Shown: piece after piece, positions 1 through 64,000 of the stretch
How the letters are laid out: each line of letters starts with the position of its first letter
Position numbering within the stretch: position 1 is the first letter of the stretch
From: Minisyncoccota bacterium
Lineage (GTDB): Bacteria > Patescibacteriota > Minisyncoccia > Phycocordibacterales > PALSA-1337
Assembly (NCBI GenBank): GCA_041663145.1
Contig: JBAZRG010000001.1
Coordinates: 254,984 to 318,983, forward strand
DNA: 64,000 nt
Direction of reading: 5' to 3'
Program-made: the position numbers and the translations under genes
The notes under the pieces: model-generated
Seen by the model: the letters and a program-made list of their open reading frames with translations, nothing else
The model's database searches: none
Told to the model about the DNA's origin: nothing

Positions 1-455
1 TAAAATTCGTAGCCGTAGCTGTTATCGCTCTACATACAAGATTCAACGATGAACCGATCGATGCGATGATCTACTGCATCATCACCGCTCTTGGTTTTGC
101 CGCTATCGAAAACGCTCTCTTTGTGATGCAACCGCTCGAATCCGGCTCGATAGCCACTGGTCTCATGACTGTCAATATGCGTTTCATCGGAGCGACTCTC
201 GTACACATAGTCAGTTCGGCTCTGGTTGGTTTTGCTTTGGGATATGTTTTCTATCGTGGAATCATCACAAAAATATTTGCAGTCGCGATCGGGTTATCCC
301 TAGCTATCATATTGCATGCGATGTTCAATTTGTCTATAATAAATGGCACGACAGGAGACACTATGAAAGCATTCGCATGGGTCTGGGGAGCAGTCGTTAT
401 ATTGATCGTCTTATTTGAAGAGATCAAAGCCGTACAACCAAAATTTAAATATTAA
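1..455 (+). CDS. PrsW/CPBP-like intramembrane protease family protein, C-terminal part (gene continues upstream of window)
   Basis: Reading frame is open from position 3 with no stop; multi-TM hydrophobic product with GFAAIENALF-type motif. Confidence 0.45.
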   Translation, partial: KFVAVAVIALHTRFNDEPIDAMIYCIITALGFAAIENALFVMQPLESGSIATGLMTVNMRFIGATLVHIVSSALVGFALGYVFYRGIITKIFAVAIGLSLAIILHAMFNLSIINGTTGDTMKAFAWVWGAVVILIVLFEEIKAVQPKFKY

Positions 456-472
456 TACCTTTACAAACAAAC

Positions 473-955
473 ATGGCAAAAGACAAAAGATCATTTTTTG
501 AGAGAATCACAGGAACTATCCGTATGGAAGATAACGATGAACCTCGAGAGGTCAGTCGCATTCCTTCAAAAAAGACTTTAGGAGAGAGATCTGAGCCTGT
601 TTGGAAAGAAGAAGATACGGAGCAAGAGGGTGAATTGACTGTTGACGTCTATCAGACTCCAGAAATGATAGTTATAAAGTCCATGATTGCAGGAGTCAGA
701 CCTGAGGATCTGGATATTTCTATTACTAGAGACATGGTCACTATCCACGGCAAACGTGAAGAGGAGCGTATAGCGGATGATGACGATTATTTCACGAGAG
801 AATTGTATTGGGGATCATTTTCAAGAAGCATTTCCCTACCAGAAGAGATAGATGTAGACGAGGCAGAGGCCATAGAAAAACACGGTCTTCTCATCTTGAA
901 ATTACCTAAGCTCGACAAAAAGAGACAGTCAAAACTCAAAGTTAGGACGGCATAA
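473..955 (+). CDS. Hsp20/alpha-crystallin family small heat shock protein
   Basis: 160 aa; alpha-crystallin domain signature (VDVYQT..., ...GLLILKLPK C-terminal pattern). Confidence 0.8.
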   Translation: MAKDKRSFFERITGTIRMEDNDEPREVSRIPSKKTLGERSEPVWKEEDTEQEGELTVDVYQTPEMIVIKSMIAGVRPEDLDISITRDMVTIHGKREEERIADDDDYFTRELYWGSFSRSISLPEEIDVDEAEAIEKHGLLILKLPKLDKKRQSKLKVRTA

Positions 956-986
956 AAGACGATTATTATACGATAAATCAAAAAAT

Positions 987-1310
987 ATGGATCACAAAAA
1001 TATAACAACAGCTTTTGATATTCCTGGTAAGAAAATAACCGCTAATTTCGGTATTGTGAAAGGTATAATTGTTCGATCAAGATCGATATTTGGAACGATT
1101 GGCGGTTCTCTGCAGACCTTGGTTGGAGGAAATATCTCTCTATTTACCAATCTTTGTGAAAAAACTCGCAACGAAGCATATGAACTCATGATCAAACAGG
1201 CCCAAGACAAAGGTGCAAATGCTATCATCGGTATGAGATACGATACAACAGAATTACTCCAGGGTGTGACCGAAGTATTGTGTTACGGTACAGCTGTAAA
1301 AGTCGAATAA
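987..1310 (+). CDS. YbjQ/UPF0145 (DUF74) family protein
   Basis: 107 aa; GANAIIGMRYD...GTAVKV pattern typical of YbjQ family. Confidence 0.7.
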   Translation: MDHKNITTAFDIPGKKITANFGIVKGIIVRSRSIFGTIGGSLQTLVGGNISLFTNLCEKTRNEAYELMIKQAQDKGANAIIGMRYDTTELLQGVTEVLCYGTAVKVE

Positions 1311-1371
1311 CATAACTAATCGCTAGCTACCCATCCTCGGAGCACGTACGGGAAGTTCTTTCTGGAAGGTT

Positions 1372-3567
<2,196 letters not shown>

Positions 3568-3623
3568 TTAATTATAGCATTTTAGCTTCATCAATGGAAG
3601 CACATTTTTTCACATTATTATGT

Positions 3624-3902
3624 CTAATGGAGGGTAACAATGCCTATCTTTCTTTCGATCTTTCTCGTACGTTCTTTGAGGATTTTATGTTCTCTCATGG
3701 TCGTGTAATTGAGATAAATGTTGTCGAGCTGGTTTTGCACACCATTGAATCTATAGTCCATTCGATTTTCCAAATCACCAAACCTCTTTTCCATTTTATT
3801 TTCCAAATCACCAATTCTCTTGTTTATACTAGTTTCTAGACGCAAAATCATTCCACCTAGATCGTCAATGGTTATTCTGTTTGTTTGAATCTTGGTTTTC
3901 AT
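3624..3902 (-). CDS. hypothetical small coiled-coil protein with tandem 11-aa repeats
   Basis: 92 aa; in-frame tandem DNA repeat about 33 nt x2 (RIGDLENKMEK / RFGDLENRMDY); no homology assignable. Confidence 0.3.
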   Translation of the reverse strand: MKTKIQTNRITIDDLGGMILRLETSINKRIGDLENKMEKRFGDLENRMDYRFNGVQNQLDNIYLNYTTMREHKILKERTRKIERKIGIVTLH

Positions 3903-4092
3903 CTGAATGTTTCGCCAATTACGATATAAGGAAATACGTCTAAATACTTTCTTGATTATATTTTATCAAAAATTTAATAATCAAATCAAGTTACATAGAT
4001 TCAAATTATGTCTCGTAATGAAGTAGATTACAAAAAAAGTATTACAATCGTAATTTTCATATCCCGAATCATCTTAAAACCTAATCATTGCA

Positions 4093-6135
4093 CTACCTCA
4101 CTTCCCAACCCTCTTTTTTAATACTTACATTTATAGCATTCATAACTTTTGATACTTCATCGTCTGTAAGAGTTCTATCCATCGATTGGAAAACCATACG
4201 GAAAGCGTATGACACTTTTCCTTCTTTTTTGAAAGTATCGAATAACAAATGCCTGACTAATAAATCCGATGCATCGGCAGATTTTATTGCTCCTTCTATT
4301 GTATTCCATACACCATTCGAATCGATAGATTCAGGAACAAAAACAGCAATGTCTCGAACTATAAAAGGATACTGTGAATATTTCGTATATCTCTTATCAG
4401 ATAACGCTTTGAATTCAAGATCTATAGCCGACGTAGATGTGACTGAAGAAGATTTCGATCCTGTATTTGATACAGATCGAACGAGACTTAAAATTTCACT
4501 AAGATCAATTTCACAAGCATAACTTTGATTTTGCGAGATAATTTTCGGAACGGAAAGTCCTATATTCAATCTTGCGAAAATTTCTTTTATAGCATTTTCG
4601 ATAATAACTCCTCCGTTTACACCTTTCATCTTTTTGACTTGAGCTGAACCGAGAGAAAGCACTACATTTTCTTGATTATGAGTAAAGACTCGACCGATCT
4701 CAAATATCTTAATTGAGTCGAGACCGAGTAGATCTGCATTTAAAACATTTTTATGAACGCAAGAAAGTATACCTTCAGTTAAGTTTTTTCGAATAAACGC
4801 CTTATCTTTGGCAAGAGGTTTTAAAGTCTCAATATCGCCTTTTTCAACAAGTGAATAGAGGCTGACTTCGGAAAAACCGATACCGGTTAATATATTCTTC
4901 AATCGTTCCGAAACAGAAAAGTTCAATTCTGTAATCGGATCCGTAGTTGCTTTCGCTGGCAATTTTCCGGCAATCTTTTCATAACCATATACACGACCGA
5001 TCTCTTCGACGATATCTTCACGAATTCTCAAATCTAATCGTTCGTGCGGTATAGTCAGAGACCATATATTCCCTTTTGCGACGACACCCATGTTCATCTT
5101 CATCAGAATATTTTTTATTGTATCTGCAGGAACTTCTATGCCTAATCTTTCTTTTACATACGCGGGATCAAAATCAACAATCACGTCTTTGGATTTATGC
5201 TGATATTCATCAACAATCGGACCAAAAACAGCATTCGGATATCGTTCTTTTATAAGTGCACAAGCATTATTCATCCCATGAATAGCCAATTCCGGAGTGA
5301 TCTCATTTTCAAACCTCTTTGAAGAATCGCTTCGAATATCGTATTTGGTGGAAGTACGTCTCACTGCCGTCGGATCAAAATTGGCGGATTCGATAATAAT
5401 CCTTTTTGTGGATTCCGAGACTTCAGCTCTCTTCCCTCCTTTGGCTCCAGCGATGACAAGTGGTCCATCTTCATCGGCAATGACATTGTCATCTGAAGTC
5501 AAAATGATCTCCCGACCATCGAGAAGTACGATCTTTTCTCCTTCTTTGGCGGACCTTACCGTGATAGGACCCTTAACCTTATCTGCATCGAAAGCATGCA
5601 AAGGCTGACCGATGTCATACATCACATAGTTTGTAATATCAACAATAGGATTTATAGAACGTTGACCAATAGATTCTAAAGCACTTTTCAAATATGCTGA
5701 AAAATTATTTGATCCTGCCTTCGCTAAAGCTACGGCAGGCAAGCCTGCTTTCGGCACGGCTACTGGAGGCAAGCCTGCTTTCGAATTTATCTCGATACAT
5801 CTAGCTATATATCTTCGGCAAAATTTATCATTCTCCAATTTTACAATAGGACAATGATCTGCATTGGCAGATAACGCCTCCACATATCGTTTCTTTGGCA
5901 ACATATCAGTTAAGAATGATATCTCATCAGCGATACCCTTATGTGACAAAGCGTAGTGGGCTCTGTCAGGCAGAACCTTGATATCCAAAACTGAATCAGC
6001 ACTACCGTCAGTATTTTTTATATCCTCGACTCCTTCAACCTCAAAAGAATGCATAGCAAAAAGATCAGCGAGCGTATCCGCATCTGGGATTTTTGCATCA
6101 AAATATGTTTGTAACCACTTGTGAGAGACTTTCAT
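4093..6135 (-). CDS. pheT: phenylalanine--tRNA ligase beta subunit (short, domain-reduced form)
   Basis: 680 aa; MKVSHKWLQTYF start, B3/4, B5 and anticodon-binding-like C-terminus; overlaps pheS stop; contains internal 30-nt tandem duplication. Confidence 0.9.
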   Translation of the reverse strand: MKVSHKWLQTYFDAKIPDADTLADLFAMHSFEVEGVEDIKNTDGSADSVLDIKVLPDRAHYALSHKGIADEISFLTDMLPKKRYVEALSANADHCPIVKLENDKFCRRYIARCIEINSKAGLPPVAVPKAGLPAVALAKAGSNNFSAYLKSALESIGQRSINPIVDITNYVMYDIGQPLHAFDADKVKGPITVRSAKEGEKIVLLDGREIILTSDDNVIADEDGPLVIAGAKGGKRAEVSESTKRIIIESANFDPTAVRRTSTKYDIRSDSSKRFENEITPELAIHGMNNACALIKERYPNAVFGPIVDEYQHKSKDVIVDFDPAYVKERLGIEVPADTIKNILMKMNMGVVAKGNIWSLTIPHERLDLRIREDIVEEIGRVYGYEKIAGKLPAKATTDPITELNFSVSERLKNILTGIGFSEVSLYSLVEKGDIETLKPLAKDKAFIRKNLTEGILSCVHKNVLNADLLGLDSIKIFEIGRVFTHNQENVVLSLGSAQVKKMKGVNGGVIIENAIKEIFARLNIGLSVPKIISQNQSYACEIDLSEILSLVRSVSNTGSKSSSVTSTSAIDLEFKALSDKRYTKYSQYPFIVRDIAVFVPESIDSNGVWNTIEGAIKSADASDLLVRHLLFDTFKKEGKVSYAFRMVFQSMDRTLTDDEVSKVMNAINVSIKKEGWEVR

Positions 6136-6860
6136 TAGAATTGATTTATGAGACGCAGATCACCATTATAGAGAGATCTTATATCGTCTATGCCGAACTT
6201 GAGCATGACTAGTCGATCTATACCAAAACCAAAGGCAAAACCTTGCCACTCGTTTGGATCGAGTTTCACTGCTTTGAAAACCTCCGGATGAACGAGTCCG
6301 GCTCCACCCATTTCCAACCATCGACCCTTCCAACGCATATCGACTTCGACTCCCGGCTCGACGAATGGAAAAAAACTCGGTCGAAAACGTATTTCCACAT
6401 CATCTCCAAATATCTTTCGGAACATAAGTTCGAGGACACCTTTCAAATGTGCCAAAGAGACGTTCTTGTCCACATACAAAGCTTCTATCTGGTGAAATTG
6501 GGCCTCATGAGTAGCATCAGTAGCTTCGTTACGATACACCTTACCGGGAACTATGATCCTAACTGGTGGTTTATGAGCTTCCAAATATCGAATCTGTACC
6601 GATGAAGTATGAGTACGCAAGACATGTTGCTTGCTTTCATTTGCATCTTTTTTTATCCAAAAAGTGTCCTGCATGTCTCGAGCAGGATGATCATGAGGTA
6701 CATTGAGAGCATCAAAATTATGAAATTCATCTTCAAGCTCAGGTCCATCTGCTATCTCAAAACCCAGATCACGAAAAGTCCCGTAGATCTCTCGAACGAT
6801 CTGGGTGATCGGGTGCAATGAGCCGATCTTCTTATCTCCAAGCATTTCCGTATTTGACAT
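6135..6860 (-). CDS. pheS: phenylalanine--tRNA ligase alpha subunit (short form lacking N-terminal coiled coil)
   Basis: 241 aa; class II aaRS motifs (FRPSFFPFVEPGVEVD, GAGLVHP). Confidence 0.9.
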   Translation of the reverse strand: MSNTEMLGDKKIGSLHPITQIVREIYGTFRDLGFEIADGPELEDEFHNFDALNVPHDHPARDMQDTFWIKKDANESKQHVLRTHTSSVQIRYLEAHKPPVRIIVPGKVYRNEATDATHEAQFHQIEALYVDKNVSLAHLKGVLELMFRKIFGDDVEIRFRPSFFPFVEPGVEVDMRWKGRWLEMGGAGLVHPEVFKAVKLDPNEWQGFAFGFGIDRLVMLKFGIDDIRSLYNGDLRLINQF

Positions 6861-6910
6861 ATTGGCTATACTCTAACAAAAAAGCTTCAAATATCCAAAC
6901 GATAGTAGGG

Positions 6911-6983
6911 AGCCACCTCCCAGACTTGAACTGGGGACCTTCGCTTTACAAAAGCGTTGCTCTACCAACTGAGCTAAGGTGGC
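6911..6983 (-). tRNA. tRNA-Thr (anticodon UGU)
   Basis: Cloverleaf readable on minus strand: GCCACCT acceptor, GCTCAGTTGGTAGAGC D-arm, anticodon loop TTTGTAA, T-arm CCCAG-TTCAAGT-CTGGG; no encoded CCA. Confidence 0.8.
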
Positions 6984-7078
6984 AAATCATTTGTTAAATA
7001 ACTTTCAATAATGAAAGATTGCGATACAACTTCGCAAGTAGAAAAAGAATAGCTTATTTAGCAAAATAACGCAAAAGA

Positions 7079-7453
7079 TTATTTGTCGTTAATTCTGCGT
7101 AGATAGAATGAAGCGCCATGATGCTTAATATCAGCACGTCCACGGACAGCATCTATGACTTTGCGACTGTGTGGATTTGCCAATGCTTTATCTTTACCTT
7201 CGACATATATCTTACGTATGCGTAGTAAAACATGAAAGGCCAACCACTGAGCTAGGGTAATGAAAGTTTTTCTATTGAGATATGCTATAGCTCGACGGAC
7301 CCCACTAAAAAGTTTATGGAAAGCATGGTCAGTACCTTTTCCTAGTCTAGCAACCAAACTGGGTCGTCCAGACTTTATCTCACGTCTCTTTAAGAGAATC
7401 ATAAGAATGATTCCGATCAAAGATATGTAAAATATTGTAATGATGCTGTACAT
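7079..7453 (-). CDS. hypothetical protein with N-terminal transmembrane helix
   Basis: 124 aa; basic, single N-terminal TM; no family recognised. Confidence 0.35.
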   Translation of the reverse strand: MYSIITIFYISLIGIILMILLKRREIKSGRPSLVARLGKGTDHAFHKLFSGVRRAIAYLNRKTFITLAQWLAFHVLLRIRKIYVEGKDKALANPHSRKVIDAVRGRADIKHHGASFYLRRINDK

Positions 7454-7471
7454 ATTCTTTTTTCTCCCAAA

Positions 7472-8092
7472 TTACTCCAAAACCTTGAAACGACAATAAC
7501 GAGCAACGGCTATCTTTTCACCAAATTTTTGAGTAGCCTGATCGATAAGTCCCTGAACAGTTACATCACCATTTTTGATGAATGGCTGAGCCAAAAGGAC
7601 CATCTCTCCAAAATATGCATTGAGCTTTCCTTCCAAAATAGCTTTCTTAACAGCCTCAGGCTTGTCCGCCATAGCCTTGGCGGAGGCGGGATTTCCTTTT
7701 ACTTCTTCTTCAAAAACTTCACGAGCGGCTTTCATATCGGACTCCTTTATGTCATCGGTCTTCAAGAATTTTGGATTTGTCGCTGTTACATGCATAGCTA
7801 TATCTCGAGCTAAGGTCTTGAAATCTTCGTTATTTGCCACGAAATCTGTTTCGCAGTTGAGCTCCACCATGGAAGCAACAGTACCATTTGCATGAACATA
7901 AGTCTGGATGGTGCCAGCACGAAAAGTTCGGTCGCTTTTCTTGGAAGCAAATTCACCGCTTTTCTTTCGCAATATGACCAGAGCTTTTTCGGCATCTCCA
8001 CCGGCTTCTTCTAGAGCCTTTTTGCATTGCATGATTGAGATTCCGGTTTGATCGCGAAGTTCTTTGACTTGTTCGGTTGTGATTGTAGGCAT
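7472..8092 (-). CDS. tsf: elongation factor Ts
   Basis: MPTITTEQVKELRDQTGISIMQCKKALEEAGGD... The ORF-track N-terminal 37 aa are an upstream in-frame extension, so the start is placed at the internal Met. Sits downstream of rpsB. Confidence 0.9.
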   Translation of the reverse strand: MPTITTEQVKELRDQTGISIMQCKKALEEAGGDAEKALVILRKKSGEFASKKSDRTFRAGTIQTYVHANGTVASMVELNCETDFVANNEDFKTLARDIAMHVTATNPKFLKTDDIKESDMKAAREVFEEEVKGNPASAKAMADKPEAVKKAILEGKLNAYFGEMVLLAQPFIKNGDVTVQGLIDQATQKFGEKIAVARYCRFKVLE

Positions 8093-8213
8093 GTTTTTTA
8101 TTGTTTTGATATTCTCTTTCTCTTTGTAAGCACCCACACTCTCACGTGATGAATCTGGGTGATCCGACTTACTTTCCGAAATGAAAATAATTGGTCCAAT
8201 CATGGGACTCTTA

Positions 8214-8954
8214 CTAAACCGTCTTCTTTACGTTAGCTGAGTAGGCCTTGGTTATTTCATCGACAAAATATTGGATACTCATCTTTGAACCGTCGTTACC
8301 GACAATAGGATAATTGATATTGGCAATATTACAATCTGAACCTGACAAAGCGATAACGGGAATATTGAAATCCATAGCTTCTTTTATAGCACCAGCTTCA
8401 TGTCGAGGATCGATAACAAATAAAGCATCAGGAGCTTTCTTTAGGATCACAATACCCAAAAACATCTTTTCCAAAGAAGCGATCTCTTTGTCGATAAGCA
8501 TCCTTTCGCGTTTTGTATATTTTGCTAGTTCACCCTTTTCTCGATCAGAGATGAATTTTTCGTAAATATCAATGCGTTTTTTGATCTGAGGAAAGTTTGT
8601 AATGGTTCCACCGATCCATCGTCCATCTACATAAGGCATATTGAGGGACATAGCTGCGTTCTTTATGGTCAAAGAAGCCTCTTTTTTTCCGCCCACAAAC
8701 ATAATAGTTTTGCCTTCTTTGGCAAGAGAAGCTACGAAATCTTTGGCTTTTTCTAGGCTGGCCTCGGTTTTTTCGAGATCGAAGATATCGGTATTGTTTT
8801 TTGTGCCGAATATATAAGGGACTATCGTCGAATGTCTGCGAGATCGAACCATGCCGAAATGAGCGCCGACTTCAAACATCTTATCCAAGGTATTTTTGAT
8901 TTCCATATGTGGATATAAACTATCAAAAATAGGGTTATAAGTCAAATCAAACAT
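8214..8954 (-). CDS. rpsB: 30S ribosomal protein S2
   Basis: 246 aa; canonical uS2 sequence; rpsB-tsf operon order. Confidence 0.95.
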   Translation of the reverse strand: MFDLTYNPIFDSLYPHMEIKNTLDKMFEVGAHFGMVRSRRHSTIVPYIFGTKNNTDIFDLEKTEASLEKAKDFVASLAKEGKTIMFVGGKKEASLTIKNAAMSLNMPYVDGRWIGGTITNFPQIKKRIDIYEKFISDREKGELAKYTKRERMLIDKEIASLEKMFLGIVILKKAPDALFVIDPRHEAGAIKEAMDFNIPVIALSGSDCNIANINYPIVGNDGSKMSIQYFVDEITKAYSANVKKTV

Positions 8955-9004
8955 ATAAATTGGACTTGCGTAAACATCGAACCTTCTTTTATACTTATGC
9001 CAAT

Positions 9005-9694
9005 ATGAAAATCCTGATTATCGAGGATGATCTTAGAACCGCAAACGTTGTCCGAGACGGACTAAAAGCCGATGACCATACCGTGGAAATAGCCAGTGAC
9101 GGAGCCGAGGGTTCTTTTATGGCTAGAACATTCGAGTATGATGCCATAGTCCTAGACTATTCATTACCAAAGAAAAATGGGCTCGAAGTCTGCCGAGAGG
9201 TACGTCTAGCCGGTCGAACCACCCCCATATTGTTCTTATCGATAGTAGATGATTCGGATACAAAAATCGCCGCTCTCAACCAAGGAGCGGATGATTATAT
9301 GACCAAACCTTTTCAACTGCTAGAACTTTATGCCCGGATACGGGCGGTAACCAGACGTCCAGCAATCATAAATAAGACCTGCGTATCTGTCGATGATCTC
9401 TCTATCGACACCGATCGACACATCGTACTCCGTGGTACCACTCGTATCCGCATGACACGAAAAGAGTTCAATCTGCTTGAATACTTGATGAAGAACACCG
9501 GTAGAGTTTTATCGCGAGCCCTACTCATGGAACATGTCTGGACAGCGGATAGTAATCCATTTTCAAATACAGTCGAGGCTCATATTCGAAATATTCGTAA
9601 AAAGATCTGTATAAATCACAGACCTGACCTTATCGCAAATATTCCAGGCCGTGGCTATGTCATCGATACTCTGCAAAATTTAAGAAAGCTCTAA
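9005..9694 (+). CDS. OmpR-family two-component response regulator (orphan, no adjacent histidine kinase)
   Basis: MKILIIEDD receiver domain with conserved D, winged-helix C-terminus (LLEYLM...RGYVI); start placed at internal Met at 9005. Confidence 0.85.
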   Translation: MKILIIEDDLRTANVVRDGLKADDHTVEIASDGAEGSFMARTFEYDAIVLDYSLPKKNGLEVCREVRLAGRTTPILFLSIVDDSDTKIAALNQGADDYMTKPFQLLELYARIRAVTRRPAIINKTCVSVDDLSIDTDRHIVLRGTTRIRMTRKEFNLLEYLMKNTGRVLSRALLMEHVWTADSNPFSNTVEAHIRNIRKKICINHRPDLIANIPGRGYVIDTLQNLRKL

Positions 9695-10012
9695 GAGTTA
9701 ATTTATCCGAAATTGAATAGATTTTTAATAGGATTTTATCGCCTATTGTTATGCTAATTGCGGTTATGAGTCGACATAACCCTTATGAACCTTATTGTCC
9801 CATAGTATGATGCACGCAACTTCCCCGGTTCGGAAGCCTAAGCCCTCCCGACCACGTGCTCCGAAAAAATAGCAAAACTAGTCGAGACAAATCAAACGAA
9901 GATCGTATATCACGAAAGCTGGCAGGCCTATCGTGCATATATGAAAATGTCATGCTCATTCCGACGTTAACACGGAAAGCATGACTTTTTCATTTGTATG
10001 AGAAGTTGATGT

Positions 10013-10049
10013 TGTGCCAAGGACCAGGATCGAAAGTTACCCCATCCCG
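10013..10049 (-). pseudogene. tRNA-Phe 3'-half fragment (partial duplicate of the adjacent tRNA-Phe)
   Basis: 22 nt identical to the 3' acceptor/T-arm of tRNA-Phe (TGTGCCAAGGACCAGGATCGAA on the plus strand), followed by a degenerate anticodon-stem copy; lies about 35 nt from the intact gene. Confidence 0.5.
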
Positions 10050-10084
10050 CAAGAATCGCAACTATGTGATTTCTAATAATGCTG

Positions 10085-10157
10085 TGCCAAGGACCAGGAT
10101 CGAACTGGTGACCCTTCCCTCTTCAGGGGAATGCTCTACCAACTGAGCTACCTTGGC
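10085..10157 (-). tRNA. tRNA-Phe (anticodon GAA)
   Basis: GCCAAGG acceptor, anticodon loop CTGAAGA, T-arm ACCAG-TTCGATC-CTGGT; no encoded CCA. Confidence 0.85.
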
Positions 10158-10183
10158 GCATTTTGGCTTACAGCTTACCTTGG

Positions 10184-10414
10184 TTACAAACCTTGAAGCA
10201 TACTTTGACCATCAGATATTATATCTGTCATAGACATAACATACGGCTGAATAGCATAATACGCACCCAAGCCTAGACCAATAATGACAACCCAATACAA
10301 CACTCTAAAGATAATCGCATACCTATTGGCTCTGCGCATCTTGCGGAGAATGGCGTTATTTTCCTCCGACATTTTGTAAGTACGCTCCAATAACGACTTT
10401 TCTTCGGGTGTCAT
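10184..10414 (-). CDS. hypothetical small membrane protein
   Basis: 76 aa; charged N-terminus followed by one TM helix. Confidence 0.3.
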   Translation of the reverse strand: MTPEEKSLLERTYKMSEENNAILRKMRRANRYAIIFRVLYWVVIIGLGLGAYYAIQPYVMSMTDIISDGQSMLQGL

Positions 10415-10468
10415 GGAAACACTATAACAGATTTATATCCGACACGGAAGTGTGTTAGGATTTCTAGA

Positions 10469-10540
10469 CGCCCCCGTAGTTCAATGGATAGAACAGTTCC
10501 GTCCTAAGGAATAGATGTAGGTTCGATTCCTACCGAGGGC
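10469..10540 (+). tRNA. tRNA-Arg (anticodon CCU)
   Basis: D-arm GTTC-AATGGATA-GAAC, anticodon loop GTCCTAA, T-arm GTAGG-TTCGATT-CCTAC; one C-A mismatch in the acceptor stem. Confidence 0.6.
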
Positions 10541-10581
10541 ACTACTTCGCAACCCTGTAACGCACAGGGTTGCTTCGTAGT
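10541..10581 (+). terminator. tRNA trailer hairpin (CTACTTCGCAA-hairpin motif shared with the tRNA-Gly trailer)
   Basis: GCAACCCTGT-aacgc-ACAGGGTTGC 10 bp stem immediately 3' of tRNA-Arg; no clear U-run. Confidence 0.35.
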
Positions 10582-10657
10582 GCGAGGCACCTTGTAATAT
10601 ACCCTTTAGTGTTATATAATGATTGGGTTAAAAAATCTTATCAATTAACAAAGATCT

Positions 10658-11086
10658 ATGAATAAGACATCTGTTCAAATCGCAATTGTAGCAGTAGCAG
10701 TCATCGTTGGTGGTGCTATCTATTTTAGCGCCCCAAAGACCGAGAATGTAGACGATCAATCAGCAGCAATCATATTATCTACTGACCCAAAGATTCAACG
10801 CCTATACCCTTATGAATTCACCGCTTACCTCCAAAGCGGAGATGTAACCGTGATTGACATCAGAACTCCTGAAGAATTCGATGGTGGACATATTGAGAAT
10901 GCAGTAAACCTCGATTTCTACTCTCCTGAATTCAAGGACAACCTTTCGACTTTGGACAAAAACAAAAAGTATGCGATCTACTGCAGATCTGGCGCCAGAA
11001 GCGAAGAGACTCTCACAATCATGAAAGACCTCGGCTTTATGGATGTTGCCGATCTTATTGGCGGACTAGAAAGTATCCAACAGTAA
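10658..11086 (+). CDS. rhodanese-domain sulfurtransferase, membrane-anchored
   Basis: 142 aa; rhodanese active-site pattern (YCRSGARS), N-terminal TM helix. Confidence 0.75.
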   Translation: MNKTSVQIAIVAVAVIVGGAIYFSAPKTENVDDQSAAIILSTDPKIQRLYPYEFTAYLQSGDVTVIDIRTPEEFDGGHIENAVNLDFYSPEFKDNLSTLDKNKKYAIYCRSGARSEETLTIMKDLGFMDVADLIGGLESIQQ

Positions 11087-11089
11087 CAA

Positions 11090-12064
11090 TTATTCTTCAT
11101 CGTTCCCTGCCTTTCCAGTCTTCTCATACTCGTGCAAGGCTTCGATGATCGGCGTTAATTTTCCAGACATGATGATTGGAAGATTGTGCCATGATTGCTT
11201 GATCCTATGATCGGTAATACGGTCTTGGGGATAATTGTACGTGCGTATTTTCTCTGATCTATCACCAGTACCGATCTGACCTTTGCGATTCGAAGCAAAT
11301 TTCTTGGCTTCCTCCTCCTCTTTGCGGGCCGCCAATTTCGCGACCAAAATCTCCATTGCCCTTTCGCGATTGGCTGATTGACTACGCTGAACTGTCGAGC
11401 GCACATCTAGACCGGTCGGTATATGAATGATTCTAACGGCAGATTCGACTTTGTTCACATTCTGACCACCCTTTCCACCCGATCTAGAAAATTCCATTTC
11501 AAATTCGGCTGGATTGATCTCAAAAGCCACTTTCTTTCTGATTGGCATAATGGCTATCGAAGCCGTTGAGGTATGTATACGGCCTGACTTTTCCGTCTCT
11601 GGTACACGTTGAACACGATGCACACCTGTCTCCCAGCGAAGATCGTCATAAACACCAACACCCTTGATCTCAAGTGAAGCGTCTTTGTAACCGCCAATAT
11701 CATTTCTCGATGATTCGGTTATTTTTGCTGACCAGCCTTTCGATTCGGCATATGCCTTGTACATCTCCAACAGCTCAGCCGCGAACAAAGCGGCTTCATC
11801 GCCACCGGCTCCGGCTCGAACTTCCAAAATTATTTCTTTGGGATTTTCTATCTCTTCTTTCTCACCTTCAACGATGGCTGATATTTGTTCTTCCAAATTT
11901 TTCTTTTGCTCCAAAATAGAGACAAGATCACTTTCTACCAACTCCTTTAGTGAAGGATCCTTTTCCAACATAGCACGAACTTCATTCTCGTCCTTAACGA
12001 GCTTTTCATACAAACCGACTAGAAAAGCGGTTTTCGGGTTTGATTTATGGAGTTCAATATTCAT
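11090..12064 (-). CDS. prfA: peptide chain release factor 1
   Basis: 324 aa; GGQ motif, RF1-type tripeptide region (QRVPETEKSGRIHTS). Confidence 0.85.
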   Translation of the reverse strand: MNIELHKSNPKTAFLVGLYEKLVKDENEVRAMLEKDPSLKELVESDLVSILEQKKNLEEQISAIVEGEKEEIENPKEIILEVRAGAGGDEAALFAAELLEMYKAYAESKGWSAKITESSRNDIGGYKDASLEIKGVGVYDDLRWETGVHRVQRVPETEKSGRIHTSTASIAIMPIRKKVAFEINPAEFEMEFSRSGGKGGQNVNKVESAVRIIHIPTGLDVRSTVQRSQSANRERAMEILVAKLAARKEEEEAKKFASNRKGQIGTGDRSEKIRTYNYPQDRITDHRIKQSWHNLPIIMSGKLTPIIEALHEYEKTGKAGNDEE

Positions 12065-12319
12065 CTACTTCTTTGCTTTTGACTGTCTAGTTTTGAATTT
12101 CTCAACACGTCCGGCTGTGTCGATCGTCTTGTCCTGTTTTGTGTAGAAAGGATGAGAAGCACTGGAGATTTCGATGCGATGAATAGGATATTCTTTGCCG
12201 TCAGTCCACTTTTCTGTGCCTTTGGTCACGATAGTCGAAGGTATCATAAATTTTACACCGCTAGAGTTATCTGCGAATATGACTGGCCTATAGTTTTCCG
12301 GATGAATCTTTTTCTTCAT
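12065..12319 (-). CDS. rpmE: 50S ribosomal protein L31
   Basis: 84 aa; MKKKIHPENY...HPFYT pattern; directly upstream of prfA. Confidence 0.85.
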   Translation of the reverse strand: MKKKIHPENYRPVIFADNSSGVKFMIPSTIVTKGTEKWTDGKEYPIHRIEISSASHPFYTKQDKTIDTAGRVEKFKTRQSKAKK

Positions 12320-12382
12320 AATGTTAACAAATTACCATATTCTGCAGTACTTTTGCAAGTCTGTTATAATATAGGGACGAAT

Positions 12383-13561
12383 ATGCACATTACATCTACA
12401 AGAGTTTCCCGCTCTCATATTATTTACACCATAGCAGCAATCGGTTTTATATACGTTCTACATTCAGCTATTCCTATATATTCGAACTCTAGTTTCCTAC
12501 AATTATTCGCTAATGAGTGGACTGTCGGCCTCATATATATGGTCGGCTCGGCTTTTTCGATTTTAGGTTTTATCATCGCGCCAACTATGATTCGCCGTTT
12601 TGGCAATTACAAAACCGCCATATTTCTAGTCTGTCTACAGATATTCCTAATGTACGGACTTATAAGTTCGATCAGTCCGTATGCTATTGCTTTATTCTTT
12701 GCTTTACAGATGGCAGTCATTTCACTTATTGGATTGACTATAGACATATTCCTTGAAGTTTACACTGACGCTTCATCTGTAGGAGCTGTCCGAGGATTCC
12801 ATACTGCTGTCCTAAATGCATCATGGGTCTTGGCTCCACTTATCGGCTCTCTCTTGCTAAACGGCACCAACAATTATCACAGTACCTATGTTGCCGCTTT
12901 GGCCATGCTCTTCCCTTTGCTCTATCTTATTTATCGAAATTTCCCGAGGTTCAAAGACCCAAACTATACACATCTCTCGCCTTGGCAATTAATAAAACAT
13001 ATTTCTTCAAACACAGATTGGACTAAACTATTTGCAGCCAACGTAATTCTCCAAACATTCTATTCTTGGATGGTCATATACAGTCCGATATATCTAAATA
13101 AGACTATCGGCTTTGGTTGGGCGGAAATCGGTATTATATTCGTGGTCATGCTCATACCTTTCCCACTCATCCAATATCCACTTGGACTCTTGGCTGATCG
13201 AAAATACGGCGAAAAAGAAATGCTAGCAATCGGTTTTGCTATTATGGGTATAACAACGATGTTTTTGTCCTTGGTCACAGTGAGTTCCGTCGTTCTGTGG
13301 GCATCTCTACTCCTGCTCACTAGGATCGGTGCGGCATCGGCCGAGATAATGATGGAAGTTTACTTTTTCAAAACTGTTCCAACCCGAGATTCGTCTGTCT
13401 TGGGTTCGTTCCGCATCACTCGACCAGTTTCGTATTTTCTAGCACCTTTGATCATGATGATCGGTCTTCTATTCACAACTGATCAATACATGTTCGTGGT
13501 TATTGGAGCAATGTGTCTAGTCGGACTGATCCCGGCACTTACGATAAAGGATACGAGATGA
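12383..13561 (+). CDS. MFS transporter
   Basis: About 12 TM helices; start placed at Met 78 of the ORF (12383) because the ORF-track start overlaps rpmE; -10-like TGTTATAAT upstream. Confidence 0.7.
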   Translation: MHITSTRVSRSHIIYTIAAIGFIYVLHSAIPIYSNSSFLQLFANEWTVGLIYMVGSAFSILGFIIAPTMIRRFGNYKTAIFLVCLQIFLMYGLISSISPYAIALFFALQMAVISLIGLTIDIFLEVYTDASSVGAVRGFHTAVLNASWVLAPLIGSLLLNGTNNYHSTYVAALAMLFPLLYLIYRNFPRFKDPNYTHLSPWQLIKHISSNTDWTKLFAANVILQTFYSWMVIYSPIYLNKTIGFGWAEIGIIFVVMLIPFPLIQYPLGLLADRKYGEKEMLAIGFAIMGITTMFLSLVTVSSVVLWASLLLLTRIGAASAEIMMEVYFFKTVPTRDSSVLGSFRITRPVSYFLAPLIMMIGLLFTTDQYMFVVIGAMCLVGLIPALTIKDTR

Positions 13562-13571
13562 GAGTATCGTA

Positions 13572-13740
13572 ACCCCCCCCCACCACACCTTAATTTGTTT
13601 TCCTCGAACTCTACTCACAATATACCAACATTTTCACAAAGGACTCTCTACAGGGATTCGCGAGTCCTTTGGAAAATGTGTTGGTATATTGTTTCGCAGA
13701 TTATTCTCGGAATACAAATTAAGATGTGGTGGGGGGGTTA
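13572..13740. repeat. about 170 bp nested imperfect palindrome with 27 bp terminal inverted repeats (poly-C / poly-G ends)
   Basis: AACCCCCCCCCACCACACCTTAATTTGT ... ACAAATTAAGATGTGGTGGGGGGGTT; internal perfect 22 bp IR (CCAACATTTTCACAAAGGACTC/GAGTCCTTTGGAAAATGTGTTGG). Confidence 0.7.
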
Positions 13741-13795
13741 ATTCACATTCAATAGAAACAAACCTCATGCTATAATAATCGCTATTAAATCATAA

Positions 13796-15094
<1,299 letters not shown>

Positions 15095-15315
15095 ATCACA
15101 ATCCACAACTTATACCGAGTTATGAACAGTTTATCCAGAGAATTATCCAGAATTTTTGTTTGACTTTTTATCTCACTCGACTAAACTGACTACAGGCACA
15201 CTTACAGGAGAGGATCCTAAATATCCATATAGGAGTCCACAACAATGCGACCTAGTCGCTTCAGGACACCACCTACAATTTCGCGATTACTCTCCATGTA
15301 CCGGTGGCCATTATG

Positions 15316-15347
15316 GCAAAACATCCCGCTTCGGCGGGATGTTTTGC
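15316..15347. other. 12-13 bp stem with UUCG tetraloop inside GC-rich non-coding region
   Basis: GCAAAACATCCCGC-TTCG-GCGGGATGTTTTGC; no flanking U-run. Confidence 0.5.
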
Positions 15348-15698
15348 GCACGCACCAATTTGCACTAGCTCGCGTTAACCTAAAATACTCCCAATACTAC
15401 ACTGTTGGAGGAGTTTCGGGTGTTGTCGGCTGTGTTGGAGCCGTATTTGGCTGTTTTGCCATGTTATTAAAAGCGGGTTGATTAGCTCCCGCACAGTCGC
15501 GCCTAATTGCGCAACGGAGATGATTATATCATCGGGTCAATATGATCCAGCTTTGCCTCAGAAAATTGACATCTCGTCAAAACGATAGTCCAATTCTGGC
15601 TTCATTTCGTACTCCTACGGCATGATGTAATTTGTCTAAAAATTTCGACATGTCTATATGGTTCCAGTCAATAAATAACGATGGAATATTTATATATA

Positions 15699-15844
15699 GA
15701 CCCCAACATAATGTTCCCGCCACAATCCTGCGTAATCGCTTCTCAAATTACAGCCGTGTTTGGTTCCAGGGCTTCACCAAACACGGGTAATTTTTCGAAG
15801 CTCAATCGCAACTCGGATTGTTTCGGGAACATTATGTTGGGGTC
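15699..15844. mobile_element. MITE copy A (inverted relative to copies B and C)
   Basis: GACCCCAACATAATGTTCCCG 21 bp terminal inverted repeats; about 95% identical to the reverse complement of copies at 42332 and 57773. Confidence 0.8.
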
Positions 15845-15857
15845 TTACGATAACCAA

Positions 15858-16604
15858 TTACTTGACCTTACCCTGATTCTTAACTGTCTCCATCGCCTGT
15901 TCCAATACAGCCTCGTCGGCAAGATAGTGTTTTGATATAGGCTTCATATCGGCATCCAATTCATAGACCAAAGGAATACCAGTAGGAATATTTAGTCCAA
16001 CAATATCTGTATCGGACATATTATCTAGGTGTTTTACAAGAGCTCGTAGACTATTTCCCGAAGCGGCGATGATAATCTTTTTGCCACTCTTTATCTCTGG
16101 AACAATTTCATTATTCCAATACGGCAATACCCTAGTCACAACATCTTTCAGATTTTCCGAAAGTGGTATGTCTTTTTTATCCAAATCTTTATAGAGAGAG
16201 TCGTTGGCAAAGAAATATTGACTATCGGGCTTCATAGGCGGAATAGCTGTATCATATCCTCGTCTCCAAAGTTCTACTTGCTTCTCACCAAACTCCGATG
16301 CCGTCTCGGCCTTATTGAGACCAGTCAAAGCTCCATAGTGTCTCTCATTTAGTCTCCAGGATTTACGAATCTCGATTCCCTTTTCATCGAGTTCTTCTAG
16401 AACGATATCGAGTGTCCTTACCGCACGCTTCAACAATGAAGTAAAAGCCAAGTCAAAAGTAAATCCAGCCTCTCGCAAGGATCGTCCGGCTGTATGTGCC
16501 TCACTCACACCCTGTTCTGTAAGATCGACATCAACCCAACCAGTAAACCTATTCTCTTTATTCCACTGACTTTGTCCGTGGCGAATCAAAATTATTTTAT
16601 ACAT
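15858..16604 (-). CDS. gpmA: 2,3-bisphosphoglycerate-dependent phosphoglycerate mutase
   Basis: 248 aa; RHGQSQWN catalytic His motif. Confidence 0.9.
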   Translation of the reverse strand: MYKIILIRHGQSQWNKENRFTGWVDVDLTEQGVSEAHTAGRSLREAGFTFDLAFTSLLKRAVRTLDIVLEELDEKGIEIRKSWRLNERHYGALTGLNKAETASEFGEKQVELWRRGYDTAIPPMKPDSQYFFANDSLYKDLDKKDIPLSENLKDVVTRVLPYWNNEIVPEIKSGKKIIIAASGNSLRALVKHLDNMSDTDIVGLNIPTGIPLVYELDADMKPISKHYLADEAVLEQAMETVKNQGKVK

Positions 16605-16627
16605 ATAAACATATTACATATTTATTA

Positions 16628-18016
16628 TTAATTTTCCAAGCTGTAAGTACTGCAAGTACTGTTGCGAAGATCGTTGTACGAATCAGTCAATTCTCCTGAT
16701 TTGTCTTTTCGAATCAAAAACACACTTACATATCTGACTATAAGTATCGACACGGTAGCCATGAGGACACCTAGGGCCCAGCCAGCCAAAACATCTGATG
16801 CAAAATGGACATTCAAGACCAATCGAGACAAACCAATGACTATGATCGCCAAGGCGGCAATAACGGTAAGTAATTCCCTCCACAACTGTTTGTTGATTCG
16901 CGGTGAAAAGAGATAGGCAAAAACAACAAAGAAACAAGCAGCCATAGCGGCATGACCAGATGGAAAACTTGGATCACCAAGAATGATTCTCAAAGCATTG
17001 GCTGGACGGTCAATGTCAAAAAATGACTTCATGAGCCCCAAAGCTATGCCGGTAAGATCGATAGCCAAAAACATGATGACGGCACTACGCCACTTCTGAC
17101 GAAAGATAAAATACAGACCGATTATGATCCCAAGACTTCCAGTAACGATCACTCCACCTACAGTCGAAATAATATTGGCTATGTACACTATAGGAGGCCA
17201 AAATGTTTGGAGAGCAACCATCTTTAGATTGACCCAAACATCAAAACCAAGATGAAATGATGTCTCCCTAAGAACATCTATAATACCAACTAGTGATATG
17301 AGCGAAGTAATACAGAGAATAAGCGTAAAAAGTTCATATCTTCTGAATATATGAATACGGGCATTCACAAATCTATATCCCCATATTATAAGAGCTACAA
17401 AGATGATTGCCACCAATACGAGGCGCCCAACATAACCGGATATGGCATGGTATCCAGCACCAAAAATATATCCTATCAAAACCGAAGAAATCACCCACAA
17501 TAATGCGCCAATAATATTAAAAAACCAAAATTTACCAGCTGAAGTTTTGCTGGCACCAACCATGAATGGCAAAATAGGACGAGTGGCAGGCGTAAAACGT
17601 CCAATGATCATTGCCTTGCCTGTATGTTGATCTAAAATCTTTCGAGCTTTATCTAAATGCAGATCTGTAATGCCGAAATACGGACGAATCCTGTCTATAA
17701 ATGCCATTCCGTACTTTCTTCCAATAAAGTAACCGATAAAATCCCCTATCATTGCTCCGATAGAGGCCACAATGATGACCGTCCAGAAATCCAAAAGACC
17801 AATTTTGACGAAAAAACCGGCCATCATTATAAATATTTGACCAGGCACCGCCAGACCGATAATTGGGATTCCTTCGATTATGGATAATATAAAAAGTAAA
17901 AAATAACCTCCATGGGAGATGATAGTTTCTATGTTTGAGACAACGGAAACGAATAAATGGGCAAAAGGCATTGCGCTATTATAGCACGGCATGATACAAT
18001 GCGAGTGATTAAACAA
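16628..18016 (-). CDS. DedA-family / PAP2 phosphatase fusion membrane protein
   Basis: N-terminal DedA/SNARE-associated region; C-terminal PAP2 motifs KxxxxxxRP, PSGH, SRxxxxxHxxxD; start may be Met16 (17971). Confidence 0.7.
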   Translation of the reverse strand: MFNHSHCIMPCYNSAMPFAHLFVSVVSNIETIISHGGYFLLFILSIIEGIPIIGLAVPGQIFIMMAGFFVKIGLLDFWTVIIVASIGAMIGDFIGYFIGRKYGMAFIDRIRPYFGITDLHLDKARKILDQHTGKAMIIGRFTPATRPILPFMVGASKTSAGKFWFFNIIGALLWVISSVLIGYIFGAGYHAISGYVGRLVLVAIIFVALIIWGYRFVNARIHIFRRYELFTLILCITSLISLVGIIDVLRETSFHLGFDVWVNLKMVALQTFWPPIVYIANIISTVGGVIVTGSLGIIIGLYFIFRQKWRSAVIMFLAIDLTGIALGLMKSFFDIDRPANALRIILGDPSFPSGHAAMAACFFVVFAYLFSPRINKQLWRELLTVIAALAIIVIGLSRLVLNVHFASDVLAGWALGVLMATVSILIVRYVSVFLIRKDKSGELTDSYNDLRNSTCSTYSLEN

Positions 18017-18063
18017 TCACAATTTAGATTGTATGTGTTTTAATAGTAAAAAATAAAAAAATA

Positions 18064-18300
18064 ATGAAAAACGTCACTATTTATTCGACTCCAACTTGTG
18101 TCTACTGCAATATGGCCAAGACTTTCTTCAAGGCCAACGATGTCGCCTTTACCGAATACGATGTCGCAAGTGATATCACCAAGCGCAAAGAGATGATCGA
18201 CAAAACAGGTCAGATGGGTGTGCCCGTCATCGATACCGGAAGTGAGATTATCGTCGGTTTTGACGAATCAAGACTCCGAACCATTCTCGGGATTAAGTAA
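18064..18300 (+). CDS. glutaredoxin-like protein (NrdH/thioredoxin fold, CVYC active site)
   Basis: 78 aa; YSTPTCVYCNMAK. Confidence 0.8.
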   Translation: MKNVTIYSTPTCVYCNMAKTFFKANDVAFTEYDVASDITKRKEMIDKTGQMGVPVIDTGSEIIVGFDESRLRTILGIK

Positions 18301-18320
18301 AGTCCGCAATGATCCGTATC

Positions 18321-18348
18321 AAAAATTGCCTAATGTGGGCAATTTTTT
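18321..18348 (+). terminator. rho-independent terminator of the glutaredoxin-like gene
   Basis: AAAAATTGCC-taatgtg-GGCAATTTTTT. Confidence 0.6.
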
Positions 18349-18414
18349 GGTAGAAATGAAAAGAGCCCGCAAGGTGAGTCGTAAACTCTTTCCTTGCAGA
18401 CTCTTGATTGTGGC

Positions 18415-18855
18415 TTAGGTTGACGCCTCAGGTTTACTGTTCAAGAACTTTTGAACAGTTAGTCCTCGAGCTTTCGCACAATATTCAACATCCTTCGGAA
18501 ACAGAGGTTCCTCGCGCCTGTCTACAAAGGATGAACCTACCCATACCATTTTAAATTCGCCGACGACTGTATTGCAAATGTGAGTGGATGAATCACTGCC
18601 CACTCTCACTACATCAGCCTTCTCGAACGAACCGTAATACCATTTTTCTTCAAGCTGAAACTGAATTCTGGCGAAGTCCGTAATTCGATATTCAATATCG
18701 AATTCATCGTCTCCGGCAAATATTCCTGCACGTCCCGTATTCATATCCAATTGGTAGAACGAGACGCGCTTGCCAATTTGGACTTCCAACGCTCTACGAA
18801 GCATCTCCATATGGATGCAAGATACTTCAGTAAGCACAGGGAATATTTTTCTCAT
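18415..18855 (-). CDS. hypothetical protein (first gene downstream of R1 promoter module)
   Basis: 146 aa from internal Met preceded by AGGAG; intermediate GC; no family recognised. Confidence 0.45.
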   Translation of the reverse strand: MRKIFPVLTEVSCIHMEMLRRALEVQIGKRVSFYQLDMNTGRAGIFAGDDEFDIEYRITDFARIQFQLEEKWYYGSFEKADVVRVGSDSSTHICNTVVGEFKMVWVGSSFVDRREEPLFPKDVEYCAKARGLTVQKFLNSKPEAST

Positions 18856-18922
18856 ATTTTCTCCTAATTCAAGGTGAAGGAGATTGATTTCTCCTAGTAT
18901 CACGTTCTGTGATTCCGAAAGT

Positions 18923-19030
18923 ACTATAGCATATGCATGAGTGGGTTGTCAATACTTTGACGATTCCGTCAAATATGTGCCATGGTATGGCTCTGTTAAG
19001 ACACTCTGTAAACCACGGTCGTGATTCGCC
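18923..19030 (-). repeat. R1: conserved ~105 nt promoter/operator module (copy 1 of 3)
   Basis: On minus strand TTGACA-18-TGnTATAGT; upstream palindrome TTTGACGATTCCGTCAAA; about 90% identical to R2 and R3. Confidence 0.6.
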
Positions 19031-19058
19031 TACTACCAATTATATTTACCATACGCAG

Positions 19059-19089
19059 AAAACCCACACGATTTCGTCATGTGGGTTTT
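19059..19089. terminator. bidirectional hairpin terminator
   Basis: AAAACCCACA-cgatttcgtca-TGTGGGTTTT with A-run/T-run on both sides. Confidence 0.5.
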
Positions 19090-19187
19090 GAATGTCAGCG
19101 GCTCATTCCATGCCGAGTGGTTAAACCACCAGATTTTTAGGGCTAAGGTCACAGTACACAAAGTGCATAGTAACAAAACCCATAATG

Positions 19188-19634
19188 CTAACTTGCGAAG
19201 CGCAGAGCCGGGCTGGCGTCGGGCCAGCGGCTGATAAGATCGTGCCAGCCTTGGACGACCTTGTCATCGAGCTCGCAGAGATACGGGACTTTGAGGTCGT
19301 CATCGTGGCGACTCATCACAACTCCCTTCCAGCCGCAGACATATTTACTCTTGAAGTATTTCCGAAAAAATACGATGCCTTTCTTTTGGATTTCTTCGAG
19401 ATCGCGCAGTCCCAAACAGGTCTTGAGTATGCCGTTCTTTTTGAGGTAGACATAGAGTTGGTTACCTCCTATTCGCTTATCTTGTTTCTGTTTGTCATGG
19501 AGCCACTGCTCCGTTTTGGTAATGTCAAACTCGGCAGGACCGGTGTTTTCCAACTCCGGATGCATAACCGTCTGCACCCAAACGGGATACGACGGACGAA
19601 TCGATCGATCTACGCAAATAATGGGATCGTTCAT
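19188..19634 (-). CDS. hypothetical protein, GC-rich cassette gene (about 58% GC)
   Basis: 148 aa; AAGGA RBS before ATG; lies downstream of R2 promoter; fully overlapping plus-strand ORF judged a GC artefact. Confidence 0.45.
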   Translation of the reverse strand: MNDPIICVDRSIRPSYPVWVQTVMHPELENTGPAEFDITKTEQWLHDKQKQDKRIGGNQLYVYLKKNGILKTCLGLRDLEEIQKKGIVFFRKYFKSKYVCGWKGVVMSRHDDDLKVPYLCELDDKVVQGWHDLISRWPDASPALRFAS

Positions 19635-19745
19635 TGACTTATCCTTTCTTTGGTTTGTTTTGGTTAAATCTAGCTCTCAAAAGACAAATTTCTACCTTTT
19701 CGGAGCTAGACTTAGCCGTTCTCAATGACCTGATCTTCTGTAATA

Positions 19746-19849
19746 AGTATAGCATTTCTAACACTATTTGTCAATACTTTGACGATTTCGTCAAATACAT
19801 GCGGTATGGCTCTGTTAAGACACTCTGTAAACCACGGTCGTGATTCGCC
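19746..19849 (-). repeat. R2: conserved promoter/operator module (copy 2 of 3)
   Basis: TTGACA-17-TGcTATACT on minus strand; perfect palindrome TTTGACGATTTCGTCAAA. Confidence 0.6.
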
Positions 19850-19871
19850 TCCTCTCCACATTCTCAATTAT

Positions 19872-20432
19872 TCAAAGTTCTGCAAGATCTCCTTTTATTA
19901 AATATTTTTCAATCTTGCTGACTTCTTCTGAGACTTTCTCTTTTCCTAACTCTGATTCCATCCAATTATTTCTATCAAAATCATACTGAGGTGACTTGTA
20001 CGGCGCAGCTTTGAGTATTATATGATTTGGTACATGCTTTTTTAATGTCATCAAAACCCTGCGAGAATGATAGTTTTTCATTATAGCCGTGATCGCATTT
20101 ACATTCTCCAAGCCAAGCTCTTTATCGATAAGGGCAAGTGAAAATAATACATTTTCGAGAGTGTTTGTTGATCTATTTTCAATGTAAATATCCTCAGATG
20201 CAATGCCTGATTTTATTGCTTCATTTGCCATTGACTCGCTTTCAACCATGCCTGAATTCTCATTAAGCCCACCACTAAAAATAATCTTTGGAACCAGTCC
20301 CCTTTTAAATATTTCTACAGCTTTCTCAACAGCACTTTTTTGCGCATTCCATGTACCAAATACCAAAGCAATATTGGCGGTAGGGTTTTCATCATCAATA
20401 AATACATATTTAGTTATTTCTTCATTTGTCAT
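19872..20432 (-). CDS. YdcF/DUF218 (ElyC/SanA-like) family protein
   Basis: 186 aa; SGG...ENRSTNTLEN pattern typical of DUF218. Confidence 0.65.
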   Translation of the reverse strand: MTNEEITKYVFIDDENPTANIALVFGTWNAQKSAVEKAVEIFKRGLVPKIIFSGGLNENSGMVESESMANEAIKSGIASEDIYIENRSTNTLENVLFSLALIDKELGLENVNAITAIMKNYHSRRVLMTLKKHVPNHIILKAAPYKSPQYDFDRNNWMESELGKEKVSEEVSKIEKYLIKGDLAEL

Positions 20433-20458
20433 GATTTGAGTATAACAATATTAGAGTG

Positions 20459-20510
20459 CCCGCACTACTTCGCAATTTGTCCTTTTAGACAAATTGCGAA
20501 GTAGTGCGGG
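20459..20510. repeat. perfect 23 bp-stem hairpin; its right arm plus TGCGGGT duplicates the tRNA-Gly trailer/3' end (DR-left)
   Basis: CCCGCACTACTTCGCAATTTGTC-ctttta-GACAAATTGCGAAGTAGTGCGGG; 39 nt (20473-20511) identical to 21933-21971. Confidence 0.8.
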
Positions 20511-20625
20511 TTGTGGTACGAAGTTGGATCCTTTTTGGCATTGAAGACTTTAGCATAAAAGGAAAACCGCATCGATCGAGATGCGGCTTGAAGATTTTAG
20601 CGAGTTCTTCAACTCGGTAGATAAA

Positions 20626-21246
20626 CTACTTGCGACGTTGGAAAATCCAACGGTCGTCAAACCGGGCAGACTGCTCGCTTGGACGAACAAAGGGTTGGTC
20701 ATCCTCGTGTTCGAACCTGATGAGTTCGAAAACACTCGGACGCCGAATTTTGTCGAACAAGGGCTCCATCGCAATCCGGACACACTCGTTTCGCGGCTGA
20801 TCCATGTATTGGAGACGCAATTCCAGTCCAATCTCGGCAGTGCAGAGATCAAGACCCTTCTTGGAAGCCGCCGCATAAAACTGTTGAACAGGGATTCTCT
20901 CGTTGCGGAAGTCGAGACCGACTTCAAGCGGCGAGGCCGAGACCAGTTCGACACAGGTCGGCTGCTTGCACATGGGAAACCGTTTGAGGGTAACCATGTC
21001 GAGCGCGTCCGATGTCAGGCCGCATTTGGCGAAGTTAAGGGCCGCGAGCAGTTCGCCAATGGTCTGAAATCTGCCAATCTTGACGTGGCGTCCAATACGG
21101 TCCCACAAGGACCATGCGGGTGCCGGAAAGCTATCTGTTACAAAAGCTTTTCCGGAAAGGAGTTTCTCAACTCCTTCGAGGCCGCCGATCATATTGATGA
21201 CCGCTTCCATGCAACCCCAATCCATTTTACCGTATTTCATCTGCAT
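20626..21246 (-). CDS. hypothetical protein, GC-rich cassette gene (about 52% GC)
   Basis: 206 aa; downstream of R3 promoter; alternative plus-strand ORF 20581..21261 cannot be fully excluded. Confidence 0.4.
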   Translation of the reverse strand: MQMKYGKMDWGCMEAVINMIGGLEGVEKLLSGKAFVTDSFPAPAWSLWDRIGRHVKIGRFQTIGELLAALNFAKCGLTSDALDMVTLKRFPMCKQPTCVELVSASPLEVGLDFRNERIPVQQFYAAASKKGLDLCTAEIGLELRLQYMDQPRNECVRIAMEPLFDKIRRPSVFELIRFEHEDDQPFVRPSEQSARFDDRWIFQRRK

Positions 21247-21406
21247 CCTTTCTTCACCTGATAGGTGACGAAATTCGTGCTGCCCGCACGTTGAGGGTGC
21301 CAGAGGACTAACACGTCAGTGTGTTTCGTCATAGCAGAGAATGGCCCAAACGAGCCGCTTTCTGCTATGACGAATGTAAGTAATTTCAATGACCTATACT
21401 GCTACA

Positions 21407-21513
21407 AGTATAGCATTTTTAACACTACTTGTCAATTCTTTGACGATTTCGTCAAATGTGTGTCGCCATAGGGCTCTGTTAAGCCACCTTGTAAACCACG
21501 GTCGTTATTCGCC
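21407..21513 (-). repeat. R3: conserved promoter/operator module (copy 3 of 3)
   Basis: TTGACA-17-TGcTATACT; TTTGACGATTTCGTCAAA palindrome. Confidence 0.6.
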
Positions 21514-21587
21514 CCCACTCGACTATCTTTGGAGGTTAGTTCCTTCTTCGCTCTTCGCAAAGCTCGGAGCTACGAAGGACAAGCACC

Positions 21588-21827
21588 TCAAACTAACCTC
21601 TTTCTGCTAAAAGCAAAGCCAGATCCTTTCTTCAAGTATTTTTCAAACTGTAAAGCTTTTGTTTTGTTATTAAAACAGCAGTACCACGATAGTTGCACAG
21701 GTCTTCTATCTTTTGTTGAATCAACTAATCCTTTGTTGTGATAACTTATTCGATTCTTCAGATTATCGGAAGAACCAACATAATAGGAGTTATCATGACA
21801 TTTAAGAATGTAAACGAAATGTGACAT
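21588..21827 (-). CDS. GIY-YIG nuclease superfamily protein (UPF0213/YhbQ-like)
   Basis: 79 aa; FVYILKC...YYVGSS...NRISYHNKG GIY-YIG signature. Confidence 0.8.
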   Translation of the reverse strand: MSHFVYILKCHDNSYYVGSSDNLKNRISYHNKGLVDSTKDRRPVQLSWYCCFNNKTKALQFEKYLKKGSGFAFSRKRLV

Positions 21828-21964
21828 ATTAAAATATTAACAGATCGTGTCCTTCTACGCTAAAGCTTCGAAGGACTACTTCGCAATTTTTATAATAATC
21901 TTCGTGATACTCATTGTGCCTGCACTTCGAAGCAATTTGTCCTTTTAGACAAATTGCGAAGTAG

Positions 21965-22035
21965 TGCGGGTAGCGAGAATCGAACTCGCGTCTCAACCTT
22001 GGGAAGGTCGCATTCTGCCACTAAACCATACCCGC
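21965..22035 (-). tRNA. tRNA-Gly (anticodon CCC)
   Basis: GCGGGTA acceptor, anticodon loop TTCCCAA, T-arm CGCGAG-TTCGATT-CTCGC; followed by conserved trailer hairpin. Confidence 0.8.
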
Positions 22036-22439
22036 TAAAAACCAAATTTTTGAATCAGAGAACTCCACCAACCAATATCTGCTCCGATGTTGGATTGCAA
22101 ACTCGACGTTGATGATACGGATGATCCATCCGACTCAGATCGATCCACGATAACTGCCACAGATTCCCCATCTTTTACGGCACGATACCTGGTGCGCAAC
22201 TCTGACTCTATTCCCATTTCAGTCGAGAGATATGAGACTCGATAACTGAGATCAGACCTTCTCTCTTCCAATTTATCTATCTCCTGTCGAGCCAGAGCCA
22301 GTCTTTCTTCACTAATATTATTTTTTGCATTCATACTCCAGGTCGCTTTTGCCAGAATACCAACCAGAACAACCAATACCACAACGAATATTGGTGAGGA
22401 ACGTATCTTGACCCAAACTGAACGTTTGCCGTATTTCAT
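22035..22439 (-). CDS. FtsB/DivIC-like septum formation initiator (TM + coiled coil)
   Basis: 134 aa; N-terminal TM then heptad-rich segment, Ser-rich tail. Confidence 0.45.
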   Translation of the reverse strand: MKYGKRSVWVKIRSSPIFVVVLVVLVGILAKATWSMNAKNNISEERLALARQEIDKLEERRSDLSYRVSYLSTEMGIESELRTRYRAVKDGESVAVIVDRSESDGSSVSSTSSLQSNIGADIGWWSSLIQKFGF

Positions 22440-22572
22440 CTCTCACAGTATACTAGATCTGTCATGTTATTTCACGAAAAAACAAAAAAGGTTGCGGGTG
22501 TTGGATTCATAGTAGTCGGTATTTTGGTCATCATAAGCATGGTGCTTATGTATTTTCCAGTCTGGCAGTAGA

Positions 22573-24405
22573 TCAACCCTGTCTCATCATTTTGACGAAG
22601 ACATCTTGAGGGATATTGACTGAACCGTGAGCTTTCAAACGCTTACGACCTTCTTTTTGCTTTTCTCGAAGCTTCATTTTACGGGTGATATCACCTCCGG
22701 ACAACGTGGCGGCGGCGTCTTTCTTTTTACCTGAGATAGTTTCTGATGAAATAATTCTACCAAAAGCGCTTGCTTGGATTTTGAATGTAAAGAGTTCTCT
22801 AGGCATGACTTCATACAATTTCTTGACCATTGACTCTGCATCTTCTGGTACTCTCCTCCTCGAAACTACCCTACTAAAAGCCGGCACAACTTCATCAGCT
22901 ACCAAGATATCCATCCTCACCACATCAGCCGGTCGATTTTCGGAGATGTCATACGAGATCGAAGCATAACCAGAAGATATGCTTTTTACTTCATCAAAGA
23001 AATTTCGCATCAGTTCTCGTAGTGGCATGATGAGTGTGACCAATGATCGATTGTCACCAAAGTTTTCCGTAGCCAATACCTCTGCTTCATGTTCATAGAG
23101 TGACTTCATGAGACCACTCAAATATTTTGGTGGGGTGATGATCTTCATAGTGACCAATGGTTCGAATACTGCTTTTATCTCATGATCATCTGGAAATAGA
23201 GCCGGTGAATATATGGTAACTCGACGATCATCTTTCATTACGACTTCATAAGTGATCGATGGTTGAGTAACTACCAGGTTGAGGCTGAATTCCCTTCGCA
23301 GACGTTCGGTGACAATCTCCATATGAAGCATACCTAGAAAACCACATCGATAGCCTTTACCGAGTGTGCCAGACGCTTCTTCTTCATATGTAAAAGACGA
23401 ATCAGAAAGTCGCAAACGTCCCAGAGCTTGTCTCAATAGAGCTAGATCATCCTGACTTTCGGGATAGAGTGAAGCCCAAACCACCGGTCGTGGTGTCTGA
23501 TAACCAGAAAGTGGTGGCAAAGGATCACGAAGAGATGAAACTGTATCTCCAACCGAGGCGATACCAGGTTCCTTGATGCCAGTTACGATATAGCCGATCT
23601 CACCTTCGTCTAGAGAATCAGTTTCTGTATTATCAGGTTTGAATATTCCAACTTCTATAGATTCAAATTCTTTTTCGGCTACTTTGAAAATCAGTTTATC
23701 ATGTCTTTTGACACTACCATTCATAACACGGATATAAACTATAACTCCAGTATGATTGGAATATGAAAAATCAAAAATTATTGAACGGAAAAATGGCGAA
23801 TCGGCTTTCTCCGGATTTGTATCCGGCGAAGGCACTCTGTTTACTATTTCATCGAGCAAATGACCGACACCCTCCCCTGTTTTACCGGAAACTTTGAGGA
23901 CTTCTTCGACCGAACAATTCAATAACTGACAGACTTCGGTTACGACCTCATCTGTTCTAGCCAATGGAGAGTCTATCTTTGAGACAACCGGTATGATCTT
24001 TAGTCCGGCATCACGAGCCATATTGAGCGTAGTCAAAGTTTGAGCTTGGACGCCCTGAGTAGCATCTACGAGAAGAATAGAACCCTCAACAGCCTTGAGT
24101 GCCCTCGAGACCTCATATGAGAAGTCTATATGTCCGGGTGTATCGATCAAGTTCAGTTCAAATTCGGCACTTTCTGACATGGCTCCATCTGGACCTCTAT
24201 ATTTGGTATTCCATTTCATCCTTACAGGTTGCATCTTGATCGTGATTCCCCGTTCACGCTCGAGTTCCATGGAATCTAGGACCTGTTCCTGCATTTTTCG
24301 CTTTTCTATTGTTCCGGTTATCTCAAGCATCCTATCGGCAAGCGTGGACTTGCCGTGATCGATATGAGCGATAATGGAGAAATTACGTATGAAAGCGGGT
24401 TTCAT
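22573..24405 (-). CDS. lepA: translation elongation factor 4
   Basis: 610 aa; AHIDHGKST G1 motif, LepA C-terminal domain. Confidence 0.95.
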   Translation of the reverse strand: MKPAFIRNFSIIAHIDHGKSTLADRMLEITGTIEKRKMQEQVLDSMELERERGITIKMQPVRMKWNTKYRGPDGAMSESAEFELNLIDTPGHIDFSYEVSRALKAVEGSILLVDATQGVQAQTLTTLNMARDAGLKIIPVVSKIDSPLARTDEVVTEVCQLLNCSVEEVLKVSGKTGEGVGHLLDEIVNRVPSPDTNPEKADSPFFRSIIFDFSYSNHTGVIVYIRVMNGSVKRHDKLIFKVAEKEFESIEVGIFKPDNTETDSLDEGEIGYIVTGIKEPGIASVGDTVSSLRDPLPPLSGYQTPRPVVWASLYPESQDDLALLRQALGRLRLSDSSFTYEEEASGTLGKGYRCGFLGMLHMEIVTERLRREFSLNLVVTQPSITYEVVMKDDRRVTIYSPALFPDDHEIKAVFEPLVTMKIITPPKYLSGLMKSLYEHEAEVLATENFGDNRSLVTLIMPLRELMRNFFDEVKSISSGYASISYDISENRPADVVRMDILVADEVVPAFSRVVSRRRVPEDAESMVKKLYEVMPRELFTFKIQASAFGRIISSETISGKKKDAAATLSGGDITRKMKLREKQKEGRKRLKAHGSVNIPQDVFVKMMRQG

Positions 24406-24457
24406 TGCTCAATGAATATAGCAGATTATTGTTATTTGTTATAGTCGTAGGCTCCTT

Positions 24458-27400
24458 TTATTCACTTTTCAGCACAAACCCCCTCGTCCCCTCTCCAAAG
24501 AGTCCTGTCCCATACTTTAGTCCCAATGGAGTAAGTATGTAAGGAGCATTAGCTTCTTGGAACTTAATGAGTGCTTTTTTAGTAAGAGCACCAAAAAATG
24601 TAGTTTCATTACCTAGGGAACCAGGACCAGTCAGAGATACAGTAAATCCATGAGTATTTAGGTATTGTTGCAGTGCTTTGACATCATCTCCTGTCATACC
24701 TAGTCTTAGTGTTCTTTTGAATGGGTATGTGGTTGTCGCTGTTGTGGTAGAAGATGATATTATTTTGAGGTTATACTGTTTAGCCACCTTTTTAGCTTCA
24801 TCTTTTTTGCCCATAGACAGAAGATTGGAGACTCTGTTCATTGGAGTACTTCCACTACTCGAAGAAATCGGTGATACTGGAGCTGAAGTGTGTTCTACCG
24901 TGAATGTATGGGTTGAATAGCCTCCAGTATATGTGAATGTAATGTGTCCTGTACTATCAGCCCTGCATACACCGTTTGTGCAGGTAGTTCCTGTGATACT
25001 ACTAGATACTAAACTATCTACCTTTACTAGGTAATATTCATTGGAAGTAAGATCACCTATTGTATATACAGTAGTAGTTGCATTTGTGGATGAGACTGTC
25101 CATGATTTGAGACTGTCTGTCCAGGTGATATTTGATATGTTGAGCCACTCTGGACGTGTGGTGGAGGCAGAGTAAGTCCATGTCTCTCCCGGTGCAATAT
25201 TGAGGTCTACTGTCATACTGGATGATGTGGCTGTTGTGTATCTATACTTCCTGTCTCCGTATATGCGTATGTTGCCTGTGGAGTCTAGTTTGTGGGTTCC
25301 TAGGGTAAATGGAGGCTGGTATTCCACTGCTCCGATGTCGGGGGTGCCGTAGATGGGGTTGTCGAGGAAGTCGCCAATTAAAGATATACTGGTGCCAGAA
25401 TCAATTGCTGTGGAAGTCGATACAATCGAGAAATCACTGCTAACCAACCCAGGGAAATATACATCTTCATCTTTACCATTAGTTTCTAAATTACTATCAT
25501 ACAAATTAAAATCAAAAACCCCCGCACCTGTTGTACTGATAGTAGTTGTACTTATTACATTATTTTTCACATTTGAACCTGAAGCAGCATTTATGCTAGT
25601 CGTATTACCATATAGAGTATTATTGTAAGCATTCGCATTAGATGATAATACTAGACCCGAAGCTGAATAATTTATTACATTATTCAATGTGTCTACAGCG
25701 CCTGTAACTGTTATGCCAGTCCAATCTCCTTTAGCTGGTAATCCTGAAATCGGATAAGCTAATATCCCATTACCAATACTCCAATCTTTTATACTAGTGA
25801 AAAATGTTTTAATTGGAGCAACTCCGCTGAAAGTCAACCCTTTATTGGGAATAAATTTTATATAATTTTGAGTGCTAATAAATGGTAATAGTGCGACTGA
25901 ATCATTTATCGTATCTGTCTTTGCTATAATCAAAGTCTTGCCAACCCAATCTATATCTGCAGGAGTTTCGTAAGTATATGTAATTGTTGAGGTACCTGAT
26001 ACTGTGTCCCCAGGATTCCAAAATTTGTTTTGATAAGTATTTTTGAGTAAGTATAATTTATTAGATCCATTAGATTGATACCCTTCTGCTGTATCCGTAA
26101 AATCAAGGCTTACTTTTAAATTAATATTTCCTCCGAAATAATCTAAATGTGAACTTGTATCAGTTGGAGTGCCGATAACCGCTCCAGGTAACGATCCATC
26201 ACTCGGCTGTAATATTTTTGTATTACTATCGATGCCGTAATATCTAAATTCTGTACTTGTCGGTGCAGAATTTATCTCTGGTGAAAGCGCTCCAATATAA
26301 AAACTTGTAGAAGTAGCCCCTTGGTTCTTGAAAGACAGTTGATAACCACGTTTAAAGAATGAGTCAGTCCATTGAAATGTTCTAGTGATGTCTGCAAAAT
26401 CATCAGTAGGTGAAGCGGTTCCATATAGATTATTGCTTTCAGCTATTGTGATTTGGTTTCCATGAACTACATCTCCAACATTTAAATTACCATCCATAGT
26501 GTAAGAAGTGCCATCAATATCAATACTTGTTATCGATCCTCCGTTTTCATGATTAGGATGAGCTGGACCGGGTACAAAGCCATTAAAGCTTCCACTATCT
26601 CCTTTTGGTCTCATTGTTGCAGCAATTGTAACCGACGTTCCTTGGTTTTCAATTTGATTAGTATCAGTGGTACCCCAATTTAAATCACCTGGATTAATAT
26701 CCTGATAGTTCGCATATCTGATTCCAGCAATATAAGCTCTGTCATAACCTGATGAGTTATATCCGACAACCTCAATTTTTACAACATCGCCTCTTCTAAC
26801 ATTTTGACCTATAGCTATAGAAAACACTGCTGTGCTTGTACCAACATTATTTGCTTTTCCAAAAACGAGAGGTGATGTATTCATATAGAATTGTCCACTG
26901 GCATCAAGATTTCCAACATTCGATTGAATCGAATCGTTAATTTTTACTCTGATCGTACCGTTTACTGCGCCAGAATACCAATAACCTAATAGCAATATGT
27001 CTGCATCTTGTGTTAGAGTTGTCGTACCATAAGCTGAGTATGCAGTATAGGTGGCAGTTGGGTCATACATTTTTACAGTGTAACCTTCTTTAGAATCGTT
27101 TGACCAAACTCCATCATTTCCATTCGTCCATACCCATTGTTCCCTCGCTTGAAAATTACTAGTCGACGCAATGTTTAATACTGCATTAGCGTTATTATCC
27201 CACGACCCACCTCCACCAACATATTGAAATAGTTTTGTCCTCGCCCATTTCATATTAGTCTGTCCCGCTTGGCTTGGAGCTCCTTGGACTGGCTGATATA
27301 CATAAAGAATACCAGTTGTTCCACCATCTGTTTTTGCTTTGTTGTATTCCAAATAAACAGCCGCACTAGTAACATTAACAAAAAACAACGATGTTATTAT

Positions 27401-27520
27401 AGAAATAGAAGAAAACAAAACGACGATTCGCAAAATAAAGACCCAACTTTTTGTTTGTTTTATATTTAAATCTTCAATTAACTCTCTCTCTCTCGATTCC
27501 TTTAACATAATTTGTAACAT
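24458..27520 (-). CDS. large cell-surface protein: N-terminal TM/signal, beta-helix-like Asn/Thr/Ser-rich repeats, C-terminal peptidoglycan-binding (PG_binding_1-like) domain
   Basis: 1020 aa; C-terminal ...MTGDDVKALQQYLNTHGF...TKKALIKFQ motif; (GA)6 repeat at codons 8-13. Confidence 0.6.
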   Translation of the reverse strand: MLQIMLKESRERELIEDLNIKQTKSWVFILRIVVLFSSISIITSLFFVNVTSAAVYLEYNKAKTDGGTTGILYVYQPVQGAPSQAGQTNMKWARTKLFQYVGGGGSWDNNANAVLNIASTSNFQAREQWVWTNGNDGVWSNDSKEGYTVKMYDPTATYTAYSAYGTTTLTQDADILLLGYWYSGAVNGTIRVKINDSIQSNVGNLDASGQFYMNTSPLVFGKANNVGTSTAVFSIAIGQNVRRGDVVKIEVVGYNSSGYDRAYIAGIRYANYQDINPGDLNWGTTDTNQIENQGTSVTIAATMRPKGDSGSFNGFVPGPAHPNHENGGSITSIDIDGTSYTMDGNLNVGDVVHGNQITIAESNNLYGTASPTDDFADITRTFQWTDSFFKRGYQLSFKNQGATSTSFYIGALSPEINSAPTSTEFRYYGIDSNTKILQPSDGSLPGAVIGTPTDTSSHLDYFGGNINLKVSLDFTDTAEGYQSNGSNKLYLLKNTYQNKFWNPGDTVSGTSTITYTYETPADIDWVGKTLIIAKTDTINDSVALLPFISTQNYIKFIPNKGLTFSGVAPIKTFFTSIKDWSIGNGILAYPISGLPAKGDWTGITVTGAVDTLNNVINYSASGLVLSSNANAYNNTLYGNTTSINAASGSNVKNNVISTTTISTTGAGVFDFNLYDSNLETNGKDEDVYFPGLVSSDFSIVSTSTAIDSGTSISLIGDFLDNPIYGTPDIGAVEYQPPFTLGTHKLDSTGNIRIYGDRKYRYTTATSSSMTVDLNIAPGETWTYSASTTRPEWLNISNITWTDSLKSWTVSSTNATTTVYTIGDLTSNEYYLVKVDSLVSSSITGTTCTNGVCRADSTGHITFTYTGGYSTHTFTVEHTSAPVSPISSSSGSTPMNRVSNLLSMGKKDEAKKVAKQYNLKIISSSTTTATTTYPFKRTLRLGMTGDDVKALQQYLNTHGFTVSLTGPGSLGNETTFFGALTKKALIKFQEANAPYILTPLGLKYGTGLFGEGTRGFVLKSE

Positions 27521-27653
27521 AAAAAGTATTTAGGATTGTATAAAATATTTCAGATCAACCACTTCGGTATTATACTCCATTTATCTCAATTTTTACATGT
27601 ATACAAAGTTGATAAACACCCACATCAGTCCAGCATAATGCGTATTATTTTCC

Positions 27654-29333
27654 TCAAATGTGTTCCACCTCCGCCGGAGGTACCTGCACCTTCCAGATTT
27701 TTCTGTGGAGTGTGTCGCTGACCGCTTCGAGCTCTTTATTCTTCAATATTTTCAATATGCAGATGAGAACAACTAGACCGATGAATCCGGCAGATAGGCC
27801 TTGCAGGAATATTCCCCAGACTTTGGTGAGTGGAAAGACTGCGGCGAACAATCGGAGTGATAGATATGTGACGTAGCCCATGATGACCGAGGCGGCGAAG
27901 GAGTGATACAGAGTCTCCAGGACTGGTCGGGAGAAACCTGGGAACGATCGTTCGTATATGACCCAATGCATGATCGTGTTTATTATCACCCCAAAAGCAA
28001 AAGCCAAAGGTAATACTAGAACCGCAGTGCCGGTCTGACCTTGAACTTTGAGTAGATATTCGATGAAGTATTGGAATACTGGATATGTAGCGAAGACTTT
28101 TACCAATACAAATCCAGAGACAATGATGATGAGTGCAGATATTGCATTTATGATAAGCGGTACAGTTGTCTTGCCATTGGCATAAAATGATCTGATGAAT
28201 AGTAAGACCAGACTTTGCCCGACAACTGACACTACAAATATAGCCAGGGCCGCGGCAGTGAGTCGTGTATCTGACCAGTCAAATGCTCCAGCTCCCAATA
28301 TTGTTCGAACAATCTGAGCTCGCAAAACAACAAACATGACCGTGATCGGTACCGACCAAAAGATGATATGCTGAGCCGAAGTTATCATTTTCTTTTTGAA
28401 TTCTGCCGTATTTCCCTTGAATAAGAGATGCGACAATGTCGGAAAGACTGCCGATGAATAACTGGCACCTATGAGTGACAGCGGGACTGACTGAATATTG
28501 AAGGCGAAATTGAAGACAGAAATGGAACCGGCAGACATGAGAGAAGCCAGTGAGATCAGAACAAAAGAAGCCAACTGATTTGCCGATAGTGTAAGAGTTC
28601 TCGGAATAGTCGAAAACACAACATGTTGCATATCTGACCAATTTATCCGCCATGTGAAGCGTGGCATAACACCTTCATAGATGATGAATGGCACCTGTAT
28701 TGCCACATGGAGAAATGCTCCCAAAGCGACTCCGATAGCCAGTCCAGATATGCCGAAGGCTGGGTATCCGAAAATAACACCGACGATGATACCGGCATTG
28801 TATACGACCGGACTCATGGCATAGACCAAGAATCTGTGACGCATCTGAGTCAGACTGGAGAAGAGATTTGAAAGCCCTAGAAAGAACGGCGAAAACAACA
28901 TGATTCGAAGAGACAAGATAAGATCGGGCAAAGCCGGATCATTGGCAAAACCTGGAATGATCTTCGGCACTAACCATGGAGCTAAGAAGAATATGATGAC
29001 AGAAGCTAGAATAATAACCACAAAAAACACAGTAAATATACTATCTGCAAATTTTCGTCCGTGATTATTACCCTTTTCAAATCTTTCTATGAAATAAGGT
29101 AGGAGTACCGAAGCAGAAACTAGAGAACCTATCGATACGAACAATAGATCTGGGATTCGAAAAGATGCATAGTAGACATCGAGTGCCCTGTCTGCACCAA
29201 ACGAATATGCTAATAATTTGTCTCGTACAAGAGCCAATATTTGAGACAATAGTGCAAACACTGCCAAAAGATACGCAGCCTCATGTAGGCCGCGTATCTC
29301 TTGTCCAAAAAATGAAAACCAGCGTTTGACCAT
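27654..29333 (-). CDS. murJ: lipid II flippase MurJ
   Basis: 559 aa; MviN/MurJ N-terminal conserved region, 14 TM. Confidence 0.85.
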   Translation of the reverse strand: MVKRWFSFFGQEIRGLHEAAYLLAVFALLSQILALVRDKLLAYSFGADRALDVYYASFRIPDLLFVSIGSLVSASVLLPYFIERFEKGNNHGRKFADSIFTVFFVVIILASVIIFFLAPWLVPKIIPGFANDPALPDLILSLRIMLFSPFFLGLSNLFSSLTQMRHRFLVYAMSPVVYNAGIIVGVIFGYPAFGISGLAIGVALGAFLHVAIQVPFIIYEGVMPRFTWRINWSDMQHVVFSTIPRTLTLSANQLASFVLISLASLMSAGSISVFNFAFNIQSVPLSLIGASYSSAVFPTLSHLLFKGNTAEFKKKMITSAQHIIFWSVPITVMFVVLRAQIVRTILGAGAFDWSDTRLTAAALAIFVVSVVGQSLVLLFIRSFYANGKTTVPLIINAISALIIIVSGFVLVKVFATYPVFQYFIEYLLKVQGQTGTAVLVLPLAFAFGVIINTIMHWVIYERSFPGFSRPVLETLYHSFAASVIMGYVTYLSLRLFAAVFPLTKVWGIFLQGLSAGFIGLVVLICILKILKNKELEAVSDTLHRKIWKVQVPPAEVEHI

Positions 29334-29339
29334 TAGAGA

Positions 29340-31928
29340 TTATTTGCTTTTTTCCTTTATAGGTAAAGTACTTCTCTTTTCTGGGTTTGGCGTAATCGGT
29401 GCCACAGCATCGGTAAAGATCGGTTGACCGGATTTCAAGTTTGATAAGATGAGAGATATCTCTTGATTGTCTGGATTTGTTTTGGATATCTCTTCGAACT
29501 CACGAATAGCATCGGTGGATTTGTTTTGACGAGCATAAGATAGACCCAGGAAATAACGAGCATTGGCATAATCAGTCTGATATTTAGTAGCTGCCGCAAA
29601 CGCCACTTCAGCTGCCGGATAATTTTTCATATTATACTCGAGCAAACCTAACTGGAACAAGATGATCGGATTTTCCGGATTGATCTCTAGAGCGACTTTG
29701 GCGGCGATAATAGCGTCCGGCAAATTACCTTTGGCCGCGTAGATCTGTGACAAGAGGAATATAGCGTCGAGATAATTGTTCTTCGTTTGAAGAGCGGCGC
29801 CGGTCGAAGTCAGAGCATCGTCCAACTTATTCATTCGAGCTTGCAATTTCGCCAAACCGAGATATAGCGAAGGGTTAAATGGATTTAGTCCGATAGCCTT
29901 ACCATATGACTGGACTGCATTTTCATAACCGTTTGCCATCTGTAGACCAGCGGCAAATTCTGATACACGAGCTTCGGAAACAAAGTTGTAATAATTCGTA
30001 GGATCAAAATTTATAGCATTTCTGGAATATGTAAGTGCCTGATTTGTAGCCTCAACTATCTGAGTCATCACTGTTTCTGTTGTCGAGGCAGTACTCGTAT
30101 TTGATAGGGATGAAGCCAGTTTGTTTGCATATGCCATAGATGCTTCGGCTCGGGCTTGCCAATATACATCCGACGAATCGATAGCTTGGGCTTTACGGAA
30201 ATAAGCATCGGCCAAGACCGGATCGCCTGTCACATTTAGTTCACTGATTCCCTTTCCGAAATAAGACAAAGCTAATGTCTTCTTTGCATAAACTACTCCC
30301 AGAATAGCCGCAATGACTATAAGTAGCAGAATAAATGCAAACATTGTCTTTGACCATTTATCCCCAGATCTCGGAGTCCAGACCCATGAATTGAGTAATC
30401 CGTAAGAAGCAGCCGAACCAAAGAATATTCCAGTCATAACAAATGTGAGGAATATGATGGCGTGTGAAGGAACGTAGATGAAGAGTGTTAACCACAAGAA
30501 CACCGTGCCAGTATAAGATGACAGAATTGTAAAACGACTTATTTCATCATTCGGCATTCGACGCAATACTCGATATCCAGATATACCTAGAAATACAAAG
30601 AATATGAGCCAGAGGATCGATCCGATCGTACCTTGTGCTGAAATCAGTGTTGGTACATATCCAAATCCGCTGTTAAATTCAACATTCCAAGCCGGGGTTG
30701 AATTTATAATATTTGGTTTATACGCGAGAAATGCCTGTAGGAAATGGTTTGATCCAACTCCCAATAATGGATAATTCTTGATTGTTCCAGCCGTAACATC
30801 TAGGGTCATCTGCCAAGGCAAAGATAGTTCGGAATGACCACCATATATCTTCGAAACAACTGGTGATAATATCGATTCATTTTTCCATGAAAGCAAAGCT
30901 AGTAGGATACAAATGACTAGAGGAATCCATGCCAGACGACTGAAGAAAGAACCTATACCTGTTCCTGTTTTTGGTCGCACCGATGTTACATATATGGTGT
31001 ATCCAACAAAAGTTAGGAAAAGCAATGCCCAAATAAATGGAATATTGATGATAAGTGCACCGATCGTGGAGACAGCCAAAAGTATCCAGTAGAGCATCTT
31101 TGACTTCGAAGTCATGGTAAGTGTCGACAAAGCGATAAATGAAACTATAGCGACTACGATTGAGAACAAACCGAGACTATACCAATTACCTACAATACTA
31201 GAAGTTGCAGAATTCAAAACAGATAATGTGGCAAAATTTGGTCCAAATACGATTCGAAGCAAATGAAATACAAATAGAATCAGATACGATGTAGCCATGA
31301 CTGTGTACAACAAGACCGCTCTTTCACTTTTTCGATAGACCAAAGCAAAGGCGACCAGAGCTGAGACAAAAAGCGCGATCAAGAAACCTGCTGTGCCACT
31401 TTCAAATCCTTGACCAAATAATGATCGTTCTATATTGATACTTACTAATGATGACACCAAGAGTGATATCACTAGAAGACTAGCAGTCCACGATATATTT
31501 TTTGGTGGCAAAGCCAATCGTCTTTCTCGAATAGCAATCACACCAAATAGAATAGCTGAAACCACAGTACCAACAACAATGACAAAACTCTTAACTGACT
31601 CCATGGGCAGATATTGTGTCGGCCAAAAAGATATCGGGACCAGAAAAGCTGTGAGCATGAAGATATTGAAAGCCCATTTCTCTAGTCTATCTTTCTTCGT
31701 AACAGTTTCTGGAGTGGTGACCTTTGCTTTCGTATCAACGAACCTCACATTCTCCACAGGCTTCACACTTTCAACTGGCTTTGGCGATTGGATCGAATCT
31801 ATATGAGTATTGTTATATTTAGGCGGTATAGTTGGCATATCAGGATGTGAACGCTGATCATTATTGTATTTATTCATATTTGGATTATTCGACTGCCTGT
31901 TATTTTGAAATGGTGAAGCTGGGTTCAT
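29340..31928 (-). CDS. polytopic membrane protein with C-terminal TPR repeats (O-antigen ligase/Wzy-like candidate)
   Basis: 862 aa; Asn/Pro-rich N-terminus, more than 12 TM helices, then 6 or more TPR-like repeats. Confidence 0.45.
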   Translation of the reverse strand: MNPASPFQNNRQSNNPNMNKYNNDQRSHPDMPTIPPKYNNTHIDSIQSPKPVESVKPVENVRFVDTKAKVTTPETVTKKDRLEKWAFNIFMLTAFLVPISFWPTQYLPMESVKSFVIVVGTVVSAILFGVIAIRERRLALPPKNISWTASLLVISLLVSSLVSINIERSLFGQGFESGTAGFLIALFVSALVAFALVYRKSERAVLLYTVMATSYLILFVFHLLRIVFGPNFATLSVLNSATSSIVGNWYSLGLFSIVVAIVSFIALSTLTMTSKSKMLYWILLAVSTIGALIINIPFIWALLFLTFVGYTIYVTSVRPKTGTGIGSFFSRLAWIPLVICILLALLSWKNESILSPVVSKIYGGHSELSLPWQMTLDVTAGTIKNYPLLGVGSNHFLQAFLAYKPNIINSTPAWNVEFNSGFGYVPTLISAQGTIGSILWLIFFVFLGISGYRVLRRMPNDEISRFTILSSYTGTVFLWLTLFIYVPSHAIIFLTFVMTGIFFGSAASYGLLNSWVWTPRSGDKWSKTMFAFILLLIVIAAILGVVYAKKTLALSYFGKGISELNVTGDPVLADAYFRKAQAIDSSDVYWQARAEASMAYANKLASSLSNTSTASTTETVMTQIVEATNQALTYSRNAINFDPTNYYNFVSEARVSEFAAGLQMANGYENAVQSYGKAIGLNPFNPSLYLGLAKLQARMNKLDDALTSTGAALQTKNNYLDAIFLLSQIYAAKGNLPDAIIAAKVALEINPENPIILFQLGLLEYNMKNYPAAEVAFAAATKYQTDYANARYFLGLSYARQNKSTDAIREFEEISKTNPDNQEISLILSNLKSGQPIFTDAVAPITPNPEKRSTLPIKEKSK

Positions 31929-32039
31929 ACGTTTTATAATTAAGGATTAATTAATGGATATTATAGCAGATATTATTTTAATCAACATAGCAAAAAGTAC
32001 ATAAAATTGGGTATTACCTAAAGGCAAAGATTTTAGGAG

Positions 32040-32072
32040 ATAAAGAAAACGTCCCGGTTTTTGCCGGGACGT
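32040..32072 (-). terminator. rho-independent terminator of rnpB
   Basis: On minus strand ACGTCCCGG-caaaaa-CCGGGACGT followed by TTTTCTTT. Confidence 0.65.
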
Positions 32073-32077
32073 CTCCA

Positions 32078-32516
32078 TATTGTCATACCATAAGCCGAAT
32101 TCTGTGTCAGTCATAGAACTCAATCGAGTCCTTGTGACCTTAACAACCATTTATCTTGTCCGACACTTGCGTGCCGGATCTAGCGGTTCTTCCTTCCAAC
32201 TTTTACTTGCGCAGAAGTTGAGAGGACACGACCTTGCACCGAGGTAAGGATTTTGCCGTTGCACCCCACGCGTTACCGCGCGGACTGATCCTAACAAATT
32301 GTGAGGATCCATGATTCATTTCCAAATCATGCGTCTCTGTTCGCACCTCTGGGCGTTACCCTGACGGGCGTTACCTCATAACACCGTAAGGTGTCATGAT
32401 TCCGATATAAATCGGAACGCTACCCTGCTATCATCGCTTTCGCGATGCCGGTGTTCGGACTTTCCTCATCTTGCAAAGCCCGAAAGCTTCACAAAACGTA
32501 GTTGTTTGGTACAACG
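32078..32516 (-). ncRNA. rnpB: RNase P RNA (bacterial type), ends approximate
   Basis: Minus strand carries GAGGAAAGTCCGAACACC (CR-I), ...CAGGGTAACGCCCAG..., GCGAACAGAGACGC, and the 3' ACACAGAATTCGGCTTATGG (P4 ACAGAAYCCGGCUUA homolog); 670 bp region without ORFs. Confidence 0.85.
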
Positions 32517-32522
32517 GTGGTA

Positions 32523-32551
32523 AGTATAGCATAAATCGATGTGTTTGACAA
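32523..32551 (-). promoter_or_regulatory. sigma70-type promoter of rnpB (TTGTCA-17-TGcTATACT)
   Basis: Consensus hexamers with extended -10 TG; same -10 context (ATGCTATACT) as the R1-R3 modules. Confidence 0.6.
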
Positions 32552-32581
32552 GTGTTGCAATTAGGGTGCTAATTCACTTGG

Positions 32582-32739
32582 TAGGAGCTTAGTGAACATT
32601 GTTCCTCATCTCCTCGCAAGGTCACCCACTCCAAATTGCAACCACATATCAGCAGATGGAACTACTGATATGTGGGCAATTTGTTCGGGGTTCGAATCGC
32701 ATTGCGAGTCGTTTCGGAACAATATTCACTAAGCTCCTA
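32582..32739 (+). ncRNA. S-element copy 1: extended hairpin with conserved 12 nt loop and T-loop-like motif (candidate structured RNA, strand uncertain)
   Basis: Outer 24 bp IR, conserved internal sequences, inner 11 bp stem, loop CAGATGGAACTA; covaries with copy at 50960-51117. Confidence 0.5.
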
Positions 32740-32816
32740 TGACACGTACGGAACGCTCACTGATATGCCCTCCTGACGAGCTTATGTCATAGAGTTGTGT
32801 TTTTGAAGCGTTTTCC

Positions 32817-35137
32817 TTACACAATTTCGCAAACTCCTGACACACACGCCAACTCTTTCTTCAGATCCGTCTCGTTTTGTTTTTCGTAAGTTATAATCTT
32901 CGAATAATCCACATGTTCCAAGCGCTTTGCAAGCTCTTTATATTTCTTTTCATCTATAGACTCATACGGAGCCAGCTTATAGACAGCATCCTCGCGTGGC
33001 AAGAATGACAGACCTCCGCAGATATCCCAATTTTCATAGACCCAGTTTGCAACCGCTATCCATTCATCATTACCTATAGAGATAGTGACTGAAGGATTGT
33101 GTTCTGTATAATTTTCCTTGACCATTTTCCAATACTCCAACTGCTGCAATGCTGTCTGATCATCTCGAAAGACCGAACCAGCTGGTGCTTTGACTGGAAA
33201 CTCTAGAACGTAGGTATTGGCGGACTCGGGTGATTGGCCAACCTCCGGGTTATAAGGTACACCTTGATCTTTGAGCATTTTGAATAACGAATCGGTCGAT
33301 GAGATCCTGATGCGACGAATATAGAACTTGGAGTGTCTCGGGTGCATACCTGAAGAACAATCAACAGTTTGTGACAAGGTTCCGGACGGTTTTACACAAG
33401 TTATAGCAGTTGATTCCCCTATTCCAAAACGTTTTGCATACTCTTTATTTATTCGTATTGCCTCAGCTTTTAGTCTACGCATGACCTCTGGCTTACGGAC
33501 AGCTGGACTATCCCACTGACCAGTGATAGATACTCCGAGCAATCTTTCACGTTCACAATGATCTTTCCATTCTTTGGACAAATACTGGAAATTTGTAAGA
33601 GATGACTGATACGTACCGAGAATGGTCGCGATTCGCATCTTCTTCATGAGAGTAGCTTCGGTATCTTCGGCTCGAGCCACGATCTCGGACAGATTACAGA
33701 ACTGTTTTGATTGAAGAATAATCTCACCACACGGATTTGTACCGATAGGTCCGATGATATGTTGACCAGTCGAATCGAAATAGCCCTTGTATTCTTTCAA
33801 AACTTTTATGCGCCTCTCTGGAAGAGTTTTTGCCAATGAACCGCGATTGAATATCCCACGTTCACCAGACCTACTCTCGACAAGTGCCATCCATTCCTTC
33901 AAAAATTCTTCATTTGTCGGCTTGTTGATATATACAGCGGAATTGTTAGCGAGCATTCTGTGAGGATGAGTCATGTAGAAAGCACCCTTCTTTGCATCAC
34001 GAATGAGTTCATCGCCGAGATCAGACAAAGAAATCATGGCGCTTCGTCTCACACCGCCAGCCACCACACAATCTCCGATCATACAGATGATATCGTGCAG
34101 ATCGAGCGGGCGTAGACGTTTACCTTGGCGAGCCAACATGATTTGTCTCGTAAATGACAGAAGTCGAATAAGAGGTGCCGGACCAGATGATTTGCCACCC
34201 ATAACTTTGAGACGCGCGCCTTCAGGGCGTAATTGGGAGAAATCAAAATCGATGTCACTGCCGGAAGCCCAGGTCTTCATACCTAGGACAAGCGAATTTG
34301 CCCATCCTTCTTTGCTATCTGGAACAACGTGTACAGGAAGTTTATCGCCATTTTGCATCATAATCTGCGGAAACTTCTCGACATTGGCACTTTCGACTGC
34401 CCAACCGCAACCTGTACCATTCATAGAGATATGAATGATCTCACCGAGATCTTGGAATGATTCTGGAGCGATAAAAGAACAGTTATATGCACAAATATTG
34501 TCTCTACGTGCTGGAGTGCCAGCAAACTGTAAGAGTCTCATCGACGGCATGGCCTGGTGATTTAGGATAGCTTCTCTAATCTCTTTGTATTCGCTTTCTT
34601 TGAGCTTATTGCCGAGATTCTCCTTCATGAAAGTGAGATACCGATCGACAGTCTCTATCCATGTCTCACGACGATTTTCAGAATCTATCCAGCGAGCATA
34701 AGAACGATAGTAAACGAACTCACCTAAAGCATTTCTAAAATATTTTTTGGAATCAGTAGCGAGCTTGCGAACATTTTCCGGAACTTCAAAACCTACAGAA
34801 CGCAGTTTTGCTCGTTCTTCACGATAAATAACGTAGTGTTTGGCGGCTTTGACATAGTCAGAGCGCATTAGCTCGGCCTCAACTATATCCTGAACACCTT
34901 CAACTGTAGGGATGAAGTTAGAAAATTTTCTTTTGATCCTAGTAAGCTCATTTTGAACCTGAGTTGCAACAACTCCAGCCTCTTCGATGGATCCTTCATT
35001 GACCGCGTTCATGCCCTTCCAGATGGCATTTGTGATTTTGGCAAGATCGAATGGAACGATTCGACCGTCTCTTTTGATAATCGTGGGGATTGAAACAACC
35101 TTACCCGCGGTTGTGGCGGATTTTTTCTTCTTTGGCA
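32817..35137 (-). CDS. ribonucleotide reductase, large catalytic protein with N-terminal ATP-cone (probably adenosylcobalamin-dependent class II)
   Basis: NPCGEI active-site motif, ATP-cone (VPFDLAKI...), C-terminal Cys pairs, no adjacent NrdB; start placed at ATG giving MPKKKK (the ORF track starts at an upstream TTG). Confidence 0.8.
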
Positions 35138-35330
35138 TATGTGTGCGTAGGCGGCTACGCAAGTGCTAATGTCTTATAATTTTTCGATCAATTTAACTGC
35201 TATTTAATTTCATTGTACAACCTATGACACTCTCCAACAATAAATTATCCTGTGGATAGTGACTTTCGTCACAATTTTTTCAGTTTGTCTGTAATGAAAA
35301 ATAATAATTATGGATAAATTGAGTTTTTGA

Positions 35331-35792
35331 TTAAAAATTATCAAAAATCAACTGAGTACCAGTAGCCAGACTCATTTTAGCAGCAGTTCCAGCATTCAAT
35401 TCTAAAACAAATTTTATCGGGCTTGGCGGATAAAAAGAATTTGGAAAAGAATCGACTGGAATATTCGAAGTGATGCCGACTACCTTCATATCTTCATCGA
35501 TCCAAATCATATCTAAAGGAAAATTCATATCATTCATCCAAAATCCGGGCGTATTTGGTTGAGTATATGCAAACAACATACCATGATTACTTGCTAGGGT
35601 CTCTCGATTACTCAAGCCCAATTGCATCGACGACGGCGTATCTGCTATTTCGACTTGGATTTCTCCCGAAGGAGCGGATATCTTAGTTGTTTTGACGTTA
35701 ATGGAATCATCATCTCTCGAAACAAAGACAAGACTAAAAATAAATATTGTTAGAATAGCAATTATTATCGAGATCTTTATAGAATTTTTCAT
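35331..35792 (-). CDS. DUF192 domain protein (COG1430), exported
   Basis: 153 aa; N-terminal TM/signal; ...GMLFAY...GFWM...PLDMIWID pattern. Confidence 0.65.
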   Translation of the reverse strand: MKNSIKISIIIAILTIFIFSLVFVSRDDDSINVKTTKISAPSGEIQVEIADTPSSMQLGLSNRETLASNHGMLFAYTQPNTPGFWMNDMNFPLDMIWIDEDMKVVGITSNIPVDSFPNSFYPPSPIKFVLELNAGTAAKMSLATGTQLIFDNF

Positions 35793-35864
35793 GACATTAC
35801 GTCTTGATACGACCTTATTATCATTGTATTATTGAATATTATATAACAAATTAAGAAATAATCT

Positions 35865-36278
35865 ATGTATTCAATCAATTTTCTGCCAATCCTAATTTCA
35901 TCAGTGGTAGCTTTTGGTCTCGGAGCATTCTGGTACTCCCCTTTTATCTTTGGTCGAGAGTGGATGACGTTAACAAAGATCTCCAAATCAGACATGATGG
36001 CAACTCAAGCCAAAGGTGTTTGGAAATCATATCTTATTCAATTCATCGCGACATTTGTGACATTCGCCGTCCTCGGTTTTTTGATCTCAGCCTCTGGTGC
36101 AAATTCAGCTGCTGATGGTGCATTTCTAGGAATAATCGTCTGGATCGGTTTCGTCCTAACTGACGCATCAGGCGCTTTGTTATGGGAACGCAAGCCCATG
36201 AAGCTCATCCTCATCAATACCACAATCACTTTAATGACTCTTCTCGTCGGCGGAGCGATCATTGGAGCCTGGAGGTAG
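35865..36278 (+). CDS. DUF1761 family membrane protein
   Basis: 137 aa; 4 TM, AFWYSPFIFG motif. Confidence 0.55.
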   Translation: MYSINFLPILISSVVAFGLGAFWYSPFIFGREWMTLTKISKSDMMATQAKGVWKSYLIQFIATFVTFAVLGFLISASGANSAADGAFLGIIVWIGFVLTDASGALLWERKPMKLILINTTITLMTLLVGGAIIGAWR

Positions 36279-36331
36279 GTTGGGGTGATTGAAGTAAAAA
36301 ATAAATAACGAATTTTTGGTATACTGAGACA

Positions 36332-37180
36332 ATGAAATCTCTGTTGCGATGGTTAAAAAGAATATTATATTTTGTCTTGGCTATTGTAATTCTTGTCGGA
36401 TGCCTATTCACCATCGTTCATTTTATAACCAAACCATCAAATGATCGTGATTGGAACACAGATCAGAAAACCCTACCTTATGCAGAAATAAACAACAATC
36501 TGATATCGGTTTACAATATCAGGAATTTCTCATACGCCTCAACGACAAGTTATATGCCGAATTACTACGATAAAGTGTTTGATTTGAATAAACTGAAAAA
36601 AGTTTGGTACATAGTGGAACCATTTTCAGGTATACCTGGTTCAGCTCACACATTTTTGAGTTTTGAATTTGAGGACAATCGGTTTATTTCCATATCAGTC
36701 GAAATCCGTAAGGAAAAAGGCGAAGCGTATAGTCCAGTCAAGGGTCTCTTCAATAAATACGAGCTAATGTATGTAGTGGCTGACGAAAATGATGTCGTCA
36801 AACTTCGCTCAAACTATCGTAAGGATCTGGTATATGTTTATCCAGCAAAAGCGACAGTCGAAAAGGCCCGCGCTTTATTCTTGGACATGATAGAGCGAGT
36901 AAATGATCTTAGAGATCACCCTGAATTTTATAATACGATCACAAACACTTGTACCACAAATATCGTAAAACATATCGATAAAATTACTCCCAATAGAGTG
37001 CCTTTATTCAATCTGCGTATTCTCTTGCCAGCGAACTCTGACAAGCTCGCATATGAGCTCGACCTCATTGATACTGACCTCCCTTTTGAAGAAGCTCGTT
37101 TGCGATACTTTATAAACAATCGTGCCATGAAATACGCTGACGATCCTGATTTTTCTGTAAAGATCAGACAGGGAAAATAA
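36332..37180 (+). CDS. hypothetical membrane-anchored exported protein (possibly DUF4105/Lnb-N-like)
   Basis: 282 aa; N-terminal TM then soluble domain. Confidence 0.35.
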   Translation: MKSLLRWLKRILYFVLAIVILVGCLFTIVHFITKPSNDRDWNTDQKTLPYAEINNNLISVYNIRNFSYASTTSYMPNYYDKVFDLNKLKKVWYIVEPFSGIPGSAHTFLSFEFEDNRFISISVEIRKEKGEAYSPVKGLFNKYELMYVVADENDVVKLRSNYRKDLVYVYPAKATVEKARALFLDMIERVNDLRDHPEFYNTITNTCTTNIVKHIDKITPNRVPLFNLRILLPANSDKLAYELDLIDTDLPFEEARLRYFINNRAMKYADDPDFSVKIRQGK

Positions 37181-37257
37181 ATTCCGTGATATTTATTCAA
37201 CTATACACTCTGCCGTAGAATGCACCATTTTCTCTCCAAATTACGTATAATAGGTGT

Positions 37258-37665
37258 ATGAATAAAAAAACATTATTTTTTGGTGCGGTGATAATCATCA
37301 TTCTTATAGGTATTTATCTTGTCTTTAGGACAGGCGACATTCCAACCGATTCCGCCCTAGATACAAACAATCAAAATAGCTCGAGTACGGAGCAATCAGT
37401 TACACAACAATCAGATATTCAGGAATCAGAATACACACTTGCGATTGTCAGTTCTCATAATACCAATCAGAATTGTTGGATGGTAATTGATAATAAAGTA
37501 TATGATGTCACCTCCTATATTGCATCTGGCCAGCACAATAAAGATATATCAAAAGGTTGTGGCATCGATGCCACATCAATGTTCGATAAAGAAAGAAAAC
37601 ATCAAGACAACAAGGCTCAAAATCTACTGAGTGGACTTGAGATTGGCACTCTAAAAATAAATTAA
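37258..37665 (+). CDS. membrane-anchored cytochrome b5-like domain protein
   Basis: 135 aa; core YTLAIVSSHNTNQNCWMVIDNKVYDVTSYIASGQHNKD...ATSMFDKERKH aligns to cyt b5 fold (HPGG replaced by SGQHN). Confidence 0.5.
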   Translation: MNKKTLFFGAVIIIILIGIYLVFRTGDIPTDSALDTNNQNSSSTEQSVTQQSDIQESEYTLAIVSSHNTNQNCWMVIDNKVYDVTSYIASGQHNKDISKGCGIDATSMFDKERKHQDNKAQNLLSGLEIGTLKIN

Positions 37666-38856
37666 ATGTTTCAATTATCCGATTTGCTTTATGATATTGG
37701 AAAATGGATGGGTATTGCCGGTTTTATTCTTTTGACCTTGCTTATTTTTTCTGGAGATACAGCCAGATTTTGGGATAGATATATCGGACTGGATAAGATT
37801 ATAAAATTCCAAAAGAAATTCTCGTACTTTGTCGCCTTTTTTGTCATCTTACATCCTCTTTTATTTATAATAGCTAGGAAGACCGTATTTGGATTTCTAA
37901 TTCCGAATTTTTCATATGTACCGCTGGCACTTGGGATCATATCTCTCTATATATTCATCGTGGTCATGATCGCCTCGTACTTTTATAAAAGGATTTCAAA
38001 TCTGGTTTGGCAATATATACATGTACTGACATACATACTGTTTTTCTTTTCAATCTATCACGCATTCAATTGGGGATCAGACAGGGATGATTTCATCCTC
38101 ATTTACGTAGTGTCTCTGATCATGATATTAATCGGGATAATATACAGAACTCAATACAAAATTAGAAACAAAATATCAAATGCCTTCACGGTCGACAGTA
38201 TCAAACAAGAAACATCTGATACGTATACCTTGAATCTAAAAAGCAAAAAACCATTTGATTTCAAAGCTGGTCAGTTTTGTTTTTTGAGAATAAACAAGAA
38301 TAGACTTTATGCGAGACATCCATTTACGGTTTCAAGCGCGCCGAATGATAACGTCACTTCATTCACGATCAAACATGCTGGAAGGTTCACAGAGACGGCG
38401 AGGACTCTCAAGACTGGTGAAAAAATATCAGTCGAAGGACCTTTTGGTGTCTTCATTCCGAAACCTGACAAAGATCTGGTATTTATCGCCGGTGGTGTCG
38501 GGATAACACCCTTTATGAGTATTTTGAAAGATAGGATAAATAATAATTCAAATCAAAACATCACTCTCATTTATTGTTCCCGCGGAAAAGATGACATAAT
38601 CTTCAAAAATGAAATTGATTCTATAAACAAGAGCTGGTTCAAGAAAATCTATGTGTTGAATAGTACGGACGGCGCTCTATTCCCTTGCGAACAAGGATAT
38701 ATCTCCAATAAAATAATAGAAAAATACGTCAACAACATCCAAAATTCCCTTTACTATATCTGCGGTCCTGAAAAGATGAAGAATTCAGCCAAAAAGATTC
38801 TTGGAGATTTGAAGGTGGATAAGAGCAGTATTTTTACGGAAGATTTCTTTTGGTAA
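37666..38856 (+). CDS. ferric reductase/NOX-family flavocytochrome (ferric-reductase TM domain + FAD-binding + NAD(P)-binding)
   Basis: 396 aa; 6 TM with paired His, HPFTVSS (FAD RxYS-like), GGVGITPFMSIL (NAD-binding GGxGxxP), C-terminal CGPEKM. Confidence 0.7.
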   Translation: MFQLSDLLYDIGKWMGIAGFILLTLLIFSGDTARFWDRYIGLDKIIKFQKKFSYFVAFFVILHPLLFIIARKTVFGFLIPNFSYVPLALGIISLYIFIVVMIASYFYKRISNLVWQYIHVLTYILFFFSIYHAFNWGSDRDDFILIYVVSLIMILIGIIYRTQYKIRNKISNAFTVDSIKQETSDTYTLNLKSKKPFDFKAGQFCFLRINKNRLYARHPFTVSSAPNDNVTSFTIKHAGRFTETARTLKTGEKISVEGPFGVFIPKPDKDLVFIAGGVGITPFMSILKDRINNNSNQNITLIYCSRGKDDIIFKNEIDSINKSWFKKIYVLNSTDGALFPCEQGYISNKIIEKYVNNIQNSLYYICGPEKMKNSAKKILGDLKVDKSSIFTEDFFW

Positions 38857-38883
38857 GATAGTGTTTATTATTGTTTTTTCTTC

Positions 38884-39897
38884 TTGACCTCGCTGAAAAA
38901 TGGTAAAATTACTTCCATGAAAGAAACGAGAAATATTATCATGTATGAATCGTCAGACAGCACATTAAAGCTGGAAGTGCCTATTGACGGTGAAACTGTA
39001 TGGCTATCTCAAAAGCAGATGGCTGAGCTTTTTGGTTGTACATCGGAGAATATCATTATTCATCTGAAAAATATCTACGATAGCGGTGAATTGACAGAAA
39101 AAGCAACTACTAAGGAATCCTTAGTAGTTCAAAAAGAAGGAAATAGAAGCGTAAAACGGGATATTCAGATATACAATCTTGATGCCATCATTTCACTTGG
39201 CTATCGCGTCAATTCAATTCGCGGCACACAATTTCGTATCTGGGCTACCAATAAATTGAAGGAGTATATTATCAAAGGTTTCGTGTTGGATGATGAAAGA
39301 TTGGCCGATGGTAAGAAGTCTAGATATTTCGACGAACTTCTTGAACGCATCAGAGCTATCCGCTCCAGTGAGCGAAATTTCTATCAAAAGATCACCGATA
39401 TATATGCAACTAGCGTTGACTATAACAAGGATGTAGAAACAACCAAAATGTTCTTTGCTACAATTCAAAACAAAATACATTTTGCTGTACACGGACATAC
39501 AGCAGCGGAGATCGTTTCCACACGCGCCGACGCAGGAAAAAAATACATGGGATTAACTAACTTCAAAGGTAAGATGGTACGGGAAAAAGACATTTCCATT
39601 GCCAAGAATTATCTGAATGAGGAAGAATTGAAACAACTCAACCTCATTGTTACCCTCTATCTAGACTTTGCCGAACTGCAAGCGAGTAATCGTCGAGCTA
39701 TGACTATGAAAGAATGGGTATCCAAACTAGATGATTTTCTGAAATTGAGCGAGAAACAAATCCTCTCTGGTGCCGGCAAGGTCAGCAAGGAAAAAGCTGA
39801 AGAAAAGGCGCGGAAGGAGTACGAAAAATATCGAAAGACTGAAGATGCGGCTTATATCTCTGATTTCGACAGACAAACGAAAAAATATTTGAAATAA
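38884..39897 (+). CDS. RhuM-family virulence/DNA-binding protein (COG3943)
   Basis: 337 aa; N-terminal region matches RhuM family; true start may be Met12 or Met20. Confidence 0.7.
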   Translation: MTSLKNGKITSMKETRNIIMYESSDSTLKLEVPIDGETVWLSQKQMAELFGCTSENIIIHLKNIYDSGELTEKATTKESLVVQKEGNRSVKRDIQIYNLDAIISLGYRVNSIRGTQFRIWATNKLKEYIIKGFVLDDERLADGKKSRYFDELLERIRAIRSSERNFYQKITDIYATSVDYNKDVETTKMFFATIQNKIHFAVHGHTAAEIVSTRADAGKKYMGLTNFKGKMVREKDISIAKNYLNEEELKQLNLIVTLYLDFAELQASNRRAMTMKEWVSKLDDFLKLSEKQILSGAGKVSKEKAEEKARKEYEKYRKTEDAAYISDFDRQTKKYLK

Positions 39898-39901
39898 GAT
39901 A

Positions 39902-39927
39902 TGTCCACTTTATGGGGTACGGATCAA
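39902..39927 (+). repeat. direct repeat DR-L of GC-rich mini-island (TGTCCACTTTATGGGGTACGGATCAA)
   Basis: 25/26 identical to 42028-42053. Confidence 0.75.
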
Positions 39928-40042
39928 AGATGGACCGTGTCCGCCGTAGCTACGCCATTACTATAAAAAAGTGACCCTCTTTCAGCTTTCGCTTACTCAA
40001 GGGTCACGTGTCTAAAGAACCAACCACTTCAACTGCTACGGT

Positions 40043-40435
40043 TTATGTAGACAGCTCCCCAGGTTCGAACTTGCTCTCATACTGAGGACGAATCCAAATC
40101 GAAGGGACGAGTGTGTCAATGCGGTTTCTCGAAAGAAATTCAACGAAGCTGTGGCGAATTTCAACGAGTGCTGCAGCCTTTTCATCTTCACCAGGGTTGA
40201 AAGGTTTTCCTGTGCCGTATTCGTCTTCACCGGCAGTGTATAGGACCTCGATCTGTACGGGTGCCTCATTGGCCGTGTACCGTACATCGAAGACGTCGAA
40301 TGCGACATCCTCCTTCCCTTCGATACCGAATATGGCTTCGACCGTGGCAATAAGGCTTCGAGACAAATCATCGAATGTCTCATCGATGATCATGTTCGCA
40401 GCCAAACGGTTGAGGTATACCTTGATCTGTGGCAT
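40043..40435 (-). CDS. tautomerase-family-like small acidic protein (GC-rich)
   Basis: 131 aa from Met175 of the ORF; MPQIKVYLNR... N-terminal Pro pattern; the upstream part of the 304-aa ORF is a Cys/His/Arg-rich GC artefact. Confidence 0.4.
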   Translation of the reverse strand: MPQIKVYLNRLAANMIIDETFDDLSRSLIATVEAIFGIEGKEDVAFDVFDVRYTANEAPVQIEVLYTAGEDEYGTGKPFNPGEDEKAAALVEIRHSFVEFLSRNRIDTLVPSIWIRPQYESKFEPGELST

Positions 40436-40461
40436 TACTGATTCCTTTCTTTGGTTGAGGG

Positions 40462-41073
40462 TTAAATCCAATCCATGACCGGCGACTTCTTGCGAAACCG
40501 ATAGACACAGAGTGGAACGGTTATGCAGAAACTCCCGACTGTCATGTAGATTGGCAAAATCAGATTCGCAAGCGTGAAATCGGAAATCGCAAAGAAGTTC
40601 AAGCTGTAGGCGACGGAGAAGAATCCCCACGCAAACGGCCTGTCTTGATCCGGCGACTTCCAAAGAAACGCTATGGTCGGAAGACATGCGAAGCTGTCGG
40701 CAACTATGGCTACATACAACGCGTATTGAACAAGGTCCTTGCTCTCCCTCATAAACAGCCACATCACTAAAGAAATGATGCCGAAGATAAGACAGACAAT
40801 ATCTAACTTGTTCAACTTTGTTCGCTCGTACTGCCGTTTGAAGGCAATAAGAGTGACAATGAGCGGATTCGTGAATCCGAACACCGCAGCCCAGACGTTT
40901 GCTTTTGCGCCGGAGCTTTTGTAAGTCAGGAGCAATGCGAGACCTATGAAAGTCCACAAACTCCAGCTCGTAATGTTCGGATGAACCTTCTTCTGGTAAG
41001 TCCGAATCGCGTAAGGTATTACACTTACAACGATCAGAATGCCGGAAATCAGTCCGATTAATTCTTTGTCCAA
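40462..41073 (-). CDS. hypothetical 6-TM membrane protein
   Basis: 203 aa; six hydrophobic helices. Confidence 0.45.
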   Translation of the reverse strand: MDKELIGLISGILIVVSVIPYAIRTYQKKVHPNITSWSLWTFIGLALLLTYKSSGAKANVWAAVFGFTNPLIVTLIAFKRQYERTKLNKLDIVCLIFGIISLVMWLFMRESKDLVQYALYVAIVADSFACLPTIAFLWKSPDQDRPFAWGFFSVAYSLNFFAISDFTLANLILPIYMTVGSFCITVPLCVYRFRKKSPVMDWI

Positions 41074-41208
41074 GGATTGCTCCCTTCTTGGTTAATTGTT
41101 TTATTGTGAAGAGCTGAAACTCTTAGGGGCACGACATCTCTGTCATGATCCCAGTTGAGTGGAGGATTGTAAATGGAACACAATCCTCCTTTATGAAACC
41201 GAAACGTA

Positions 41209-41880
41209 TCAGTTTGCCCGCACAATGGTATAGGGGTAATAACCAATTGTTGAATCAGTACCCCATGCTTCCAGGGTGCAGTCTCGCAGGGTAGCATTAT
41301 CGCCGAAATAGAGACAGCGATATTCTTTCTGCATCCCCAGATGGGTCGAATATGGTCCCCAAACGGGAAACTTTCCCTTGAAGACAAACAATACGCCACT
41401 GTCGCCGAGTCTCGTAGGACCATTCGTTGAAACAAGCCGTTCAACCTCTTGCTTCAGGAATGCCAGCGTCTCATCGTCGGTTGCAGTCTTGTACCACTCG
41501 AAGTTGGTCGTCGTGATATCAATCCTGATAAGGACCCTGTTGAAGTTTTCCACGAAGACCATTTGAAGAGGCCGCCCACGGAAGTTTCCGTAGGTGATGA
41601 TCGTGTCATCTCCATCGTGTGCAATGCCGTGTTGAAAAACAGCCGGAGGCATCTGGGGGACATTCGGTCCTTTGACACGATTGAATGCTTCCGAACTACT
41701 TGAGGTGTCCTCGAGCTGAGGCGGCCAGTGCAATTTTTCCAGAGCAACGTATCTCCGTTCCGATGCGGCCAATTGCCTCTCAAGCGAGTCGGCTCGATTT
41801 TTAAATGAGAGTGCGGCACCCAATGACACCGCGATTGCTGCAACGAATGCTATGACTACCAATTTTTGTGTCGTCTTCAT
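41209..41880 (-). CDS. hypothetical secreted protein (GC-rich)
   Basis: 224 aa from Met27; N-terminal signal/TM (MKTTQKLVVIAFVAAIAVSLGAALS). Confidence 0.45.
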   Translation of the reverse strand: MKTTQKLVVIAFVAAIAVSLGAALSFKNRADSLERQLAASERRYVALEKLHWPPQLEDTSSSSEAFNRVKGPNVPQMPPAVFQHGIAHDGDDTIITYGNFRGRPLQMVFVENFNRVLIRIDITTTNFEWYKTATDDETLAFLKQEVERLVSTNGPTRLGDSGVLFVFKGKFPVWGPYSTHLGMQKEYRCLYFGDNATLRDCTLEAWGTDSTIGYYPYTIVRAN

Positions 41881-42027
41881 AACAATGTACTGAGTACTGA
41901 TTTTGTCCGAACCTCCCCTTTTCGAGGGTACTAAACGGACATTTGTTGAGGTATTCAAATCTGGCGGTATTGTAACAAATTACGTAATGAAAGTCAACCT
42001 CTGTCCAATTTACAGCTTGGAAATCTG

Positions 42028-42053
42028 TGTCCACTTTATGGGGTACAGATCAA
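42028..42053 (+). repeat. direct repeat DR-R of GC-rich mini-island
   Basis: TGTCCACTTTATGGGGTACAGATCAA. Confidence 0.75.
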
Positions 42054-42139
42054 TTGCGGAGGCAATACATAGTCGCTATAGCTCCTTGTATTGCACTCTC
42101 GCAAAATATATTCGTTCGCGTTGCTCACTCATTATTTTG

Positions 42140-42224
42140 CGGAGGGTAAGGGATTCGAACCCTTGGTGGGTTGCCCCACACACGCTTTCCAAGCGTGCGC
42201 ACTAGACCGCTATGCGAACCCTCC
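42140..42224 (-). tRNA. tRNA-Ser (anticodon GGA), class II with long variable arm
   Basis: GGAGGGT acceptor, anticodon loop TTGGAAA, variable arm TGTGGGGCAACCCACC, T-arm AAGGG-TTCGAAT-CCCTT. Confidence 0.8.
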
Positions 42225-42331
42225 ATTTACAACATTTACATGATCATTCGTGTGATCAGATTATCAGAGACTACGCACGAAGTCACGCATCATCTTATTA
42301 AAACTATGTGTTGTCCTTTGGAGTTACGGTA

Positions 42332-42504
42332 AGACCCCAACATAATGTTCCCGAAACAATCCGAGTTGCGATTGAGCTTCGAAAAATTACCCGTGTTTGG
42401 TGAAGCCTTGGAACCAAACACGGTTGTAATTTGAGAAGCGATTACGCGATCGAGCACGATCGCCTACTGGGGAGGATTGTGGCGGGAACATTATGTTGGG
42501 GGTC
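42332..42504. mobile_element. MITE copy B (with 26 nt internal palindromic insertion)
   Basis: Same TIRs GACCCCAACATAATGTTCCCG / CGGGAACATTATGTTGGGGGTC. Confidence 0.8.
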
Positions 42505-42517
42505 TATATGTATATTC

Positions 42518-43429
42518 CTAGTTCATATTCATATCTGTACCTCTTAGTGCCGCAACCCTCTCTCCCACCGGCGGATGAGTCATGAAAAGTTTCGAGATGC
42601 CAGAAACTGACTTTGCGCCAAATGGACTCGAAATGAAGAGGTGCGCTGTTGCAGTGTTCGCACGCAACATCGGTGACCCGTAAGCGGAGATTTTTTCTAG
42701 AGCCGAAGCCAATCCTTCCGGATATCTGGTGAGGAGAGCACCACTAGCATCAGCTAGAAATTCCCTCTTCCTCGATATAGCAAGCTTGATAAGTTCAGCA
42801 ACAACCGGAGACAAAACAACAAAAACAATGCCGACCACAAAGAGGATGGCACCGAGTTGTCCCCCGCCACTCCTATTACTACTTCTTCTGCCACCTAATA
42901 TTCCGCGTGTAAATATATTTGCCAAGATCGAAATAAAACCAACCAAGACTACAACGACAGTCTGCAATAATATATCTCGATTCCCGATATGCGAAAGTTC
43001 GTGAGCTATAACTCCAGAGAGCTCATTCGTATCCATCATACCCAAAAGTCCGGTCGTGACTGCTATCGCGGCATGTTCCTTGTCACGACCAGTCGCAAAA
43101 GCATTTGGAGCTGAGTCTTCAATGATGTGAATACTCGGTGCTGGCAGACCTGCAGTTATTGAGAGATTATCCACTACACGAAACAATTCCGGATACTGTT
43201 CACTACTTGCCGGCTTGGCTCCAGCCAAAGCCAGAGATATTTTGTCCGAATACCAATAGCTCGTAACATTCATCACTAGAGCGAAAATGATCGCAACGTA
43301 TAGTATCACTTGTGCATCATAGTAGTAAGAGATAAACCAACCCAGAGCAATAACAACGACCAAGAAAACAGTCATGAGAAACCATGTTTTCCTTACATTG
43401 CTATCTTGATGTGAATACAGAGTCGACAT
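42518..43429 (-). CDS. htpX: zinc metalloprotease HtpX (M48)
   Basis: 303 aa; HELSHI HExxH motif, 4 TM. Confidence 0.85.
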   Translation of the reverse strand: MSTLYSHQDSNVRKTWFLMTVFLVVVIALGWFISYYYDAQVILYVAIIFALVMNVTSYWYSDKISLALAGAKPASSEQYPELFRVVDNLSITAGLPAPSIHIIEDSAPNAFATGRDKEHAAIAVTTGLLGMMDTNELSGVIAHELSHIGNRDILLQTVVVVLVGFISILANIFTRGILGGRRSSNRSGGGQLGAILFVVGIVFVVLSPVVAELIKLAISRKREFLADASGALLTRYPEGLASALEKISAYGSPMLRANTATAHLFISSPFGAKSVSGISKLFMTHPPVGERVAALRGTDMNMN

Positions 43430-43984
43430 CTAGAACTTGACTGCAACTGGTTGCTTGGCGGCGGCATCTGCGGCATCCAGCTGATAAAATTCCATAGCAC
43501 CAAAATGGAATGCACTTGCTATGATATTGCCCGGAAAAACCTGAATAGTCGTATTCAAGTCTCGAACATTGCCATTGTAAAATCTTCTGGCCGCTTGAAT
43601 CTTGTTCTCAGTATCACTGAGTTCTGTTTGCAATGCCAAAAAGTTTTGATTTGCCTTTAGTTCTGGATAGGCTTCTGCTATAGCAAAGACTGATTTCAAA
43701 GCACCAGCCAAAGTGGCCTCGGCTTGACCTTTGTCGGCGATATTGCCAGCTCCCATAGCTGCTGCTCTAGCTTTTGTAACATTTTCGAAGGCACTGGCCT
43801 CGTGAGTAGCATAGCCCTTTACTGTACTCACTAGATTTGGAATAAGATCATAACGACGCTTGAGTTGGACATCGATATCAGCCCAAGCTTCCTTTGCCCG
43901 ATTTATCATGGTGATGAGTTTGTTGTAAGAAAATACAACCCAAAGCACTATGACTACTATTATCGCGATAATTGCGTAAATCAT
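43430..43984 (-). CDS. lemA: LemA family protein
   Basis: 184 aa; N-terminal TM, LemA conserved core. Confidence 0.8.
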   Translation of the reverse strand: MIYAIIAIIVVIVLWVVFSYNKLITMINRAKEAWADIDVQLKRRYDLIPNLVSTVKGYATHEASAFENVTKARAAAMGAGNIADKGQAEATLAGALKSVFAIAEAYPELKANQNFLALQTELSDTENKIQAARRFYNGNVRDLNTTIQVFPGNIIASAFHFGAMEFYQLDAADAAAKQPVAVKF

Positions 43985-43997
43985 ATTAGATGATAAA

Positions 43998-44687
43998 TTA
44001 TTTCTTTACAGGCGAAGCTTTTGACTCATCGACTCCGACAGGACCAGTGACGAAAGCGAATGATTTGACCATCGTCGTAAATTCCGCGTCAGCGCTATTA
44101 ACAATAGCGATATTGTTGTTTCTGGCTTGAGTTAGATTTGAACCAGTGAGTTTCTTGCTTTCTGGAGAAAGGGCGATCGAAGAGAAGTGGAAAATGTAAC
44201 AAATCGATCCTTTTTGCAGAGAATACATTCTGTTTACATATGAACGACCCTGTACCGTGCTCGACATCGATATCATATTTACCGCATTGCCAGCGATGGT
44301 CAGAGTTCCACGATCTTTGATTGTGGTGACTGGTGGAAACGCACATTTACCCTGGAAGACGTTGATCTCGGCCTGAAGCTTGGCAACTGTCGAGACTTGG
44401 CTCTGATCGATAGGCATGATGAAAGTTACACCAGCATCAGTCGCATTTGCTTCCCATGTATTTGGATAATCGACGGAGAATCCAAGTTCAGAATTCTGAA
44501 ATTGAGAAATCTTTCCTGTAACTTTTGTAGTCTCCGATACCGGCACTGGTGCGGTCGAAGCTGTACTTGTACCATTTTTATTCGATCCATCTGGAAGATT
44601 AGAATCATCACTCGGGGATTTACCGAGTACCAATATGAGTACAATGATAATTACAAGGGCTACTATTCCAATAATTGATTTTTTCAT
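43998..44687 (-). CDS. hypothetical membrane-anchored exported protein
   Basis: 229 aa; N-terminal TM, Ser/Thr-rich linker. Confidence 0.4.
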   Translation of the reverse strand: MKKSIIGIVALVIIIVLILVLGKSPSDDSNLPDGSNKNGTSTASTAPVPVSETTKVTGKISQFQNSELGFSVDYPNTWEANATDAGVTFIMPIDQSQVSTVAKLQAEINVFQGKCAFPPVTTIKDRGTLTIAGNAVNMISMSSTVQGRSYVNRMYSLQKGSICYIFHFSSIALSPESKKLTGSNLTQARNNNIAIVNSADAEFTTMVKSFAFVTGPVGVDESKASPVKK

Positions 44688-44753
44688 TTTGATTAATAAG
44701 AGATGCTAATAATTGCAAATAAATGCATTTGTGGATTATACCACAAGTTCACC

Positions 44754-46394
44754 CTAGTAATCCATCTCAGGCGCACTTCCATGAGATGCCGTCTTCTTTT
44801 CTTCGGGCATATCAGCCACGGCCGCTTCGGTGGTAAGCAATATGGCGGCCGCTGAACAAGCATTTTCTACACCCAAACGAGTGACTTTGACTGGATCGAC
44901 AATACCAGCTTGTATCATATCTGGGATCATCTCATCTTTTAGAGCATCGAAACCAATGCCTCCTTTACCATTTTTGATCTTATCGACTATTACCGACCCA
45001 TCATCTTTTCCAGCATTCACAGCAATCTGTTTTAATGGCGACTCTAAAGCTTTAAGAACTATCTCATATCCGAGTTGTTGTTCTTTGGTCAAATTTTTTT
45101 TATTTGCCGCCAATTTTGCAACCTCACTCTGAGCACGGATGAGTGCTACTCCACCTCCAGCCACTATACCCTCTTCGATCGCCGCCTTTGTGGCATTGAC
45201 CGCGTCTTCGATCTTGAGTTTCAAATACTTCATCTCAGTTTGAGTGGCCGCTCCGACTCGAATGACCGCCACGCCGCCCGTGAGTTTGGCTATTCTTTCA
45301 TCAAACTTTTCCTTATCATATTTCGATTCGGTTGCTTCGCGCTGTTTTTTGAGCTGATCTGCCCTCTCTTGAATATCGGTTTTCTTACCCTTTCCACCGA
45401 CTATGATCGTATTATCTTTCGTTGATATTACTTTTCTGGCTTTACCAAGAGCGGACAAAGCAGTATTTTCAAATTTCATTCCAACATCTTCAGAGATGAC
45501 AGTTGCTCCAACTGTGACCGCTATATCAGCCAATATATCTTTCTTTCTGTCTCCATAACCGGGTGCTTTTATAGCTAGGACATTGAATGTACCTCGGAGT
45601 TTATTTACTACAAATGTAGCCAGAGCTTCACCGTCGACATCTTCGGCAATTATGACAAGATCTTTTTTGCCCGATTGTGCCAACTGTTCCAAAATCGGCA
45701 ATATTTCCTTCACAGTCGAGATTTTCTTGTCCGTAATCAAAATCGCTGGATCATTGAATTCTGCTTCCATCCGTTCCGGATTGGTGATCATGTAAGCTGA
45801 GACATAACCTTTATCAAATTCTATACCCTCGACAATCTCTGATTCCAAAGTGGTCGATTGAGATTCTTCCACTGTAACTACACCATCTTTGCCGACTTTT
45901 TTTATAGTATCAGCGATGATCGCGCCGAGTTCAGGTGATTCGGCAGAAATAGTTGCAACCTGACGGATCTCATCGTCGGATTTGATCGGTTTGGCGATAT
46001 TCTTCAAAGCCAAAACTACATCTTTCGAAGCCGCTTCTATACCAAATCTGAGCCCCATCGCATTTACACCCATAGATGTATGCTTCATTCCCTCGTCAAT
46101 GATCGCTTGAATGAGAATAGTAGCTGTAGTCGTACCATCCCCCGCCAGATCGTTAGTTTTGGAAGCGACTTCCTTGGCGATTTCTGCTCCCATGTTTTCG
46201 AACTTATCAGAAAGAGTGATTTCTCTGGCTATAGAAACACCGTCATTTGTAATAGTCGGCGAACCGTAACCTTTGTCCAGGACGACATTGCGACCACGCG
46301 GTCCGATGGTGATCTTGACGGCGTCAGCTACAATATCGACTCCTTTTTTCAGAGCTCGTCGAGCTTCTTCTCTATAAAGTATCTTTTTTGCCAT
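44754..46394 (-). CDS. groL: chaperonin GroEL
   Basis: 546 aa; canonical. Confidence 0.95.
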
Positions 46395-46457
46395 ATTATT
46401 TGGTATTTAAAAATCGAAAATGGAGACTACCATTTTCACTGATAATTTTTCTTTCAA

Positions 46458-46763
46458 CTATTTGATGATCGCCAAAATCTCACTTTCTCTAACAATATAA
46501 TATTCCTCATCATCAATCTTGACCTTATCACCCCACTGAAACAATACTTTATCTCCAACTTTCACAACTACAGGAATAACTTTTCCTTCTTCTATTCGAC
46601 CAGCACCAACAGACATAACAACTCCCCTCTTGCCTCCCTTGTCTTCATTGACTGTGATCGGAATGATGATGCCAGATGAAGTCTTTTTTTCCTTGCCGTC
46701 GATATCTTCTTTGATGATGATACGATCCGAAAGCGGTTTGATCTTTTTTGATATATCTTTCAT
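46458..46763 (-). CDS. groS: co-chaperonin GroES
   Basis: 101 aa; canonical. Confidence 0.9.
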   Translation of the reverse strand: MKDISKKIKPLSDRIIIKEDIDGKEKKTSSGIIIPITVNEDKGGKRGVVMSVGAGRIEEGKVIPVVVKVGDKVLFQWGDKVKIDDEEYYIVRESEILAIIK

Positions 46764-46838
46764 GGATTTTAGTGGTTATATTGATAATGTATACTTTCTG
46801 GAAGGTTCCTAAGTAACGCCATAACTGATTACATTCTC

Positions 46839-46866
46839 ATTATAGTCAGGAACAGCTTACTTACAA
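46839..46866 (-). promoter_or_regulatory. candidate sigma70 promoter of groES-groEL (TTGTAA-16-TATAAT); no CIRCE element seen
   Basis: Hexamers read on minus strand about 80 nt upstream of groES. Confidence 0.3.
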
Positions 46867-46937
46867 CTTGACAGTACATATATAGAGTGACCATCTTTTC
46901 TTGCAAAAAAAATATGATTATGCTAATCTCAGAACCA

Positions 46938-47159
46938 ATGAAGTCACTCCTTCCCTACATACAAATCATTTTGTCAGTGCTTCTTGTTGCCGCTATTCTC
47001 ATCCAAAGGACTGGTGCACAAGTCGGAGGCGCTTTCGGAGGCAGTGATAATTTCAGTTCCGCATTTCATACACGTCGCGGAGTGGAAAAAGGTCTATTCA
47101 TAGCTACTATTATTATTGCTATTCTTTTTGGACTCTCCGCTCTAGTCAACATCATCTAG
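46938..47159 (+). CDS. secG: preprotein translocase subunit SecG
   Basis: About 73 aa from internal Met; LLVAAILIQ...GGAFGG...RRGVEKGLF pattern. Confidence 0.6.
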   Translation: MKSLLPYIQIILSVLLVAAILIQRTGAQVGGAFGGSDNFSSAFHTRRGVEKGLFIATIIIAILFGLSALVNII

Positions 47160-47172
47160 TACTCATCACACT

Positions 47173-48942
47173 GTGAACCAACCCATCTCTCCAAAAGAAT
47201 TTCGCCTAAAAGGCGGAAACAAAATATTGGATTATCTTCGCCAATTCAGTGCAACCGAAAAGGTGGTATTTGGCGTACTCATCATATTGGCTGGTATATC
47301 GACTCTTCTTATGACAAATAAGATCAATTCTCATTTGGTTACCGAGATCCCGGGTTACGGTGGCACTTTGCACGAAGGTGTGGTCGGTCTACCACGCACC
47401 ATAAATCCGGTCCTAGCAGTGACCGATGTTGACCGCGATCTTTCAAATCTCATTTATTCCGGACTGATGCGACAATCCGAAGGCAAACTCATACCAGATC
47501 TAGCCAAGTCATACAAAATCTCCGATGATGGACTAGTCTACACTTTTATACTCAATGACCGTATCCATTTTCATGATGGACAAGCCCTAACAGCCGAAGA
47601 TATCGCTTTCACTATTCAGAAAATCCAGGATCCAGCATTGAAGAGTCCGCGTAAGGCTGATTGGGCCAATGTCACCACAAAAGTTCTTTCGCCAAATTCA
47701 ATCGAATTTATTCTAAAACAGCCGTATAGCCCTTTCCTTTCAAATACAACGATTGGCGTATTACCAAAACATATTTGGAAAGATGTCAGTAATGATCAGT
47801 TTATTTTTAGTGAATACAATATCGATCCTATTGGTTCTGGACCATTCAAAGCAAAGTCAATCCTTCGTGATAAAGGAGGGATACCGATAAGATACACTCT
47901 CTCAGTCAATAAAGATTATAATAACAGCATTCCTTTTCTCAAATCTATCGAATTTCATTTTTTTGCCGATGAAGAAAAAGCTCTTTCAGCACTTGATAAT
48001 GGAGAGATCGACAGTCTACCATCGATTTCATCCGGCGAAGCCGCTCGTTTGGCATCAAATAAAAATCAAGGATACAATATTTTATCCGCCCCATTGCCAC
48101 GAATCTTTGGAGTTTTCTTTAACCAGTCCCAATCAACCGTGCTAGCGGATATCAATGTTCGCAAAGCTCTAAATCTGGCTGTTGATCGTCAGAATATTAT
48201 CGATCAGGCTTTGGATGGTTACGGACAAGCTATTGAAGGACCTTTCCCGATCGATCTAATAGAGACTGCCAGTTCGAGCGGATCAATCTCCAATCCAGTA
48301 ATCTCCAAGGCCGATATTGCTTCCGCAAAGACTATCCTAGAAGCAGGTGGTTGGAAAAAGAATACTTCGACTGGAATATATGAGTTTACAAAAAAAGGTT
48401 CCAAGACTGTTCAAACCCTATCTTTTGATATTTACACTGCTGATTCCGCCGATCTCAAGCTAGCCGCCGAGCTGATAAAAGCCGATTGGACCGCTCTTGG
48501 TGCCGACGTTAGTATCAAAATCTTCGAGGCATCCGATTTGTATCAAAACATCATCCGAACCAGAAAATATGATGCACTATTATTTGGTCAATCTATAGGC
48601 AAAGATCGTGACCTATACGCTTTTTGGCATTCTTCACAACGCAATCAACCTGGATTGAATATCGCCATGTATACGAACAGTAAAGCTGACAAGATTTTGG
48701 AAGATATAAGGACAATAAAAACTAATGCCCTACTACAAACCAAATACAAAGAATTCCAAAAATTGATTGCTGCTGATATCCCCGCCATATTCCTGTATTC
48801 ACCGGATTTTATCTATGCAGTACCAAAGCGATTGAAAGATATCAATCTGACCGCCATTGATATTCCATCCGATCGTCTAAATTCAGTGAGCAAATGGTAT
48901 ATCAACATCGAAAAAGTCTGGAAAATATTCGTAAAAAATTAA
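47173..48942 (+). CDS. ABC transporter substrate-binding protein, family 5 (oligopeptide/dipeptide type), membrane-anchored; no adjacent permease genes
   Basis: 589 aa; SBP_bac_5 architecture. Confidence 0.75.
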   Translation: MNQPISPKEFRLKGGNKILDYLRQFSATEKVVFGVLIILAGISTLLMTNKINSHLVTEIPGYGGTLHEGVVGLPRTINPVLAVTDVDRDLSNLIYSGLMRQSEGKLIPDLAKSYKISDDGLVYTFILNDRIHFHDGQALTAEDIAFTIQKIQDPALKSPRKADWANVTTKVLSPNSIEFILKQPYSPFLSNTTIGVLPKHIWKDVSNDQFIFSEYNIDPIGSGPFKAKSILRDKGGIPIRYTLSVNKDYNNSIPFLKSIEFHFFADEEKALSALDNGEIDSLPSISSGEAARLASNKNQGYNILSAPLPRIFGVFFNQSQSTVLADINVRKALNLAVDRQNIIDQALDGYGQAIEGPFPIDLIETASSSGSISNPVISKADIASAKTILEAGGWKKNTSTGIYEFTKKGSKTVQTLSFDIYTADSADLKLAAELIKADWTALGADVSIKIFEASDLYQNIIRTRKYDALLFGQSIGKDRDLYAFWHSSQRNQPGLNIAMYTNSKADKILEDIRTIKTNALLQTKYKEFQKLIAADIPAIFLYSPDFIYAVPKRLKDINLTAIDIPSDRLNSVSKWYINIEKVWKIFVKN

Positions 48943-48946
48943 CACT

Positions 48947-50950
48947 ATGCAAAATCAAAAACCCTATAACAATAGACCAAATAATAATTTCACGAGACGT
49001 CCTTTGCCACAACCGCAGACACGCATCATGCACAACGACAATCCATCAGTAAAACCGGCAACAGTGACACCGACGCCAAGAGTCGGCATAGACAATGGCA
49101 ACGGACACAGGATAGTTCTCGGCAAAGGTGCCCGTAAGCATCCCGAAGCATTGCGACATATAGCTGGCGCTCGTATGAACGTTATTCGCAAAGAATCACG
49201 ACCAATGAAAAGAGGTGGTCCTTCACGCCCTCTTACCCATCACAAAGGCGAAGATGTCATTCCAGTTTTGGCGCCAAATTCGATCCGAATAGTACCATTG
49301 GGCGGAGTCGAGGAGATCGGACGCAATATGACAGCAGTCGAATTTGGAGATGATATCATCGTCATCGATATCGGCTTTCAATTTCGTGATGAAAATACTC
49401 CTGGTATAGATTACATCCTGCCAAATACGAAATATCTCGAAGAACGCCAAAACAAAGTTCGAGCGGTTTTGGTCACTCACGGACACCTAGACCACATCGG
49501 AGGTATACCTTATATCATGCCTCGAATCGGAAATCCGCCACTCTACACTCGCATGCTCACGTCAGTATTGATCCAAAAAAGACAGGAGGAGTTTCCACAT
49601 GTTCCCAAACTCGATATTCGAGTCATAGAAAAAAATGAAACCATAACTGTCGGTAAACTCAAAGTCAAATTCTTCGCAGTAACCCACACCATACCGGATG
49701 CTATGGGAATCATCATCGAGACTCCTTACGGTTCGATAGTTCATACGGGAGACTTGAAACTAGATCATATGGACGGCATCGTCGATCCTGTCGAAGAAGC
49801 CGAGTATGATCGGGCTTTCAAAAATGAAAAAGTACTACTTCTCATGGCTGATTCGACCAACGTTGAAAATCCAGGATTTTCGATACCGGAAAAAGTAGTT
49901 CACAAGAACATCGAAGAGATCATAAAGAACATGCAAGGACGGTTGATCATCGCCACATTCTCTTCCCTATTGGAAAGAATCTTGAAGATCATCGACTTTG
50001 CCGAAAAATACGGAAAGAAAGTAGTCGTCGAAGGACGAAGTATGAAAAATAACATCGAGATCTGCAAACATCTCGGTCTGCTCAAAGCCAAAAACGAGAC
50101 AATGATCACAACAGATGACATCGAAAATTTCCCGCCAGAACGCATAGTTATACTGGCAACCGGAGCCCAGGGAGATGAATTTGCCGCAATGATGCGTATG
50201 TCAAACAAAACTCACGCCAAGATCAGAATAACCCCACGCGATACGATCATGCTTTCTTCTTCGGTTATTCCAGGCAATGAAAGGGCCGTGCAAAAACTCA
50301 AAGACAATCTTTCGAGACAAGGAGCCAAGATCATTCATTATCGTATAGCAGACGTTCACTCATCCGGACATGCCAACCGCGACGAGACAGCCTGGATACA
50401 CAAAAAGATCCATCCGAAATTCTTCATCCCTTGCCACGGATATCACTACATGTTGCGTGTTCACGGCGAGATCGCCAAGGACGCCAATGGTCTCAAAGAA
50501 GAGGATATAATCATTCCAGACAATAGTTCCATAATTGAAATCCAAAATGACGGAGGCAAAATTGTTAAACTAAAAGAAAAAGCTGCGTCAGGACTGGTCT
50601 TAGTTGATGGATTTTCTGTCGGAGATGTCCAAGATGTCGTTATCCGAGATCGTCAAATGTTGGCGCAAGATGGTATATTTATAATATTCGGTATCGTCAA
50701 TGCAGAAAACGGTAGGCTGAAGAAATCTCCAGATATTATCTCTCGCGGTTTCGTCTATCTACGTGAATCTCAAGATCTTTTGCATGAAGTCCGTCTAATA
50801 ATCAAAGATACTGTGGACAAATCAACTCGCGGTCAAAATCCGATCAATGTTGATTTCGTAAAAGATGCAATCACCGATGCAGTCAGTAAATTCCTACTCC
50901 AAAAGACAGCAAAGAGGCCGATGGTTATTCCGGTTATTTTGACGATTTAA
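48947..50950 (+). CDS. rnj: ribonuclease J with about 100 aa low-complexity N-terminal extension
   Basis: 667 aa; HGHLDHIG metallo-beta-lactamase motif, beta-CASP and C-terminal domain. Confidence 0.9.
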   Translation: MQNQKPYNNRPNNNFTRRPLPQPQTRIMHNDNPSVKPATVTPTPRVGIDNGNGHRIVLGKGARKHPEALRHIAGARMNVIRKESRPMKRGGPSRPLTHHKGEDVIPVLAPNSIRIVPLGGVEEIGRNMTAVEFGDDIIVIDIGFQFRDENTPGIDYILPNTKYLEERQNKVRAVLVTHGHLDHIGGIPYIMPRIGNPPLYTRMLTSVLIQKRQEEFPHVPKLDIRVIEKNETITVGKLKVKFFAVTHTIPDAMGIIIETPYGSIVHTGDLKLDHMDGIVDPVEEAEYDRAFKNEKVLLLMADSTNVENPGFSIPEKVVHKNIEEIIKNMQGRLIIATFSSLLERILKIIDFAEKYGKKVVVEGRSMKNNIEICKHLGLLKAKNETMITTDDIENFPPERIVILATGAQGDEFAAMMRMSNKTHAKIRITPRDTIMLSSSVIPGNERAVQKLKDNLSRQGAKIIHYRIADVHSSGHANRDETAWIHKKIHPKFFIPCHGYHYMLRVHGEIAKDANGLKEEDIIIPDNSSIIEIQNDGGKIVKLKEKAASGLVLVDGFSVGDVQDVVIRDRQMLAQDGIFIIFGIVNAENGRLKKSPDIISRGFVYLRESQDLLHEVRLIIKDTVDKSTRGQNPINVDFVKDAITDAVSKFLLQKTAKRPMVIPVILTI

Positions 50951-50959
50951 TAATCTCTT

Positions 50960-51117
50960 GGAGAGCTCGGTGGATGTTGTGCTGACACAACCAGCAAGGT
51001 CACCCGCTCCAAATTGCAACCGTATTAGAGCAGATGGAACTACTCTAATACGGGCAATTTGTTCGGGGTTCAAATCGCATTGCAAGTCATGCAAAAACAG
51101 TATGTACCGAGCTCTTC
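50960..51117 (+). ncRNA. S-element copy 2 (candidate structured RNA, strand uncertain)
   Basis: Same conserved loop CAGATGGAACTA and conserved internal sequences as copy 1; inner stem CCGTATTAGAG/CTCTAATACGG; outer IR GGAGAGCTCGGT/ACCGAGCTCTTC. Confidence 0.5.
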
Positions 51118-51161
51118 TGGAAACAGCCTAATCGAATATCTGCTATGAGAACTAATACTGC

Positions 51162-52550
51162 TTACAATTGATCGATCATTGTTCGCTGAATGTTTTCGGC
51201 TTTAACCATCACACTATTGCCATAAAAAGCGTTTTTAGGAGCATTCCAATTTCCTCCAGCATAATATCGTAGTGCTGCCGTTCTCTCCGCAGTATATGTC
51301 TGTTTGGCGGCACCCAAATCCGTCAGATACATAGCCGAGGCCATAAAAGCATGTTCCGGGAACCAAGGGTTGGGCATACCTGATATTCCCAATAATTTCG
51401 CTACCCTATCTGCAACACTACTCACCCATGTCGATGGTATAAATTGAGCCGGTCCCATCGCTCCACCGTACCCACCAGTCGATAGAGGACAAGAGACGAG
51501 AGTTGCATAAGGATCGAGACCGAGCTCGTTGGTAATGGAAAGAAACGGTGCAACGTCTCTATCTGGCTTCATAACATTTGCTATTGGTGTTTTTGTGGTA
51601 ATTTTGATTCCAGCACCAGTGTCTTTATTTGCCAGATAACAAGAACCGACATATTTACCAAAAGTCGCATCTTTATCGAGACTTGATTCTTGAGCAAAAA
51701 TTGCCAAGAGAAATGCCGGTCGTATTCCTGTCCTCTTTTCGGCTTCAAGAGCATATTTGTACGCATCACCAAAAGGTATTTCAATAGCTCCAGCCAACTG
51801 GAACAGACTGGCCCTGATCATTGCCGCTTTGGCCTGTTTTTCAGCCAACAGCGTGGCATATGACTTTTCACTACCCTTACTCAAAGCCAAAAGTTTTTGT
51901 TTCTCTTTTTGATTTGCCGCTATGTTCTTTTGCTCCTGCTGTATCTCATATCTTGCGTCGATCTCGGCATTTCTTCGTTTATCAAGATCATTTTTTTCCG
52001 TAGTCGTTTCGTCCTGATCTGATCGCAATTGTTCGAAAGTACTTTTGAGTCCAGTTTGAACTGATTCGAAATAATCAATATCTTCGAAAAATTCAGACAA
52101 GTCCGATTGGGACAATAACATTTCCGGTACCGAATACTGATCCAACTCATTTGTCTTGCGCAATAAAACTGCCAAAGATTCTTTGCCTTTAGTGATTCGC
52201 ACCTCCAATTCATCGATGTGACTCTGTTTTTGATTTATGTCCTGACCAAGAGTCTGAATGCGCAGATTTTTTGCTTTGATATTGAGCTCGGCGGTCTTGA
52301 TTTTGGCGGTCAAAATAGCAATGTCTCGTGATAGTGAGGCACTTTGCCCCTTAGCAGTAGCTAGGTCTTTTTCAGCTTGTTTTTGTTCGGCCAGGACTTG
52401 TTCGAGAGCCTCTTCACAGGCAATCTTTTCAGCCGCAGTCTTACAGCTCATCGTTTCCGCATTTGAAATGTTGGCGAAAAATAAGGATGAAAAACAAACA
52501 ACCAGAAGCCCATACACGAGAAAGGTGGGCTTAAAGAAGTATTTCTTCAT
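51162..52550 (-). CDS. secreted coiled-coil protein with C-terminal lytic transglycosylase domain (MltB/family 3-like)
   Basis: Signal peptide from Met26; long coiled coil; GAMGPAQFIPSTW and AQESS motifs. Confidence 0.7.
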   Translation of the reverse strand: MKKYFFKPTFLVYGLLVVCFSSLFFANISNAETMSCKTAAEKIACEEALEQVLAEQKQAEKDLATAKGQSASLSRDIAILTAKIKTAELNIKAKNLRIQTLGQDINQKQSHIDELEVRITKGKESLAVLLRKTNELDQYSVPEMLLSQSDLSEFFEDIDYFESVQTGLKSTFEQLRSDQDETTTEKNDLDKRRNAEIDARYEIQQEQKNIAANQKEKQKLLALSKGSEKSYATLLAEKQAKAAMIRASLFQLAGAIEIPFGDAYKYALEAEKRTGIRPAFLLAIFAQESSLDKDATFGKYVGSCYLANKDTGAGIKITTKTPIANVMKPDRDVAPFLSITNELGLDPYATLVSCPLSTGGYGGAMGPAQFIPSTWVSSVADRVAKLLGISGMPNPWFPEHAFMASAMYLTDLGAAKQTYTAERTAALRYYAGGNWNAPKNAFYGNSVMVKAENIQRTMIDQL

Positions 52551-52628
52551 TGGATATACTGACATTATGATATTATAACCTATTTGGAGAATGGTTTGTG
52601 GCTTTTTGTGGCTTTTCCTGATCAACTA

Positions 52629-53339
52629 CTATTTATCAGCTTTTTTCTCTGACTTTTCTGATTTGTCTGACTTCTCCGCTACTGGTGCCTCGGCACCACC
52701 TTCGCCTTCCTTTACTTCTTTGCCCTTGGCCTCTACTTCGATAGCTGACATATCTATAGCGGCTGGAGCTTCTTCGACTTCTTCCTTGGCAACTGAGATA
52801 GAAGCCACGATTTCTTCGGCTGGAATCTTGAGTTCAACACCGGATGGAAGTGGAAGATCTTTGACCTGAATAACGTCGGTCAATTCTACGAGTTTGGAAA
52901 TATCAACAATAATATTTTGTGGCAAATCTCGAGGTGCAGCCTCAATGTCTAGGTCACGGCGAACTTTGACCAAGATTCCACCTTTATCCTTTACAGCTGA
53001 TGAGACACCTTCGAATACGAGAGGTACTGCAACATTTACCTTCTTGCCCTTTTCTATGACATAAAAGTCCGCATGTCGTGGTTCTCCCGATACCGGATGC
53101 ACGTCAACATCATGAATCAAAACCTCATGTTCATTGGCTTTATCATCCTTAAGAATAATAACTGAAGATTCTCCAGCCTTCTTCCAAACCTTTTTGAATT
53201 CAACTGTAGAAACAGTGATCGAAGTCGAAGGCTCCTTTGGACCGTAAAAAACAGCCGGTATTTTGCCGGATTGTCGCAAAGCATCATTCTTTGCCTTCAT
53301 ATCCCTCTTTTCTATAACCAAAGATAACATAGCGGACAT
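52629..53339 (-). CDS. rplY: 50S ribosomal protein L25/general stress protein Ctc with Lys/Glu-rich C-terminal tail
   Basis: 236 aa; L25 beta-barrel N-terminal domain pattern. Confidence 0.8.
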   Translation of the reverse strand: MSAMLSLVIEKRDMKAKNDALRQSGKIPAVFYGPKEPSTSITVSTVEFKKVWKKAGESSVIILKDDKANEHEVLIHDVDVHPVSGEPRHADFYVIEKGKKVNVAVPLVFEGVSSAVKDKGGILVKVRRDLDIEAAPRDLPQNIIVDISKLVELTDVIQVKDLPLPSGVELKIPAEEIVASISVAKEEVEEAPAAIDMSAIEVEAKGKEVKEGEGGAEAPVAEKSDKSEKSEKKADK

Positions 53340-53414
53340 TATACATGTCCAAGGAAAAAACTCAAGGTTTACCCCACTTGATATATCTCAAATTTTGTAA
53401 TACAATAGCCCATT

Positions 53415-53987
53415 ATGAATCCAGAGCCTGCAGGAGAAGTAAAGAAAAACGGCTTATGGCAGACGCTTCGTGAATGGTTATTTGTCATCGTGAGCGCCAT
53501 TATCATCTCCATTCCTATACGCTATTTTATCGCCGAACCGTTCATCGTAAATGGCGCCTCGATGGACCCCACTTTCGCGACCGGACAGTTCCTTATCGTC
53601 GATCGTTTGTCATACAGATTTGAAGAACCGAAACGCGGTGACGTGATCGTATTCCAATATCCAAATAACCCGAGTACTTACTACATCAAGCGCATCATAG
53701 GTCTGCCCGGAGAATCACTTCACATCAAAGATGGTCACGTGACCATAGCATCATCGACTTTGCATGAAGAAATAAATCTCGATGAACCGTATATCTCATC
53801 ATCTCATCTTTCGAAAGATTATTTGGATGTCACTTTAACTGACACAGAATATTTCGTCATGGGCGACAATCGTACCCAAAGCTATGATTCGAGAGTCTGG
53901 GGACCACTCGATCGTGATCTTATCGTCGGCAGACCGATAGTTCGACTTTTCCCTATAACATCATTATCCATATTACCGGGTAAATAA
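53415..53987 (+). CDS. lepB: signal peptidase I
   Basis: 190 aa; GASMDPT and GDNR...SYDSR motifs. Confidence 0.9.
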   Translation: MNPEPAGEVKKNGLWQTLREWLFVIVSAIIISIPIRYFIAEPFIVNGASMDPTFATGQFLIVDRLSYRFEEPKRGDVIVFQYPNNPSTYYIKRIIGLPGESLHIKDGHVTIASSTLHEEINLDEPYISSSHLSKDYLDVTLTDTEYFVMGDNRTQSYDSRVWGPLDRDLIVGRPIVRLFPITSLSILPGK

Positions 53988-53999
53988 TCAGAAAACATC

Positions 54000-55262
54000 A
54001 TGTCCAGTAACAAAAAAAATAATTCCGGTAATACTAGATTCATCTCCTGTGATCATCTCGATAAGATTGGAGAGATATCCGTTTATTACGGCTTTGATCC
54101 CAAAAAAAGCCCAACCATAACCAAAGAAGACCTCGATGCAGTCAAAGATATCTTAGAATCAGACTATATCGATGATGATATCGAAAAACACGCTCGTCTA
54201 CCTCTTCATGCAGAAGAAAAGATCGCTATCATACGCACATATCACGAAGAAAATATGTATGCGCTCGCACAACCAGTTATGTTTTACTTTAAGGATCCAT
54301 GTCGCATGAATTCATCGACGAGCAAAATCGCAAAACATGCTTATCATCGTTATGCCGATCTCGAAATCCTCGGTGCATCTGGACCGATCGCCGAAGCAAC
54401 ACTCATTCAGTCCGCTCGGGCGATGTTATATGAAGAAGGATTTTTGAATACTGCAGTCGAGATCAATTCTATTGGTGATCGTGATTCTATTGCCCGTTTT
54501 ACTCGTGAATTGACCTCTTACTATCGCAAGAATCTAAATGACATGACTGCCGAAGCAAGACAATTGCTCAAAAAAGATCCATTTGAGCTTCTATCATGTC
54601 GCGATGAATCCGTAAAAACTTTGAATGCTGGCGCACCAAAAGCTCTTGATTTCCTAACAGAAGTCAGCAGAAGACATCTCGAGGAAGTTTTGGAATATCT
54701 GGAAACCTTGGGAATTCCCTACAAGATCAACAACGGACTCATCGGCAATCGCAAATATTGTGCCGAAACAGTCTTTGTTATAGTGAACAGCGATAAAGAA
54801 GAAAAGAAAAATCAGATTCAAAGAATATTGGCGGTTGGAGTACGCTACAATGGTCTGGCAAAGCGACTCGGTATGAAGCGTGATATTCAAGGTATCGGTA
54901 TATCATTGCTCATCAAAGAGAGCAAAAATGGCATGAGGAAACCTGTTGCAAAGATCAAAAGACCGATCGCTTCTTTTGTCCAGCTTGGCCTCGAATCGAA
55001 ACTACTTTCACTCGATGTTATCGAGCGTCTCCGTAAAGTGAAGATCCCGTTATACGCTTCCCTAGCCAAAGATCGCCTCGGTGCCCAAGTTTCGACCACA
55101 GAAAGATTCAATGCCCCTTATGTGATCGTTATGGGCAAGAAAGAGGCCATGGATCGTACGACCATCGTTCGCAAAAATGACACTCATTCCCAAGACATAG
55201 TCCCAATCGAAGATTTGCCAAAATATATGAAGAAAGTTGAGGAACAATTGCAGAAGAAGTAA
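54000..55262 (+). CDS. hisS: histidine--tRNA ligase (divergent)
   Basis: 420 aa; class IIa motif-3-like VGVRYNGLAKRLG, C-terminal HGTP anticodon-binding domain (PYVIVMGKKE...); N-terminal half atypical. Confidence 0.55.
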   Translation: MSSNKKNNSGNTRFISCDHLDKIGEISVYYGFDPKKSPTITKEDLDAVKDILESDYIDDDIEKHARLPLHAEEKIAIIRTYHEENMYALAQPVMFYFKDPCRMNSSTSKIAKHAYHRYADLEILGASGPIAEATLIQSARAMLYEEGFLNTAVEINSIGDRDSIARFTRELTSYYRKNLNDMTAEARQLLKKDPFELLSCRDESVKTLNAGAPKALDFLTEVSRRHLEEVLEYLETLGIPYKINNGLIGNRKYCAETVFVIVNSDKEEKKNQIQRILAVGVRYNGLAKRLGMKRDIQGIGISLLIKESKNGMRKPVAKIKRPIASFVQLGLESKLLSLDVIERLRKVKIPLYASLAKDRLGAQVSTTERFNAPYVIVMGKKEAMDRTTIVRKNDTHSQDIVPIEDLPKYMKKVEEQLQKK

Positions 55263-55285
55263 GTTCATGTTAATATCCTCACATC

Positions 55286-55534
55286 ATGATCAATGCTGAA
55301 GTAACTAGAAATCCTGGAGAAAACGCTATGGGCGTTGTTCGCCGTTTTAGCCGTAAAGTCCAAAGCTCGGGAGTCATACCTCGCAAACGAAGTCTTCGTT
55401 TCAGTGGTCGCACCCAATCCCATTACAAAGTCAAAATGCGTACTTTAACCTTGATAAAACGTCGAGCTCATATGGCCGAACTCGTCAAATTGGGCAAAGC
55501 TCCTATAAAGCCAGTACGCGGTGGACGCAAGTAA
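55286..55534 (+). CDS. rpsU: 30S ribosomal protein S21
   Basis: 82 aa; basic, bS21-like pattern (VVRRFSRKVQSSGV...). Confidence 0.55.
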   Translation: MINAEVTRNPGENAMGVVRRFSRKVQSSGVIPRKRSLRFSGRTQSHYKVKMRTLTLIKRRAHMAELVKLGKAPIKPVRGGRK

Positions 55535-55539
55535 AACTC

Positions 55540-55920
55540 GTGAAAAGAGTAACTGTCATAAATGAAACAAACGCCACGCCTCCGCGCGTGGCGTTTGATC
55601 AAATAAAAAATGAATCTTTAGGTGATGAGTATGCCCTAAATGTCATATTCACTACCTCTTCCCGTATCAAACACTTAAATACTATATATCGAGACAAAAC
55701 CAAAGCGACCGACATTCTATCTTTCCCTATTTCAGATGATGAAGGTGAGATATACATTTGCCTTGACGAAGTCCGTAATGAAGCGAAAAAATTTGACCGG
55801 ACATACGAAAATTTCCTGTCATTTTTGTTTATTCACGGCTGTACCCATTTGAAAGGTTTCGATCATGGCGCTACAATGGAGAGTGAAGAAATGAAACTGC
55901 GCGAAAGATTCAATATCTAG
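55540..55920 (+). CDS. ybeY: rRNA maturation endoribonuclease YbeY
   Basis: 126 aa; HGCTHLKGFDH zinc-binding motif. Confidence 0.9.
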   Translation: MKRVTVINETNATPPRVAFDQIKNESLGDEYALNVIFTTSSRIKHLNTIYRDKTKATDILSFPISDDEGEIYICLDEVRNEAKKFDRTYENFLSFLFIHGCTHLKGFDHGATMESEEMKLRERFNI

Positions 55921-55948
55921 TTCAAGCATTTCATACCTTTCACCACTC

Positions 55949-57130
55949 ATGGCAAGAAATATATTAACAGGTATAGACGTCGGCACTTACCATGTCAAAG
56001 TTGTCATAGCTACGACAGCGGAAAAAAATGACAAAGGTCTACCGAAAGTACTAGGCAGTGGCATTTCAGAATCCCGTGGTCTTCGTCATGGCTACGTGAC
56101 CAATGTTCGCAGTGTAGCGGCAAGTATTCGAAGTGCTGTAGCCAACGCAGAAGAAAAAGCTGGAATAAAAATCAAAAAAGCTTTCGTGGGTGTTTCCGGA
56201 ATCGGTCTTTCAGCTTCAACAGTCACAAGTACTGTTATGACTTCCCGGGCTGATGCGGAGATCACGGCTCTCGACATAGACAAGCTCCACAAACAGTGTG
56301 AAAAAGATATCCCTCATGCGCAGTCCGCAAATAGACGCATCATTTACGACATCCCTTTGCAATACAAAATAGACGGTTTCCCTTCTCTCGGATCACCGGA
56401 GGGAATGAAAGGAAATAAAATCGATCTAAAGATGTTATTCATCACTTGTCTCGATCATCATGTCGCTGATCTTATCGCCGCAGTCAACGAGGCTGGTATC
56501 GAAGTCGAGGATGTCATGGCCGCGCCTATTGCTGCCGGTTTTGTTACATTATCAAAATCACAAAAAGTCGCCGGATCGGTCTTGGCAAATATCGGAGCCG
56601 AAACAGTTTCGATCGCTGTATTCGAAAATAACATTCCCACATCACTCGAAGTCTTCCCTATCGGCTCAACCGATATTACAAACGATATAGCACTCGGTCT
56701 CAAAGTTCCTCTCGAAGAAGCTGAACAGATCAAGATCGGCGCTATCACAGGGAGTTCATATCCACGAAAAAAATTGGAAGAAATAATATCAGCTCGACTA
56801 TACGATATATTTGACCTCATAGACGCTCATTTGAAAAAGATCAATAGAAATGGTCTCCTGCCTGCTGGCATTGTCATCACCGGTGGTGGATCTGGTCTGA
56901 CTTCGATAGATGAAATAGCCAAAGCGGCTCTAAAACTACCATCCAGAATCGGATCTATGGGTATTCTCGAAGGAAAATCTTCGTTCAAAGATGCTACATG
57001 GGCTGTCGCCTACGGACTATGTATTTGGGGAGTACAGACCGAGGAAGGTCCAGAGATCGATCGATCAACAGAATTCGTAAAACATGCATGGAAAGTTGTA
57101 AGCCGTTGGTTTAGTCAGTTCCTGCCATAG
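55949..57130 (+). CDS. ftsA: cell division protein FtsA
   Basis: 393 aa; actin-like ATPase fold motifs. Confidence 0.9.
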   Translation: MARNILTGIDVGTYHVKVVIATTAEKNDKGLPKVLGSGISESRGLRHGYVTNVRSVAASIRSAVANAEEKAGIKIKKAFVGVSGIGLSASTVTSTVMTSRADAEITALDIDKLHKQCEKDIPHAQSANRRIIYDIPLQYKIDGFPSLGSPEGMKGNKIDLKMLFITCLDHHVADLIAAVNEAGIEVEDVMAAPIAAGFVTLSKSQKVAGSVLANIGAETVSIAVFENNIPTSLEVFPIGSTDITNDIALGLKVPLEEAEQIKIGAITGSSYPRKKLEEIISARLYDIFDLIDAHLKKINRNGLLPAGIVITGGGSGLTSIDEIAKAALKLPSRIGSMGILEGKSSFKDATWAVAYGLCIWGVQTEEGPEIDRSTEFVKHAWKVVSRWFSQFLP

Positions 57131-57150
57131 TCATATCTACAAAATACTTC

Positions 57151-57696
57151 ATGGTTTTACCTGGACACATCGCCGGAGGATACCTCATCACAAAAGCATT
57201 GTTCAGTATTGCTCCACCATCTTTGTCACCGGAAGAAATTTCCATTTTATTATTTCTAGGGACAATATCGGGAGAAATACCGGATATAGATCTCATCTTC
57301 AGTCTATCAACAAAATATTTTAAAAGTAAATTTTTAAAATTTGATCATCGGGAACACATCACTCATGCTCCAATATTTTGGTTCACACTTTGCTTATTCA
57401 TGTTATTTGTCGGATATGTATCCGACTCTACGTTTGTAGTCTGGGCAAGTGTAGCTATATTTTTGGGAACAATGTCGCATTTTCTATTGGACAGCATCGA
57501 GTATGGTATTCGCTGGTTATGGCCGTTCACCAAAAGAAGATACGCCCTCATAGCAAACCCTAATGCAAATAGACCACGAGAACCGGTCACTGTATTCTAT
57601 TATTTGAATTATATAAAAACAGAATACATAGTTAGATTTTCCTTTTACGCTGAAATCGCAATCACTATAATAGCCATCATTGTTTTCTTAAGGTAA
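57151..57696 (+). CDS. membrane protein, YdjM/DUF457-like metal-dependent hydrolase candidate
   Basis: 181 aa; N-terminal MxxPGHIAGG and several TM helices. Confidence 0.4.
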   Translation: MVLPGHIAGGYLITKALFSIAPPSLSPEEISILLFLGTISGEIPDIDLIFSLSTKYFKSKFLKFDHREHITHAPIFWFTLCLFMLFVGYVSDSTFVVWASVAIFLGTMSHFLLDSIEYGIRWLWPFTKRRYALIANPNANRPREPVTVFYYLNYIKTEYIVRFSFYAEIAITIIAIIVFLR

Positions 57697-57772
57697 GACT
57701 GAGGATCAAAGTAAGCCCCTCACATCCTTATTTTGTATTCCGAGAATAATCTGCGGACTTTATGTCGTATTA

Positions 57773-57915
57773 CCCCCAACATAATGTTCCCGAAACAATC
57801 CGAGTTGCGATTGAGCTTCGAAAAATTACCCGTGTTTGGTGAAGCCTTGGAACCAAACACGGTTGTAATTTGAGAAGCGATTACGAGGATTGTGGCGGGA
57901 ACATTATGTTGGGGG
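57773..57915. mobile_element. MITE copy C (in the ftsZ upstream region)
   Basis: CCCCCAACATAATGTTCCCG ... CGGGAACATTATGTTGGGGG; flanked by TTA on both sides. Confidence 0.8.
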
Positions 57916-57985
57916 TTATACGATTATTTGATTTTACTTGTGTCTTCTAACTCCTGTGTTAATATACAACCTATCCAATACTTAT

Positions 57986-59176
57986 ATGCCAAACATCACT
58001 CCAGAAATCGAAGCATTTGCCCGTATTAAAGTCCTCGGTGTCGGTGGATCCGGAATGAATGCAGTAAATCATATGATCGCGTGCAAAGTCCGTGGTGTCG
58101 ATTTTATGGCTATAAATACCGATTCTCAGGACTTACATCGCTCTCTCGCAAAGAAACGCATACATATCGGTAAGAATCTCACTCGCGGACTCGGTACTGG
58201 CATGAATCCAGAATTAGGTAGGAGAGCCGTCGAAGAAACAAAAGATGAAATTCAAGATGCAGTAAAAGGTGCTGATATGGTATTTGTGACTTGTGGCCTA
58301 GGTGGCGGCACAGGTAGTGGTGCCAGTCCGCTAGTTGCCCGCACCGCAAAAGAGCTCGGTTGTCTCACCGTAGCCGTCGTTACAAAACCATTCTATTTCG
58401 AAGGTCGCCAGAGATCACGTATCGCCGAAGCGGCACTCGAAGAACTTCGTAAAGAAGTCGACGCTATCATCGTCATACCGAACGACAGACTTTTGTCAGC
58501 TATCGACAAGACCACCACGGCAAAAAATGCTTTCGTAATGTGTGATGAAATACTCCGACAAGCAGTCGAAGGAATCTCCGACCTCATCACCACTCCGGGT
58601 CTTATCAACATCGACTTCGCTGATATCCGAACTGTCATGGAAAATGCCGGATCGGCACTTATGGGTATCGGCTCAGCCTCAGGTGAAAATCGAGCCATTG
58701 AAGCCGCCAAGGGTGCCATCAACTCGCCTCTTCTCGACGTATCCATTGCCGGAGCAAAAGGCGTACTATTCTCTATCGCCGGCGGTGAAGACTTGACCAT
58801 GTTTGAAATCCAGGATGCAGCAAAGGTCATCACCGAATCCATCGATCCTGAAGCCAAGATCATATTTGGTACCGTGAGAGACGATAAGCTCAAGAAAAAC
58901 GAAATCAAGATTACCGTCATTGCCACTGGTTTTCCCGAAGGAGTCATAACAAGTAAGTCTTCATCAACAAATACAATCACCGAATCTCCAGCAACTCCAC
59001 TCATGAAAGGCATGGAGCGAGGCAAGATCTTCAATCCAGCACCGAGTCAAAACCGCGAGGCTGTAGGAGGCCAAAAAGTTGAAGTCAAACGTGATGTTAA
59101 GCCAGAAGAAAAGGAGAAGGATGACGATGATTGGGGTGCGATTCCGGCCTTTTTGAGACGATCAAGATTGAAATAG
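57986..59176 (+). CDS. ftsZ: cell division protein FtsZ
   Basis: GGGTGSG tubulin signature; start at internal Met (MPNITPEIEAF). Confidence 0.95.
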   Translation: MPNITPEIEAFARIKVLGVGGSGMNAVNHMIACKVRGVDFMAINTDSQDLHRSLAKKRIHIGKNLTRGLGTGMNPELGRRAVEETKDEIQDAVKGADMVFVTCGLGGGTGSGASPLVARTAKELGCLTVAVVTKPFYFEGRQRSRIAEAALEELRKEVDAIIVIPNDRLLSAIDKTTTAKNAFVMCDEILRQAVEGISDLITTPGLINIDFADIRTVMENAGSALMGIGSASGENRAIEAAKGAINSPLLDVSIAGAKGVLFSIAGGEDLTMFEIQDAAKVITESIDPEAKIIFGTVRDDKLKKNEIKITVIATGFPEGVITSKSSSTNTITESPATPLMKGMERGKIFNPAPSQNREAVGGQKVEVKRDVKPEEKEKDDDDWGAIPAFLRRSRLK

Positions 59177-59206
59177 TCTTGCATTATTAATATTAGTTCT
59201 TCATTT

Positions 59207-60133
59207 ATGATATATGACCTTACTGTGATCGGCGGTGGTCCTGCAGGAGCGGCTGCATCAGTATATGCGGCACGCAAAAGACTCCGTTCTATTGTGATTG
59301 CAAAAGACTGGCTCGGTCAAAGCAATGTCTCGGAAAAGATCGAGAACTGGATAGGCACTGTTGCCATTTCAGGTCTTGAACTATCACAATCACTCGAAAA
59401 ACACGCCAAGGCTTACAGCAAAGATACTTTGGATTTCAAAGATGGTGAGATGTGTCTAAATATTTCCCAAAATAAATCTGACAATATTTTTGATATCAAA
59501 ACAAATAAAGGATCATATAGATCAAAGACGGTTCTCATTTCAGCAGGCAGTCATAGAAGAAAATTGAATGTTCCCGGTGCCGACATATTCGAACATAAGG
59601 GACTGACTTATTGCGCTACTTGCGACGGACCTATGTACTCAGATCAGAATGTTGTGGTTGTGGGTGGAGGTAATGCCGGCTTTGAAAGCGCCGCCCAACT
59701 ACTCGCCTATTGCAAAAGTGTCACATTATTGTCCAGAAGCAATTTCAAGGCAGATCCAGGGACAATAGAAAAAGTGAAAAGCAATCCAAAGATGATTGCT
59801 ATCGAGTATGCAATACCAAAGGAAATAAAAGGTGACAAATTCGTCTCTTCGATTATCTATACCGATACAAAGACAAACAAAGATCATGAATTAAAAGTTA
59901 CGGGAGTTTTTGCTGAGATCGGATCGATACCAAATACGGAATTCGCAAAAGATCTTGTTAAGATGGATCCGTTAAATAGAATCATTGTTGACGCTAAAAA
60001 TCAAAAAACATCGATGGAAGGTATTTGGGCTGCCGGCGATTGTACTGATGGACTCTATCATCAAAACAACATAGCTGCTGGTGATGCAGTCAAAGCCGTA
60101 GAAGATATCTATCTTTGGATTCATGCAAAATGA
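59207..60133 (+). CDS. trxB: thioredoxin-disulfide reductase
   Basis: 308 aa; CATCDG redox-active site, FAD/NADPH GxGxxG motifs. Confidence 0.9.
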   Translation: MIYDLTVIGGGPAGAAASVYAARKRLRSIVIAKDWLGQSNVSEKIENWIGTVAISGLELSQSLEKHAKAYSKDTLDFKDGEMCLNISQNKSDNIFDIKTNKGSYRSKTVLISAGSHRRKLNVPGADIFEHKGLTYCATCDGPMYSDQNVVVVGGGNAGFESAAQLLAYCKSVTLLSRSNFKADPGTIEKVKSNPKMIAIEYAIPKEIKGDKFVSSIIYTDTKTNKDHELKVTGVFAEIGSIPNTEFAKDLVKMDPLNRIIVDAKNQKTSMEGIWAAGDCTDGLYHQNNIAAGDAVKAVEDIYLWIHAK

Positions 60134-60160
60134 TTTCTGCATAATTCCTGCACATTGTCT

Positions 60161-60547
60161 TTAGTCGTTGATTGAGAAAGTCCTGTTTCCTTTCGATATT
60201 ATGCCCTCCAGATTTGCCGTTGCTTCATAACTGAAATTACCTTCAAGGTCATTGGTCACGTCTGCATGACAGCCAAATTGACGAATTTCTATACTCCCAC
60301 TCATGAAATAATCTTTCATAGACATTATCTCCAGTGCATCGAGACATGCAGTGAGATTGAGTCGGGACTGAATTCTTAATTCCCTTTTGTTGACACTCTC
60401 CGAATATGACAAAATCGCGGACATTGTAATCAAGGAAAATGATAATCCGCCCACAACCAAGACAAGCACCGCGGAAAGCGCCAAAAATCCCGAACTTGCG
60501 ACTTTACTTAAGGATCTCGAATTATTATTACCGATCTTGTTGTTCAT
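60161..60547 (-). CDS. pilin-like protein (non-canonical; possibly the 3' part of a frameshifted pseudopilin gene)
   Basis: 128 aa; hydrophobic segment after SSG/F; overlaps upstream prepilin ORF by 20 nt in another frame. Confidence 0.3.
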   Translation of the reverse strand: MNNKIGNNNSRSLSKVASSGFLALSAVLVLVVGGLSFSLITMSAILSYSESVNKRELRIQSRLNLTACLDALEIMSMKDYFMSGSIEIRQFGCHADVTNDLEGNFSYEATANLEGIISKGNRTFSIND

Positions 60548-60722
60548 CGATGATCTCGTTTATAAGCTCATAATTTCCCGTGTGCAATTCGGAGGAATAT
60601 TTGATAAATGTGACCATCAATAAGGACAACAACATGCAATAAATAATGACTTCGACGAGTGTCATGCCTCGCACGACGATGTTTGTTGCGATAAATCCTT
60701 TTTTATATTTATTGATCTCCAT
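60528..60722 (-). CDS. prepilin-type N-terminal cleavage/methylation domain protein (very short)
   Basis: Class III signal ...VVRG|MTLVEVIIY with Glu at +5; only about 46 aa mature length. Confidence 0.4.
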   Translation of the reverse strand: MEINKYKKGFIATNIVVRGMTLVEVIIYCMLLSLLMVTFIKYSSELHTGNYELINEIIDEQQDR

Positions 60723-62145
60723 ATGAAATACTATAAATAACAGGTGCGGTACGAGCCAAAATATAGATCGAATCGTTATCACACGTAATAGTTTGCGGAG
60801 CTACAGGCAAAGAAATATTATTCGACTCCGATTCCGATTCAGATTCCGATCCTGACGCGTCATTTTTGTATATCTGAAATTCTCTGTCATTTTCTCGACT
60901 AGCCAGAAAAAGATGTGACCGATCTCGCACTATTCCATAAACACCACCTCCAATATCCATTGAAACAGGATCTGTGAGTGAATCCAAAGTCGTACTGCCC
61001 CATGAAAATATCTCATGATCGGCTCGAATATTAAATCCACCCGATGTTCGTCCAAAATCCAGACTATCTTCAAAATAAGAAATGACTTTGCCTTCTTGTC
61101 TGGACCAGCCGGACGGAGAAAATACATTTACAATCTCAGGCAAAACCGGATCACTAACATCCATCACCTGCAATTGATCGGGAGCGGCAGTCGCAATATA
61201 TGCTTTATCATTTCGTACGAATATGTCGTTGATTTTGCTGTTGATCTCGACCCCGCCCATCATGTTCAAATTCAGAGGATCACTGACATCAATAATGACA
61301 AATTCTGGACCTTCTCGCTTTTCTGTTCCGAGAAAGATGATGCCATCGTTATAAAAAATACTGCTTGCCATAGCTGGAGTAGCCGTCGCAAATGGCAGTG
61401 GTAGTTTGTACCGATTTTCGAGTTCCATGTTCATAGAATCAGAATGCCCCATCTTTACTACATGAAGACCGAATGCTGTACTTCCTGCCGCGGCGAATAT
61501 CCGATCTTGGACCAGACTCAGAGACACGATACCGGGACCAGTATTTATTGATGACAATAATTCCGGACCATCCGTACCACCCAGACGAAAAATCAAAATA
61601 TCTGGATCTGATGCTATTGCAGAATCGGCAGACACATATGCCACACCACCCCTCACTTCAAAATCAGTAAGTGGCAATAGAGGATCTATGGGTAATAAAT
61701 AAGCAGTAGTCGATAATATCGGATTATTTGGAAAAGATGGATCGTTATCACGCATTAGAGCGATATAAGAGCCTATCGGTCCTTTCGAAGAAAAATCATT
61801 TGAACACATGGGAGTACCGACAAAATCTCCTAAAGAAATATCTAAATCTCGATTTACGGAAACAAAAGGCAAATACTCGCTAGTACTGCCAACATTCGCG
61901 GCGTCAATATTTACGGAAAATATTTTCTCAAAAAGATCGTTACCAAAAGGTCTTATATCTTCCTCGAATGATCCCGCTTCGTAAGCATCAATATATTGAT
62001 TTCGATTCTTAGCATCCAGATATAATCGATGAGAATCGATGATAGCCCCAGTCTGAAGAGATACAAATATCGTACTCAGAACTAAGGCCAAAATTATGTC
62101 CAATAATATAAAGCCGTTATCTTTGTAGGACTTTCGATATGTCAT
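60709..62145 (-). CDS. large pseudopilin-like / pilus-associated protein (prepilin-like N-terminus NG|FILLD, beta-rich body, SESESE repeat)
   Basis: 478 aa; pilin-like N-terminal helix; imperfect hexanucleotide repeat encoding (SE)n near C-terminus. Confidence 0.45.
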   Translation of the reverse strand: MTYRKSYKDNGFILLDIILALVLSTIFVSLQTGAIIDSHRLYLDAKNRNQYIDAYEAGSFEEDIRPFGNDLFEKIFSVNIDAANVGSTSEYLPFVSVNRDLDISLGDFVGTPMCSNDFSSKGPIGSYIALMRDNDPSFPNNPILSTTAYLLPIDPLLPLTDFEVRGGVAYVSADSAIASDPDILIFRLGGTDGPELLSSINTGPGIVSLSLVQDRIFAAAGSTAFGLHVVKMGHSDSMNMELENRYKLPLPFATATPAMASSIFYNDGIIFLGTEKREGPEFVIIDVSDPLNLNMMGGVEINSKINDIFVRNDKAYIATAAPDQLQVMDVSDPVLPEIVNVFSPSGWSRQEGKVISYFEDSLDFGRTSGGFNIRADHEIFSWGSTTLDSLTDPVSMDIGGGVYGIVRDRSHLFLASRENDREFQIYKNDASGSESESESESNNISLPVAPQTITCDNDSIYILARTAPVIYSISYGDQ

Positions 62146-63175
62146 ATATAGGCATCATTATTGATAAAGCGATCGCTCCGACCATGATTCCCATTCCCGC
62201 CATCATGACCGGTTCGATCAGTGCCGTCAGACGTTTCAAGGAATTTTCGATATCCCGGTCTAGAATGCTCGCGGCACGACCAATCGAAAAACCCAAAGTT
62301 CCGGATGCTTCGCCGGCTACCAATAATGCTCCTATGTATGCGGGTATTTTTTTACCAACGATAATATCACCCAACACAATACCTTGTGATAATAATTCAG
62401 ATTTTGGAACAAAATATGTTCTGATCGGAATGAACGATATCGATGCACTGGTATCTTGATAAGCCTGACCGACTGAAGAGCCCGTTTCGATCAAGGATCC
62501 CATTGATCTCAAAAACACAGTCAAAGCGTAATTGAATATAAGACTGCCGATAATCGGAATACCCAAGAGAAAATGATGGAATATATTTTTGATTTTAATG
62601 AATCTTTTATAATGATAACGAGTAATGAAAAACAAGATAGTAATACCGATCAAAATAAAATGACCCCGTGAGACAATTTCCTCGGAAAAAAACATAACTA
62701 TACGCGTCAGCAGAGGTAAATCCGCATTGAGACTTCGAAGCATCGGTATGATCTGTGGCATGACTCCACGAACGAGGCCGATCATCATAAGTACGGAGAA
62801 AATGCCGATGATGACCGGGTATGTCATGGCAGAGAGACACCTCTTCCATAGCTCATCTTCCCTTTCCAAAAGAGAACGACTGTTACGCAGAGCCGAGACT
62901 AGTTGTCCCGATGATTCACCGTATTTGATAATATCTGACGTAGTCTGATTTAGACCCCGAAATCTGGACAATCCTTCCCATAAGGCAATACCTGATTCGA
63001 CTTCTTGCTTTATTTGAATCAAATCGGATATATGCTTCTTTGGAATTCCACGCTTACACAAATCTAAAGCCCTATCGATAGTCAAACCGGCTCCGATATA
63101 TAATTCCAACCTTTCCAGTAAAAAAATAATATTTCTGCGATTCCATTTTGATTTTCTGACCTTTTTCATTGTCAT
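62117..63175 (-). CDS. pilC: type IV pilus assembly platform protein PilC (GspF family)
   Basis: 352 aa; two T2SSF domains. Confidence 0.85.
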   Translation of the reverse strand: MTMKKVRKSKWNRRNIIFLLERLELYIGAGLTIDRALDLCKRGIPKKHISDLIQIKQEVESGIALWEGLSRFRGLNQTTSDIIKYGESSGQLVSALRNSRSLLEREDELWKRCLSAMTYPVIIGIFSVLMMIGLVRGVMPQIIPMLRSLNADLPLLTRIVMFFSEEIVSRGHFILIGITILFFITRYHYKRFIKIKNIFHHFLLGIPIIGSLIFNYALTVFLRSMGSLIETGSSVGQAYQDTSASISFIPIRTYFVPKSELLSQGIVLGDIIVGKKIPAYIGALLVAGEASGTLGFSIGRAASILDRDIENSLKRLTALIEPVMMAGMGIMVGAIALSIMMPIYDISKVLQR

Positions 63176-63180
63176 CTGAA

Positions 63181-64000
63181 TTACGAATTAAAAGAAGAAA
63201 ATAAAACTCGCGACACCTCGACTTTGGTGGTGATACCCCAATTGACTTTTTCCATTCCATCTTCGATGATCGGTCGAAATCCTCGACTGACTACATATCG
63301 CAAACACTCTTCACTCGATGATCTTGATCCTATATGTTGCGACAATCCTGCGTCGACTTCACAGACCTCAGCAATGACAGATCGACCTGAATATCCGCTA
63401 TATCTGCATCTATCGCAACCATCAGTAAAACAACTTTGACATATGGTACGGACCAGACGTTGAGCGATGATGAGCTTGAGTGTCGAAGCCAAGAGATAAT
63501 TGTCGACTCCCATATCTATCAGTCTAGGTATGGCCTCTATGGCGGAATTTGTATGGAGAGTCGACAAAACTAGATGTCCCGTAAGAGCTGTATGAATGAC
63601 AACCTCCGCGGTTTCCCTGTCTCGAATCTCGCCGACCATAATAACGTCCGGATCTTGACGCATGGCAGAACGTAATCCGGCCGCGAATGTTACTCCGTGT
63701 GTGTGCCTAATATGTACCTGACGAACGCCGGCAATCTCGTATTCGATCGGATCTTCCAAAGTGATTATGGATAATGGTTCTCGCGCCTTATCTACAAGAC
63801 AAGTATGAAGTGTGGTTGTTTTTCCTGATCCAGTCGGACCTGTGACTAGGATCAGTCCATGAGGACGTCTCAAAGCAGAATCGATAGATCTAACATGTTC
63901 TGCGGTAAAACCAAGTTTTGTAAAAGAAATATCGGCAGTGATTTTGGCTGGCAATAAACGTATAACGGCATTTTCACCATAATATGTAGGCATAAATGAA
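63181..64000 (-). CDS. pilB: type IV pilus assembly ATPase PilB/GspE family, C-terminal part (N-terminus beyond window)
   Basis: Walker A LVTGPTGSGKTTT, Asp/His boxes, C-terminal tetracysteine (CQSC...CDRC) typical of PilB/GspE. Confidence 0.8.
   Translation of the reverse strand, partial: SFMPTYYGENAVIRLLPAKITADISFTKLGFTAEHVRSIDSALRRPHGLILVTGPTGSGKTTTLHTCLVDKAREPLSIITLEDPIEYEIAGVRQVHIRHTHGVTFAAGLRSAMRQDPDVIMVGEIRDRETAEVVIHTALTGHLVLSTLHTNSAIEAIPRLIDMGVDNYLLASTLKLIIAQRLVRTICQSCFTDGCDRCRYSGYSGRSVIAEVCEVDAGLSQHIGSRSSSEECLRYVVSRGFRPIIEDGMEKVNWGITTKVEVSRVLFSSFNS

Follow-up and report, generated by a model that had tools for sequence, protein, structure and literature searches.

We report a family of short, non-coding hairpin repeats, termed F1, found in a stretch of 64,000 nucleotides of DNA (the window, by which we mean the whole of the stretch analysed) whose FtsZ is 100% identical to MFA6315080.1 from a Candidatus Paceibacterota bacterium MAG. 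Three copies of the repeat are present and all of them are intergenic, lying from a few to tens of bases past a stop codon. Copy A occupies the space between the convergent genes eno and gpmA, at a distance of 13 nt from the stop codon of gpmA and 604 nt from that of eno; copy B is found 13 nt downstream of a gene for an M48/HtpX protease (htpX), counted from its stop codon, and 108 nt 5' of a tRNA-Ser(GGA) gene; and copy C separates a YdjM-family gene from ftsZ, 76 nt past the stop of the former and 70 nt before the ATG of the latter (57986). These neighbours were confirmed with Pfam, which bears out the gene context (eno/gpmA, tRNA-Ser and the region upstream of ftsZ) given in the original prediction for this DNA. 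The coordinates of the repeats and of the features associated with them are collected in Table 1.

Table 1. Hairpin repeats of the window and the features associated with them
Feature	Position	Strand	Description
F2	13570..13740		~170-nt full-length hairpin, TAACCCCCCCCCACCACACC...GGTGGGGGGGTTA; C-run/G-run repeat; dG -86.9, z = -12
F1 copy A with flanks resembling those of copy B	15683..15857	-	GGAATATTTATATATA on one side, TTACGATAACCAA on the other
F1 copy A	15699..15844	- (inverted relative to B and C)	146 nt, core GACCCC...GGGGTC; repeats 15699-15719 and 15824-15844
F3a	32582..32739	-	158-nt hairpin, TA-bracketed; diverged homologue of F1
F1 copy B	42333..42504	+	172 nt; repeats 42333-42353 and 42483-42504, with one extra G on the right
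26-nt segment, copy B only	42447..42472	+	CGATCGAGCACGATCGCCTACTGGGG; unique in the window
F3b	50960..51117	-	diverged homologue of F1, with the convergent RNase J gene on one side and the gene at 51162-52625 on the other
F2 solo arm	57716..57755	+	flanked by the ydjM-like gene and copy C; 97% complementary over 29 nt to 13695-13723
Copy C, extended inverted repeat	57765-57923	+	TCGTATTA.../...TTATACGA
F1 copy C	57773..57915	+	143-nt core; TTA on both sides
Apical stem-loop, copy C	57830..57862	+	11-bp stem CCGTGTTTGGT / ACCAAACACGG, 11-nt loop
Conserved block upstream of ftsZ	57936..57969	+	ACTTGTGT...CCTGTGnTAATATAC; conserved in the relatives L009 and L004

The gpmA stop codon (15858-15860) directly adjoins the unit formed by copy A and its flanks. 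On the other side of this copy, the 604-nt gap beyond the 3' end of eno (15095-15698) holds no convincing gene; it includes a 12-bp stem with a TTCG loop (at approximately 15296-15323), and its Rfam matches are at chance level only (istR and rsmX, E = 0.1-0.4).

Each copy of F1 has the 19-mer CCCCAACATAATGTTCCCG at both its ends, in inverted orientation, making six occurrences in the window where 0.02 are expected from shuffled sequences, and alignment over the full length shows that the similarity extends through the whole element. In a BLAST search of the window with copy C as the query, A, B and C were the sole matches; copy A is 97.9% identical to copy C over 142 nt, and copy B is 100% identical to it over 112 + 32 nt with a single indel between these blocks. 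A dispersed, non-coding repeat in three copies with terminal inverted repeats, as originally predicted, is therefore confirmed and its copies are indeed near-identical, the predicted figure of ~95% being too low against the measured 98-100%. The repeated ends are perfect, as had also been claimed, but the perfect repeat common to all the copies is a core of 19 nt rather than 21 bp. GA/TC is added to this core in A and B, while the tips of copy C are CCCCC/GGGGG without GA/TC.

At 143-172 nt, the copies fall below the limit of ~400 bp for MITEs and have no transposase ORF inside them. Their G+C content is 47-49%, compared with 41.7% for the window. The peptide of a frame that is open by chance across F1 has no match among 5.8 billion protein clusters. 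The additional 26 nt ascribed to copy B were found as predicted and, together with the preceding G, form a 7-bp side hairpin, GCGATCG/CGATCGC. A cyanobacterial origin, suggested by the GCGATCG motifs of this insertion, was considered and rejected: GCGATCGC occurs once in the 64 kb and the proteins encoded are those of Paceibacterota.

Each copy of F1 is predicted to fold as one end-to-end hairpin, with folding z-scores of -11 to -13. For copy C the predicted energy is -92.4 kcal/mol, against -38 in shuffled sequences (z = -13), and both the opposite strand and copy B behave alike. The internal hairpin with a 10-bp stem that had been noted earlier is, hence, the tip of a much larger structure; its apical stem measures 11 bp and the entire element is one hairpin. 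The arms of F1 are ~73% identical to each other (63/86 aligned columns), and the subterminal block of each, AACAT-A/T-ATGTTCC, contains a palindrome of 11 bp. Promoter and intrinsic-terminator consensus sequences were sought in the copies and their surroundings, and none was seen within the elements. With Rfam 15, only the tRNAs of the window reach the gathering score, and permissive Rfam scans of F1, F2 and F3a gave only chance-level matches to hairpins of the microRNA type.

F1 is not the isolated three-copy family that it was initially taken for, since the same window contains two diverged homologues, F3a and F3b, as well as a third hairpin family, F2. When F1 is compared arm by arm with the reverse strand of F3a, z-scores of 6.0 and 3.4 are obtained against dinucleotide shuffles, and the same comparison with F3b gives 4.2 and 4.2. 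With similarity that is significant in each arm, F3a and F3b are diverged homologues of F1 lying on the opposite strand; they are 74-79% identical to each other in a repeat search of the window. The similarity of F2 to F1 is marginal (p ~0.02 per arm) and F2 is probably a sister subfamily. Its position is 8-11 nt beyond the stop codon of an MFS gene and 65 nt before eno. TATCG precedes it, as found at the ends of F1, and the adjoining external sequence TATCGTAA is a match to the flanks of F1 ends. Whether GGTAAGAC and the sequences flanking copy C represent a degraded copy of F1 was also considered; this similarity is not significant and the real repeat at that position is the F2-type arm.

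An alignment of F1 copies C and A with F3a and F3b yields a consensus hairpin of 52 pairs, in which 96% of the cells are paired. Compensatory changes are found in 23 of the 52 pairs; none of 500 shuffles reaches this number, and sliding the partners by 1-3 columns leaves 2-4 such pairs. Coming from four sequences, with the structure derived from the same four, this covariation is supportive of the hairpin and is not formal proof of it. It is clear, nonetheless, in the apical stems: those of F1, F3a and F3b differ in sequence, completely so between F3a and F3b, yet each of CCGTGTTTGGT, CCACATATCAG and CCGTATTAGAG is perfectly paired. The tips of the repeats likewise differ by subfamily (GACCCC, CCCCCCC and TAGGAGC/GGAGAGC). 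A covariance model built from the F1/F3 alignment recovers the five F1 and F3 elements in the window and no extra members in ~84 kb of the loci of relatives. With its filters off the model scores F2 at 30.9 bits, which is no better than a generic 56-nt hairpin. In each of the six elements the predicted fold of the modelled strand is more stable than that of its complement, by 0.5-15 kcal/mol; the modelled strand corresponds to the sense strand of the gene upstream in the case of A, C, F3a and arguably F3b, whereas in B and F2 it does not.

We examined the sequences just outside the repeats in order to define the ends of the element and any duplication of the target. Copies A and B are alike beyond their repeats. 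Of the 24-nt flanks, those on the right have a local alignment score of 12, higher than all of 4000 null pairs (GGAATATTTATATATAGA resembling GGAATATACATATAGAC), and those on the left have a score of 8, with p ~0.02-0.05 (TTGGTTATCGTAAGA resembling TTGGAGTTACGGTAAGA). The stretches involved are 13-24 nt long and ~70-80% alike, and are either an outer part of the element or a preferred target. A preferred target explains them better than a longer mobile unit does, given that this similarity is far below the 98-100% of the interior, though three copies cannot decide the matter. Beyond ~24 nt the flanks of the copies are unrelated, so that the argument drawn from them against a segmental duplication holds at that distance but not immediately outside the repeat, where A and B are similar. 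No joined-flank empty site of A, B or C was found within the window. The last codons of htpX, AAC TAG (3' end of the gene at 42518-42530), lie inside a stretch that resembles the flank of copy A, and the C-terminus of HtpX, ...ALRGTDMNMN, exceeds that of most close homologues by 2-4 residues; the insertion of copy B, or its target, may have reshaped this C-terminus.

The inverted repeat of copy C can be followed outwards as far as TCGTAT(T/A)A, giving arms of 37 nt that are 92% complementary. The TTA on both sides of this copy, proposed as a possible target duplication, is present, but in this copy only; A and B are flanked by TAA...TAT and the flank that is general is TA. Furthermore, the TTA of copy C also fits a part of the 37-nt imperfect inverted repeat, or an outer duplication of TA within the palindrome TCG-TA-CGA. 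TA occurs within one base at both ends of five of the six elements (F1 A-C, F2 and F3a), its frequency in the window being 0.063. Since TA is its own reverse complement, such a bracket is indistinguishable from an extension of the inverted repeat; the TAA/TTA of F2 is an inverted, not a direct, repeat. Enzymes of the IS630/Tc1-mariner type duplicate TA, and TA is the best candidate for a target duplication here, one which would point to an enzyme of this type. The pentamer TCGTA, with a frequency of 0.001 per position, stands just outside four of nine ends (the left end of A, both ends of C and the left end of F2), for which we estimate a chance of ~3e-8 from the frequency of the motif. Because of these TCGTA motifs and the similarity of A and B beyond the repeat, the 21-bp repeat is not proven to mark the ends of the element and its description as the true termini could not be upheld.

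Related genomes and an independent assembly were used to examine whether the copies are recent arrivals and whether they are correctly assembled. The order ftsA-ydjM-ftsZ is kept in L009 (Logan ERR6221074; FtsZ 85% identical), where the ydjM-ftsZ spacer is 54 bp and contains no element. The same spacer in the window is 289 bp, of which at least 183 bp is derived from repeats, so that copy C and the 40-nt solo arm of F2 account for almost all of the extra length relative to L009. In three further relatives (L011-L013; HtpX 76-78% identical), htpX is followed by tRNA-Ser(GGA) without the element. These empty-site comparisons are made between species, not strains, and show absence of the element rather than base-exact borders.

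The block that is conserved upstream of ftsZ contains a -35-like TTGTGT, a spacer of 16 nt and an extended -10, TGtTAATAT, motifs by which it probably represents the promoter of ftsZ. The end of copy C is 20 nt away from the block, on its upstream side; the placement of this copy in the ftsZ promoter region was thus correct in that it lies upstream of ftsZ, but it stands outside the conserved promoter block itself. The YdjM-family gene at 57151-57696 occurs between ftsA and ftsZ in the window and in L009, in a comparison with L004, L005 and L006; it is absent from GCA_002413065, where the gap between ftsA and ftsZ is 91 bp.

Four Logan contigs of SRR18595301 carry genes of the window with identical products and stop 24-30 nt inside the repeat. 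They cover four of the six junctions between repeat and flank, namely both junctions of A (L002 and L008), the left junction of C (L007) and the right junction of B (L010); L002 begins inside F2. A Logan contig for an end gene of the window, L014, stays within the limits of the window. In Logan, contigs are assembled with k = 31 and no 31-mer occurs more than once in an accession (PMC12424806), and a contig accordingly ends where a 30-mer becomes shared. The break in L008 is located exactly where A and B start to share a 30-mer. Those in L002, L007 and L010 are unexplained by the copies in the window and imply that the sample holds further copies of F1 with those end variants. From this assembly rule we infer that more copies of F1 exist outside the window in the SRR18595301 sample.

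Outside this genome, no element with the exact 19-mer was detected among 185,579 species-representative genomes, the JGI metagenomes and IMG/VR, a search by exact match that would miss diverged relatives. Matches to the 19-mer in L001 and L003 are single and one-ended and were attributed to chance. A full-length partner element with the ends of F1 was sought by exact scans of genomes, metagenomes and viral contigs, and none was seen; nor did a degenerate pattern of the F1/F3 core match viral contigs, or blastn of the element match plasmids or phages. Among the papers searched, none described MITEs in Patescibacteria/CPR.

Several well-described classes of small bacterial repeat provide points of comparison. 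Correia elements have terminal inverted repeats of ~20-26 bp, TA flanks, and a longer and a shorter form distinguished by the presence of an internal segment, and they form a long hairpin when transcribed; no cognate transposase is known for them. For RUP, mobilisation by an enzyme of the IS630 type, which duplicates TA, has been suggested, and Nezha shares its repeats and direct repeats with the insertion sequence ISNpu3. REP units are G+C-rich imperfect palindromes of 20-40 nt with a conserved 5' motif of the GTAG type. Doublets of such units, the REPINs, are full-length hairpins with two inverted conserved ends, found in extragenic positions near the ends of genes, falling into subfamilies with compensated pairing and mobilised by RAYT.

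Correia elements (CREE/NEMIS, from Neisseria) are small non-coding repeat elements whose size and class are reviewed by Delihas (2011; PMC3184786). They resemble F1 as non-coding intergenic repeats of ~100-160 bp with terminal inverted repeats, TA flanks, internal-segment variants and long RNA hairpins. F1, however, has no apparent sequence relation to them and a CPR host, it is palindromic throughout and not at its ends only, with pairing kept between subfamilies by compensatory change, and no internal promoter or IHF site was found in it. RUP of S. pneumoniae and the ERIC/IRU-type MITEs of Enterobacteriaceae and Photorhabdus are imperfect palindromes of 107-127 bp with a TA motif at both termini (PMC3184786). 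They are like F1 in these respects and in their inverted-repeat ends, but lack any sequence similarity to it, and a cognate IS has been proposed for RUP. The Nezha MITEs of Anabaena/Nostoc, at 130-170 bp, have inverted repeats and very stable predicted hairpins, and their mobility was inferred from filled and empty sites (PMC3184786). Size, hairpin and the type of filled/empty-site evidence are shared with F1, although the relatives that supply the empty sites for F1 are only ~85% identical in FtsZ and their intergenic DNA is not alignable base by base. The REP/RAYT system (PMC2817692) offers, in the REPINs, a full-length hairpin with inverted ends, positions at gene ends, subfamily diversification and compensated pairing, all of which are seen in F1. 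Unlike REPINs, F1 has no GTAG and no strong G+C-rich REP palindrome, is larger, is bracketed by TA and is unaccompanied by a RAYT gene in the window. On the best reading of these comparisons, the F1, F3 and F2 elements appear closest in behaviour to the Correia, RUP/ERIC and Nezha elements.

We therefore consider it probable that F1 is a young, recently amplified subfamily within a diversified superfamily of fold-back mobile elements that are non-autonomous, or MITEs in the broad sense, which reside in an uncultured member of Candidatus Paceibacterota and are moved in trans. The original reading of F1 as a MITE is retained inasmuch as the element is small, non-coding, dispersed, recently amplified, bounded by inverted repeats and absent in relatives; what was said of its duplication, ends, isolation and promoter fails as written. 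An identity of 98-100% between the copies indicates recent or ongoing transposition in this genome, and the solo F2 arm beside copy C fits a turnover of such elements. In the mechanism we propose, a transposase encoded elsewhere would move the copies, recognising the subterminal block at both ends and inserting them at TA in AT-rich DNA, with an apparent preference for (T)CG-TA contexts and most likely with duplication of TA as by enzymes of the IS630/Tc1-mariner type. Read-through RNA from a neighbouring gene would then carry a hairpin of ~55-65 bp, which could process or stabilise the 3' end of the mRNA. Copy C would spare the conserved block upstream of ftsZ and mainly serve to separate ftsZ from upstream read-through.

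Some of the evidence stands against this fold-back element. No transposase, integrase or HUH domain was detected in the 58 large ORFs of the window, the exact scans show no full-length partner with the ends of F1, there is no clean target duplication common to the copies, and both the outer similarity of A and B and the TCGTA motifs lie beyond the presumed ends. Tips that differ between subfamilies are unusual for the substrates of one DDE enzyme and the hairpin itself, judging by covariation along its entire length, seems to be under selection, of which classical cut-and-paste MITEs have no need. The main rival is a REPIN-like, hairpin-dependent element, in favour of which stand this covariation, the variation of the tips and the absence of any clean direct repeat. 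Single-stranded DNA would in this case be moved without duplication, either by an enzyme of the HUH/Y1 class (RAYT or IS200/IS605-like) or by one of another kind that recognises the fold-back together with a one-sided sequence cue. The elements are palindromic over their whole length (96% of cells paired across subfamilies, 23 compensatory pairs), each arm holds a small palindrome of its own, one strand folds better in 6/6 elements, and TCGTA/GTAA stands on one side of A, B and F2, as for insertion beside a fixed short target. We nevertheless think this rival rather unlikely. The REP signature of the GTAG type is missing, the arm palindrome AACAT-A-ATGTT is A/T-rich and, with 4-5 pairs, too weak for a REP hairpin, the window has no gene for RAYT or TnpA, the elements exceed typical REPINs in length, and the TA around nearly all the copies fits a TA-duplicating DDE enzyme better. 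A broader and more speculative proposal, which we hold to be unlikely, is that F1, F3 and F2 together form a superfamily specific to CPR, whose members depend on the hairpin for their mobility and not on the classical DDE mechanism of repeat plus duplication; the fold-back and one conserved arm would be under selection, and copies would have been co-opted as RNA hairpins at the ends of genes. If true, it would explain the whole-length covariation, the strand asymmetry of folding, the differing tips and the missing clean duplication, and the co-opted hairpins would serve in termination, processing or stabilisation in a streamlined genome.

The position of the elements could instead reflect functional hairpin RNAs (terminators, RNase III sites, message stabilisers or small RNAs) that are kept by selection and spread by occasional duplication. 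All six lie 8-76 nt downstream of a stop codon, their structure is conserved with covariation, and one strand folds better by 0.5-15 kcal/mol in every one of them; in A, C and F3a this strand has the sense orientation of the gene upstream, a relation that F3b also fits. This proximity to stop codons is, however, largely forced by short intergenic gaps; copy B is oriented antisense to the gene upstream of it and neither does F2 have the sense orientation, no promoter or intrinsic-terminator consensus and no Rfam family was found, and 98-100% identity in unrelated surroundings, with absence in relatives, points to recent copying and not to old genes. Such an origin therefore seems improbable. 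Even less credence can be given to two other readings. The ends of F1, CCCCAAC...GTTGGGG, resemble the RYYYAAC/GTTRRRY cores of integron attC sites, which measure ~60-140 nt and are defined by an unpaired spacer and extrahelical bases, and the size, imperfect dyad symmetry and AAC/GTT ends are superficially alike. Yet the outer stem of F1 is a perfect duplex of 19-21 bp free of bulges, unpaired spacer and extrahelical bases, CCCCAAC/GTTGGGG miss the core consensus at its first and last positions, F3 and F2 lack the AAC/GTT tips, and the copies are 15-26 kb apart, in both orientations and among housekeeping genes, with neither a cassette array nor an integrase in the window; an attC-like site is accordingly very improbable. 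An assembly artefact, or a segmental duplication including the flanks, is equally hard to credit. The source is a MAG and repeats invite mis-joins, but four of the six flank-repeat junctions recur in the independent k = 31 assembly, gene order across B and C matches that of relatives, and the flanks are unrelated beyond ~24 nt.

Genomes of the CPR/Patescibacteria are small and are usually described as repeat-poor. Here, at least six full-length hairpin elements and a fragment, belonging to one or two superfamilies, make up ~1.5% of 64 kb. Such elements break short-read assemblies of this organism exactly at their ends, which bears on the quality of MAGs, and they place potential RNA hairpins of ~55-65 bp immediately 3' of gpmA and htpX and a short distance upstream of the probable ftsZ promoter, where they are candidates for a role in termination or processing. 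The general understanding of bacterial MITEs is unchanged by F1.

Other repeats were noted in the window. Direct repeats of 26 nt at 39902-39927 and 42028-42053, 96% identical, surround a segment of 2.1 kb with a G+C content of ~47.6% and ORFs without Pfam matches, located between a RhuM-family gene (38884-39897) and the tRNA-Ser gene; this segment may be a small integrated element with att-like repeats. Intergenic repeats at 18946-19047, 19765-19866 and 21429-21530 (also 19738-19796 and 21399-21457) are 62-90% identical and surround several small genes of unknown function, and the Logan contig L008 begins in the first of them. Finally, two near-perfect palindromes of 56 nt (20456-20511 and 21916-21971; GTGCCCGCACTACTTCGCAATTTGTCC...) are 91% alike, the second adjoining a tRNA-Gly gene, and may be bidirectional terminators or another small repeat family.

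What the first reader, a model, noticed from the sequence alone, without database searches (positions are those of the whole stretch)
18415..21513. Array of minus-strand accessory genes, three of them driven by a thrice-repeated ~105 nt promoter/operator module, two being GC-rich cassettes
Reading the minus strand downstream of tRNA-Gly gives: GIY-YIG gene, R3, a 52% GC ORF, the P1 hairpin, a YdcF/DUF218 gene, R2, a 58% GC ORF, a bidirectional terminator, R1, then a 146 aa ORF. The three R elements (18923-19030, 19746-19849, 21407-21513) are about 90% identical over their whole length. On the minus strand each carries a near-consensus extended -10 promoter (TTGACA-17/18-TGcTATACT). Each also has a perfect 8 bp-arm palindrome (TTTGACGA-TT-TCGTCAAA) just upstream of the -35, which looks like a dimeric HTH operator. 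Each further has direct repeats CTCTGT(T)AA and about 45 nt of additional conserved sequence. A plain promoter would not need conservation upstream of the -35, so the module appears to be copied as a unit, possibly with a shared repressor or activator. All three driven genes are unknown-function proteins, and two have GC content far above the roughly 38% background, which suggests recent horizontal acquisition. The leader of the 20626-21246 gene also contains a 14 bp-stem hairpin (21327-21374). This looks like a co-regulated hypervariable or accessory locus, possibly a defence or niche-adaptation island, built from portable promoter cassettes. No obvious analogue of this architecture comes to mind.
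Basis: partly seen in the sequence, partly recalled or inferred. Interest (0 to 1): 0.78.

Follow-up and report, generated by a model that had tools for sequence, protein, structure and literature searches.

The report
Portable promoter module repeated in Paceibacterota island
Three copies of a ~115-nt control module (conserved upstream block, 18-bp dyad, near-perfect promoter) sit before three unrelated accessory genes next to tRNA-Gly in a Paceibacterota genome, and the same module flanks a small rolling-circle/serine-recombinase mobile element in related genomes, so this is a new family of a known thing, a mobile promoter.

Summary
Three direct copies of a ~115-nt module (R1 21404-21520, R2 19743-19856, R3 18920-19037, minus strand) each carry TTGACA-17/18-TGnTATAsT and an 8-2-8 dyad. 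Some figures need correcting: the copies are 81-87% identical (not ~90%), the dyad is perfect in two of three, and GC is 53% and 50% (not 52% and 58%) against a 41.7% background.

R is not private to this genome. Copies 81-95% identical occur in four other Paceibacterota contigs. Each window copy is closer to a foreign copy than to its siblings, and R is better conserved than flanking housekeeping genes. In L003, L004 and L001, R is the 3' edge of a ~450-nt conserved non-coding region. In L003 that region adjoins an inovirus-type rolling-circle Rep gene and a serine recombinase.

R stops at the transcription start. The genes behind it carry their own 5'UTRs, which occur without R elsewhere. 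The cargo is real: ORF148 belongs to the CPR family of DGR variable proteins but has no TR or RT within this window. ORF204/206 belongs to a family of about 5000 clusters with no annotation.

Best reading: a portable, probably operator-controlled promoter derived from a mobile element, that is, a new family of "putative mobile promoters". Promoter activity, the dyad-binding protein and a possible origin function are untested.

The parts
21964..22035 (-). tRNA-Gly(CCC). Its last 7 nt (ACCCGCA) begin the 40-nt repeat shared with hairpin P1.
21919..21970 (-). Imperfect hairpin just 3' of tRNA-Gly (arms X/Y'). It is a direct repeat of P1 (56 nt, 91%).
   Evidence: (D3, I6)
21588..21827 (-). 79-aa stand-alone GIY-YIG nuclease gene (32.5% GC).
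21404..21545 (-). R1. Dyad 21439-21456, -35 21430-21435, -10 21407-21412. Homology to L003/L004 extends about 25 nt further upstream (CTAACCTCCAAAGATAGTCGAG).
21325..21374 (-). Long hairpin in the ~160-nt 5'UTR of ORF204/206. The whole leader folds at -56.7 kcal/mol (z = -6.2).
   Evidence: (I7)
20626..21246 (-). ORF204/206 (NCBI start at 21240; 53.3% GC). It belongs to a large unannotated family whose N-terminal ~35-aa module is shared with DGR-target proteins.
20511..20625 (-). Conserved 3' flank of the cargo slot: an intrinsic terminator (20564-20589) followed by TTTTATGCTAAAGT..TCCAACTTCGTACCACAA. It is homologous to the sequence after non-homologous cargo in L003, and its last ~30 nt also to L004.
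20459..20510 (-). P1, a perfect 23-bp-stem hairpin (-44.2 kcal/mol). It is the second copy of the 40-nt core that starts with the tRNA-Gly 3' end and is a candidate att-like site.
   Evidence: (I2, D3)
19872..20432 (-). DUF218/YdcF-like gene (34.6% GC). It is not preceded by R.
19743..19856 (-). R2. Dyad 19778-19795, -35 19769-19774, -10 19746-19751.
19665..19714 (-). 5'UTR hairpin followed by an A/C-rich tract and Shine-Dalgarno sequence. The same type of leader is seen in L002, L003b and L004.
19188..19634 (-). ORF148 (50.1% GC). It is an N-terminally short member of the CPR DGR variable-protein family. No TR or RT was found in the window.
19059..19088 (-). Bidirectional-looking terminator hairpin. 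Its loop carries 11 nt identical to the dyad core (TGACGAAATCG).
   Evidence: (D4)
18920..19037 (-). R3. Dyad 18956-18973 (one mismatch), -35 18947-18952, -10 18923-18928. The promoter spacer has diverged from the other copies.
18415..18855 (-). 146-aa ORF of a rare family. It has its own ~60-nt 5'UTR with a hairpin (18878-18895) that is conserved next to homologues lacking R.

Best explanation
R is a portable transcription-control module that originates from the non-coding control region of a small integrative mobile element of Paceibacterota.

Reading the minus strand, R consists of:
- Block A, about 42 nt (GGCGAATMACGACCGTGGTTTACA..GTGKCTTAACAGAGCC), which contains two tandem 12-nt repeats (GTGGTTTACAGR and GTGKCTTAACAG).
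- A variable linker of 12-15 nt.
- An 18-bp 8-2-8 dyad (TTTGACGA-AA-TCGTCAAA) ending 3 nt before the -35.
- A near-consensus extended -10 sigma-70 promoter.

Shown by comparison:
- In L003, L004 and L001 the module is the 3' edge of a ~450-nt conserved, rod-like intergenic region.
- In L003 that region is flanked on the other side by a perfect divergent promoter, an inovirus-type (Phage_CRI/gpII) rolling-circle initiator gene and a serine recombinase gene.
- R points away from Rep into a cargo slot whose downstream flank is also conserved: a terminator, about 50 nt, then a hairpin that starts with the last 7 nt of tRNA-Gly.

Inferred: the window island between tRNA-Gly and grx holds three such promoter modules and no Rep or recombinase.
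- R1-ORF204/206 keeps both flanks of the slot, so it is a remnant of an L003-like element.
- R2 and R3 keep only the module, fused at the transcription start to genes that carry their own 5'UTRs.

Mechanism (inferred):
- R provides strong sigma-70 transcription.
- The dyad, centred near -47.5 and abutting the -35, is the operator of a dimeric DNA-binding protein encoded elsewhere, either an element repressor or the Rep itself.
- Three unrelated accessory genes are therefore switched together.
- Structured 5' hairpins and A/C-rich leaders favour stable, well-translated mRNAs.
For: - Repeat and promoter statistics.
- R copies in four other Paceibacterota contigs.
- R1 is 93.5% identical to L004 and R2 is 91.8% identical to L001, while the window copies are only 81-87% identical to each other. 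Housekeeping genes between the window and L003 are only 68-79% identical at the nucleotide level.
- Conservation is block-wise (block A 0.91, linker 0.65, dyad 0.94, -35 1.0).
- R is contiguous with a ~450-nt conserved region in L001, L003 and L004. RNAalifold folds it as a ~330-nt rod in which 18 pairs show compensatory changes.
- In L003: Phage_CRI 3e-14, PHROG 702 4e-27, Resolvase 3e-17, and 25.7% identity to gene II of Inoviridae.
- L003 has a divergent 12/12 promoter on the Rep side.
- The cargo slot has conserved 5' and 3' flanks around non-homologous ORFs, and its terminator stem shows compensatory changes.
- R ends at the transcription start. Homologues of the 146-aa gene in L015 and L019 keep the 5'UTR but lack R.
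- L002 has the dyad and promoter without block A. L003b has the block-A hairpin and promoter without the dyad, so the module is built from separable parts.
- No Rep, recombinase or RT lies in the window.
Against: - No transcription data exist, so promoter activity and start sites are inferred from consensus only.
- The link to Rep and recombinase rests on one contig (L003), with partial support from L004 and L001. The L001 locus is cut off before any Rep gene.
- No candidate dyad-binding protein was identified. A site centred at -47.5 could equally serve an activator or Rep.
- Block A in the window lacks its pairing partner from the rod, so its conserved function there is unexplained.
- R2 and R3 carry a change that breaks the small GGCT/AGCC hairpin.
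- Only 64 kb of a contig of at least 356 kb was visible, so more R copies or the cognate Rep may lie elsewhere.
Confidence: 0.55

Rival explanations
1. R is, or contains, the plus-strand origin and terminus of the rolling-circle element. Block A would supply tandem iterons and a small hairpin with a TTAACAG loop as the nick region, and the dyad would be the Rep-binding site. This mirrors the f1 origin, which has a nick hairpin followed by a gpII-binding palindrome. Three direct copies would let a Rep supplied in trans start at one R and finish at the next, releasing R-to-R segments as ssDNA circles. CTXphi is produced from tandem prophages in this way.
For: - R is adjacent to the structured intergenic region and the Phage_CRI Rep gene in L003.
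- Block A and the dyad are conserved as separate blocks upstream of a promoter that needs neither.
- All copies are in direct orientation.
- A fragment in L001 ends inside block A at ...CGACCGTGGTT|.
- RCR between tandem integrated copies is documented for CTXphi (PMC4439123).
- The layout of the f1 origin is recalled from my own knowledge.
Against: - No Rep gene lies in the window.
- The block-A hairpin is only 5 bp, shows no covariation, and is broken in R2 and R3.
- L002 keeps the dyad with the promoter but without block A, which ties the dyad to the promoter rather than to an origin.
- No circular junctions were seen. L007 merely breaks at the 40-nt repeat.
Confidence: 0.15
2. The three copies are ordinary intragenomic duplications of one local promoter region. 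The sequence upstream of the -35 would be conserved only because the duplications are recent.
For: R2 and R3 are 100% identical over the 42-nt block A.
Against: - Each window copy is closer to a copy in another genome than to its siblings.
- Conservation is block-wise, with a variable linker that includes a 3-nt indel.
- R3's spacer differs at most positions while its block A is identical to R2's, so the copies are mosaic rather than simple duplicates.
Confidence: 0.1
3. The locus is an integron-like cassette array in which the long hairpins (P1 and the tRNA-proximal hairpin) act as attC-like recombination sites.
For: - A 40-56-nt repeat forms hairpins that flank the GIY-YIG/R1/ORF204 segment (D3).
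- The same junction (...ACCACAA|CCCGCAC...) is found in L003 and L004, and the downstream sequence differs in L004.
Against: - Only two hairpin copies exist, and they do not bound each gene.
- No integron integrase is present. The recombinase seen in L003 is a serine recombinase.
- The cassettes carry their own strong promoters, whereas integron cassettes are typically promoterless.
Confidence: 0.05
4. R is the end of an IS or MITE, or it is a small RNA or riboswitch rather than a promoter.
For: R is a repeated ~115-nt non-coding element, and a conserved 18-bp dyad is part of it.
Against: - R has no terminal inverted repeats or target-site duplications, and the copies are direct repeats.
- No Rfam family matches at gathering score in the window, nor at E<=10 around the R-containing regions of L001 and L003.
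- No match in phage, plasmid or IMG/VR collections.
- R lies upstream of the predicted start sites, and the 5'UTRs belong to the genes.
Confidence: 0.04

Closest known systems
Putative mobile promoters (PMPs; Matus-Garcia, Nijveen & van Passel 2012, PMC3488235)
   Same: Both are conserved non-coding 5' regions (PMPs are 50-100 nt at >=80% identity) found upstream of non-homologous genes within a genome and across genomes, and neither is an IS, a MITE or a riboswitch. R matches this definition.
   Different: R is somewhat longer. It has a defined internal architecture of iteron-like block, dyad and promoter. It can also be traced to the control region of a specific mobile element, and it sits in a CPR genome, a group that the 2012 survey of 1362 published genomes is unlikely to have sampled (my inference; not checked).
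Intergenic (origin) region and adjacent promoter of Ff-type filamentous phages, and CTXphi/RS1 tandem arrays
   Same: Both have a Phage_CRI/gpII-family initiator next to a long, highly structured non-coding region, followed by a small hairpin, a perfect palindrome and a strong promoter. Both also show tandem direct copies in the chromosome.
   Different: - No morphogenesis genes are present.
- Integration apparently uses a serine recombinase at a tRNA flank rather than Xer/dif.
- Rep is divergent from R.
- The window has no Rep at all.
- Origin function is untested.
Repeated operator-promoter units of phages and plasmids (for example lambda OL/OR and the kor operators of IncP plasmids)
   Same: In both, one dyad operator is reused next to several strong promoters so that one protein controls several transcription units. 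This comparison is from my own knowledge.
   Different: Here the regulator is unknown, and the controlled genes are unrelated cargo genes in a chromosomal island rather than the element's own functions.
Diversity-generating retroelements of CPR (clade 2 of Roux et al. 2021, PMC8144416)
   Same: ORF148 is 55-68% identical to proteins whose C-terminal 125-129 nt form a VR matched by a TR, with mismatches only at TR adenines, next to bAvd and RT.
   Different: The window copy has no TR, Avd or RT within 64 kb and lacks the N-terminal ~60 residues. It is driven by R2 instead of the usual local promoter.

Membership tests
Putative mobile promoter (PMP) | A non-coding 5' region of at least 50 nt, at >=80% identity, upstream of two or more non-homologous genes in one genome | tested here: met
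   Identity is 81-87% over ~115 nt. Pfam, PHROGs, NCBIfam and PADLOC place none of the three downstream proteins in a shared family, and each was found to belong to a different protein family.
Putative mobile promoter (PMP) | Not explained by an IS, a MITE or a riboswitch | tested here: met
   No inverted termini. No Rfam match. No match in the phage, plasmid or IMG/VR collections.
Sigma-70 extended -10 promoter | -35 TTGACA, 16-18 nt spacer, TGnTATAAT | tested here: met
   Each copy scores 11/12 with TG. These are the best matches in the 64-kb window.
Sigma-70 extended -10 promoter | Transcripts start 6-8 nt downstream of the -10 | not testable with these tools
   No transcriptome data were available.
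Dimeric HTH operator | A dyad-symmetric site placed where it affects RNA polymerase binding | tested here: met
   The 8-2-8 dyad ends 3 nt before the -35. Mean pairwise identity is 0.94 across six copies in four genomes.
Dimeric HTH operator | A cognate DNA-binding protein | not testable with these tools
   No candidate was identified. The island and the L003 element contain no protein with an HTH match in Pfam.
Ff-type rolling-circle origin | A Phage_CRI/gpII initiator encoded by the same element | tested here: inconclusive
   Present next to R in L003. Absent from the window.
Ff-type rolling-circle origin | A nick-site hairpin and Rep-binding repeats | tested here: inconclusive
   Block A has tandem repeats and a 5-bp hairpin, but the hairpin shows no covariation and is broken in R2 and R3.
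Diversity-generating retroelement (for ORF148) | A VR/TR pair with adenine-specific mismatches, plus RT and Avd nearby | tested here: not met
   Met in the homologue loci L008, L011 and L013 (16/16, 20/20 and 18/19 mismatches at TR adenines). In the window there is no TR and no RT.
Integron | An IntI tyrosine recombinase, attI, and promoterless cassettes each ending in attC | tested here: not met
   The island encodes no recombinase, and no homologue of the L003 serine recombinase lies in the window. IntI itself was not searched for outside the island. Only two hairpin repeats exist. The genes have their own promoters.
MITE / IS end | Terminal inverted repeats and target-site duplication | tested here: not met
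   No TIRs were seen, and the flanks at the copy edges are unrelated.
tRNA-flank integrative island | Direct repeats that include the tRNA 3' end and bound the inserted DNA | tested here: met
   A 40-nt exact core (56 nt at 91%) that starts with ACCCGCA of tRNA-Gly is repeated 1460 nt away (D3).
tRNA-flank integrative island | An integrase within the island | tested here: not met
   None in the window. A serine recombinase is present in the syntenic island of L003.

The most novel reading that the evidence does not exclude
R is the plus-strand origin and terminus of a previously undescribed inovirus-type rolling-circle replicon of Patescibacteria. Arrays of direct R copies would form a Rep-driven cassette system: a Rep supplied in trans nicks at one R and terminates at the next, peeling off R-plus-cargo segments as ssDNA circles that a serine recombinase re-inserts at tRNA flanks. 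That would be a new route for shuffling accessory genes, including DGR targets, in CPR genomes.
Probability: 0.12. Interest if true: 0.75.

Novelty: new member of a known kind. Interest (0 to 1): 0.4.

Why it matters
Almost nothing is known about promoters, operators or mobile elements in the Candidate Phyla Radiation.

- R is a compact, cross-genome-conserved promoter with a clean candidate operator. It could be tested as an expression and regulation tool for these hard-to-manipulate bacteria.
- Its origin points to a small integrative element with a rolling-circle Rep and a serine recombinase that carries a swappable cargo slot.
- The locus also shows a DGR variable-protein gene without a nearby retroelement and under a foreign promoter. 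This bears on how DGR targets spread and whether they are diversified in trans.
- The phenomenon itself, a promoter copied in front of unrelated genes, is already described, so the value lies mainly in being a well-resolved example in an under-studied phylum.

Tried and rejected
- RNase P idea. The structured region upstream of R in L001 and L003 contains motifs that reminded me of RNase P P4 (GGAAAGTC and ACAG..GGCTTA). Rfam gave no RNase P or other match at gathering score or at E<=10, so I dropped it.
- Circular form. The Logan contig L007 starts and ends in the same 20 nt, but that is the 40-nt genomic repeat at which a de Bruijn assembler must break. It is not evidence of a circle.
- Exact-protein look-ups of ORF206 and ORF148 with my own start codons found nothing. 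The annotated versions were found later.
- Three DNA-pattern scans and one Rep-protein scan of viral contigs found nothing.
- blastn of R against the phage and plasmid collections found nothing.
- Profile searches of PDB sequences for both larger families found nothing significant.
- No TR-like repeat was found for ORF204/206 or its homologue in L005.
- LexA box. The only paper on the Patescibacteria SOS network is not held in the library. From memory their LexA motif is of the GAAC-N4-GTTC type, which does not fit the dyad.
- PADLOC gave no hits, so there is no support for a defence role.


Full report
**1. What is in the sequence**

The window comes from an NCBI MAG named Candidatus Paceibacterota bacterium. 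The product of 20626-21240 is the annotated protein WC648_01605, on a contig of 356,648 nt.

Reading the minus strand from tRNA-Gly(CCC) at 21964-22035, the order is:
- an imperfect hairpin (21919-21970);
- a 79-aa GIY-YIG gene (21588-21827);
- R1;
- a ~160-nt structured leader;
- ORF204/206 (20626-21246);
- an intrinsic terminator (20564-20589);
- a 23-bp perfect hairpin, P1 (20459-20510);
- a DUF218 gene (19872-20432);
- R2;
- a leader with a hairpin;
- ORF148 (19188-19634);
- a terminator (19059-19088);
- R3;
- a 146-aa ORF (18415-18855);
- the convergent glutaredoxin gene.

The three R copies are real:
- A 28-nt probe covering the dyad and the -35 matches three times, against zero expected.
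- An nhmmer profile finds exactly three full copies in the window.
- Each copy has TTGACA, a 17/18-nt spacer, TG and TATACT/TATAGT. These are 3 of only 6 sites in 64 kb scoring 11/12 or better, and the only ones with a perfect -35 plus TG.

- Identities are 81-87%, not about 90%.
- The dyad is perfect in R1 and R2 only.

**2. R is shared with other genomes and is modular**

Scanning one genome per species for the dyad plus the -35 found three contigs. L001 is labelled Candidatus Paceibacterota; L002 and L003 are labelled 'uncultured bacterium' in their records. The metagenome scan found one more, L004.

L003 is syntenic with the window. The same glutaredoxin, DedA/PAP2 and phosphoglycerate-mutase genes flank an island with quite different content.

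Conservation of R:
- R1 is 93.5% identical to L004, R2 is 91.8% identical to L001, and R1 is 88.7% identical to L003a.
- The orthologous housekeeping genes of the window and L003 are only 68-79% identical at the DNA level.
- So each window copy is closer to a foreign copy than to its siblings, and this non-coding module is better conserved than coding DNA.
- Conservation is block-wise: block A 0.91, linker 0.65 (with a 3-nt indel), dyad 0.94, -35 1.0, spacer 0.72, -10 0.89.

The parts are separable:
- L002 has the dyad and promoter without block A.
- A second site in L003 (4197-4259) has the block-A hairpin and a 12/12 promoter without the dyad.

**3. Where R ends**

Homologues of the 146-aa gene in L015 and L019 carry the same 5'UTR (CACAGAACGTG.., a hairpin with compensatory changes, then ACCTTGAATTAGGAGAAAA-ATG). 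Upstream of it they have unrelated sequence and no R. In L015 the upstream GTG extension is out of frame, so this stretch is a leader rather than coding sequence.

R therefore stops at the -10 and transcription start, and the genes bring their own leaders. R1, R2, L004 and L003b additionally share about 25 nt of initial transcribed sequence (..CAG.A.A..AGGTCATTGAAA). This is what a portable promoter looks like. It fits the published definition of putative mobile promoters (PMC3488235).

**4. Where R comes from**

In L001, L003 and L004, R is the 3' end of a ~450-nt conserved non-coding region.
- RNAalifold folds the region as a ~330-nt rod.
- Of 117 predicted pairs, 18 show double compensatory changes.
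- The start of block A (GGGGGCGAATAACGAC) forms the 3' strand of the closing helix with GTGGATAGTGGCGCCACCCGC. That partner is absent from the window.
- Rfam has no match.

In L003 the other side of this region carries:
- a 12/12 divergent promoter;
- a small ORF;
- a 347-aa protein matching Phage_CRI/G2P (3e-14) and PHROG 702 'replication protein' (4e-27), about 25.7% identical to gene II of inoviruses;
- the N-terminal domain of a serine recombinase (3e-17), where the contig ends.

L004 is homologous to L003 as far as its own contig end. L001 shows weak homology further upstream but is cut off.

Downstream of R, the window and L003 have non-homologous ORFs (204 aa and 86 aa). Directly after the stop codons they become homologous again. 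The shared sequence is a terminator with compensatory stem changes, then TTTTATGCTAAAGT..AAAAGG.TCCAACTTCGTACCACAA, then CCCGCACTACTTCGCAATTTGTC.., which is a hairpin whose first 7 nt equal the 3' end of tRNA-Gly. L004 shares only the last ~30 nt of this flank (from ..AAAGGTTCCAACTTCG.. to CCCGCAC) and then diverges after CCCGCAC, which marks a recombination junction.

In the window the 40-nt core is present twice, at the tRNA and at P1, and brackets GIY-YIG, R1 and ORF204/206 (D3).

I infer the following:
- R is the cargo-side promoter of a small integrative rolling-circle element.
- R1-ORF204/206 is a remnant of such an element.
- R2 and R3 are further copies of the promoter module alone.
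- The window contains no Rep, recombinase or RT.
- The element is not a complete inovirus, because no morphogenesis genes are visible in L003.

**5. The cargo genes**

ORF148:
- It has more than 190 homologues (55-68% identity) in Parcubacteria/Patescibacteria. They are usually 200-220 aa, with an extra variable N-terminus.
- In three independent loci the homologue lies just upstream of bAvd and RVT_1 genes.
- In those loci its last 125-129 nt are repeated about 500 nt downstream, and all mismatches fall at adenines of the downstream copy (16/16, 20/20 and 18/19).
- This family is therefore a DGR variable protein of the CPR-restricted DGR clade, whose targets lack recognisable domains (PMC8144416).
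- The window copy has no TR or RT within 64 kb. Its high GC is a property of the family.

ORF204/206:
- The word-index search found only two distant relatives.
- An exhaustive profile search found 4983 cluster representatives, 3014 of them at E<=1e-10.
- There is no Pfam or PDB match.
- Its N-terminal ~35 residues (MKY..L.LGQ.EA.VNKLGG.EGV..FL.GE) are the same module found at the N-terminus of full-length ORF148-family proteins (hhalign probability 95%).
- No TR was found for it.

The 146-aa protein:
- It has three homologues.
- A mediocre model gave only generic fold matches.

No PADLOC or PHROG family matches the three cargo proteins.

**6. How it probably works**

The promoter is close to consensus and needs no activator. 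The dyad spans about -56 to -39 and abuts the -35. Together with the -35 it forms three alternating TTGAC motifs.

The most economical reading is an operator for a dimeric protein that competes with sigma region 4 or the alpha C-terminal domain. Under that reading, three unrelated accessory genes respond to one regulator encoded elsewhere.

Block A contains two tandem 12-nt repeats and is conserved independently of the dyad. It is a second protein-binding site or an origin component.

Long 5' hairpins and A/C-rich leaders suggest stable, efficiently translated mRNAs (leader folds: -56.7 kcal/mol at z = -6.2, and -26.4 kcal/mol at z = -3.5).

All of this is inference from sequence.

**7. Rival and most novel reading**

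The layout is a structured region, then a small hairpin with a TTAACAG loop, then a perfect palindrome, then a promoter, all next to a gpII-family initiator. It parallels the Ff intergenic region (from my own knowledge of the f1 origin).

CTXphi shows that tandem integrated copies can serve for Rep-driven production of ssDNA circles (PMC4439123).

If R contains the plus origin, the three direct copies could mobilise R-to-R segments.

Against this:
- the hairpin is weak and is broken in R2 and R3;
- L002 ties the dyad to the promoter;
- no Rep lies in the window.

I give this reading about 0.12-0.15.

**8. Verdict**

The architecture does have analogues, namely mobile promoters and the repeated promoter-operator units of mobile elements. 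Two of the three 'unknown' genes belong to large CPR families, one of them the DGR variable proteins.

I classify R as a new family within a known kind. It is of moderate interest, mainly as a handle on transcription control and on a new small mobile element in Patescibacteria.

Noticed in passing
window 19059-19088: The loop of the terminator hairpin between ORF148 and R3 carries 11 nt identical to the core of the R dyad (TGACGAAATCG). It may be a degenerate fourth operator or a relic (D4).
   Followed up: partly
window 20459-20510 and 21919-21970; L003 3058-3220: A 40-nt core that starts with the last 7 nt of tRNA-Gly is repeated 1460 nt apart, once as a perfect 23-bp-stem palindrome. L003 has the same hairpin followed by three partial copies of one arm (CGAAGTGCAGGCAC). 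These look like scars of repeated site-specific recombination.
   Followed up: partly
window 19188-19634; L008, L011, L013: ORF148 belongs to a CPR DGR variable-protein family with adenine-only VR/TR mismatches in three loci. In this window it stands alone, without TR, Avd or RT, and lacks the family's N-terminal ~60 residues.
   Followed up: yes
window 20626-21240: ORF204/206 belongs to a family with about 5000 representatives at 50% identity and no Pfam or PDB match. Some members are tandem duplications (P0129, P0133). Its N-terminal module is shared with DGR-target proteins.
   Followed up: partly
L003 2130-2545; L001 7445-7800; L004 40-445: A ~330-nt rod-like conserved non-coding region with compensatory changes and no Rfam match lies between two divergent consensus promoters, next to a Phage_CRI Rep gene. 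It is a candidate origin or packaging region of an undescribed element.
   Followed up: partly
L001 3860-3936: A 75-nt fragment of the same conserved region lies next to tRNA-Arg and a toxin-antitoxin-like gene pair that I read as HicA/HicB from the translations (not checked against a family library). It ends abruptly inside block A at ...CGACCGTGGTT|.
   Followed up: no
window 39900-42140: This looks like a second accessory island, next to tRNA-Ser and a RhuM-family gene. It has ~50% GC, ORFs without Pfam matches, and an intergenic hairpin element (..ACTCAACTGGGATCATGACAGAGATGTCGTGCCCC..) homologous to sequences in the L003 (4680-4780) and L002 (2540-2600) islands.
   Followed up: partly
window 18860-18917; L015 530-580; L019 125-185: The 5'UTR of the 146-aa gene has a small hairpin whose stem changes in a compensatory way among the three homologues (GGAGA/TCTCC, GGAAT/ATTCC, GGGGG/CCCCC), followed by a conserved ACCTTGAATTAGGAG ribosome-binding region.
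   Followed up: partly
L004 2705-2730 and 2850-2875; window 21919-21935: The motif CGAAGTGCAGG recurs just 3' of tRNA genes (tRNA-Pro in L004, tRNA-Gly in the window). It may be a lineage-specific tRNA trailer or recombination motif.
   Followed up: no

Follow-up and report, generated by a model that had tools for sequence, protein, structure and literature searches.

A 1.46 kb module downstream of tRNA-Gly(CCC) in a Patescibacterium, probably a composite remnant with the far junction of a serine recombinase element

Patescibacteria (CPR) have tiny genomes, and to our knowledge descriptions of their mobile elements are scarce. In the 64 kb stretch of Patescibacterium DNA analysed here (the window), two direct repeats of 39 nt enclose a segment of 1.46 kb, and the right-hand repeat overlaps the 3' end of a tRNA-Gly(CCC) gene. 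This raises the question of what kind of element, if any, is bounded by these repeats. A first-pass annotation had interpreted the arrangement as the attL/attR architecture of a tRNA-targeting integrative element without an integrase, which could be a decayed island or a satellite mobilised in trans. From comparison with relatives, we consider it probable that the segment, which forms the tRNA-proximal end of an accretion island of 3.67 kb, is a composite, non-autonomous remnant and carries the far junction of an element encoding a large serine recombinase (LSR). The features are listed in Table 1; L numbers denote the loci and contigs compared.

Table 1. Features of the tRNA-Gly(CCC) island and its surroundings, in window coordinates (asterisk, stop codon)
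Feature	Position	Strand	Remarks
Older island part	18301-20458	-	Borders convergent glutaredoxin gene 18067-18300(+)
R3a + ORF162	18913-19049 + 18415-18903	-	Older island part
R3b + ORF148	19717-19866 + 19188-19634	-	Older island part
YdcF/DUF218	19872-20432	-	Older island part
P1, perfect 23-24 bp palindrome	20459-20510	.	Read as displaced native tRNA trailer (B' side of attR)
Left (distal) 39-nt repeat copy	20473-20511	.	8-nt core ending RE + 31 nt displaced trailer hairpin
RE, relic of last 17 codons + stop of an LSR gene, CGLWYEVGSFLALKTLA*	20504/20505-20558	+	Putative P arm of attP
Intrinsic terminator of GC-rich gene	20564-20589	-	
GC-rich gene of unknown function	20626-21246	-	53% GC vs 42% in window; likely start 21240, 204 aa
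5'-UTR hairpin between R3c promoter and GC-rich gene	21325-21374	-	21-nt arms, 86% complementary
R3c module	21381-21532	-	Conserved upstream block, palindrome TTGACGAAATCGTCAA, strong sigma-70 promoter
R3c promoter	21435-21407	-	TTGACA-17-TATACT, extended -10 (TG)
GIY-YIG protein, stand-alone catalytic domain	21588-21827	-	79 aa, 32.5% GC; PF01541 E = 2.8e-18
Proximal trailer hairpin (hp)	21916-21967	-	GCAC/TACTTCGC-stem-loop-GCTTCGAAGTGCAGGCAC; imperfect two-part stem
Right (tRNA-proximal) 39-nt repeat copy	21933-21971	.	8 nt tRNA 3' end (core) + 31 nt trailer hairpin
tRNA-Gly(CCC)	21964/21965-22035	-	ARAGORN; Rfam RF00005, 65.8 bits

As annotated, the two copies of the 39-mer are identical (39/39, no mismatches); it occurs exactly twice in the window and not once in 100 dinucleotide-preserving shuffles of it, and the similarity reaches 56 nt at 91% identity (20456-20511 and 21916-21971). 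Since ARAGORN and Rfam place the 3' end of tRNA-Gly(CCC), which reads ...CTACCCGCAC, at 21964/21965, the final 7-8 nt of the tRNA lie within the right copy. The remainder of this copy belongs to a hairpin that appears to be a tRNA trailer motif, in agreement with its earlier description as a normal trailer: the same type of hairpin follows tRNA-Arg(CCT) in the window (10543-10590) and tRNA-Gly or tRNA-Tyr in relatives. These hairpins share conserved outer boxes (GCAC-TRCTTCGC / GCTTCGNAGTGC) and an internal loop that is likewise conserved, and their inner stems covary. The tRNA-adjacent copy, whose two-part stem is interrupted by an internal loop, folds at -14 kcal/mol (z = -4.2). The left copy, P1, is the perfect 23 bp-stem hairpin that had been described, its arms of 23 nt each (20459-20481 and 20488-20510) being 100% complementary, and when folded as DNA it forms a 24-bp stem (-30.2 kcal/mol, z = -12.6). 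Rfam detected tRNAs alone in the window at the gathering threshold, and microRNA-type matches on the perfect palindrome at E<1 were judged spurious. Because the trailer hairpin is present in two copies, the 39-nt identity resolves into an 8-nt core, ACCCGCAC, and 31 nt of hairpin.

The nature of the left repeat is indicated by the sequence that adjoins it. Directly upstream of this repeat on the tRNA strand, and with a coding sense opposite to that of the tRNA, lies a short stretch, RE, which reads as the tail of an LSR gene. In L011, L015, L036 (two copies) and L062 (two copies), variable DNA follows tRNA-Gly and has RE at its far end, and further copies are present in about 25 metagenome contigs; the window copy matches that of L015 at 22/22 positions (20504-20525, minus strand), and similarity between loci stops exactly after ...CCGCAC. 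It should be noted that RE loci were found by an exact-pattern search, and that the conservation of RE is partly a product of that search. On the complementary strand, all RE copies encode, in one frame, CGLWYEV GT followed by hydrophobic residues and a stop after 13-20 codons, and their third-position changes are often synonymous. The frame and tail of the window RE match those of LSRs with an intact attP (P0039, P0032, P0074 and others), and it is the one LSR-tail relic in the window. Premature stops interrupt the RE copies of L015 and L062. Beyond tRNA-Gly, RE modules are found after tRNA-Lys, tRNA-Val and tRNA-Arg, all of which end in ..GCAC. The alternative of a degenerate tRNA T-arm showed no convincing pairing and was dropped in favour of a coding tail. 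A match in a viral contig (L081) and metagenome matches (L097/L100 and L099/L101) fit the 21-nt pattern, but their outer arm is unconserved and we regard them as chance matches.

Read in this way, the left repeat is an attR-type junction consisting of the RE tail relic, the core that tRNA and RE share, 8 nt in length, and then the trailer hairpin P1, and the 3' end of tRNA-Gly(CCC) provides the attachment site with its B arm and core. The RE at the far border tells which kind of element integrates at this tRNA-Gly site, namely an LSR element, and the tyrosine integrase that had been expected gives way to this family. The attL/attR reading stands as far as the tRNA-Gly hot spot and a genuine distal att junction are concerned, but 31 of the 39 nt are copies of the trailer hairpin and the core is limited to 8 nt.

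Autonomous relatives of the RE-bounded module are found in L024, L082, L098 and L110, and in L024 and L082/L098 the LSR occupies the same tRNA. The LSR of L024 (485 aa) abuts tRNA-Gly, ends in ..KTMCG* inside the tRNA 3' end and is followed by a REP_ORF2-G2P Rep; junctions of this type, between tRNA and LSR 3' end, are also seen in L058 and L092. The LSR paralogue of L082 has Resolvase, Recombinase and Zn-ribbon domains. L110 is a circular contig of 5,962 nt with a 30-nt terminal overlap, in which Rep is split across the ends and the LSR tail is intact. The tails of the best 120 of more than 3372 LSR homologues were read: 9 end in ..[ML]CG*, 70 run antisense through a tRNA T-loop (DSN..), 8 are intact with ..VW[YF]EVGT.. 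and 33 are of other, mostly short, types; an attP-intact LSR with the exact tRNA-Gly-type tail (..MCGLWYEVGT..) was not found among these best 120 matches. With the tail encoded by RE added, the excised form of the LSR would measure about 500 aa, versus 485 aa for the integrated form. The trailer hairpin was considered as a rolling-circle origin of such helper elements, which is unsupported, the motif being absent in L024, L098, L110 and L111, and the start of the hairpin as the LSR end (P' arm) was rejected, as the relevant frame, read from the sequence, carries a stop. Our literature searches on serine recombinases together with tRNA and Patescibacteria/CPR found no description of such a system, and we know of no described case in which attP lies inside the serine recombinase's own 3' coding end with a tRNA 3' end as target.

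Between the repeats, the contents are as first annotated: a GC-rich gene (53%), an R3 promoter module and a GIY-YIG gene (PF01541). Full copies of R3 exist in L015, L103 and L109, where the ORF behind R3 differs from locus to locus and is in each case succeeded by RE; in L109 this slot of R3, ORF, terminator and RE adjoins an LSR 3' remnant. R3 was also considered as a coding relic, but its substitutions are not codon-periodic and it is in frame with the upstream gene in L015 only; it was therefore kept as a promoter/operator module. The long ORF on the plus strand at 20581-21261 is read as a shadow ORF. Exact-sequence look-ups returned no entry for four proteins of the window; the 204-aa form of the GC-rich gene's product has one (P0121). 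The three R3-driven ORFs of the window show no kinship with each other or with the cargo ORFs of L015, L103, L109 and L062, and PADLOC and PHROGs searches with all cargo ORFs were uninformative. The ORFs of the module showed no integrase or recombinase domain, and domain and similarity searches of the whole 64 kb window, in which no integrase had been noticed before, detected no integrase, LSR or Rep.

The GIY-YIG protein has 48 homologues, nearly all of 78-81 aa, and, like these, no additional DNA-binding domain. The unit of hairpin and GIY-YIG gene follows tRNA-Gly in the window and L036, RE in L082, tRNA-Tyr in L115 and tmRNA in L116. In L082, where the order is RE, hairpin, GIY-YIG, the protein is 91% identical to the window copy, and the 3' arm of the RE-adjacent hairpin is identical to that of the proximal hairpin in the window. 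Between L036 and the window, GIY-YIG is 68% identical and LepA 77%. The GIY-YIG gene could be an old resident instead of a recent arrival, judging from this last comparison.

The island extends beyond the repeats. LepA and a DivIC-like gene lie upstream of the same tRNA-Gly in about 50 relatives. In 17 relatives, 2-6 nt (four genomes) or 50-143 nt (13 genomes) separate tRNA-Gly from the convergent glutaredoxin gene, compared with 3666 nt in the window. YdcF, ORF148, ORF162 and the R3a/R3b units are absent at this locus in 80 relatives. The empty site had been predicted to be tRNA-Gly directly followed by YdcF, but because tRNA-Gly abuts the convergent glutaredoxin gene in relatives, YdcF is cargo too. 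As no relative has YdcF at the locus, and the empty site is tRNA next to glutaredoxin, the true island spans 18301-21963 (3.67 kb), of which the 1.46 kb module is just the tRNA-proximal unit.

We propose that the 3' end of tRNA-Gly(CCC) serves as the attachment site for a family of small integrative replicons of Patescibacteria, which encode a G2P-type rolling-circle Rep and an LSR, with attP located within the last ~17 LSR codons. Because attP would lie inside the LSR's own 3' coding end, the C-terminal tail of the LSR would be swapped on integration: recombination at the 8-nt core ACCCGCAC would place the LSR body beside the tRNA, with the stop codon coming from the tRNA, and the LSR tail (RE) at the far end of the element, beside the displaced tRNA trailer. 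The R3c promoter, GC-rich gene, terminator and RE would represent the usual attP-proximal cargo slot. The LSR/Rep part is missing, the hairpin and GIY-YIG unit being in its place beside the tRNA. The order in the window may be viewed as a circular permutation of the order cargo, RE, hairpin, GIY-YIG in the close relative L082, and the most economical origin would be a Campbell-type crossover within core and hairpin, either homologous or site-specific. An attL-type junction with a P' arm (LSR 3' coding end) is absent at the tRNA, where the hairpin and GIY-YIG unit is found instead; because the proximal junction is tRNA-hairpin and not tRNA-LSR 3' end (B+P'), a second, unobserved event is needed. 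The sequence comparisons show the LSR-tail identity of RE, the empty sites, the autonomous relatives at the same tRNA and the absence of LSR and Rep from the window, whereas the order of events and the crossover mechanism are what we infer. The module would now be immobile, except via its repeats or an LSR acting in trans or in cis. It would be a composite of a hairpin and GIY-YIG unit and the cargo slot of an LSR element rather than one element, located at a true integration site. As the module has no recombinase, and autonomous relatives occur at the site (L024, L082, L098), a decayed island or satellite was the right class.

The LSR-less RE-bounded modules of other genomes have diverse left ends, each of which abuts the core precisely, and ends that are precise but diverse are not predicted by random decay alone. 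They bear on an unlikely but serious alternative, which sees the module as a satellite or cassette that is still active, in the CIME or integron style, and is moved by an LSR element in cis or in trans. In the cis route, the module would accrete beside an LSR element, the two would be excised jointly and the helper would then be excised solo; arrays of such units would build up at tRNA 3' ends, with core and hairpin as the recombination site. Mutually unrelated left ends abutting the core would be the exact product of the solo excision of an accreted helper. Consistent with this alternative, the module is bounded by the att sites of an autonomous element and itself contains genes for neither recombination nor replication, and the LSR is absent from most complete tRNA-to-RE modules (the window, L011, L015, two in L036 and two in L062/L091, and further L083/L090, L087, L095, L096/L108 and L103). 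Tandem REs exist in L036, L062 and L093, and accreted arrays in L082, L036 and L062. The same MazF and RE unit is found with an LSR in L082, alone after tRNA-Gly in L083/L090 and downstream of tRNA-Val in L087. The cargo is cassette-typical (MazF, MNT, Fic, NYN, Bro-N, retropepsin-like, GIY-YIG), RE modules also occur after the other ..GCAC tRNAs named above, and the architecture of the hairpin is loosely attC-like, with conserved outer boxes, an internal loop and covarying inner stems. However, serine recombinases normally require both attP half-sites, and the RE-bounded modules have no conserved P' arm. A circular junction was not seen; the Logan contig L112, 1480 nt long, begins and ends within the repeats, its ends overlapping by 20 nt, which a repeat-bounded assembly would account for equally well. 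Moreover, these cassettes have their own promoters, unlike integron cassettes, no IntI-type enzyme was found, some REs are already mutated by premature stops (L015, L062), and part of the RE conservation is due to the exact-pattern search.

It is also conceivable, but quite unlikely, that Patescibacteria harbor an undescribed cassette system, in which promoter-bearing units ending in an LSR tail relic of ~55 nt are stacked at ..GCAC tRNA 3' ends and shuffled by LSR rolling-circle replicons, by accretion and solo excision or in trans. The trailer hairpin would then be a structured part of the recombination site, and the module of the window a live cassette. Integron cassette arrays likewise contain stacked units of one or two genes (toxins, nucleases, unknowns) with a conserved end site at one fixed insertion point, and hairpin-forming sites with conserved outer boxes and variable centres. 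Here, in contrast, no IntI or tyrosine recombinase was found, the units have strong promoters of their own and end in a serine recombinase coding relic, and insertion is fixed at a tRNA 3' end.

The GIY-YIG gene had been regarded as a homing or mobility module. It does recur with its hairpin after tRNA or tmRNA genes (L115, L116), but it consists of the catalytic domain only. A very unlikely explanation of the repeat is that the nuclease cuts at or near ..GCAC-ending trailer hairpins, and that repair copies hairpin and gene in the manner of intronless homing, giving rise to a further copy of the hairpin and to the 39-nt repeat. The position of the unit directly after tRNA-Gly, tRNA-Tyr and tmRNA, and after RE in L082, fits this scenario, as do the presence/absence pattern (L020 has the tRNA-Gly-adjacent hairpin without the gene) and the partial duplicates of the hairpin 3' arm between hairpin and GIY-YIG gene in the window (21875-21889) and in L115. 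However, a protein of 79 aa does not have the DNA-binding domain that confers specificity on homing endonucleases, and homing leaves RE and the cargo between GIY-YIG and RE unexplained. In addition, P1 and the RE-adjacent hairpin of L036 precede other genes (YdcF and NYN), the tRNA-Arg hairpin of the window has no GIY-YIG gene, and the divergence of GIY-YIG between genomes is similar to that of host genes, which fits vertical descent. The free-standing GIY-YIG homing genes of the T4 Seg and I-TevI type share with the gene studied here the domain, the intergenic location and the presence or absence at a conserved site, but here the protein has no DNA-binding domain and the gene, with its leader hairpin, directly follows tRNA or tmRNA. 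We found no description of GIY-YIG genes downstream of tRNA in the literature.

A simple duplication in place, in which slippage or unequal crossing-over copied the tRNA 3' end with its trailer in ordinary chromosomal DNA and without any mobile element, is extremely improbable. In its favour, the direct repeats lie only 1460 nt apart and match at all 39 nt, and template switching can yield a perfect palindrome such as P1, but RE largely refutes it, as the LSR-tail motif lies just before the left repeat and the same kind of junction exists in dozens of other genomes, and the whole interval, with a gene of 53% GC against 42%, is absent in relatives.

The preferred reading, a composite remnant within an accretion island, shares features with several known systems. 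Integrative elements can leave behind tRNA-associated genomic islets and cis-mobilisable elements (CIMEs), an example being the ICESt3/CIME accretion model of Streptococcus thermophilus. Like the module described here, these have an att repeat over the tRNA 3' end with a second copy at the far end, no internal recombinase, autonomous relatives at the same site and tandem stacking, and the tRNA is restored by a core borne by the element. The differences are that the recombinase here would be a large serine recombinase instead of a tyrosine integrase, that the shared core is 8 nt, the rest of the repeat being the native trailer hairpin, that the host, a Patescibacterium, has a very small genome, and that the helpers are rolling-circle replicons of ~4-6 kb instead of conjugative elements. 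Large serine recombinases of the phage integrase type, such as Bxb1, phiC31 and A118, have the same set of Resolvase, Recombinase and zinc ribbon domains as the relatives studied here, and likewise a short common core (8 bp in Bxb1), no long target duplication and a directional reaction with distinct attL and attR, but their target is a protein-coding gene and not a tRNA 3' end. Finally, in the archaeal integrases of the SSV1 type the attachment site is also located in the recombinase gene, and integration into a tRNA splits this gene, a fragment of which marks the far junction. Those enzymes are tyrosine recombinases of archaeal viruses that are split into two large parts, whereas here ~17 C-terminal codons of a serine recombinase would be exchanged and the integrated gene remains near full length (485 aa).

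In summary, a formerly unexplained repeat can now be read as a defined att junction, and the module that it bounds as a remnant or a possible satellite, not as a complete element. Judging from the loci compared here, tRNA-Gly(CCC) and other tRNAs ending in ..GCAC are an integration hot spot for small rolling-circle replicons that carry an LSR, and the RE tail relic provides a simple sequence marker of past integrations. This view may also account for the short orphan 'ORFs' and odd repeats that cluster after tRNA genes in these genomes. For a large recombinase family with more than 3000 relatives, the junctions are candidates for natural attB/attP pairs, and such att pairs could become genetic tools for organisms that have none.

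The 1.46 kb module beside tRNA-Gly(CCC) is bounded by two exact (39/39) copies of the 39-mer CAATTTGTCCTTTTAGACAAATTGCGAAGTAGTGCGGGT, the only ones in the window and absent from 100 of 100 shuffles, with similarity stretching to 56 nt at 91%. As the first-pass annotation had described, the right copy overlaps the 3' end of the tRNA gene, and the left copy lies within a perfect hairpin (P1) whose 23-nt arms pair fully; the overlap amounts to the last 7-8 nt of the gene. Folded as DNA, P1 has a stem of 24 bp (-30.2 kcal/mol), and that of the tRNA-adjacent copy (-14 kcal/mol) is in two parts separated by an internal loop. The repeat consists of an 8-nt core, ACCCGCAC, and 31 nt of a hairpin of the form GCAC, TRCTTCGC, a covarying stem-loop and GCTTCGNAGTGCnnGCAC. 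This hairpin is a tRNA trailer motif, in line with the earlier view that the right copy is a normal trailer: it also stands 3' of tRNA-Gly in four related loci (L020, L022, L025 and L036), 3' of tRNA-Tyr in another (L115), and after tRNA-Arg(CCT) in the window, and in L020, where the site is otherwise empty, it looks like a normal terminator. The tRNA-Arg(CCT) version, GCAC followed by TACTTCGC-AACCCTGT..ACAGGGTT-GCTTCGTAGTGCGAGGCAC, has a different, covarying inner stem and gave no match in an Rfam search. The retained CTTC/TTCG internal loop suggests a specific role, be it in recombination, in termination or in RNA processing. Between the start of GIY-YIG and the proximal hairpin, part of the hairpin arm is present for a third time as ACTACTTCGCAATTT, identical to 20464-20478 at 15/15 positions, and a comparable tandem duplication of the 3' arm is seen in L115.

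Features of the module and its surroundings (window coordinates)
Feature	Position	Strand	Remarks
tRNA-Phe(GAA)	10014-10157	-	trailer included
tRNA-Arg(CCT) trailer hairpin	10543-10590	+	
Variable island	18301-21963		
R3a module	18913-19049		
Putative shadow ORF	19185-19637	+	150 aa
R3b module	19717-19866		
P1 arms	20459-20481 / 20488-20510		
Left repeat	20473-20511		
RE complement	20505-20558		
Intrinsic terminator	20589->20564	-	
Putative shadow ORF	20581-21261	+	226 aa
GC-rich ORF of unknown function	21246->20626	-	53% GC
5'-UTR hairpin	between R3c and GC-rich ORF	-	
R3c module	21381-21532	-	11/12 sigma-70 promoter, extended -10
GIY-YIG ORF	21827->21588	-	79 aa, PF01541
Partial hairpin-arm copy	21875-21889		
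Right repeat	21933-21971		
tRNA-Gly(CCC)	21964/5-22035	-	
LepA	22573-24405		

Directly upstream of the left repeat on the tRNA strand lies a conserved motif, RE (..TATGCTAAAGTCTTCAATGCCAAAAAGGATCCAACTTCGTACCACAACCCGCAC), whose last 8 nt are the tRNA 3' end, the core thus being common to both. Its 22-nt end is single copy in the window and matches L015 exactly. RE occupies the distal end of variable DNA 3' of tRNA-Gly in L011, L015, L036 and L062 (twice in each of the latter two), and an exact-pattern scan found it in ~25 more metagenome contigs; in all of them similarity ends exactly after ..CCGCAC, and tRNA-Gly lies 0.5-2.4 kb upstream where both are on one contig. RE also follows tRNA-Lys, tRNA-Val and tRNA-Arg genes ending ..GCAC, and the trailer hairpin stands 3' of RE in the window, L036, L082 and L093. 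The large serine recombinase (LSR) gene of L024 (485 aa), which adjoins a G2P-type rolling-circle Rep, enters tRNA-Gly antisense and ends in ..KTMCG, its stop codon within the tRNA acceptor end; a paralogue in the close relative L082 has Resolvase, Recombinase and zinc-ribbon domains. Read in the frame continuing ..TMCG, the RE complements all encode LWYEVGT plus hydrophobic residues with a stop after 13-20 codons, third-position changes often being synonymous, and that of the window reads CGLWYEVGSFLALKTLA and a stop. A database search returned more than 3372 relatives of the L024 LSR; among the best 120, the tail is ..[ML]CG and a stop (the tRNA-Gly junction) in 9, an antisense translation of the tRNA T-loop (..DSNQD..) in 70, which are integrated beside other tRNAs, an intact ..VW[YF]EVGT.. 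in 8, and other, mostly short, in 33. One attP-intact LSR is on a 5,962-nt contig (L110) that is circular, as its ends overlap by 30 nt and Rep is split over them.

Comparison of these tails shows attP to lie within the last ~17 LSR codons, with integration at a tRNA 3' end swapping the tail and the displaced tail, RE, marking the far (attR) junction; that the LSR catalyses the recombination step we infer. The RE-P1 junction has the composition expected of an attR, namely element arm, core and displaced host trailer, since the hairpin is the tRNA trailer motif that is terminator-like in the empty site of L020. The attL/attR architecture proposed in the first-pass annotation can thus be retained for attR, but not for a canonical attL. 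Its observation that an integrase is lacking extends to LSR and Rep sequences, remnants included, in the module and the rest of the 64 kb. The module, which has the attR junction of an LSR integrative element but lacks the LSR and the P' junction, appears to behave as a cis-mobilisable remnant of a tRNA-targeting integrative element. The related replicons in L024 (10963-13479), L098, L110 (whole contig) and L111 are small integrative rolling-circle replicons combining a G2P/Phage_CRI-type Rep, an LSR whose C-terminal tail varies with integration state, and a conserved ~75-aa ORF.

LepA has its matches in Patescibacteria of the Paceibacteria/'Taylorbacteria' type, with identities of up to 82%, and the product of the GC-rich ORF equals a Candidatus Paceibacterota MAG protein at 100% identity. 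Of 80 related loci, ~50 share the gene order LepA, DivIC-like gene, tRNA-Gly(CCC). From tRNA-Gly to the end of the convergent glutaredoxin gene there are 2-6 nt in four genomes, 50-143 nt in 13 further ones and up to 4.7 kb in the remainder, the window having 3666 nt. The predicted empty site, tRNA-Gly directly followed by YdcF, was not encountered in relatives, where the glutaredoxin gene follows the tRNA instead. Because YdcF and the three R3-driven ORFs are missing from the locus in all 80 relatives, and GIY-YIG is the sole island gene found there, in a few, the variable island comprises the entire tRNA-to-glutaredoxin interval, with the module as its tRNA-proximal unit.

The interval between the repeats contains, as had been noted, the GC-rich gene, an R3 promoter module and the GIY-YIG gene, which on the - strand are ordered GIY-YIG, R3c, 5'-UTR hairpin, GC-rich ORF and terminator. 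The distal two-thirds, from the R3c promoter/operator through UTR hairpin, ORF and terminator to RE, match the modules of L015, L103 and L109 in architecture, the last adjoining an LSR 3'-end remnant after tRNA-Arg(CCG), and this part is the cargo slot beside attP. The ORF belongs to a family of ~200-aa proteins (more than 1500 cluster representatives, 136 at E<1e-10) with a conserved block, LCPAEVGPQLRLQYxDQPxGE, and an invariant cysteine; its predicted consensus promoter overlaps a 16-bp palindrome, probably an operator. It is possible, though rather unlikely, that the module belongs to an active system of satellites or cassettes: an LSR is lacking from most of the complete tRNA-to-RE modules, and their varied left ends meet the core precisely, as accretion beside a helper and solo excision of that helper would produce and random decay would not. 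Moreover, one and the same MazF plus RE unit recurs in three contexts: together with an LSR in L082, on its own 3' of tRNA-Gly in L083/L090, and downstream of tRNA-Val in L087. However, a conserved P' half-site is absent, no circle junction was seen, and the loci were collected in a biased way.

The proximal third, hairpin plus GIY-YIG, is a separate unit, which recurs after tRNA-Gly in L036, after RE in L082 and after tRNA-Tyr in L115 (68, 91 and 77% protein identity, respectively). Homing by the GIY-YIG nuclease would account for this tRNA association, but we consider it improbable as an explanation of the module, as it leaves RE unexplained and the 79-aa protein has no DNA-binding domain. 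Plain local duplication, at odds with RE, base composition and the empty sites in relatives, is very improbable. A GIY-YIG gene (62% identity) also stands directly 3' of the tmRNA gene in L116 (3649-4378), behind a similar TTCGC-stem-GCTTCG hairpin; because this genome does not resemble that of a Patescibacterium, the neighbouring genes including those for an aldehyde ferredoxin oxidoreductase and a sigma-54 activator, it may be widespread for mini GIY-YIG genes to be paired with the 3' ends of tRNA-like genes.

The R3 module (~150 nt) combines a consensus promoter with the palindrome TTGACGAAATCGTCAA and, upstream, a block that is conserved. Its three copies in the window, all on the - strand, lie within the island, each before a different, unrelated ORF, and it also occurs in L015 (13130-13280), L103 and L109; R3b has a long 5'-UTR hairpin common to L015, L062 and L109. 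Both GC-rich cargo genes have near full-length opposite-strand ORFs, which we read as shadow ORFs because it is the - strand that carries the promoter, terminator and ribosome-binding site; the wrong strand is easily picked in annotation. Another recurrent cargo, directly 3' of tRNA-Gly or before RE, is a retropepsin-like aspartyl protease gene (L015, 12526-13229; L103, 6485-6883; L096, 9201-9611), preceded by a ~66-aa ORF and the palindrome GTCAATATTGAC. The last 20 nt of tRNA-Phe(GAA), TCGATCCTGGTCCTTGGCAC, recur 50 nt downstream of the gene, a putative second att-like scar in the window, of the T-loop to 3' end type. GC-rich mini-insertions of ~150 nt directly follow tRNA-Gly (L005, L010, L021, L029, L041, L050, L096/L108) or RE (L094, L104), flanked by direct repeats of 18-20 nt (L029: 53 nt) that copy the tRNA from T-loop to 3' end; each has a long hairpin and an inverted T-arm copy covarying with the host tRNA, and they are not random scars because they are homologous between genomes.

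Returning to the remnant of an LSR element, its most likely history would begin with entry into tRNA-Gly, displacing the native trailer (now P1) and older cargo (YdcF, R3b, R3a), after which the LSR/Rep part would have been lost, with the hairpin and GIY-YIG unit on the tRNA-proximal side. The window order of tRNA, hairpin, GIY-YIG, cargo, RE and hairpin is a circular permutation of that in L082 (cargo, RE, hairpin, GIY-YIG); the proximal hairpin has the 3' arm of the L082 variant, and the distal one its own perfectly palindromic 3' arm. One crossover within core and hairpin, either homologous or LSR-mediated, between a circle (RE, hairpin, GIY-YIG) and the chromosomal tRNA and hairpin would yield both the structure seen here and the tract of 39 identical nt. 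The weakness of this scheme is that the window lacks the canonical attL, in which the tRNA is joined to the 3' end of the LSR gene (L024, L058 and L092).

The literature searched contained no description of a serine recombinase with attP in its own 3' coding tail, nor of the tRNA 3' end as target of this LSR family. To our knowledge, too, both appear to be undescribed features of this element family; archaeal viruses offer the nearest analogy with their SSV1-type tyrosine integrase. The repeat-bounded module is by itself an ordinary remnant, and its value is that the preserved junction exposes a large, apparently uncharacterised integration system in Patescibacteria.

Follow-up and report, generated by a model that had tools for sequence, protein, structure and literature searches.

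In animal pathogens, phase variation by slippery repeats is standard textbook knowledge. Does it also operate in the CPR/Patescibacteria, a vast group with hardly any cultivated members, which is thought to live attached to other cells? The question is raised by a run of six GA dinucleotides in the first codons of a large surface-protein gene, which lies in a 64-kb stretch of DNA (hereafter the window) from a Paceibacterota (CPR) MAG. A first-pass annotation, made from the letters alone, had read this run as a candidate ON/OFF switch and had assumed an episymbiotic way of life, which the identity of the source organism fits.

Results

The gene and its product

The gene sits among housekeeping genes, with MurJ upstream and LepA downstream, and a TPR protein is also among its neighbors; gyrB, pheST, tsf, rpsB, enolase, groEL and RNase J lie farther away. 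LepA is identical to a Candidatus Paceibacterota MAG protein, and its nearest relatives (82% identity) belong to Candidatus Taylorbacteria where the source names them. A RhuM-family 'virulence protein' gene is found at 38884–39897 (+) of the window, and groEL at 44754–46394.

The product, called 'peptidoglycan-binding domain-containing protein [Candidatus Paceibacterota bacterium]' by NCBI, starts with a signal peptide or signal anchor, continues with a conserved all-β module of ~730 aa and carries a PG_binding_1 domain at its C-terminus. The match to this domain (Pfam PF01471; 31 bits against a gathering cut-off of 23) upholds the peptidoglycan-binding function proposed earlier. The 'β-helix' label given to the same protein was not confirmed. 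Neither the window protein nor its family members matched Pfam β-helix families at E≤0.01, the AlphaFold2 (AF2) model of the shorter form P0001 is of low confidence (mean pLDDT 58.5, and <50 over residues 668–799), and Foldseek returned weak matches, with TM ≤0.16 across the full query, to GH87 glucanases and CBM-like sandwiches. The conserved module is without a Pfam relative, a profile search finds no PDB sequence relative for it, and no confident fold emerged from PDB sequence search, structure prediction or Foldseek. An exact-sequence look-up with the 1016-aa form gave no record.

At the N-terminus, 25 hydrophilic residues precede the hydrophobic segment, which is spanned by an AF2 helix at residues 21–41 of P0001 (25–45 of the 1020-aa form). 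The GA tract falls in this charged n-region, upstream of the core. Behind the core stands N-V-T-S-A / A-V-Y, a likely signal-peptidase site, where cleavage is likely to occur.

Table 1. Coordinates of the gene, the repeat tract and associated features in the window
Feature	Position	Strand	Basis or remark
1020-aa surface-protein ORF	24458..27520	-	ORF, Pfam, AF2, NCBI name
First in-frame ATG (Prodigal/NCBI start, 1020 aa)	27518..27520	-	
Second in-frame ATG (JGI start, P0001, 1016 aa)	27506..27508	-	
(GA)6G tract, proposed slipped-strand switch	27482..27494	-	Sequence + in-silico length change
TAATTGA, early stops of both OFF frames	27474..27480	-	Sequence + simulation
Hydrophobic core of signal peptide/anchor, W26-V48	27377..27445	-	Translation
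In-frame TTG, codon L30	27431..27433	-	Candidate start; its use would yield the short canonical signal peptide MRIVVLFSSISIITSLFFVNVTSA
PG_binding_1 domain, residues 943-991	24548..24694	-	Pfam E=2.9e-7
TACAAT, -10-like, 14 nt upstream of ATG 27520	27535..27540	-	Consensus match only
TATAAT, alternative -10-like, 48 nt upstream of ATG 27520	27569..27574	-	Consensus match

Position and rarity of the tract

On the plus strand the tract reads CTCTCTCTCTCTC, corresponding to (GA)6G on the coding (minus) strand. The gene opens with ATG TTA CAA ATT ATG TTA AAG GAA TCG AGA GAG AGA GAG TTA ATT GAA. With the first ATG as codon 1, the tract begins at the third base of codon 9 and ends with codon 13 (TCG AGA GAG AGA GAG, or S9 R10 E11 R12 E13); with the second as codon 1, it covers codons 5–9. 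Coordinates, repeat and gene length had all been given correctly in the first-pass annotation, which placed the repeat at codons 8–13: the end of that range is right, and the start is one codon off.

(GA)6 is the longest dinucleotide repeat of the window, the runner-up being (TC)5 at 14984–14993. In 300 dinucleotide-preserving shuffles, dinucleotide repeats of at least six units occurred at a mean of 0.043 per window, and 4% of the shuffles contained any; scaled to ~1 Mb, the chance expectation is roughly 0.7. Hence the tract taken alone stands marginally above chance and is a weak indicator, and it is the comparison with homologues, rather than the tract itself, that lends support to a switch. 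Rfam identified five tRNAs in the window and nothing else; neither the tract nor its surroundings matched an RNA family.

Effect of tract length on the reading frame

To see what slippage would do, we altered the number of units in silico. With n=3, 6 or 9 a full-length protein is encoded (1020 aa for n=6), and with n=4, 5, 7 or 8 the product has 12–16 aa, namely 14 aa for n=5 and n=7 each. Stop codons are met 1–3 codons past the tract in both alternative frames. They are supplied by TTAATTGA, immediately 3′ of the tract, which provides TAA (27480–27478) after the gain of one unit and TGA (27476–27474) after the loss of one. The idea that a single dinucleotide gained or lost frameshifts the gene is therefore borne out by the simulation. 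The same logic applies if translation starts at ATG 27508, since this codon too lies upstream of the tract. Given a start at either ATG, which is supported rather than proven, a one-unit change alters the frame.

A lineage-restricted protein family

A profile scan of 1.84 billion representative proteins recovered only ~15 clusters containing the N-terminal ~600 aa of the module; profile positions ~600–980 are shared with thousands of other proteins. All family members that carry a specific taxon label are Paceibacterota, bar a few evidently mislabelled MAGs. By these comparisons the family is a lineage-restricted surface module, to which Pfam and PDB assign no function. C-termini vary: PG_binding_1 is found in 5 of 12 members, and SLH, Ig-like or fn3 domains occur as well. 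One member, L022, is adjoined by a sortase gene (4160–4789), which suggests covalent wall anchoring for some of the family. Because of these C-terminal wall or surface domains and the sortase neighbor, we regard the product as a secreted, wall-associated surface protein.

The closest homologue of the window protein is P0002 of locus L002 (50% identity by BLASTP; 54% over the aligned N-terminal module). It has no repeat and a short N-terminus, and its gene is not syntenic with the window.

Repeats recur at the same site in homologues

We collected the DNA of every reachable family member, which together with the window amounts to 149 kb, and scanned it for repeats with the PhasomeIt cut-offs (dinucleotide ≥6, tetra- and pentanucleotide ≥5, G/C ≥7, A/T ≥10; PMC6321876). 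As leader we took the 350 nt that precede the conserved VYLxY motif, and 14 distinct family loci had a usable one. An above-cut-off repeat is present in the leader of 6 of the 14, each time with an ATG before it and the hydrophobic signal-peptide core behind it. In the window, (GA)6 leaves the ATG in frame (ON), as do (GA)11 in L021 and G9 in L011. The ATG is out of frame (OFF) with (GA)9 in L006 (the same as L012 and L013; ATG 28 nt upstream), (GA)7 in L009 and (AAGA)6 in L015. The (GA)6 tract is the shortest among these loci and sits exactly at the dinucleotide cut-off; the other five exceed the cut-offs for their repeat types.

Elsewhere in the 149 kb there are only four above-cut-off repeats, two of which are arms of one hairpin. 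For six repeats in 4.9 kb of leaders the Poisson P value is ~6e-9, or 2e-7 without the window, which was left out of the second figure for having been chosen for its repeat; both values are indicative rather than exact, because the 350-nt definition was set after the data had been seen.

In each OFF locus an ATG lies 4–10 codons upstream of the tract, and a change of one unit restores the frame: n=10 yields 1035 aa in L006, n=8 more than 685 aa in L009 and n=5 1294 aa in L015. The frame is open from the tract to the signal-peptide core in all six loci. At the level of the family, with three ON and three OFF, the two kinds of allele would thus be interconvertible by unit changes. The OFF call for L009 is ambiguous: in this locus the 110-codon open leader contains an inserted palindrome, and translation might start from a GVG at 2836.

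The palindrome of L009 occurs in two copies, at 2510–2545 and 2765–2800, in which G+C-rich outer stems enclose the core TTTTCACTCGAGTGAAAA; one copy is upstream of the family gene, and the other stands in the leader, with (GA)7 on one side and the signal peptide on the other. Its appearance is that of a small hairpin, mobile or terminator-like, that was inserted in frame. At L021, a RhuM-family gene (463–1479) follows groEL and directly precedes the (GA)11 family gene; that RhuM and groEL are found in the neighborhood of both this gene and the window gene may be a coincidence.

In a neighbor-joining tree of the N-terminal module, L021, L011 and L015 are mutually closest (67–69% identity), yet they carry GA, G and AAGA repeats, respectively. 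GA tracts also occur in members merely 33–37% identical, and repeat-bearing genes have tree neighbors without a repeat (L002, L014, L017, L007). The encoded peptides differ accordingly, among them RERERE, RGGA and KERKKERK. Because closest relatives carry different repeat types, we argue for selection on mutability; what is conserved is repetitiveness at one site, not the encoded peptide. Absence of the repeat from orthologues had been named beforehand as a point against a switch. Absence holds for the closest homologue, L002, whereas five other members have long repeats at the same position, two of them ON and three OFF.

Two further loci have shorter or broken tracts. In L008, an interrupted pyrimidine (CT) tract at 317–329, CTCTCTCTTTCTC, encodes L-S-L-S at an equivalent N-terminal position and may be a degenerated repeat. 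L022 was not counted as a repeat locus: its (AT)5 at 1444–1453, which stands just ahead of the signal-peptide core, falls short of the cut-off, and a second frameshift follows at ~1560–1580, right after the conserved VYL motif. L022 is probably a decaying gene, and both tracts look like decayed versions of the repeats above.

A long mononucleotide run elsewhere in the window was considered as a second contingency tract and rejected. The run, C9 at 13573–13581, is one arm of a nearly perfect ~165-nt hairpin (13573–13738, +) between an MFS transporter ORF (12152–13561) and enolase (13805–15094). The outer arms of this hairpin are C9ACCACACCTTAATTTG and CAAATTAAGATGTGGTGGGGGGG; C9 and G7 belong to these arms and are not independent slippery tracts. 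Its RNA fold has −86.9 kcal/mol (z=−11.4 versus shuffles) and no Rfam match was found for it; it could be a MITE-like element, a structured RNA or a terminator.

Start codon and leader

A switch of this kind requires translation to begin upstream of the tract. None of the 39 ORFs of ≥200 aa in the window has a properly placed Shine–Dalgarno (SD) motif; the survey gave three 4-nt partial matches, none on a confidently annotated gene. Initiation in the source genome thus seems to be SD-independent, and in a genome without SD motifs start-codon calls are uncertain throughout, that of the window gene included. A consensus promoter scan found no full −35/−10 pair on the strand of the gene. Besides the −10-like hexamers of the window (Table 1), there are −10-like hexamers 19–27 nt before the pre-tract ATG in L006, L015 and L021, which makes four of the six loci.

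The main competitor for the ATG is the in-frame TTG at 27433. If translation began there (MRIVVLF...), the ATG and the tract would form a 5′ leader or small uORF, and tract length would at most modulate expression, possibly through uORF termination and re-initiation instead of truncation. Several homologues are built this way: P0002, P0003, P0004 and P0010 have short N-termini with the hydrophobic core 4–10 residues after the start, and the signal peptide resulting from the TTG would have the same length as that of P0003. Moreover, the organism with (GA)9 is out of frame with its ATG in several assemblies, and its protein could come from a downstream start. The −10-like hexamers, however, lie just upstream of the ATG and not of the TTG, and L005, L008, L011 and L021 have long in-frame N-terminal extensions. 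In 6 of 6 loci no stop interrupts the frame from tract to core, and the ON frames encode hydrophilic residues throughout. These observations make it quite improbable, in our judgment, that the TTG is the regular start. It might serve as an alternative start or for re-initiation, and as such could make the OFF state leaky.

The downstream starts of the OFF loci also speak against a regular start inside the signal peptide. Here gene callers picked a TTG or GTG (TTG at 1501 in L006/L012/L013; GTG at 1501 in L015), and the resulting signal peptides are defective, one being MGCFFIII, without a charged n-region, and the other MFCAGFLFFGII, with a truncated core. The annotated proteins P0009/P0277, P0278 and P0011/P0280 are without a proper N-terminus. 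We attribute these calls to an annotation artifact, because the assembled alleles are OFF-phase. For annotation in general this is a warning: 3 of the 6 repeat-bearing genes were called with wrong downstream TTG/GTG starts where the assembled allele is OFF.

Could the polypurine tract instead act by its sequence, as a needed Arg-Glu n-region or as H-DNA or a translation enhancer near the gene start? The coding strand of all six tracts indeed contains purines only. Around the tract the mRNA leader is unstructured (z=+1.4), as expected where initiation proceeds without SD pairing, and for want of unusual structure in it we dropped the idea of a structural switch. The purine richness, however, follows from the codons used, which are those for R, E, K and G. 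The peptides differ between loci, eight family members have no tract, and the tract is out of frame in half of the loci, so that no peptide function can be conserved. We therefore give a role for the sequence as such very little credence. As R, E, K and G are tolerated in the n-region of a signal peptide, the composition of the tracts fits their translation in the ON state.

Tract length within organisms

Direct evidence for switching would come from length variants within a population. No close relative of the window protein was found among JGI metagenome contigs searched for strain variants. Over 6.2 kb, Logan SRR18595301, the only second assembly of the organism, matches at 100% identity; being identical, and probably from the same population, it adds no variation data. 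For the (GA)9 organism, n=9 is the length in each of two JGI metagenomes, which differ by 2 SNPs per 6 kb, and in a further Logan/ENA gene call the start is again downstream. Within one organism, then, no length variation was seen in consensus assemblies, which hide minority alleles, so that identical lengths neither refute nor show switching. GA lengths of 6, 7, 9 and 11 were seen between distant homologues only.

These data bear on the reading that the (GA)6 tract is a relic of a longer switch, or a random GA run, too short to slip usefully, with the gene effectively constitutively ON. The tract is at the cut-off and the shortest in the family, and near cut-off lengths mutability may be <1e-5 according to the PhasomeIt authors (PMC6321876). 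The chance expectation of ~0.04 such tracts per 64 kb, the repeat-free nearest homologue and the identity of the two assemblies of the organism point the same way, and the interrupted tract of L008 implies that tracts do decay in this family. Against this stand the five longer tracts at the same site in homologues and the state of the repeat itself, which is perfect and uninterrupted, with stops in both alternative frames right behind it. Furthermore, oipA alleles of Helicobacter pylori that have 5 and 6 CT units are found among ON strains as well as OFF strains (PMC10564699). On balance we consider it unlikely that the tract is a relic or a chance run, and the window gene may be a slow switch or one nearly locked ON.

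Discussion

Our data favor the phase-variation reading of the first-pass annotation, which gains support from the recurrent repeats in homologues, the presence of ON as well as OFF states and the frame simulation. On this comparative evidence, which is strong though indirect, the (GA)6 tract is probably part of a functional slipped-strand ON/OFF switch. For the family as a whole we lean, somewhat more cautiously, towards the view that these wall-anchored Paceibacterota proteins repeatedly acquired hypermutable GA, G or AAGA repeats at one site, and that these are true contingency loci.

The switch would work as follows. The tract would serve as a simple-sequence contingency tract, placed within the part of the 5′ end that is translated, in the gene for a secreted, peptidoglycan-anchored surface protein. 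An n of 6 keeps the gene in frame with its ATG, and the cell would make the 1020-aa protein (ON). Slipped-strand mispairing in replication would occasionally add or remove one GA and shift the frame; translation would then stop after 14 codons and no protein would be exported (OFF), until another slip restored the ON state. A clonal population would thereby hold cells with and without the surface protein. We infer that slippage proceeds at a useful rate in the source organism and that the upstream ATG is the start in use. As for purpose, the mixture might serve as bet-hedging against whatever recognizes the protein, such as a phage or the surface of a host or partner cell.

If true, this reading would provide, to judge from the searchable literature, the first evidence that environmental ultra-small CPR bacteria use phase variation by simple sequence repeats (SSRs). 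We found no report of SSR phase variation in CPR/Patescibacteria, Parcubacteria or Saccharibacteria in that literature, whose coverage is incomplete. It would also single out one protein family as being under fluctuating surface selection, for example as a phage receptor or host adhesin, and would mark its unannotated 730-aa module as an interface protein with host cells or phages. For organisms that cannot be grown, such loci would offer a rational entry to host-interaction factors.

The nearest CPR report we found concerns a hypervariable surface protein with PTD repeats in a Gracilibacterium (BD1-5), which is heterogeneous within the population and was read as a sign of diversifying pressure linked to attachment (PMC6851277). 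Like the window protein, it belongs to a CPR bacterium and is a surface protein with a single-pass N-terminal anchor and a repeat locus. Its repeats, however, form an in-frame 9-nt (tripeptide) array inside the protein, with synonymous and possibly length changes, and provide no expression switch.

Among classical contingency loci are the tetranucleotide repeats of Haemophilus influenzae and the poly-G tracts of Neisseria and Campylobacter. The family described here differs from these in belonging to an environmental uncultivated lineage (groundwater-type metagenomes), not to an animal pathogen, and in that one locus was seen per genome fragment, as opposed to the 'phasome' of many loci in host-adapted bacteria. 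It resembles the loci catalogued with PhasomeIt in several respects: the same cut-offs are passed, the repeats are in 5′ coding regions of surface-structure genes, and one homology group combines several repeat types (G9, AAGA, GA) with a mix of ON and OFF states.

In H. pylori, CT repeats are found at the 5′ ends of the Hop-family genes sabA, sabB and hopZ, and likewise in oipA. The oipA repeat is located in the 5′ end that codes for the signal peptide, and has 5–11 units in ON and OFF strains (PMC10564699). The likeness to the window gene is one of proposed mechanism only, as the window protein has no Hop-related domain and PG_binding_1 is its sole Pfam match. A Hop protein is a β-barrel in the outer membrane of a diderm, whereas the product here is a Sec-exported, peptidoglycan-binding, all-β CPR protein. 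The CT strand codes for Leu/Ser in the signal peptide of H. pylori, and the tract is in the hydrophobic core; here the GA strand codes for Arg/Glu, in the n-region upstream of the core. In H. pylori, variation has been followed within one species and by experiment, and here it is seen between distant homologues only, as 6, 7, 9 and 11 GA units in ON and OFF genes compared with the 5–11 units among oipA strains. In both cases, a CT/GA tract lies in the first codons, in the signal-sequence region, and the frame sets, or here would set, ON or OFF.
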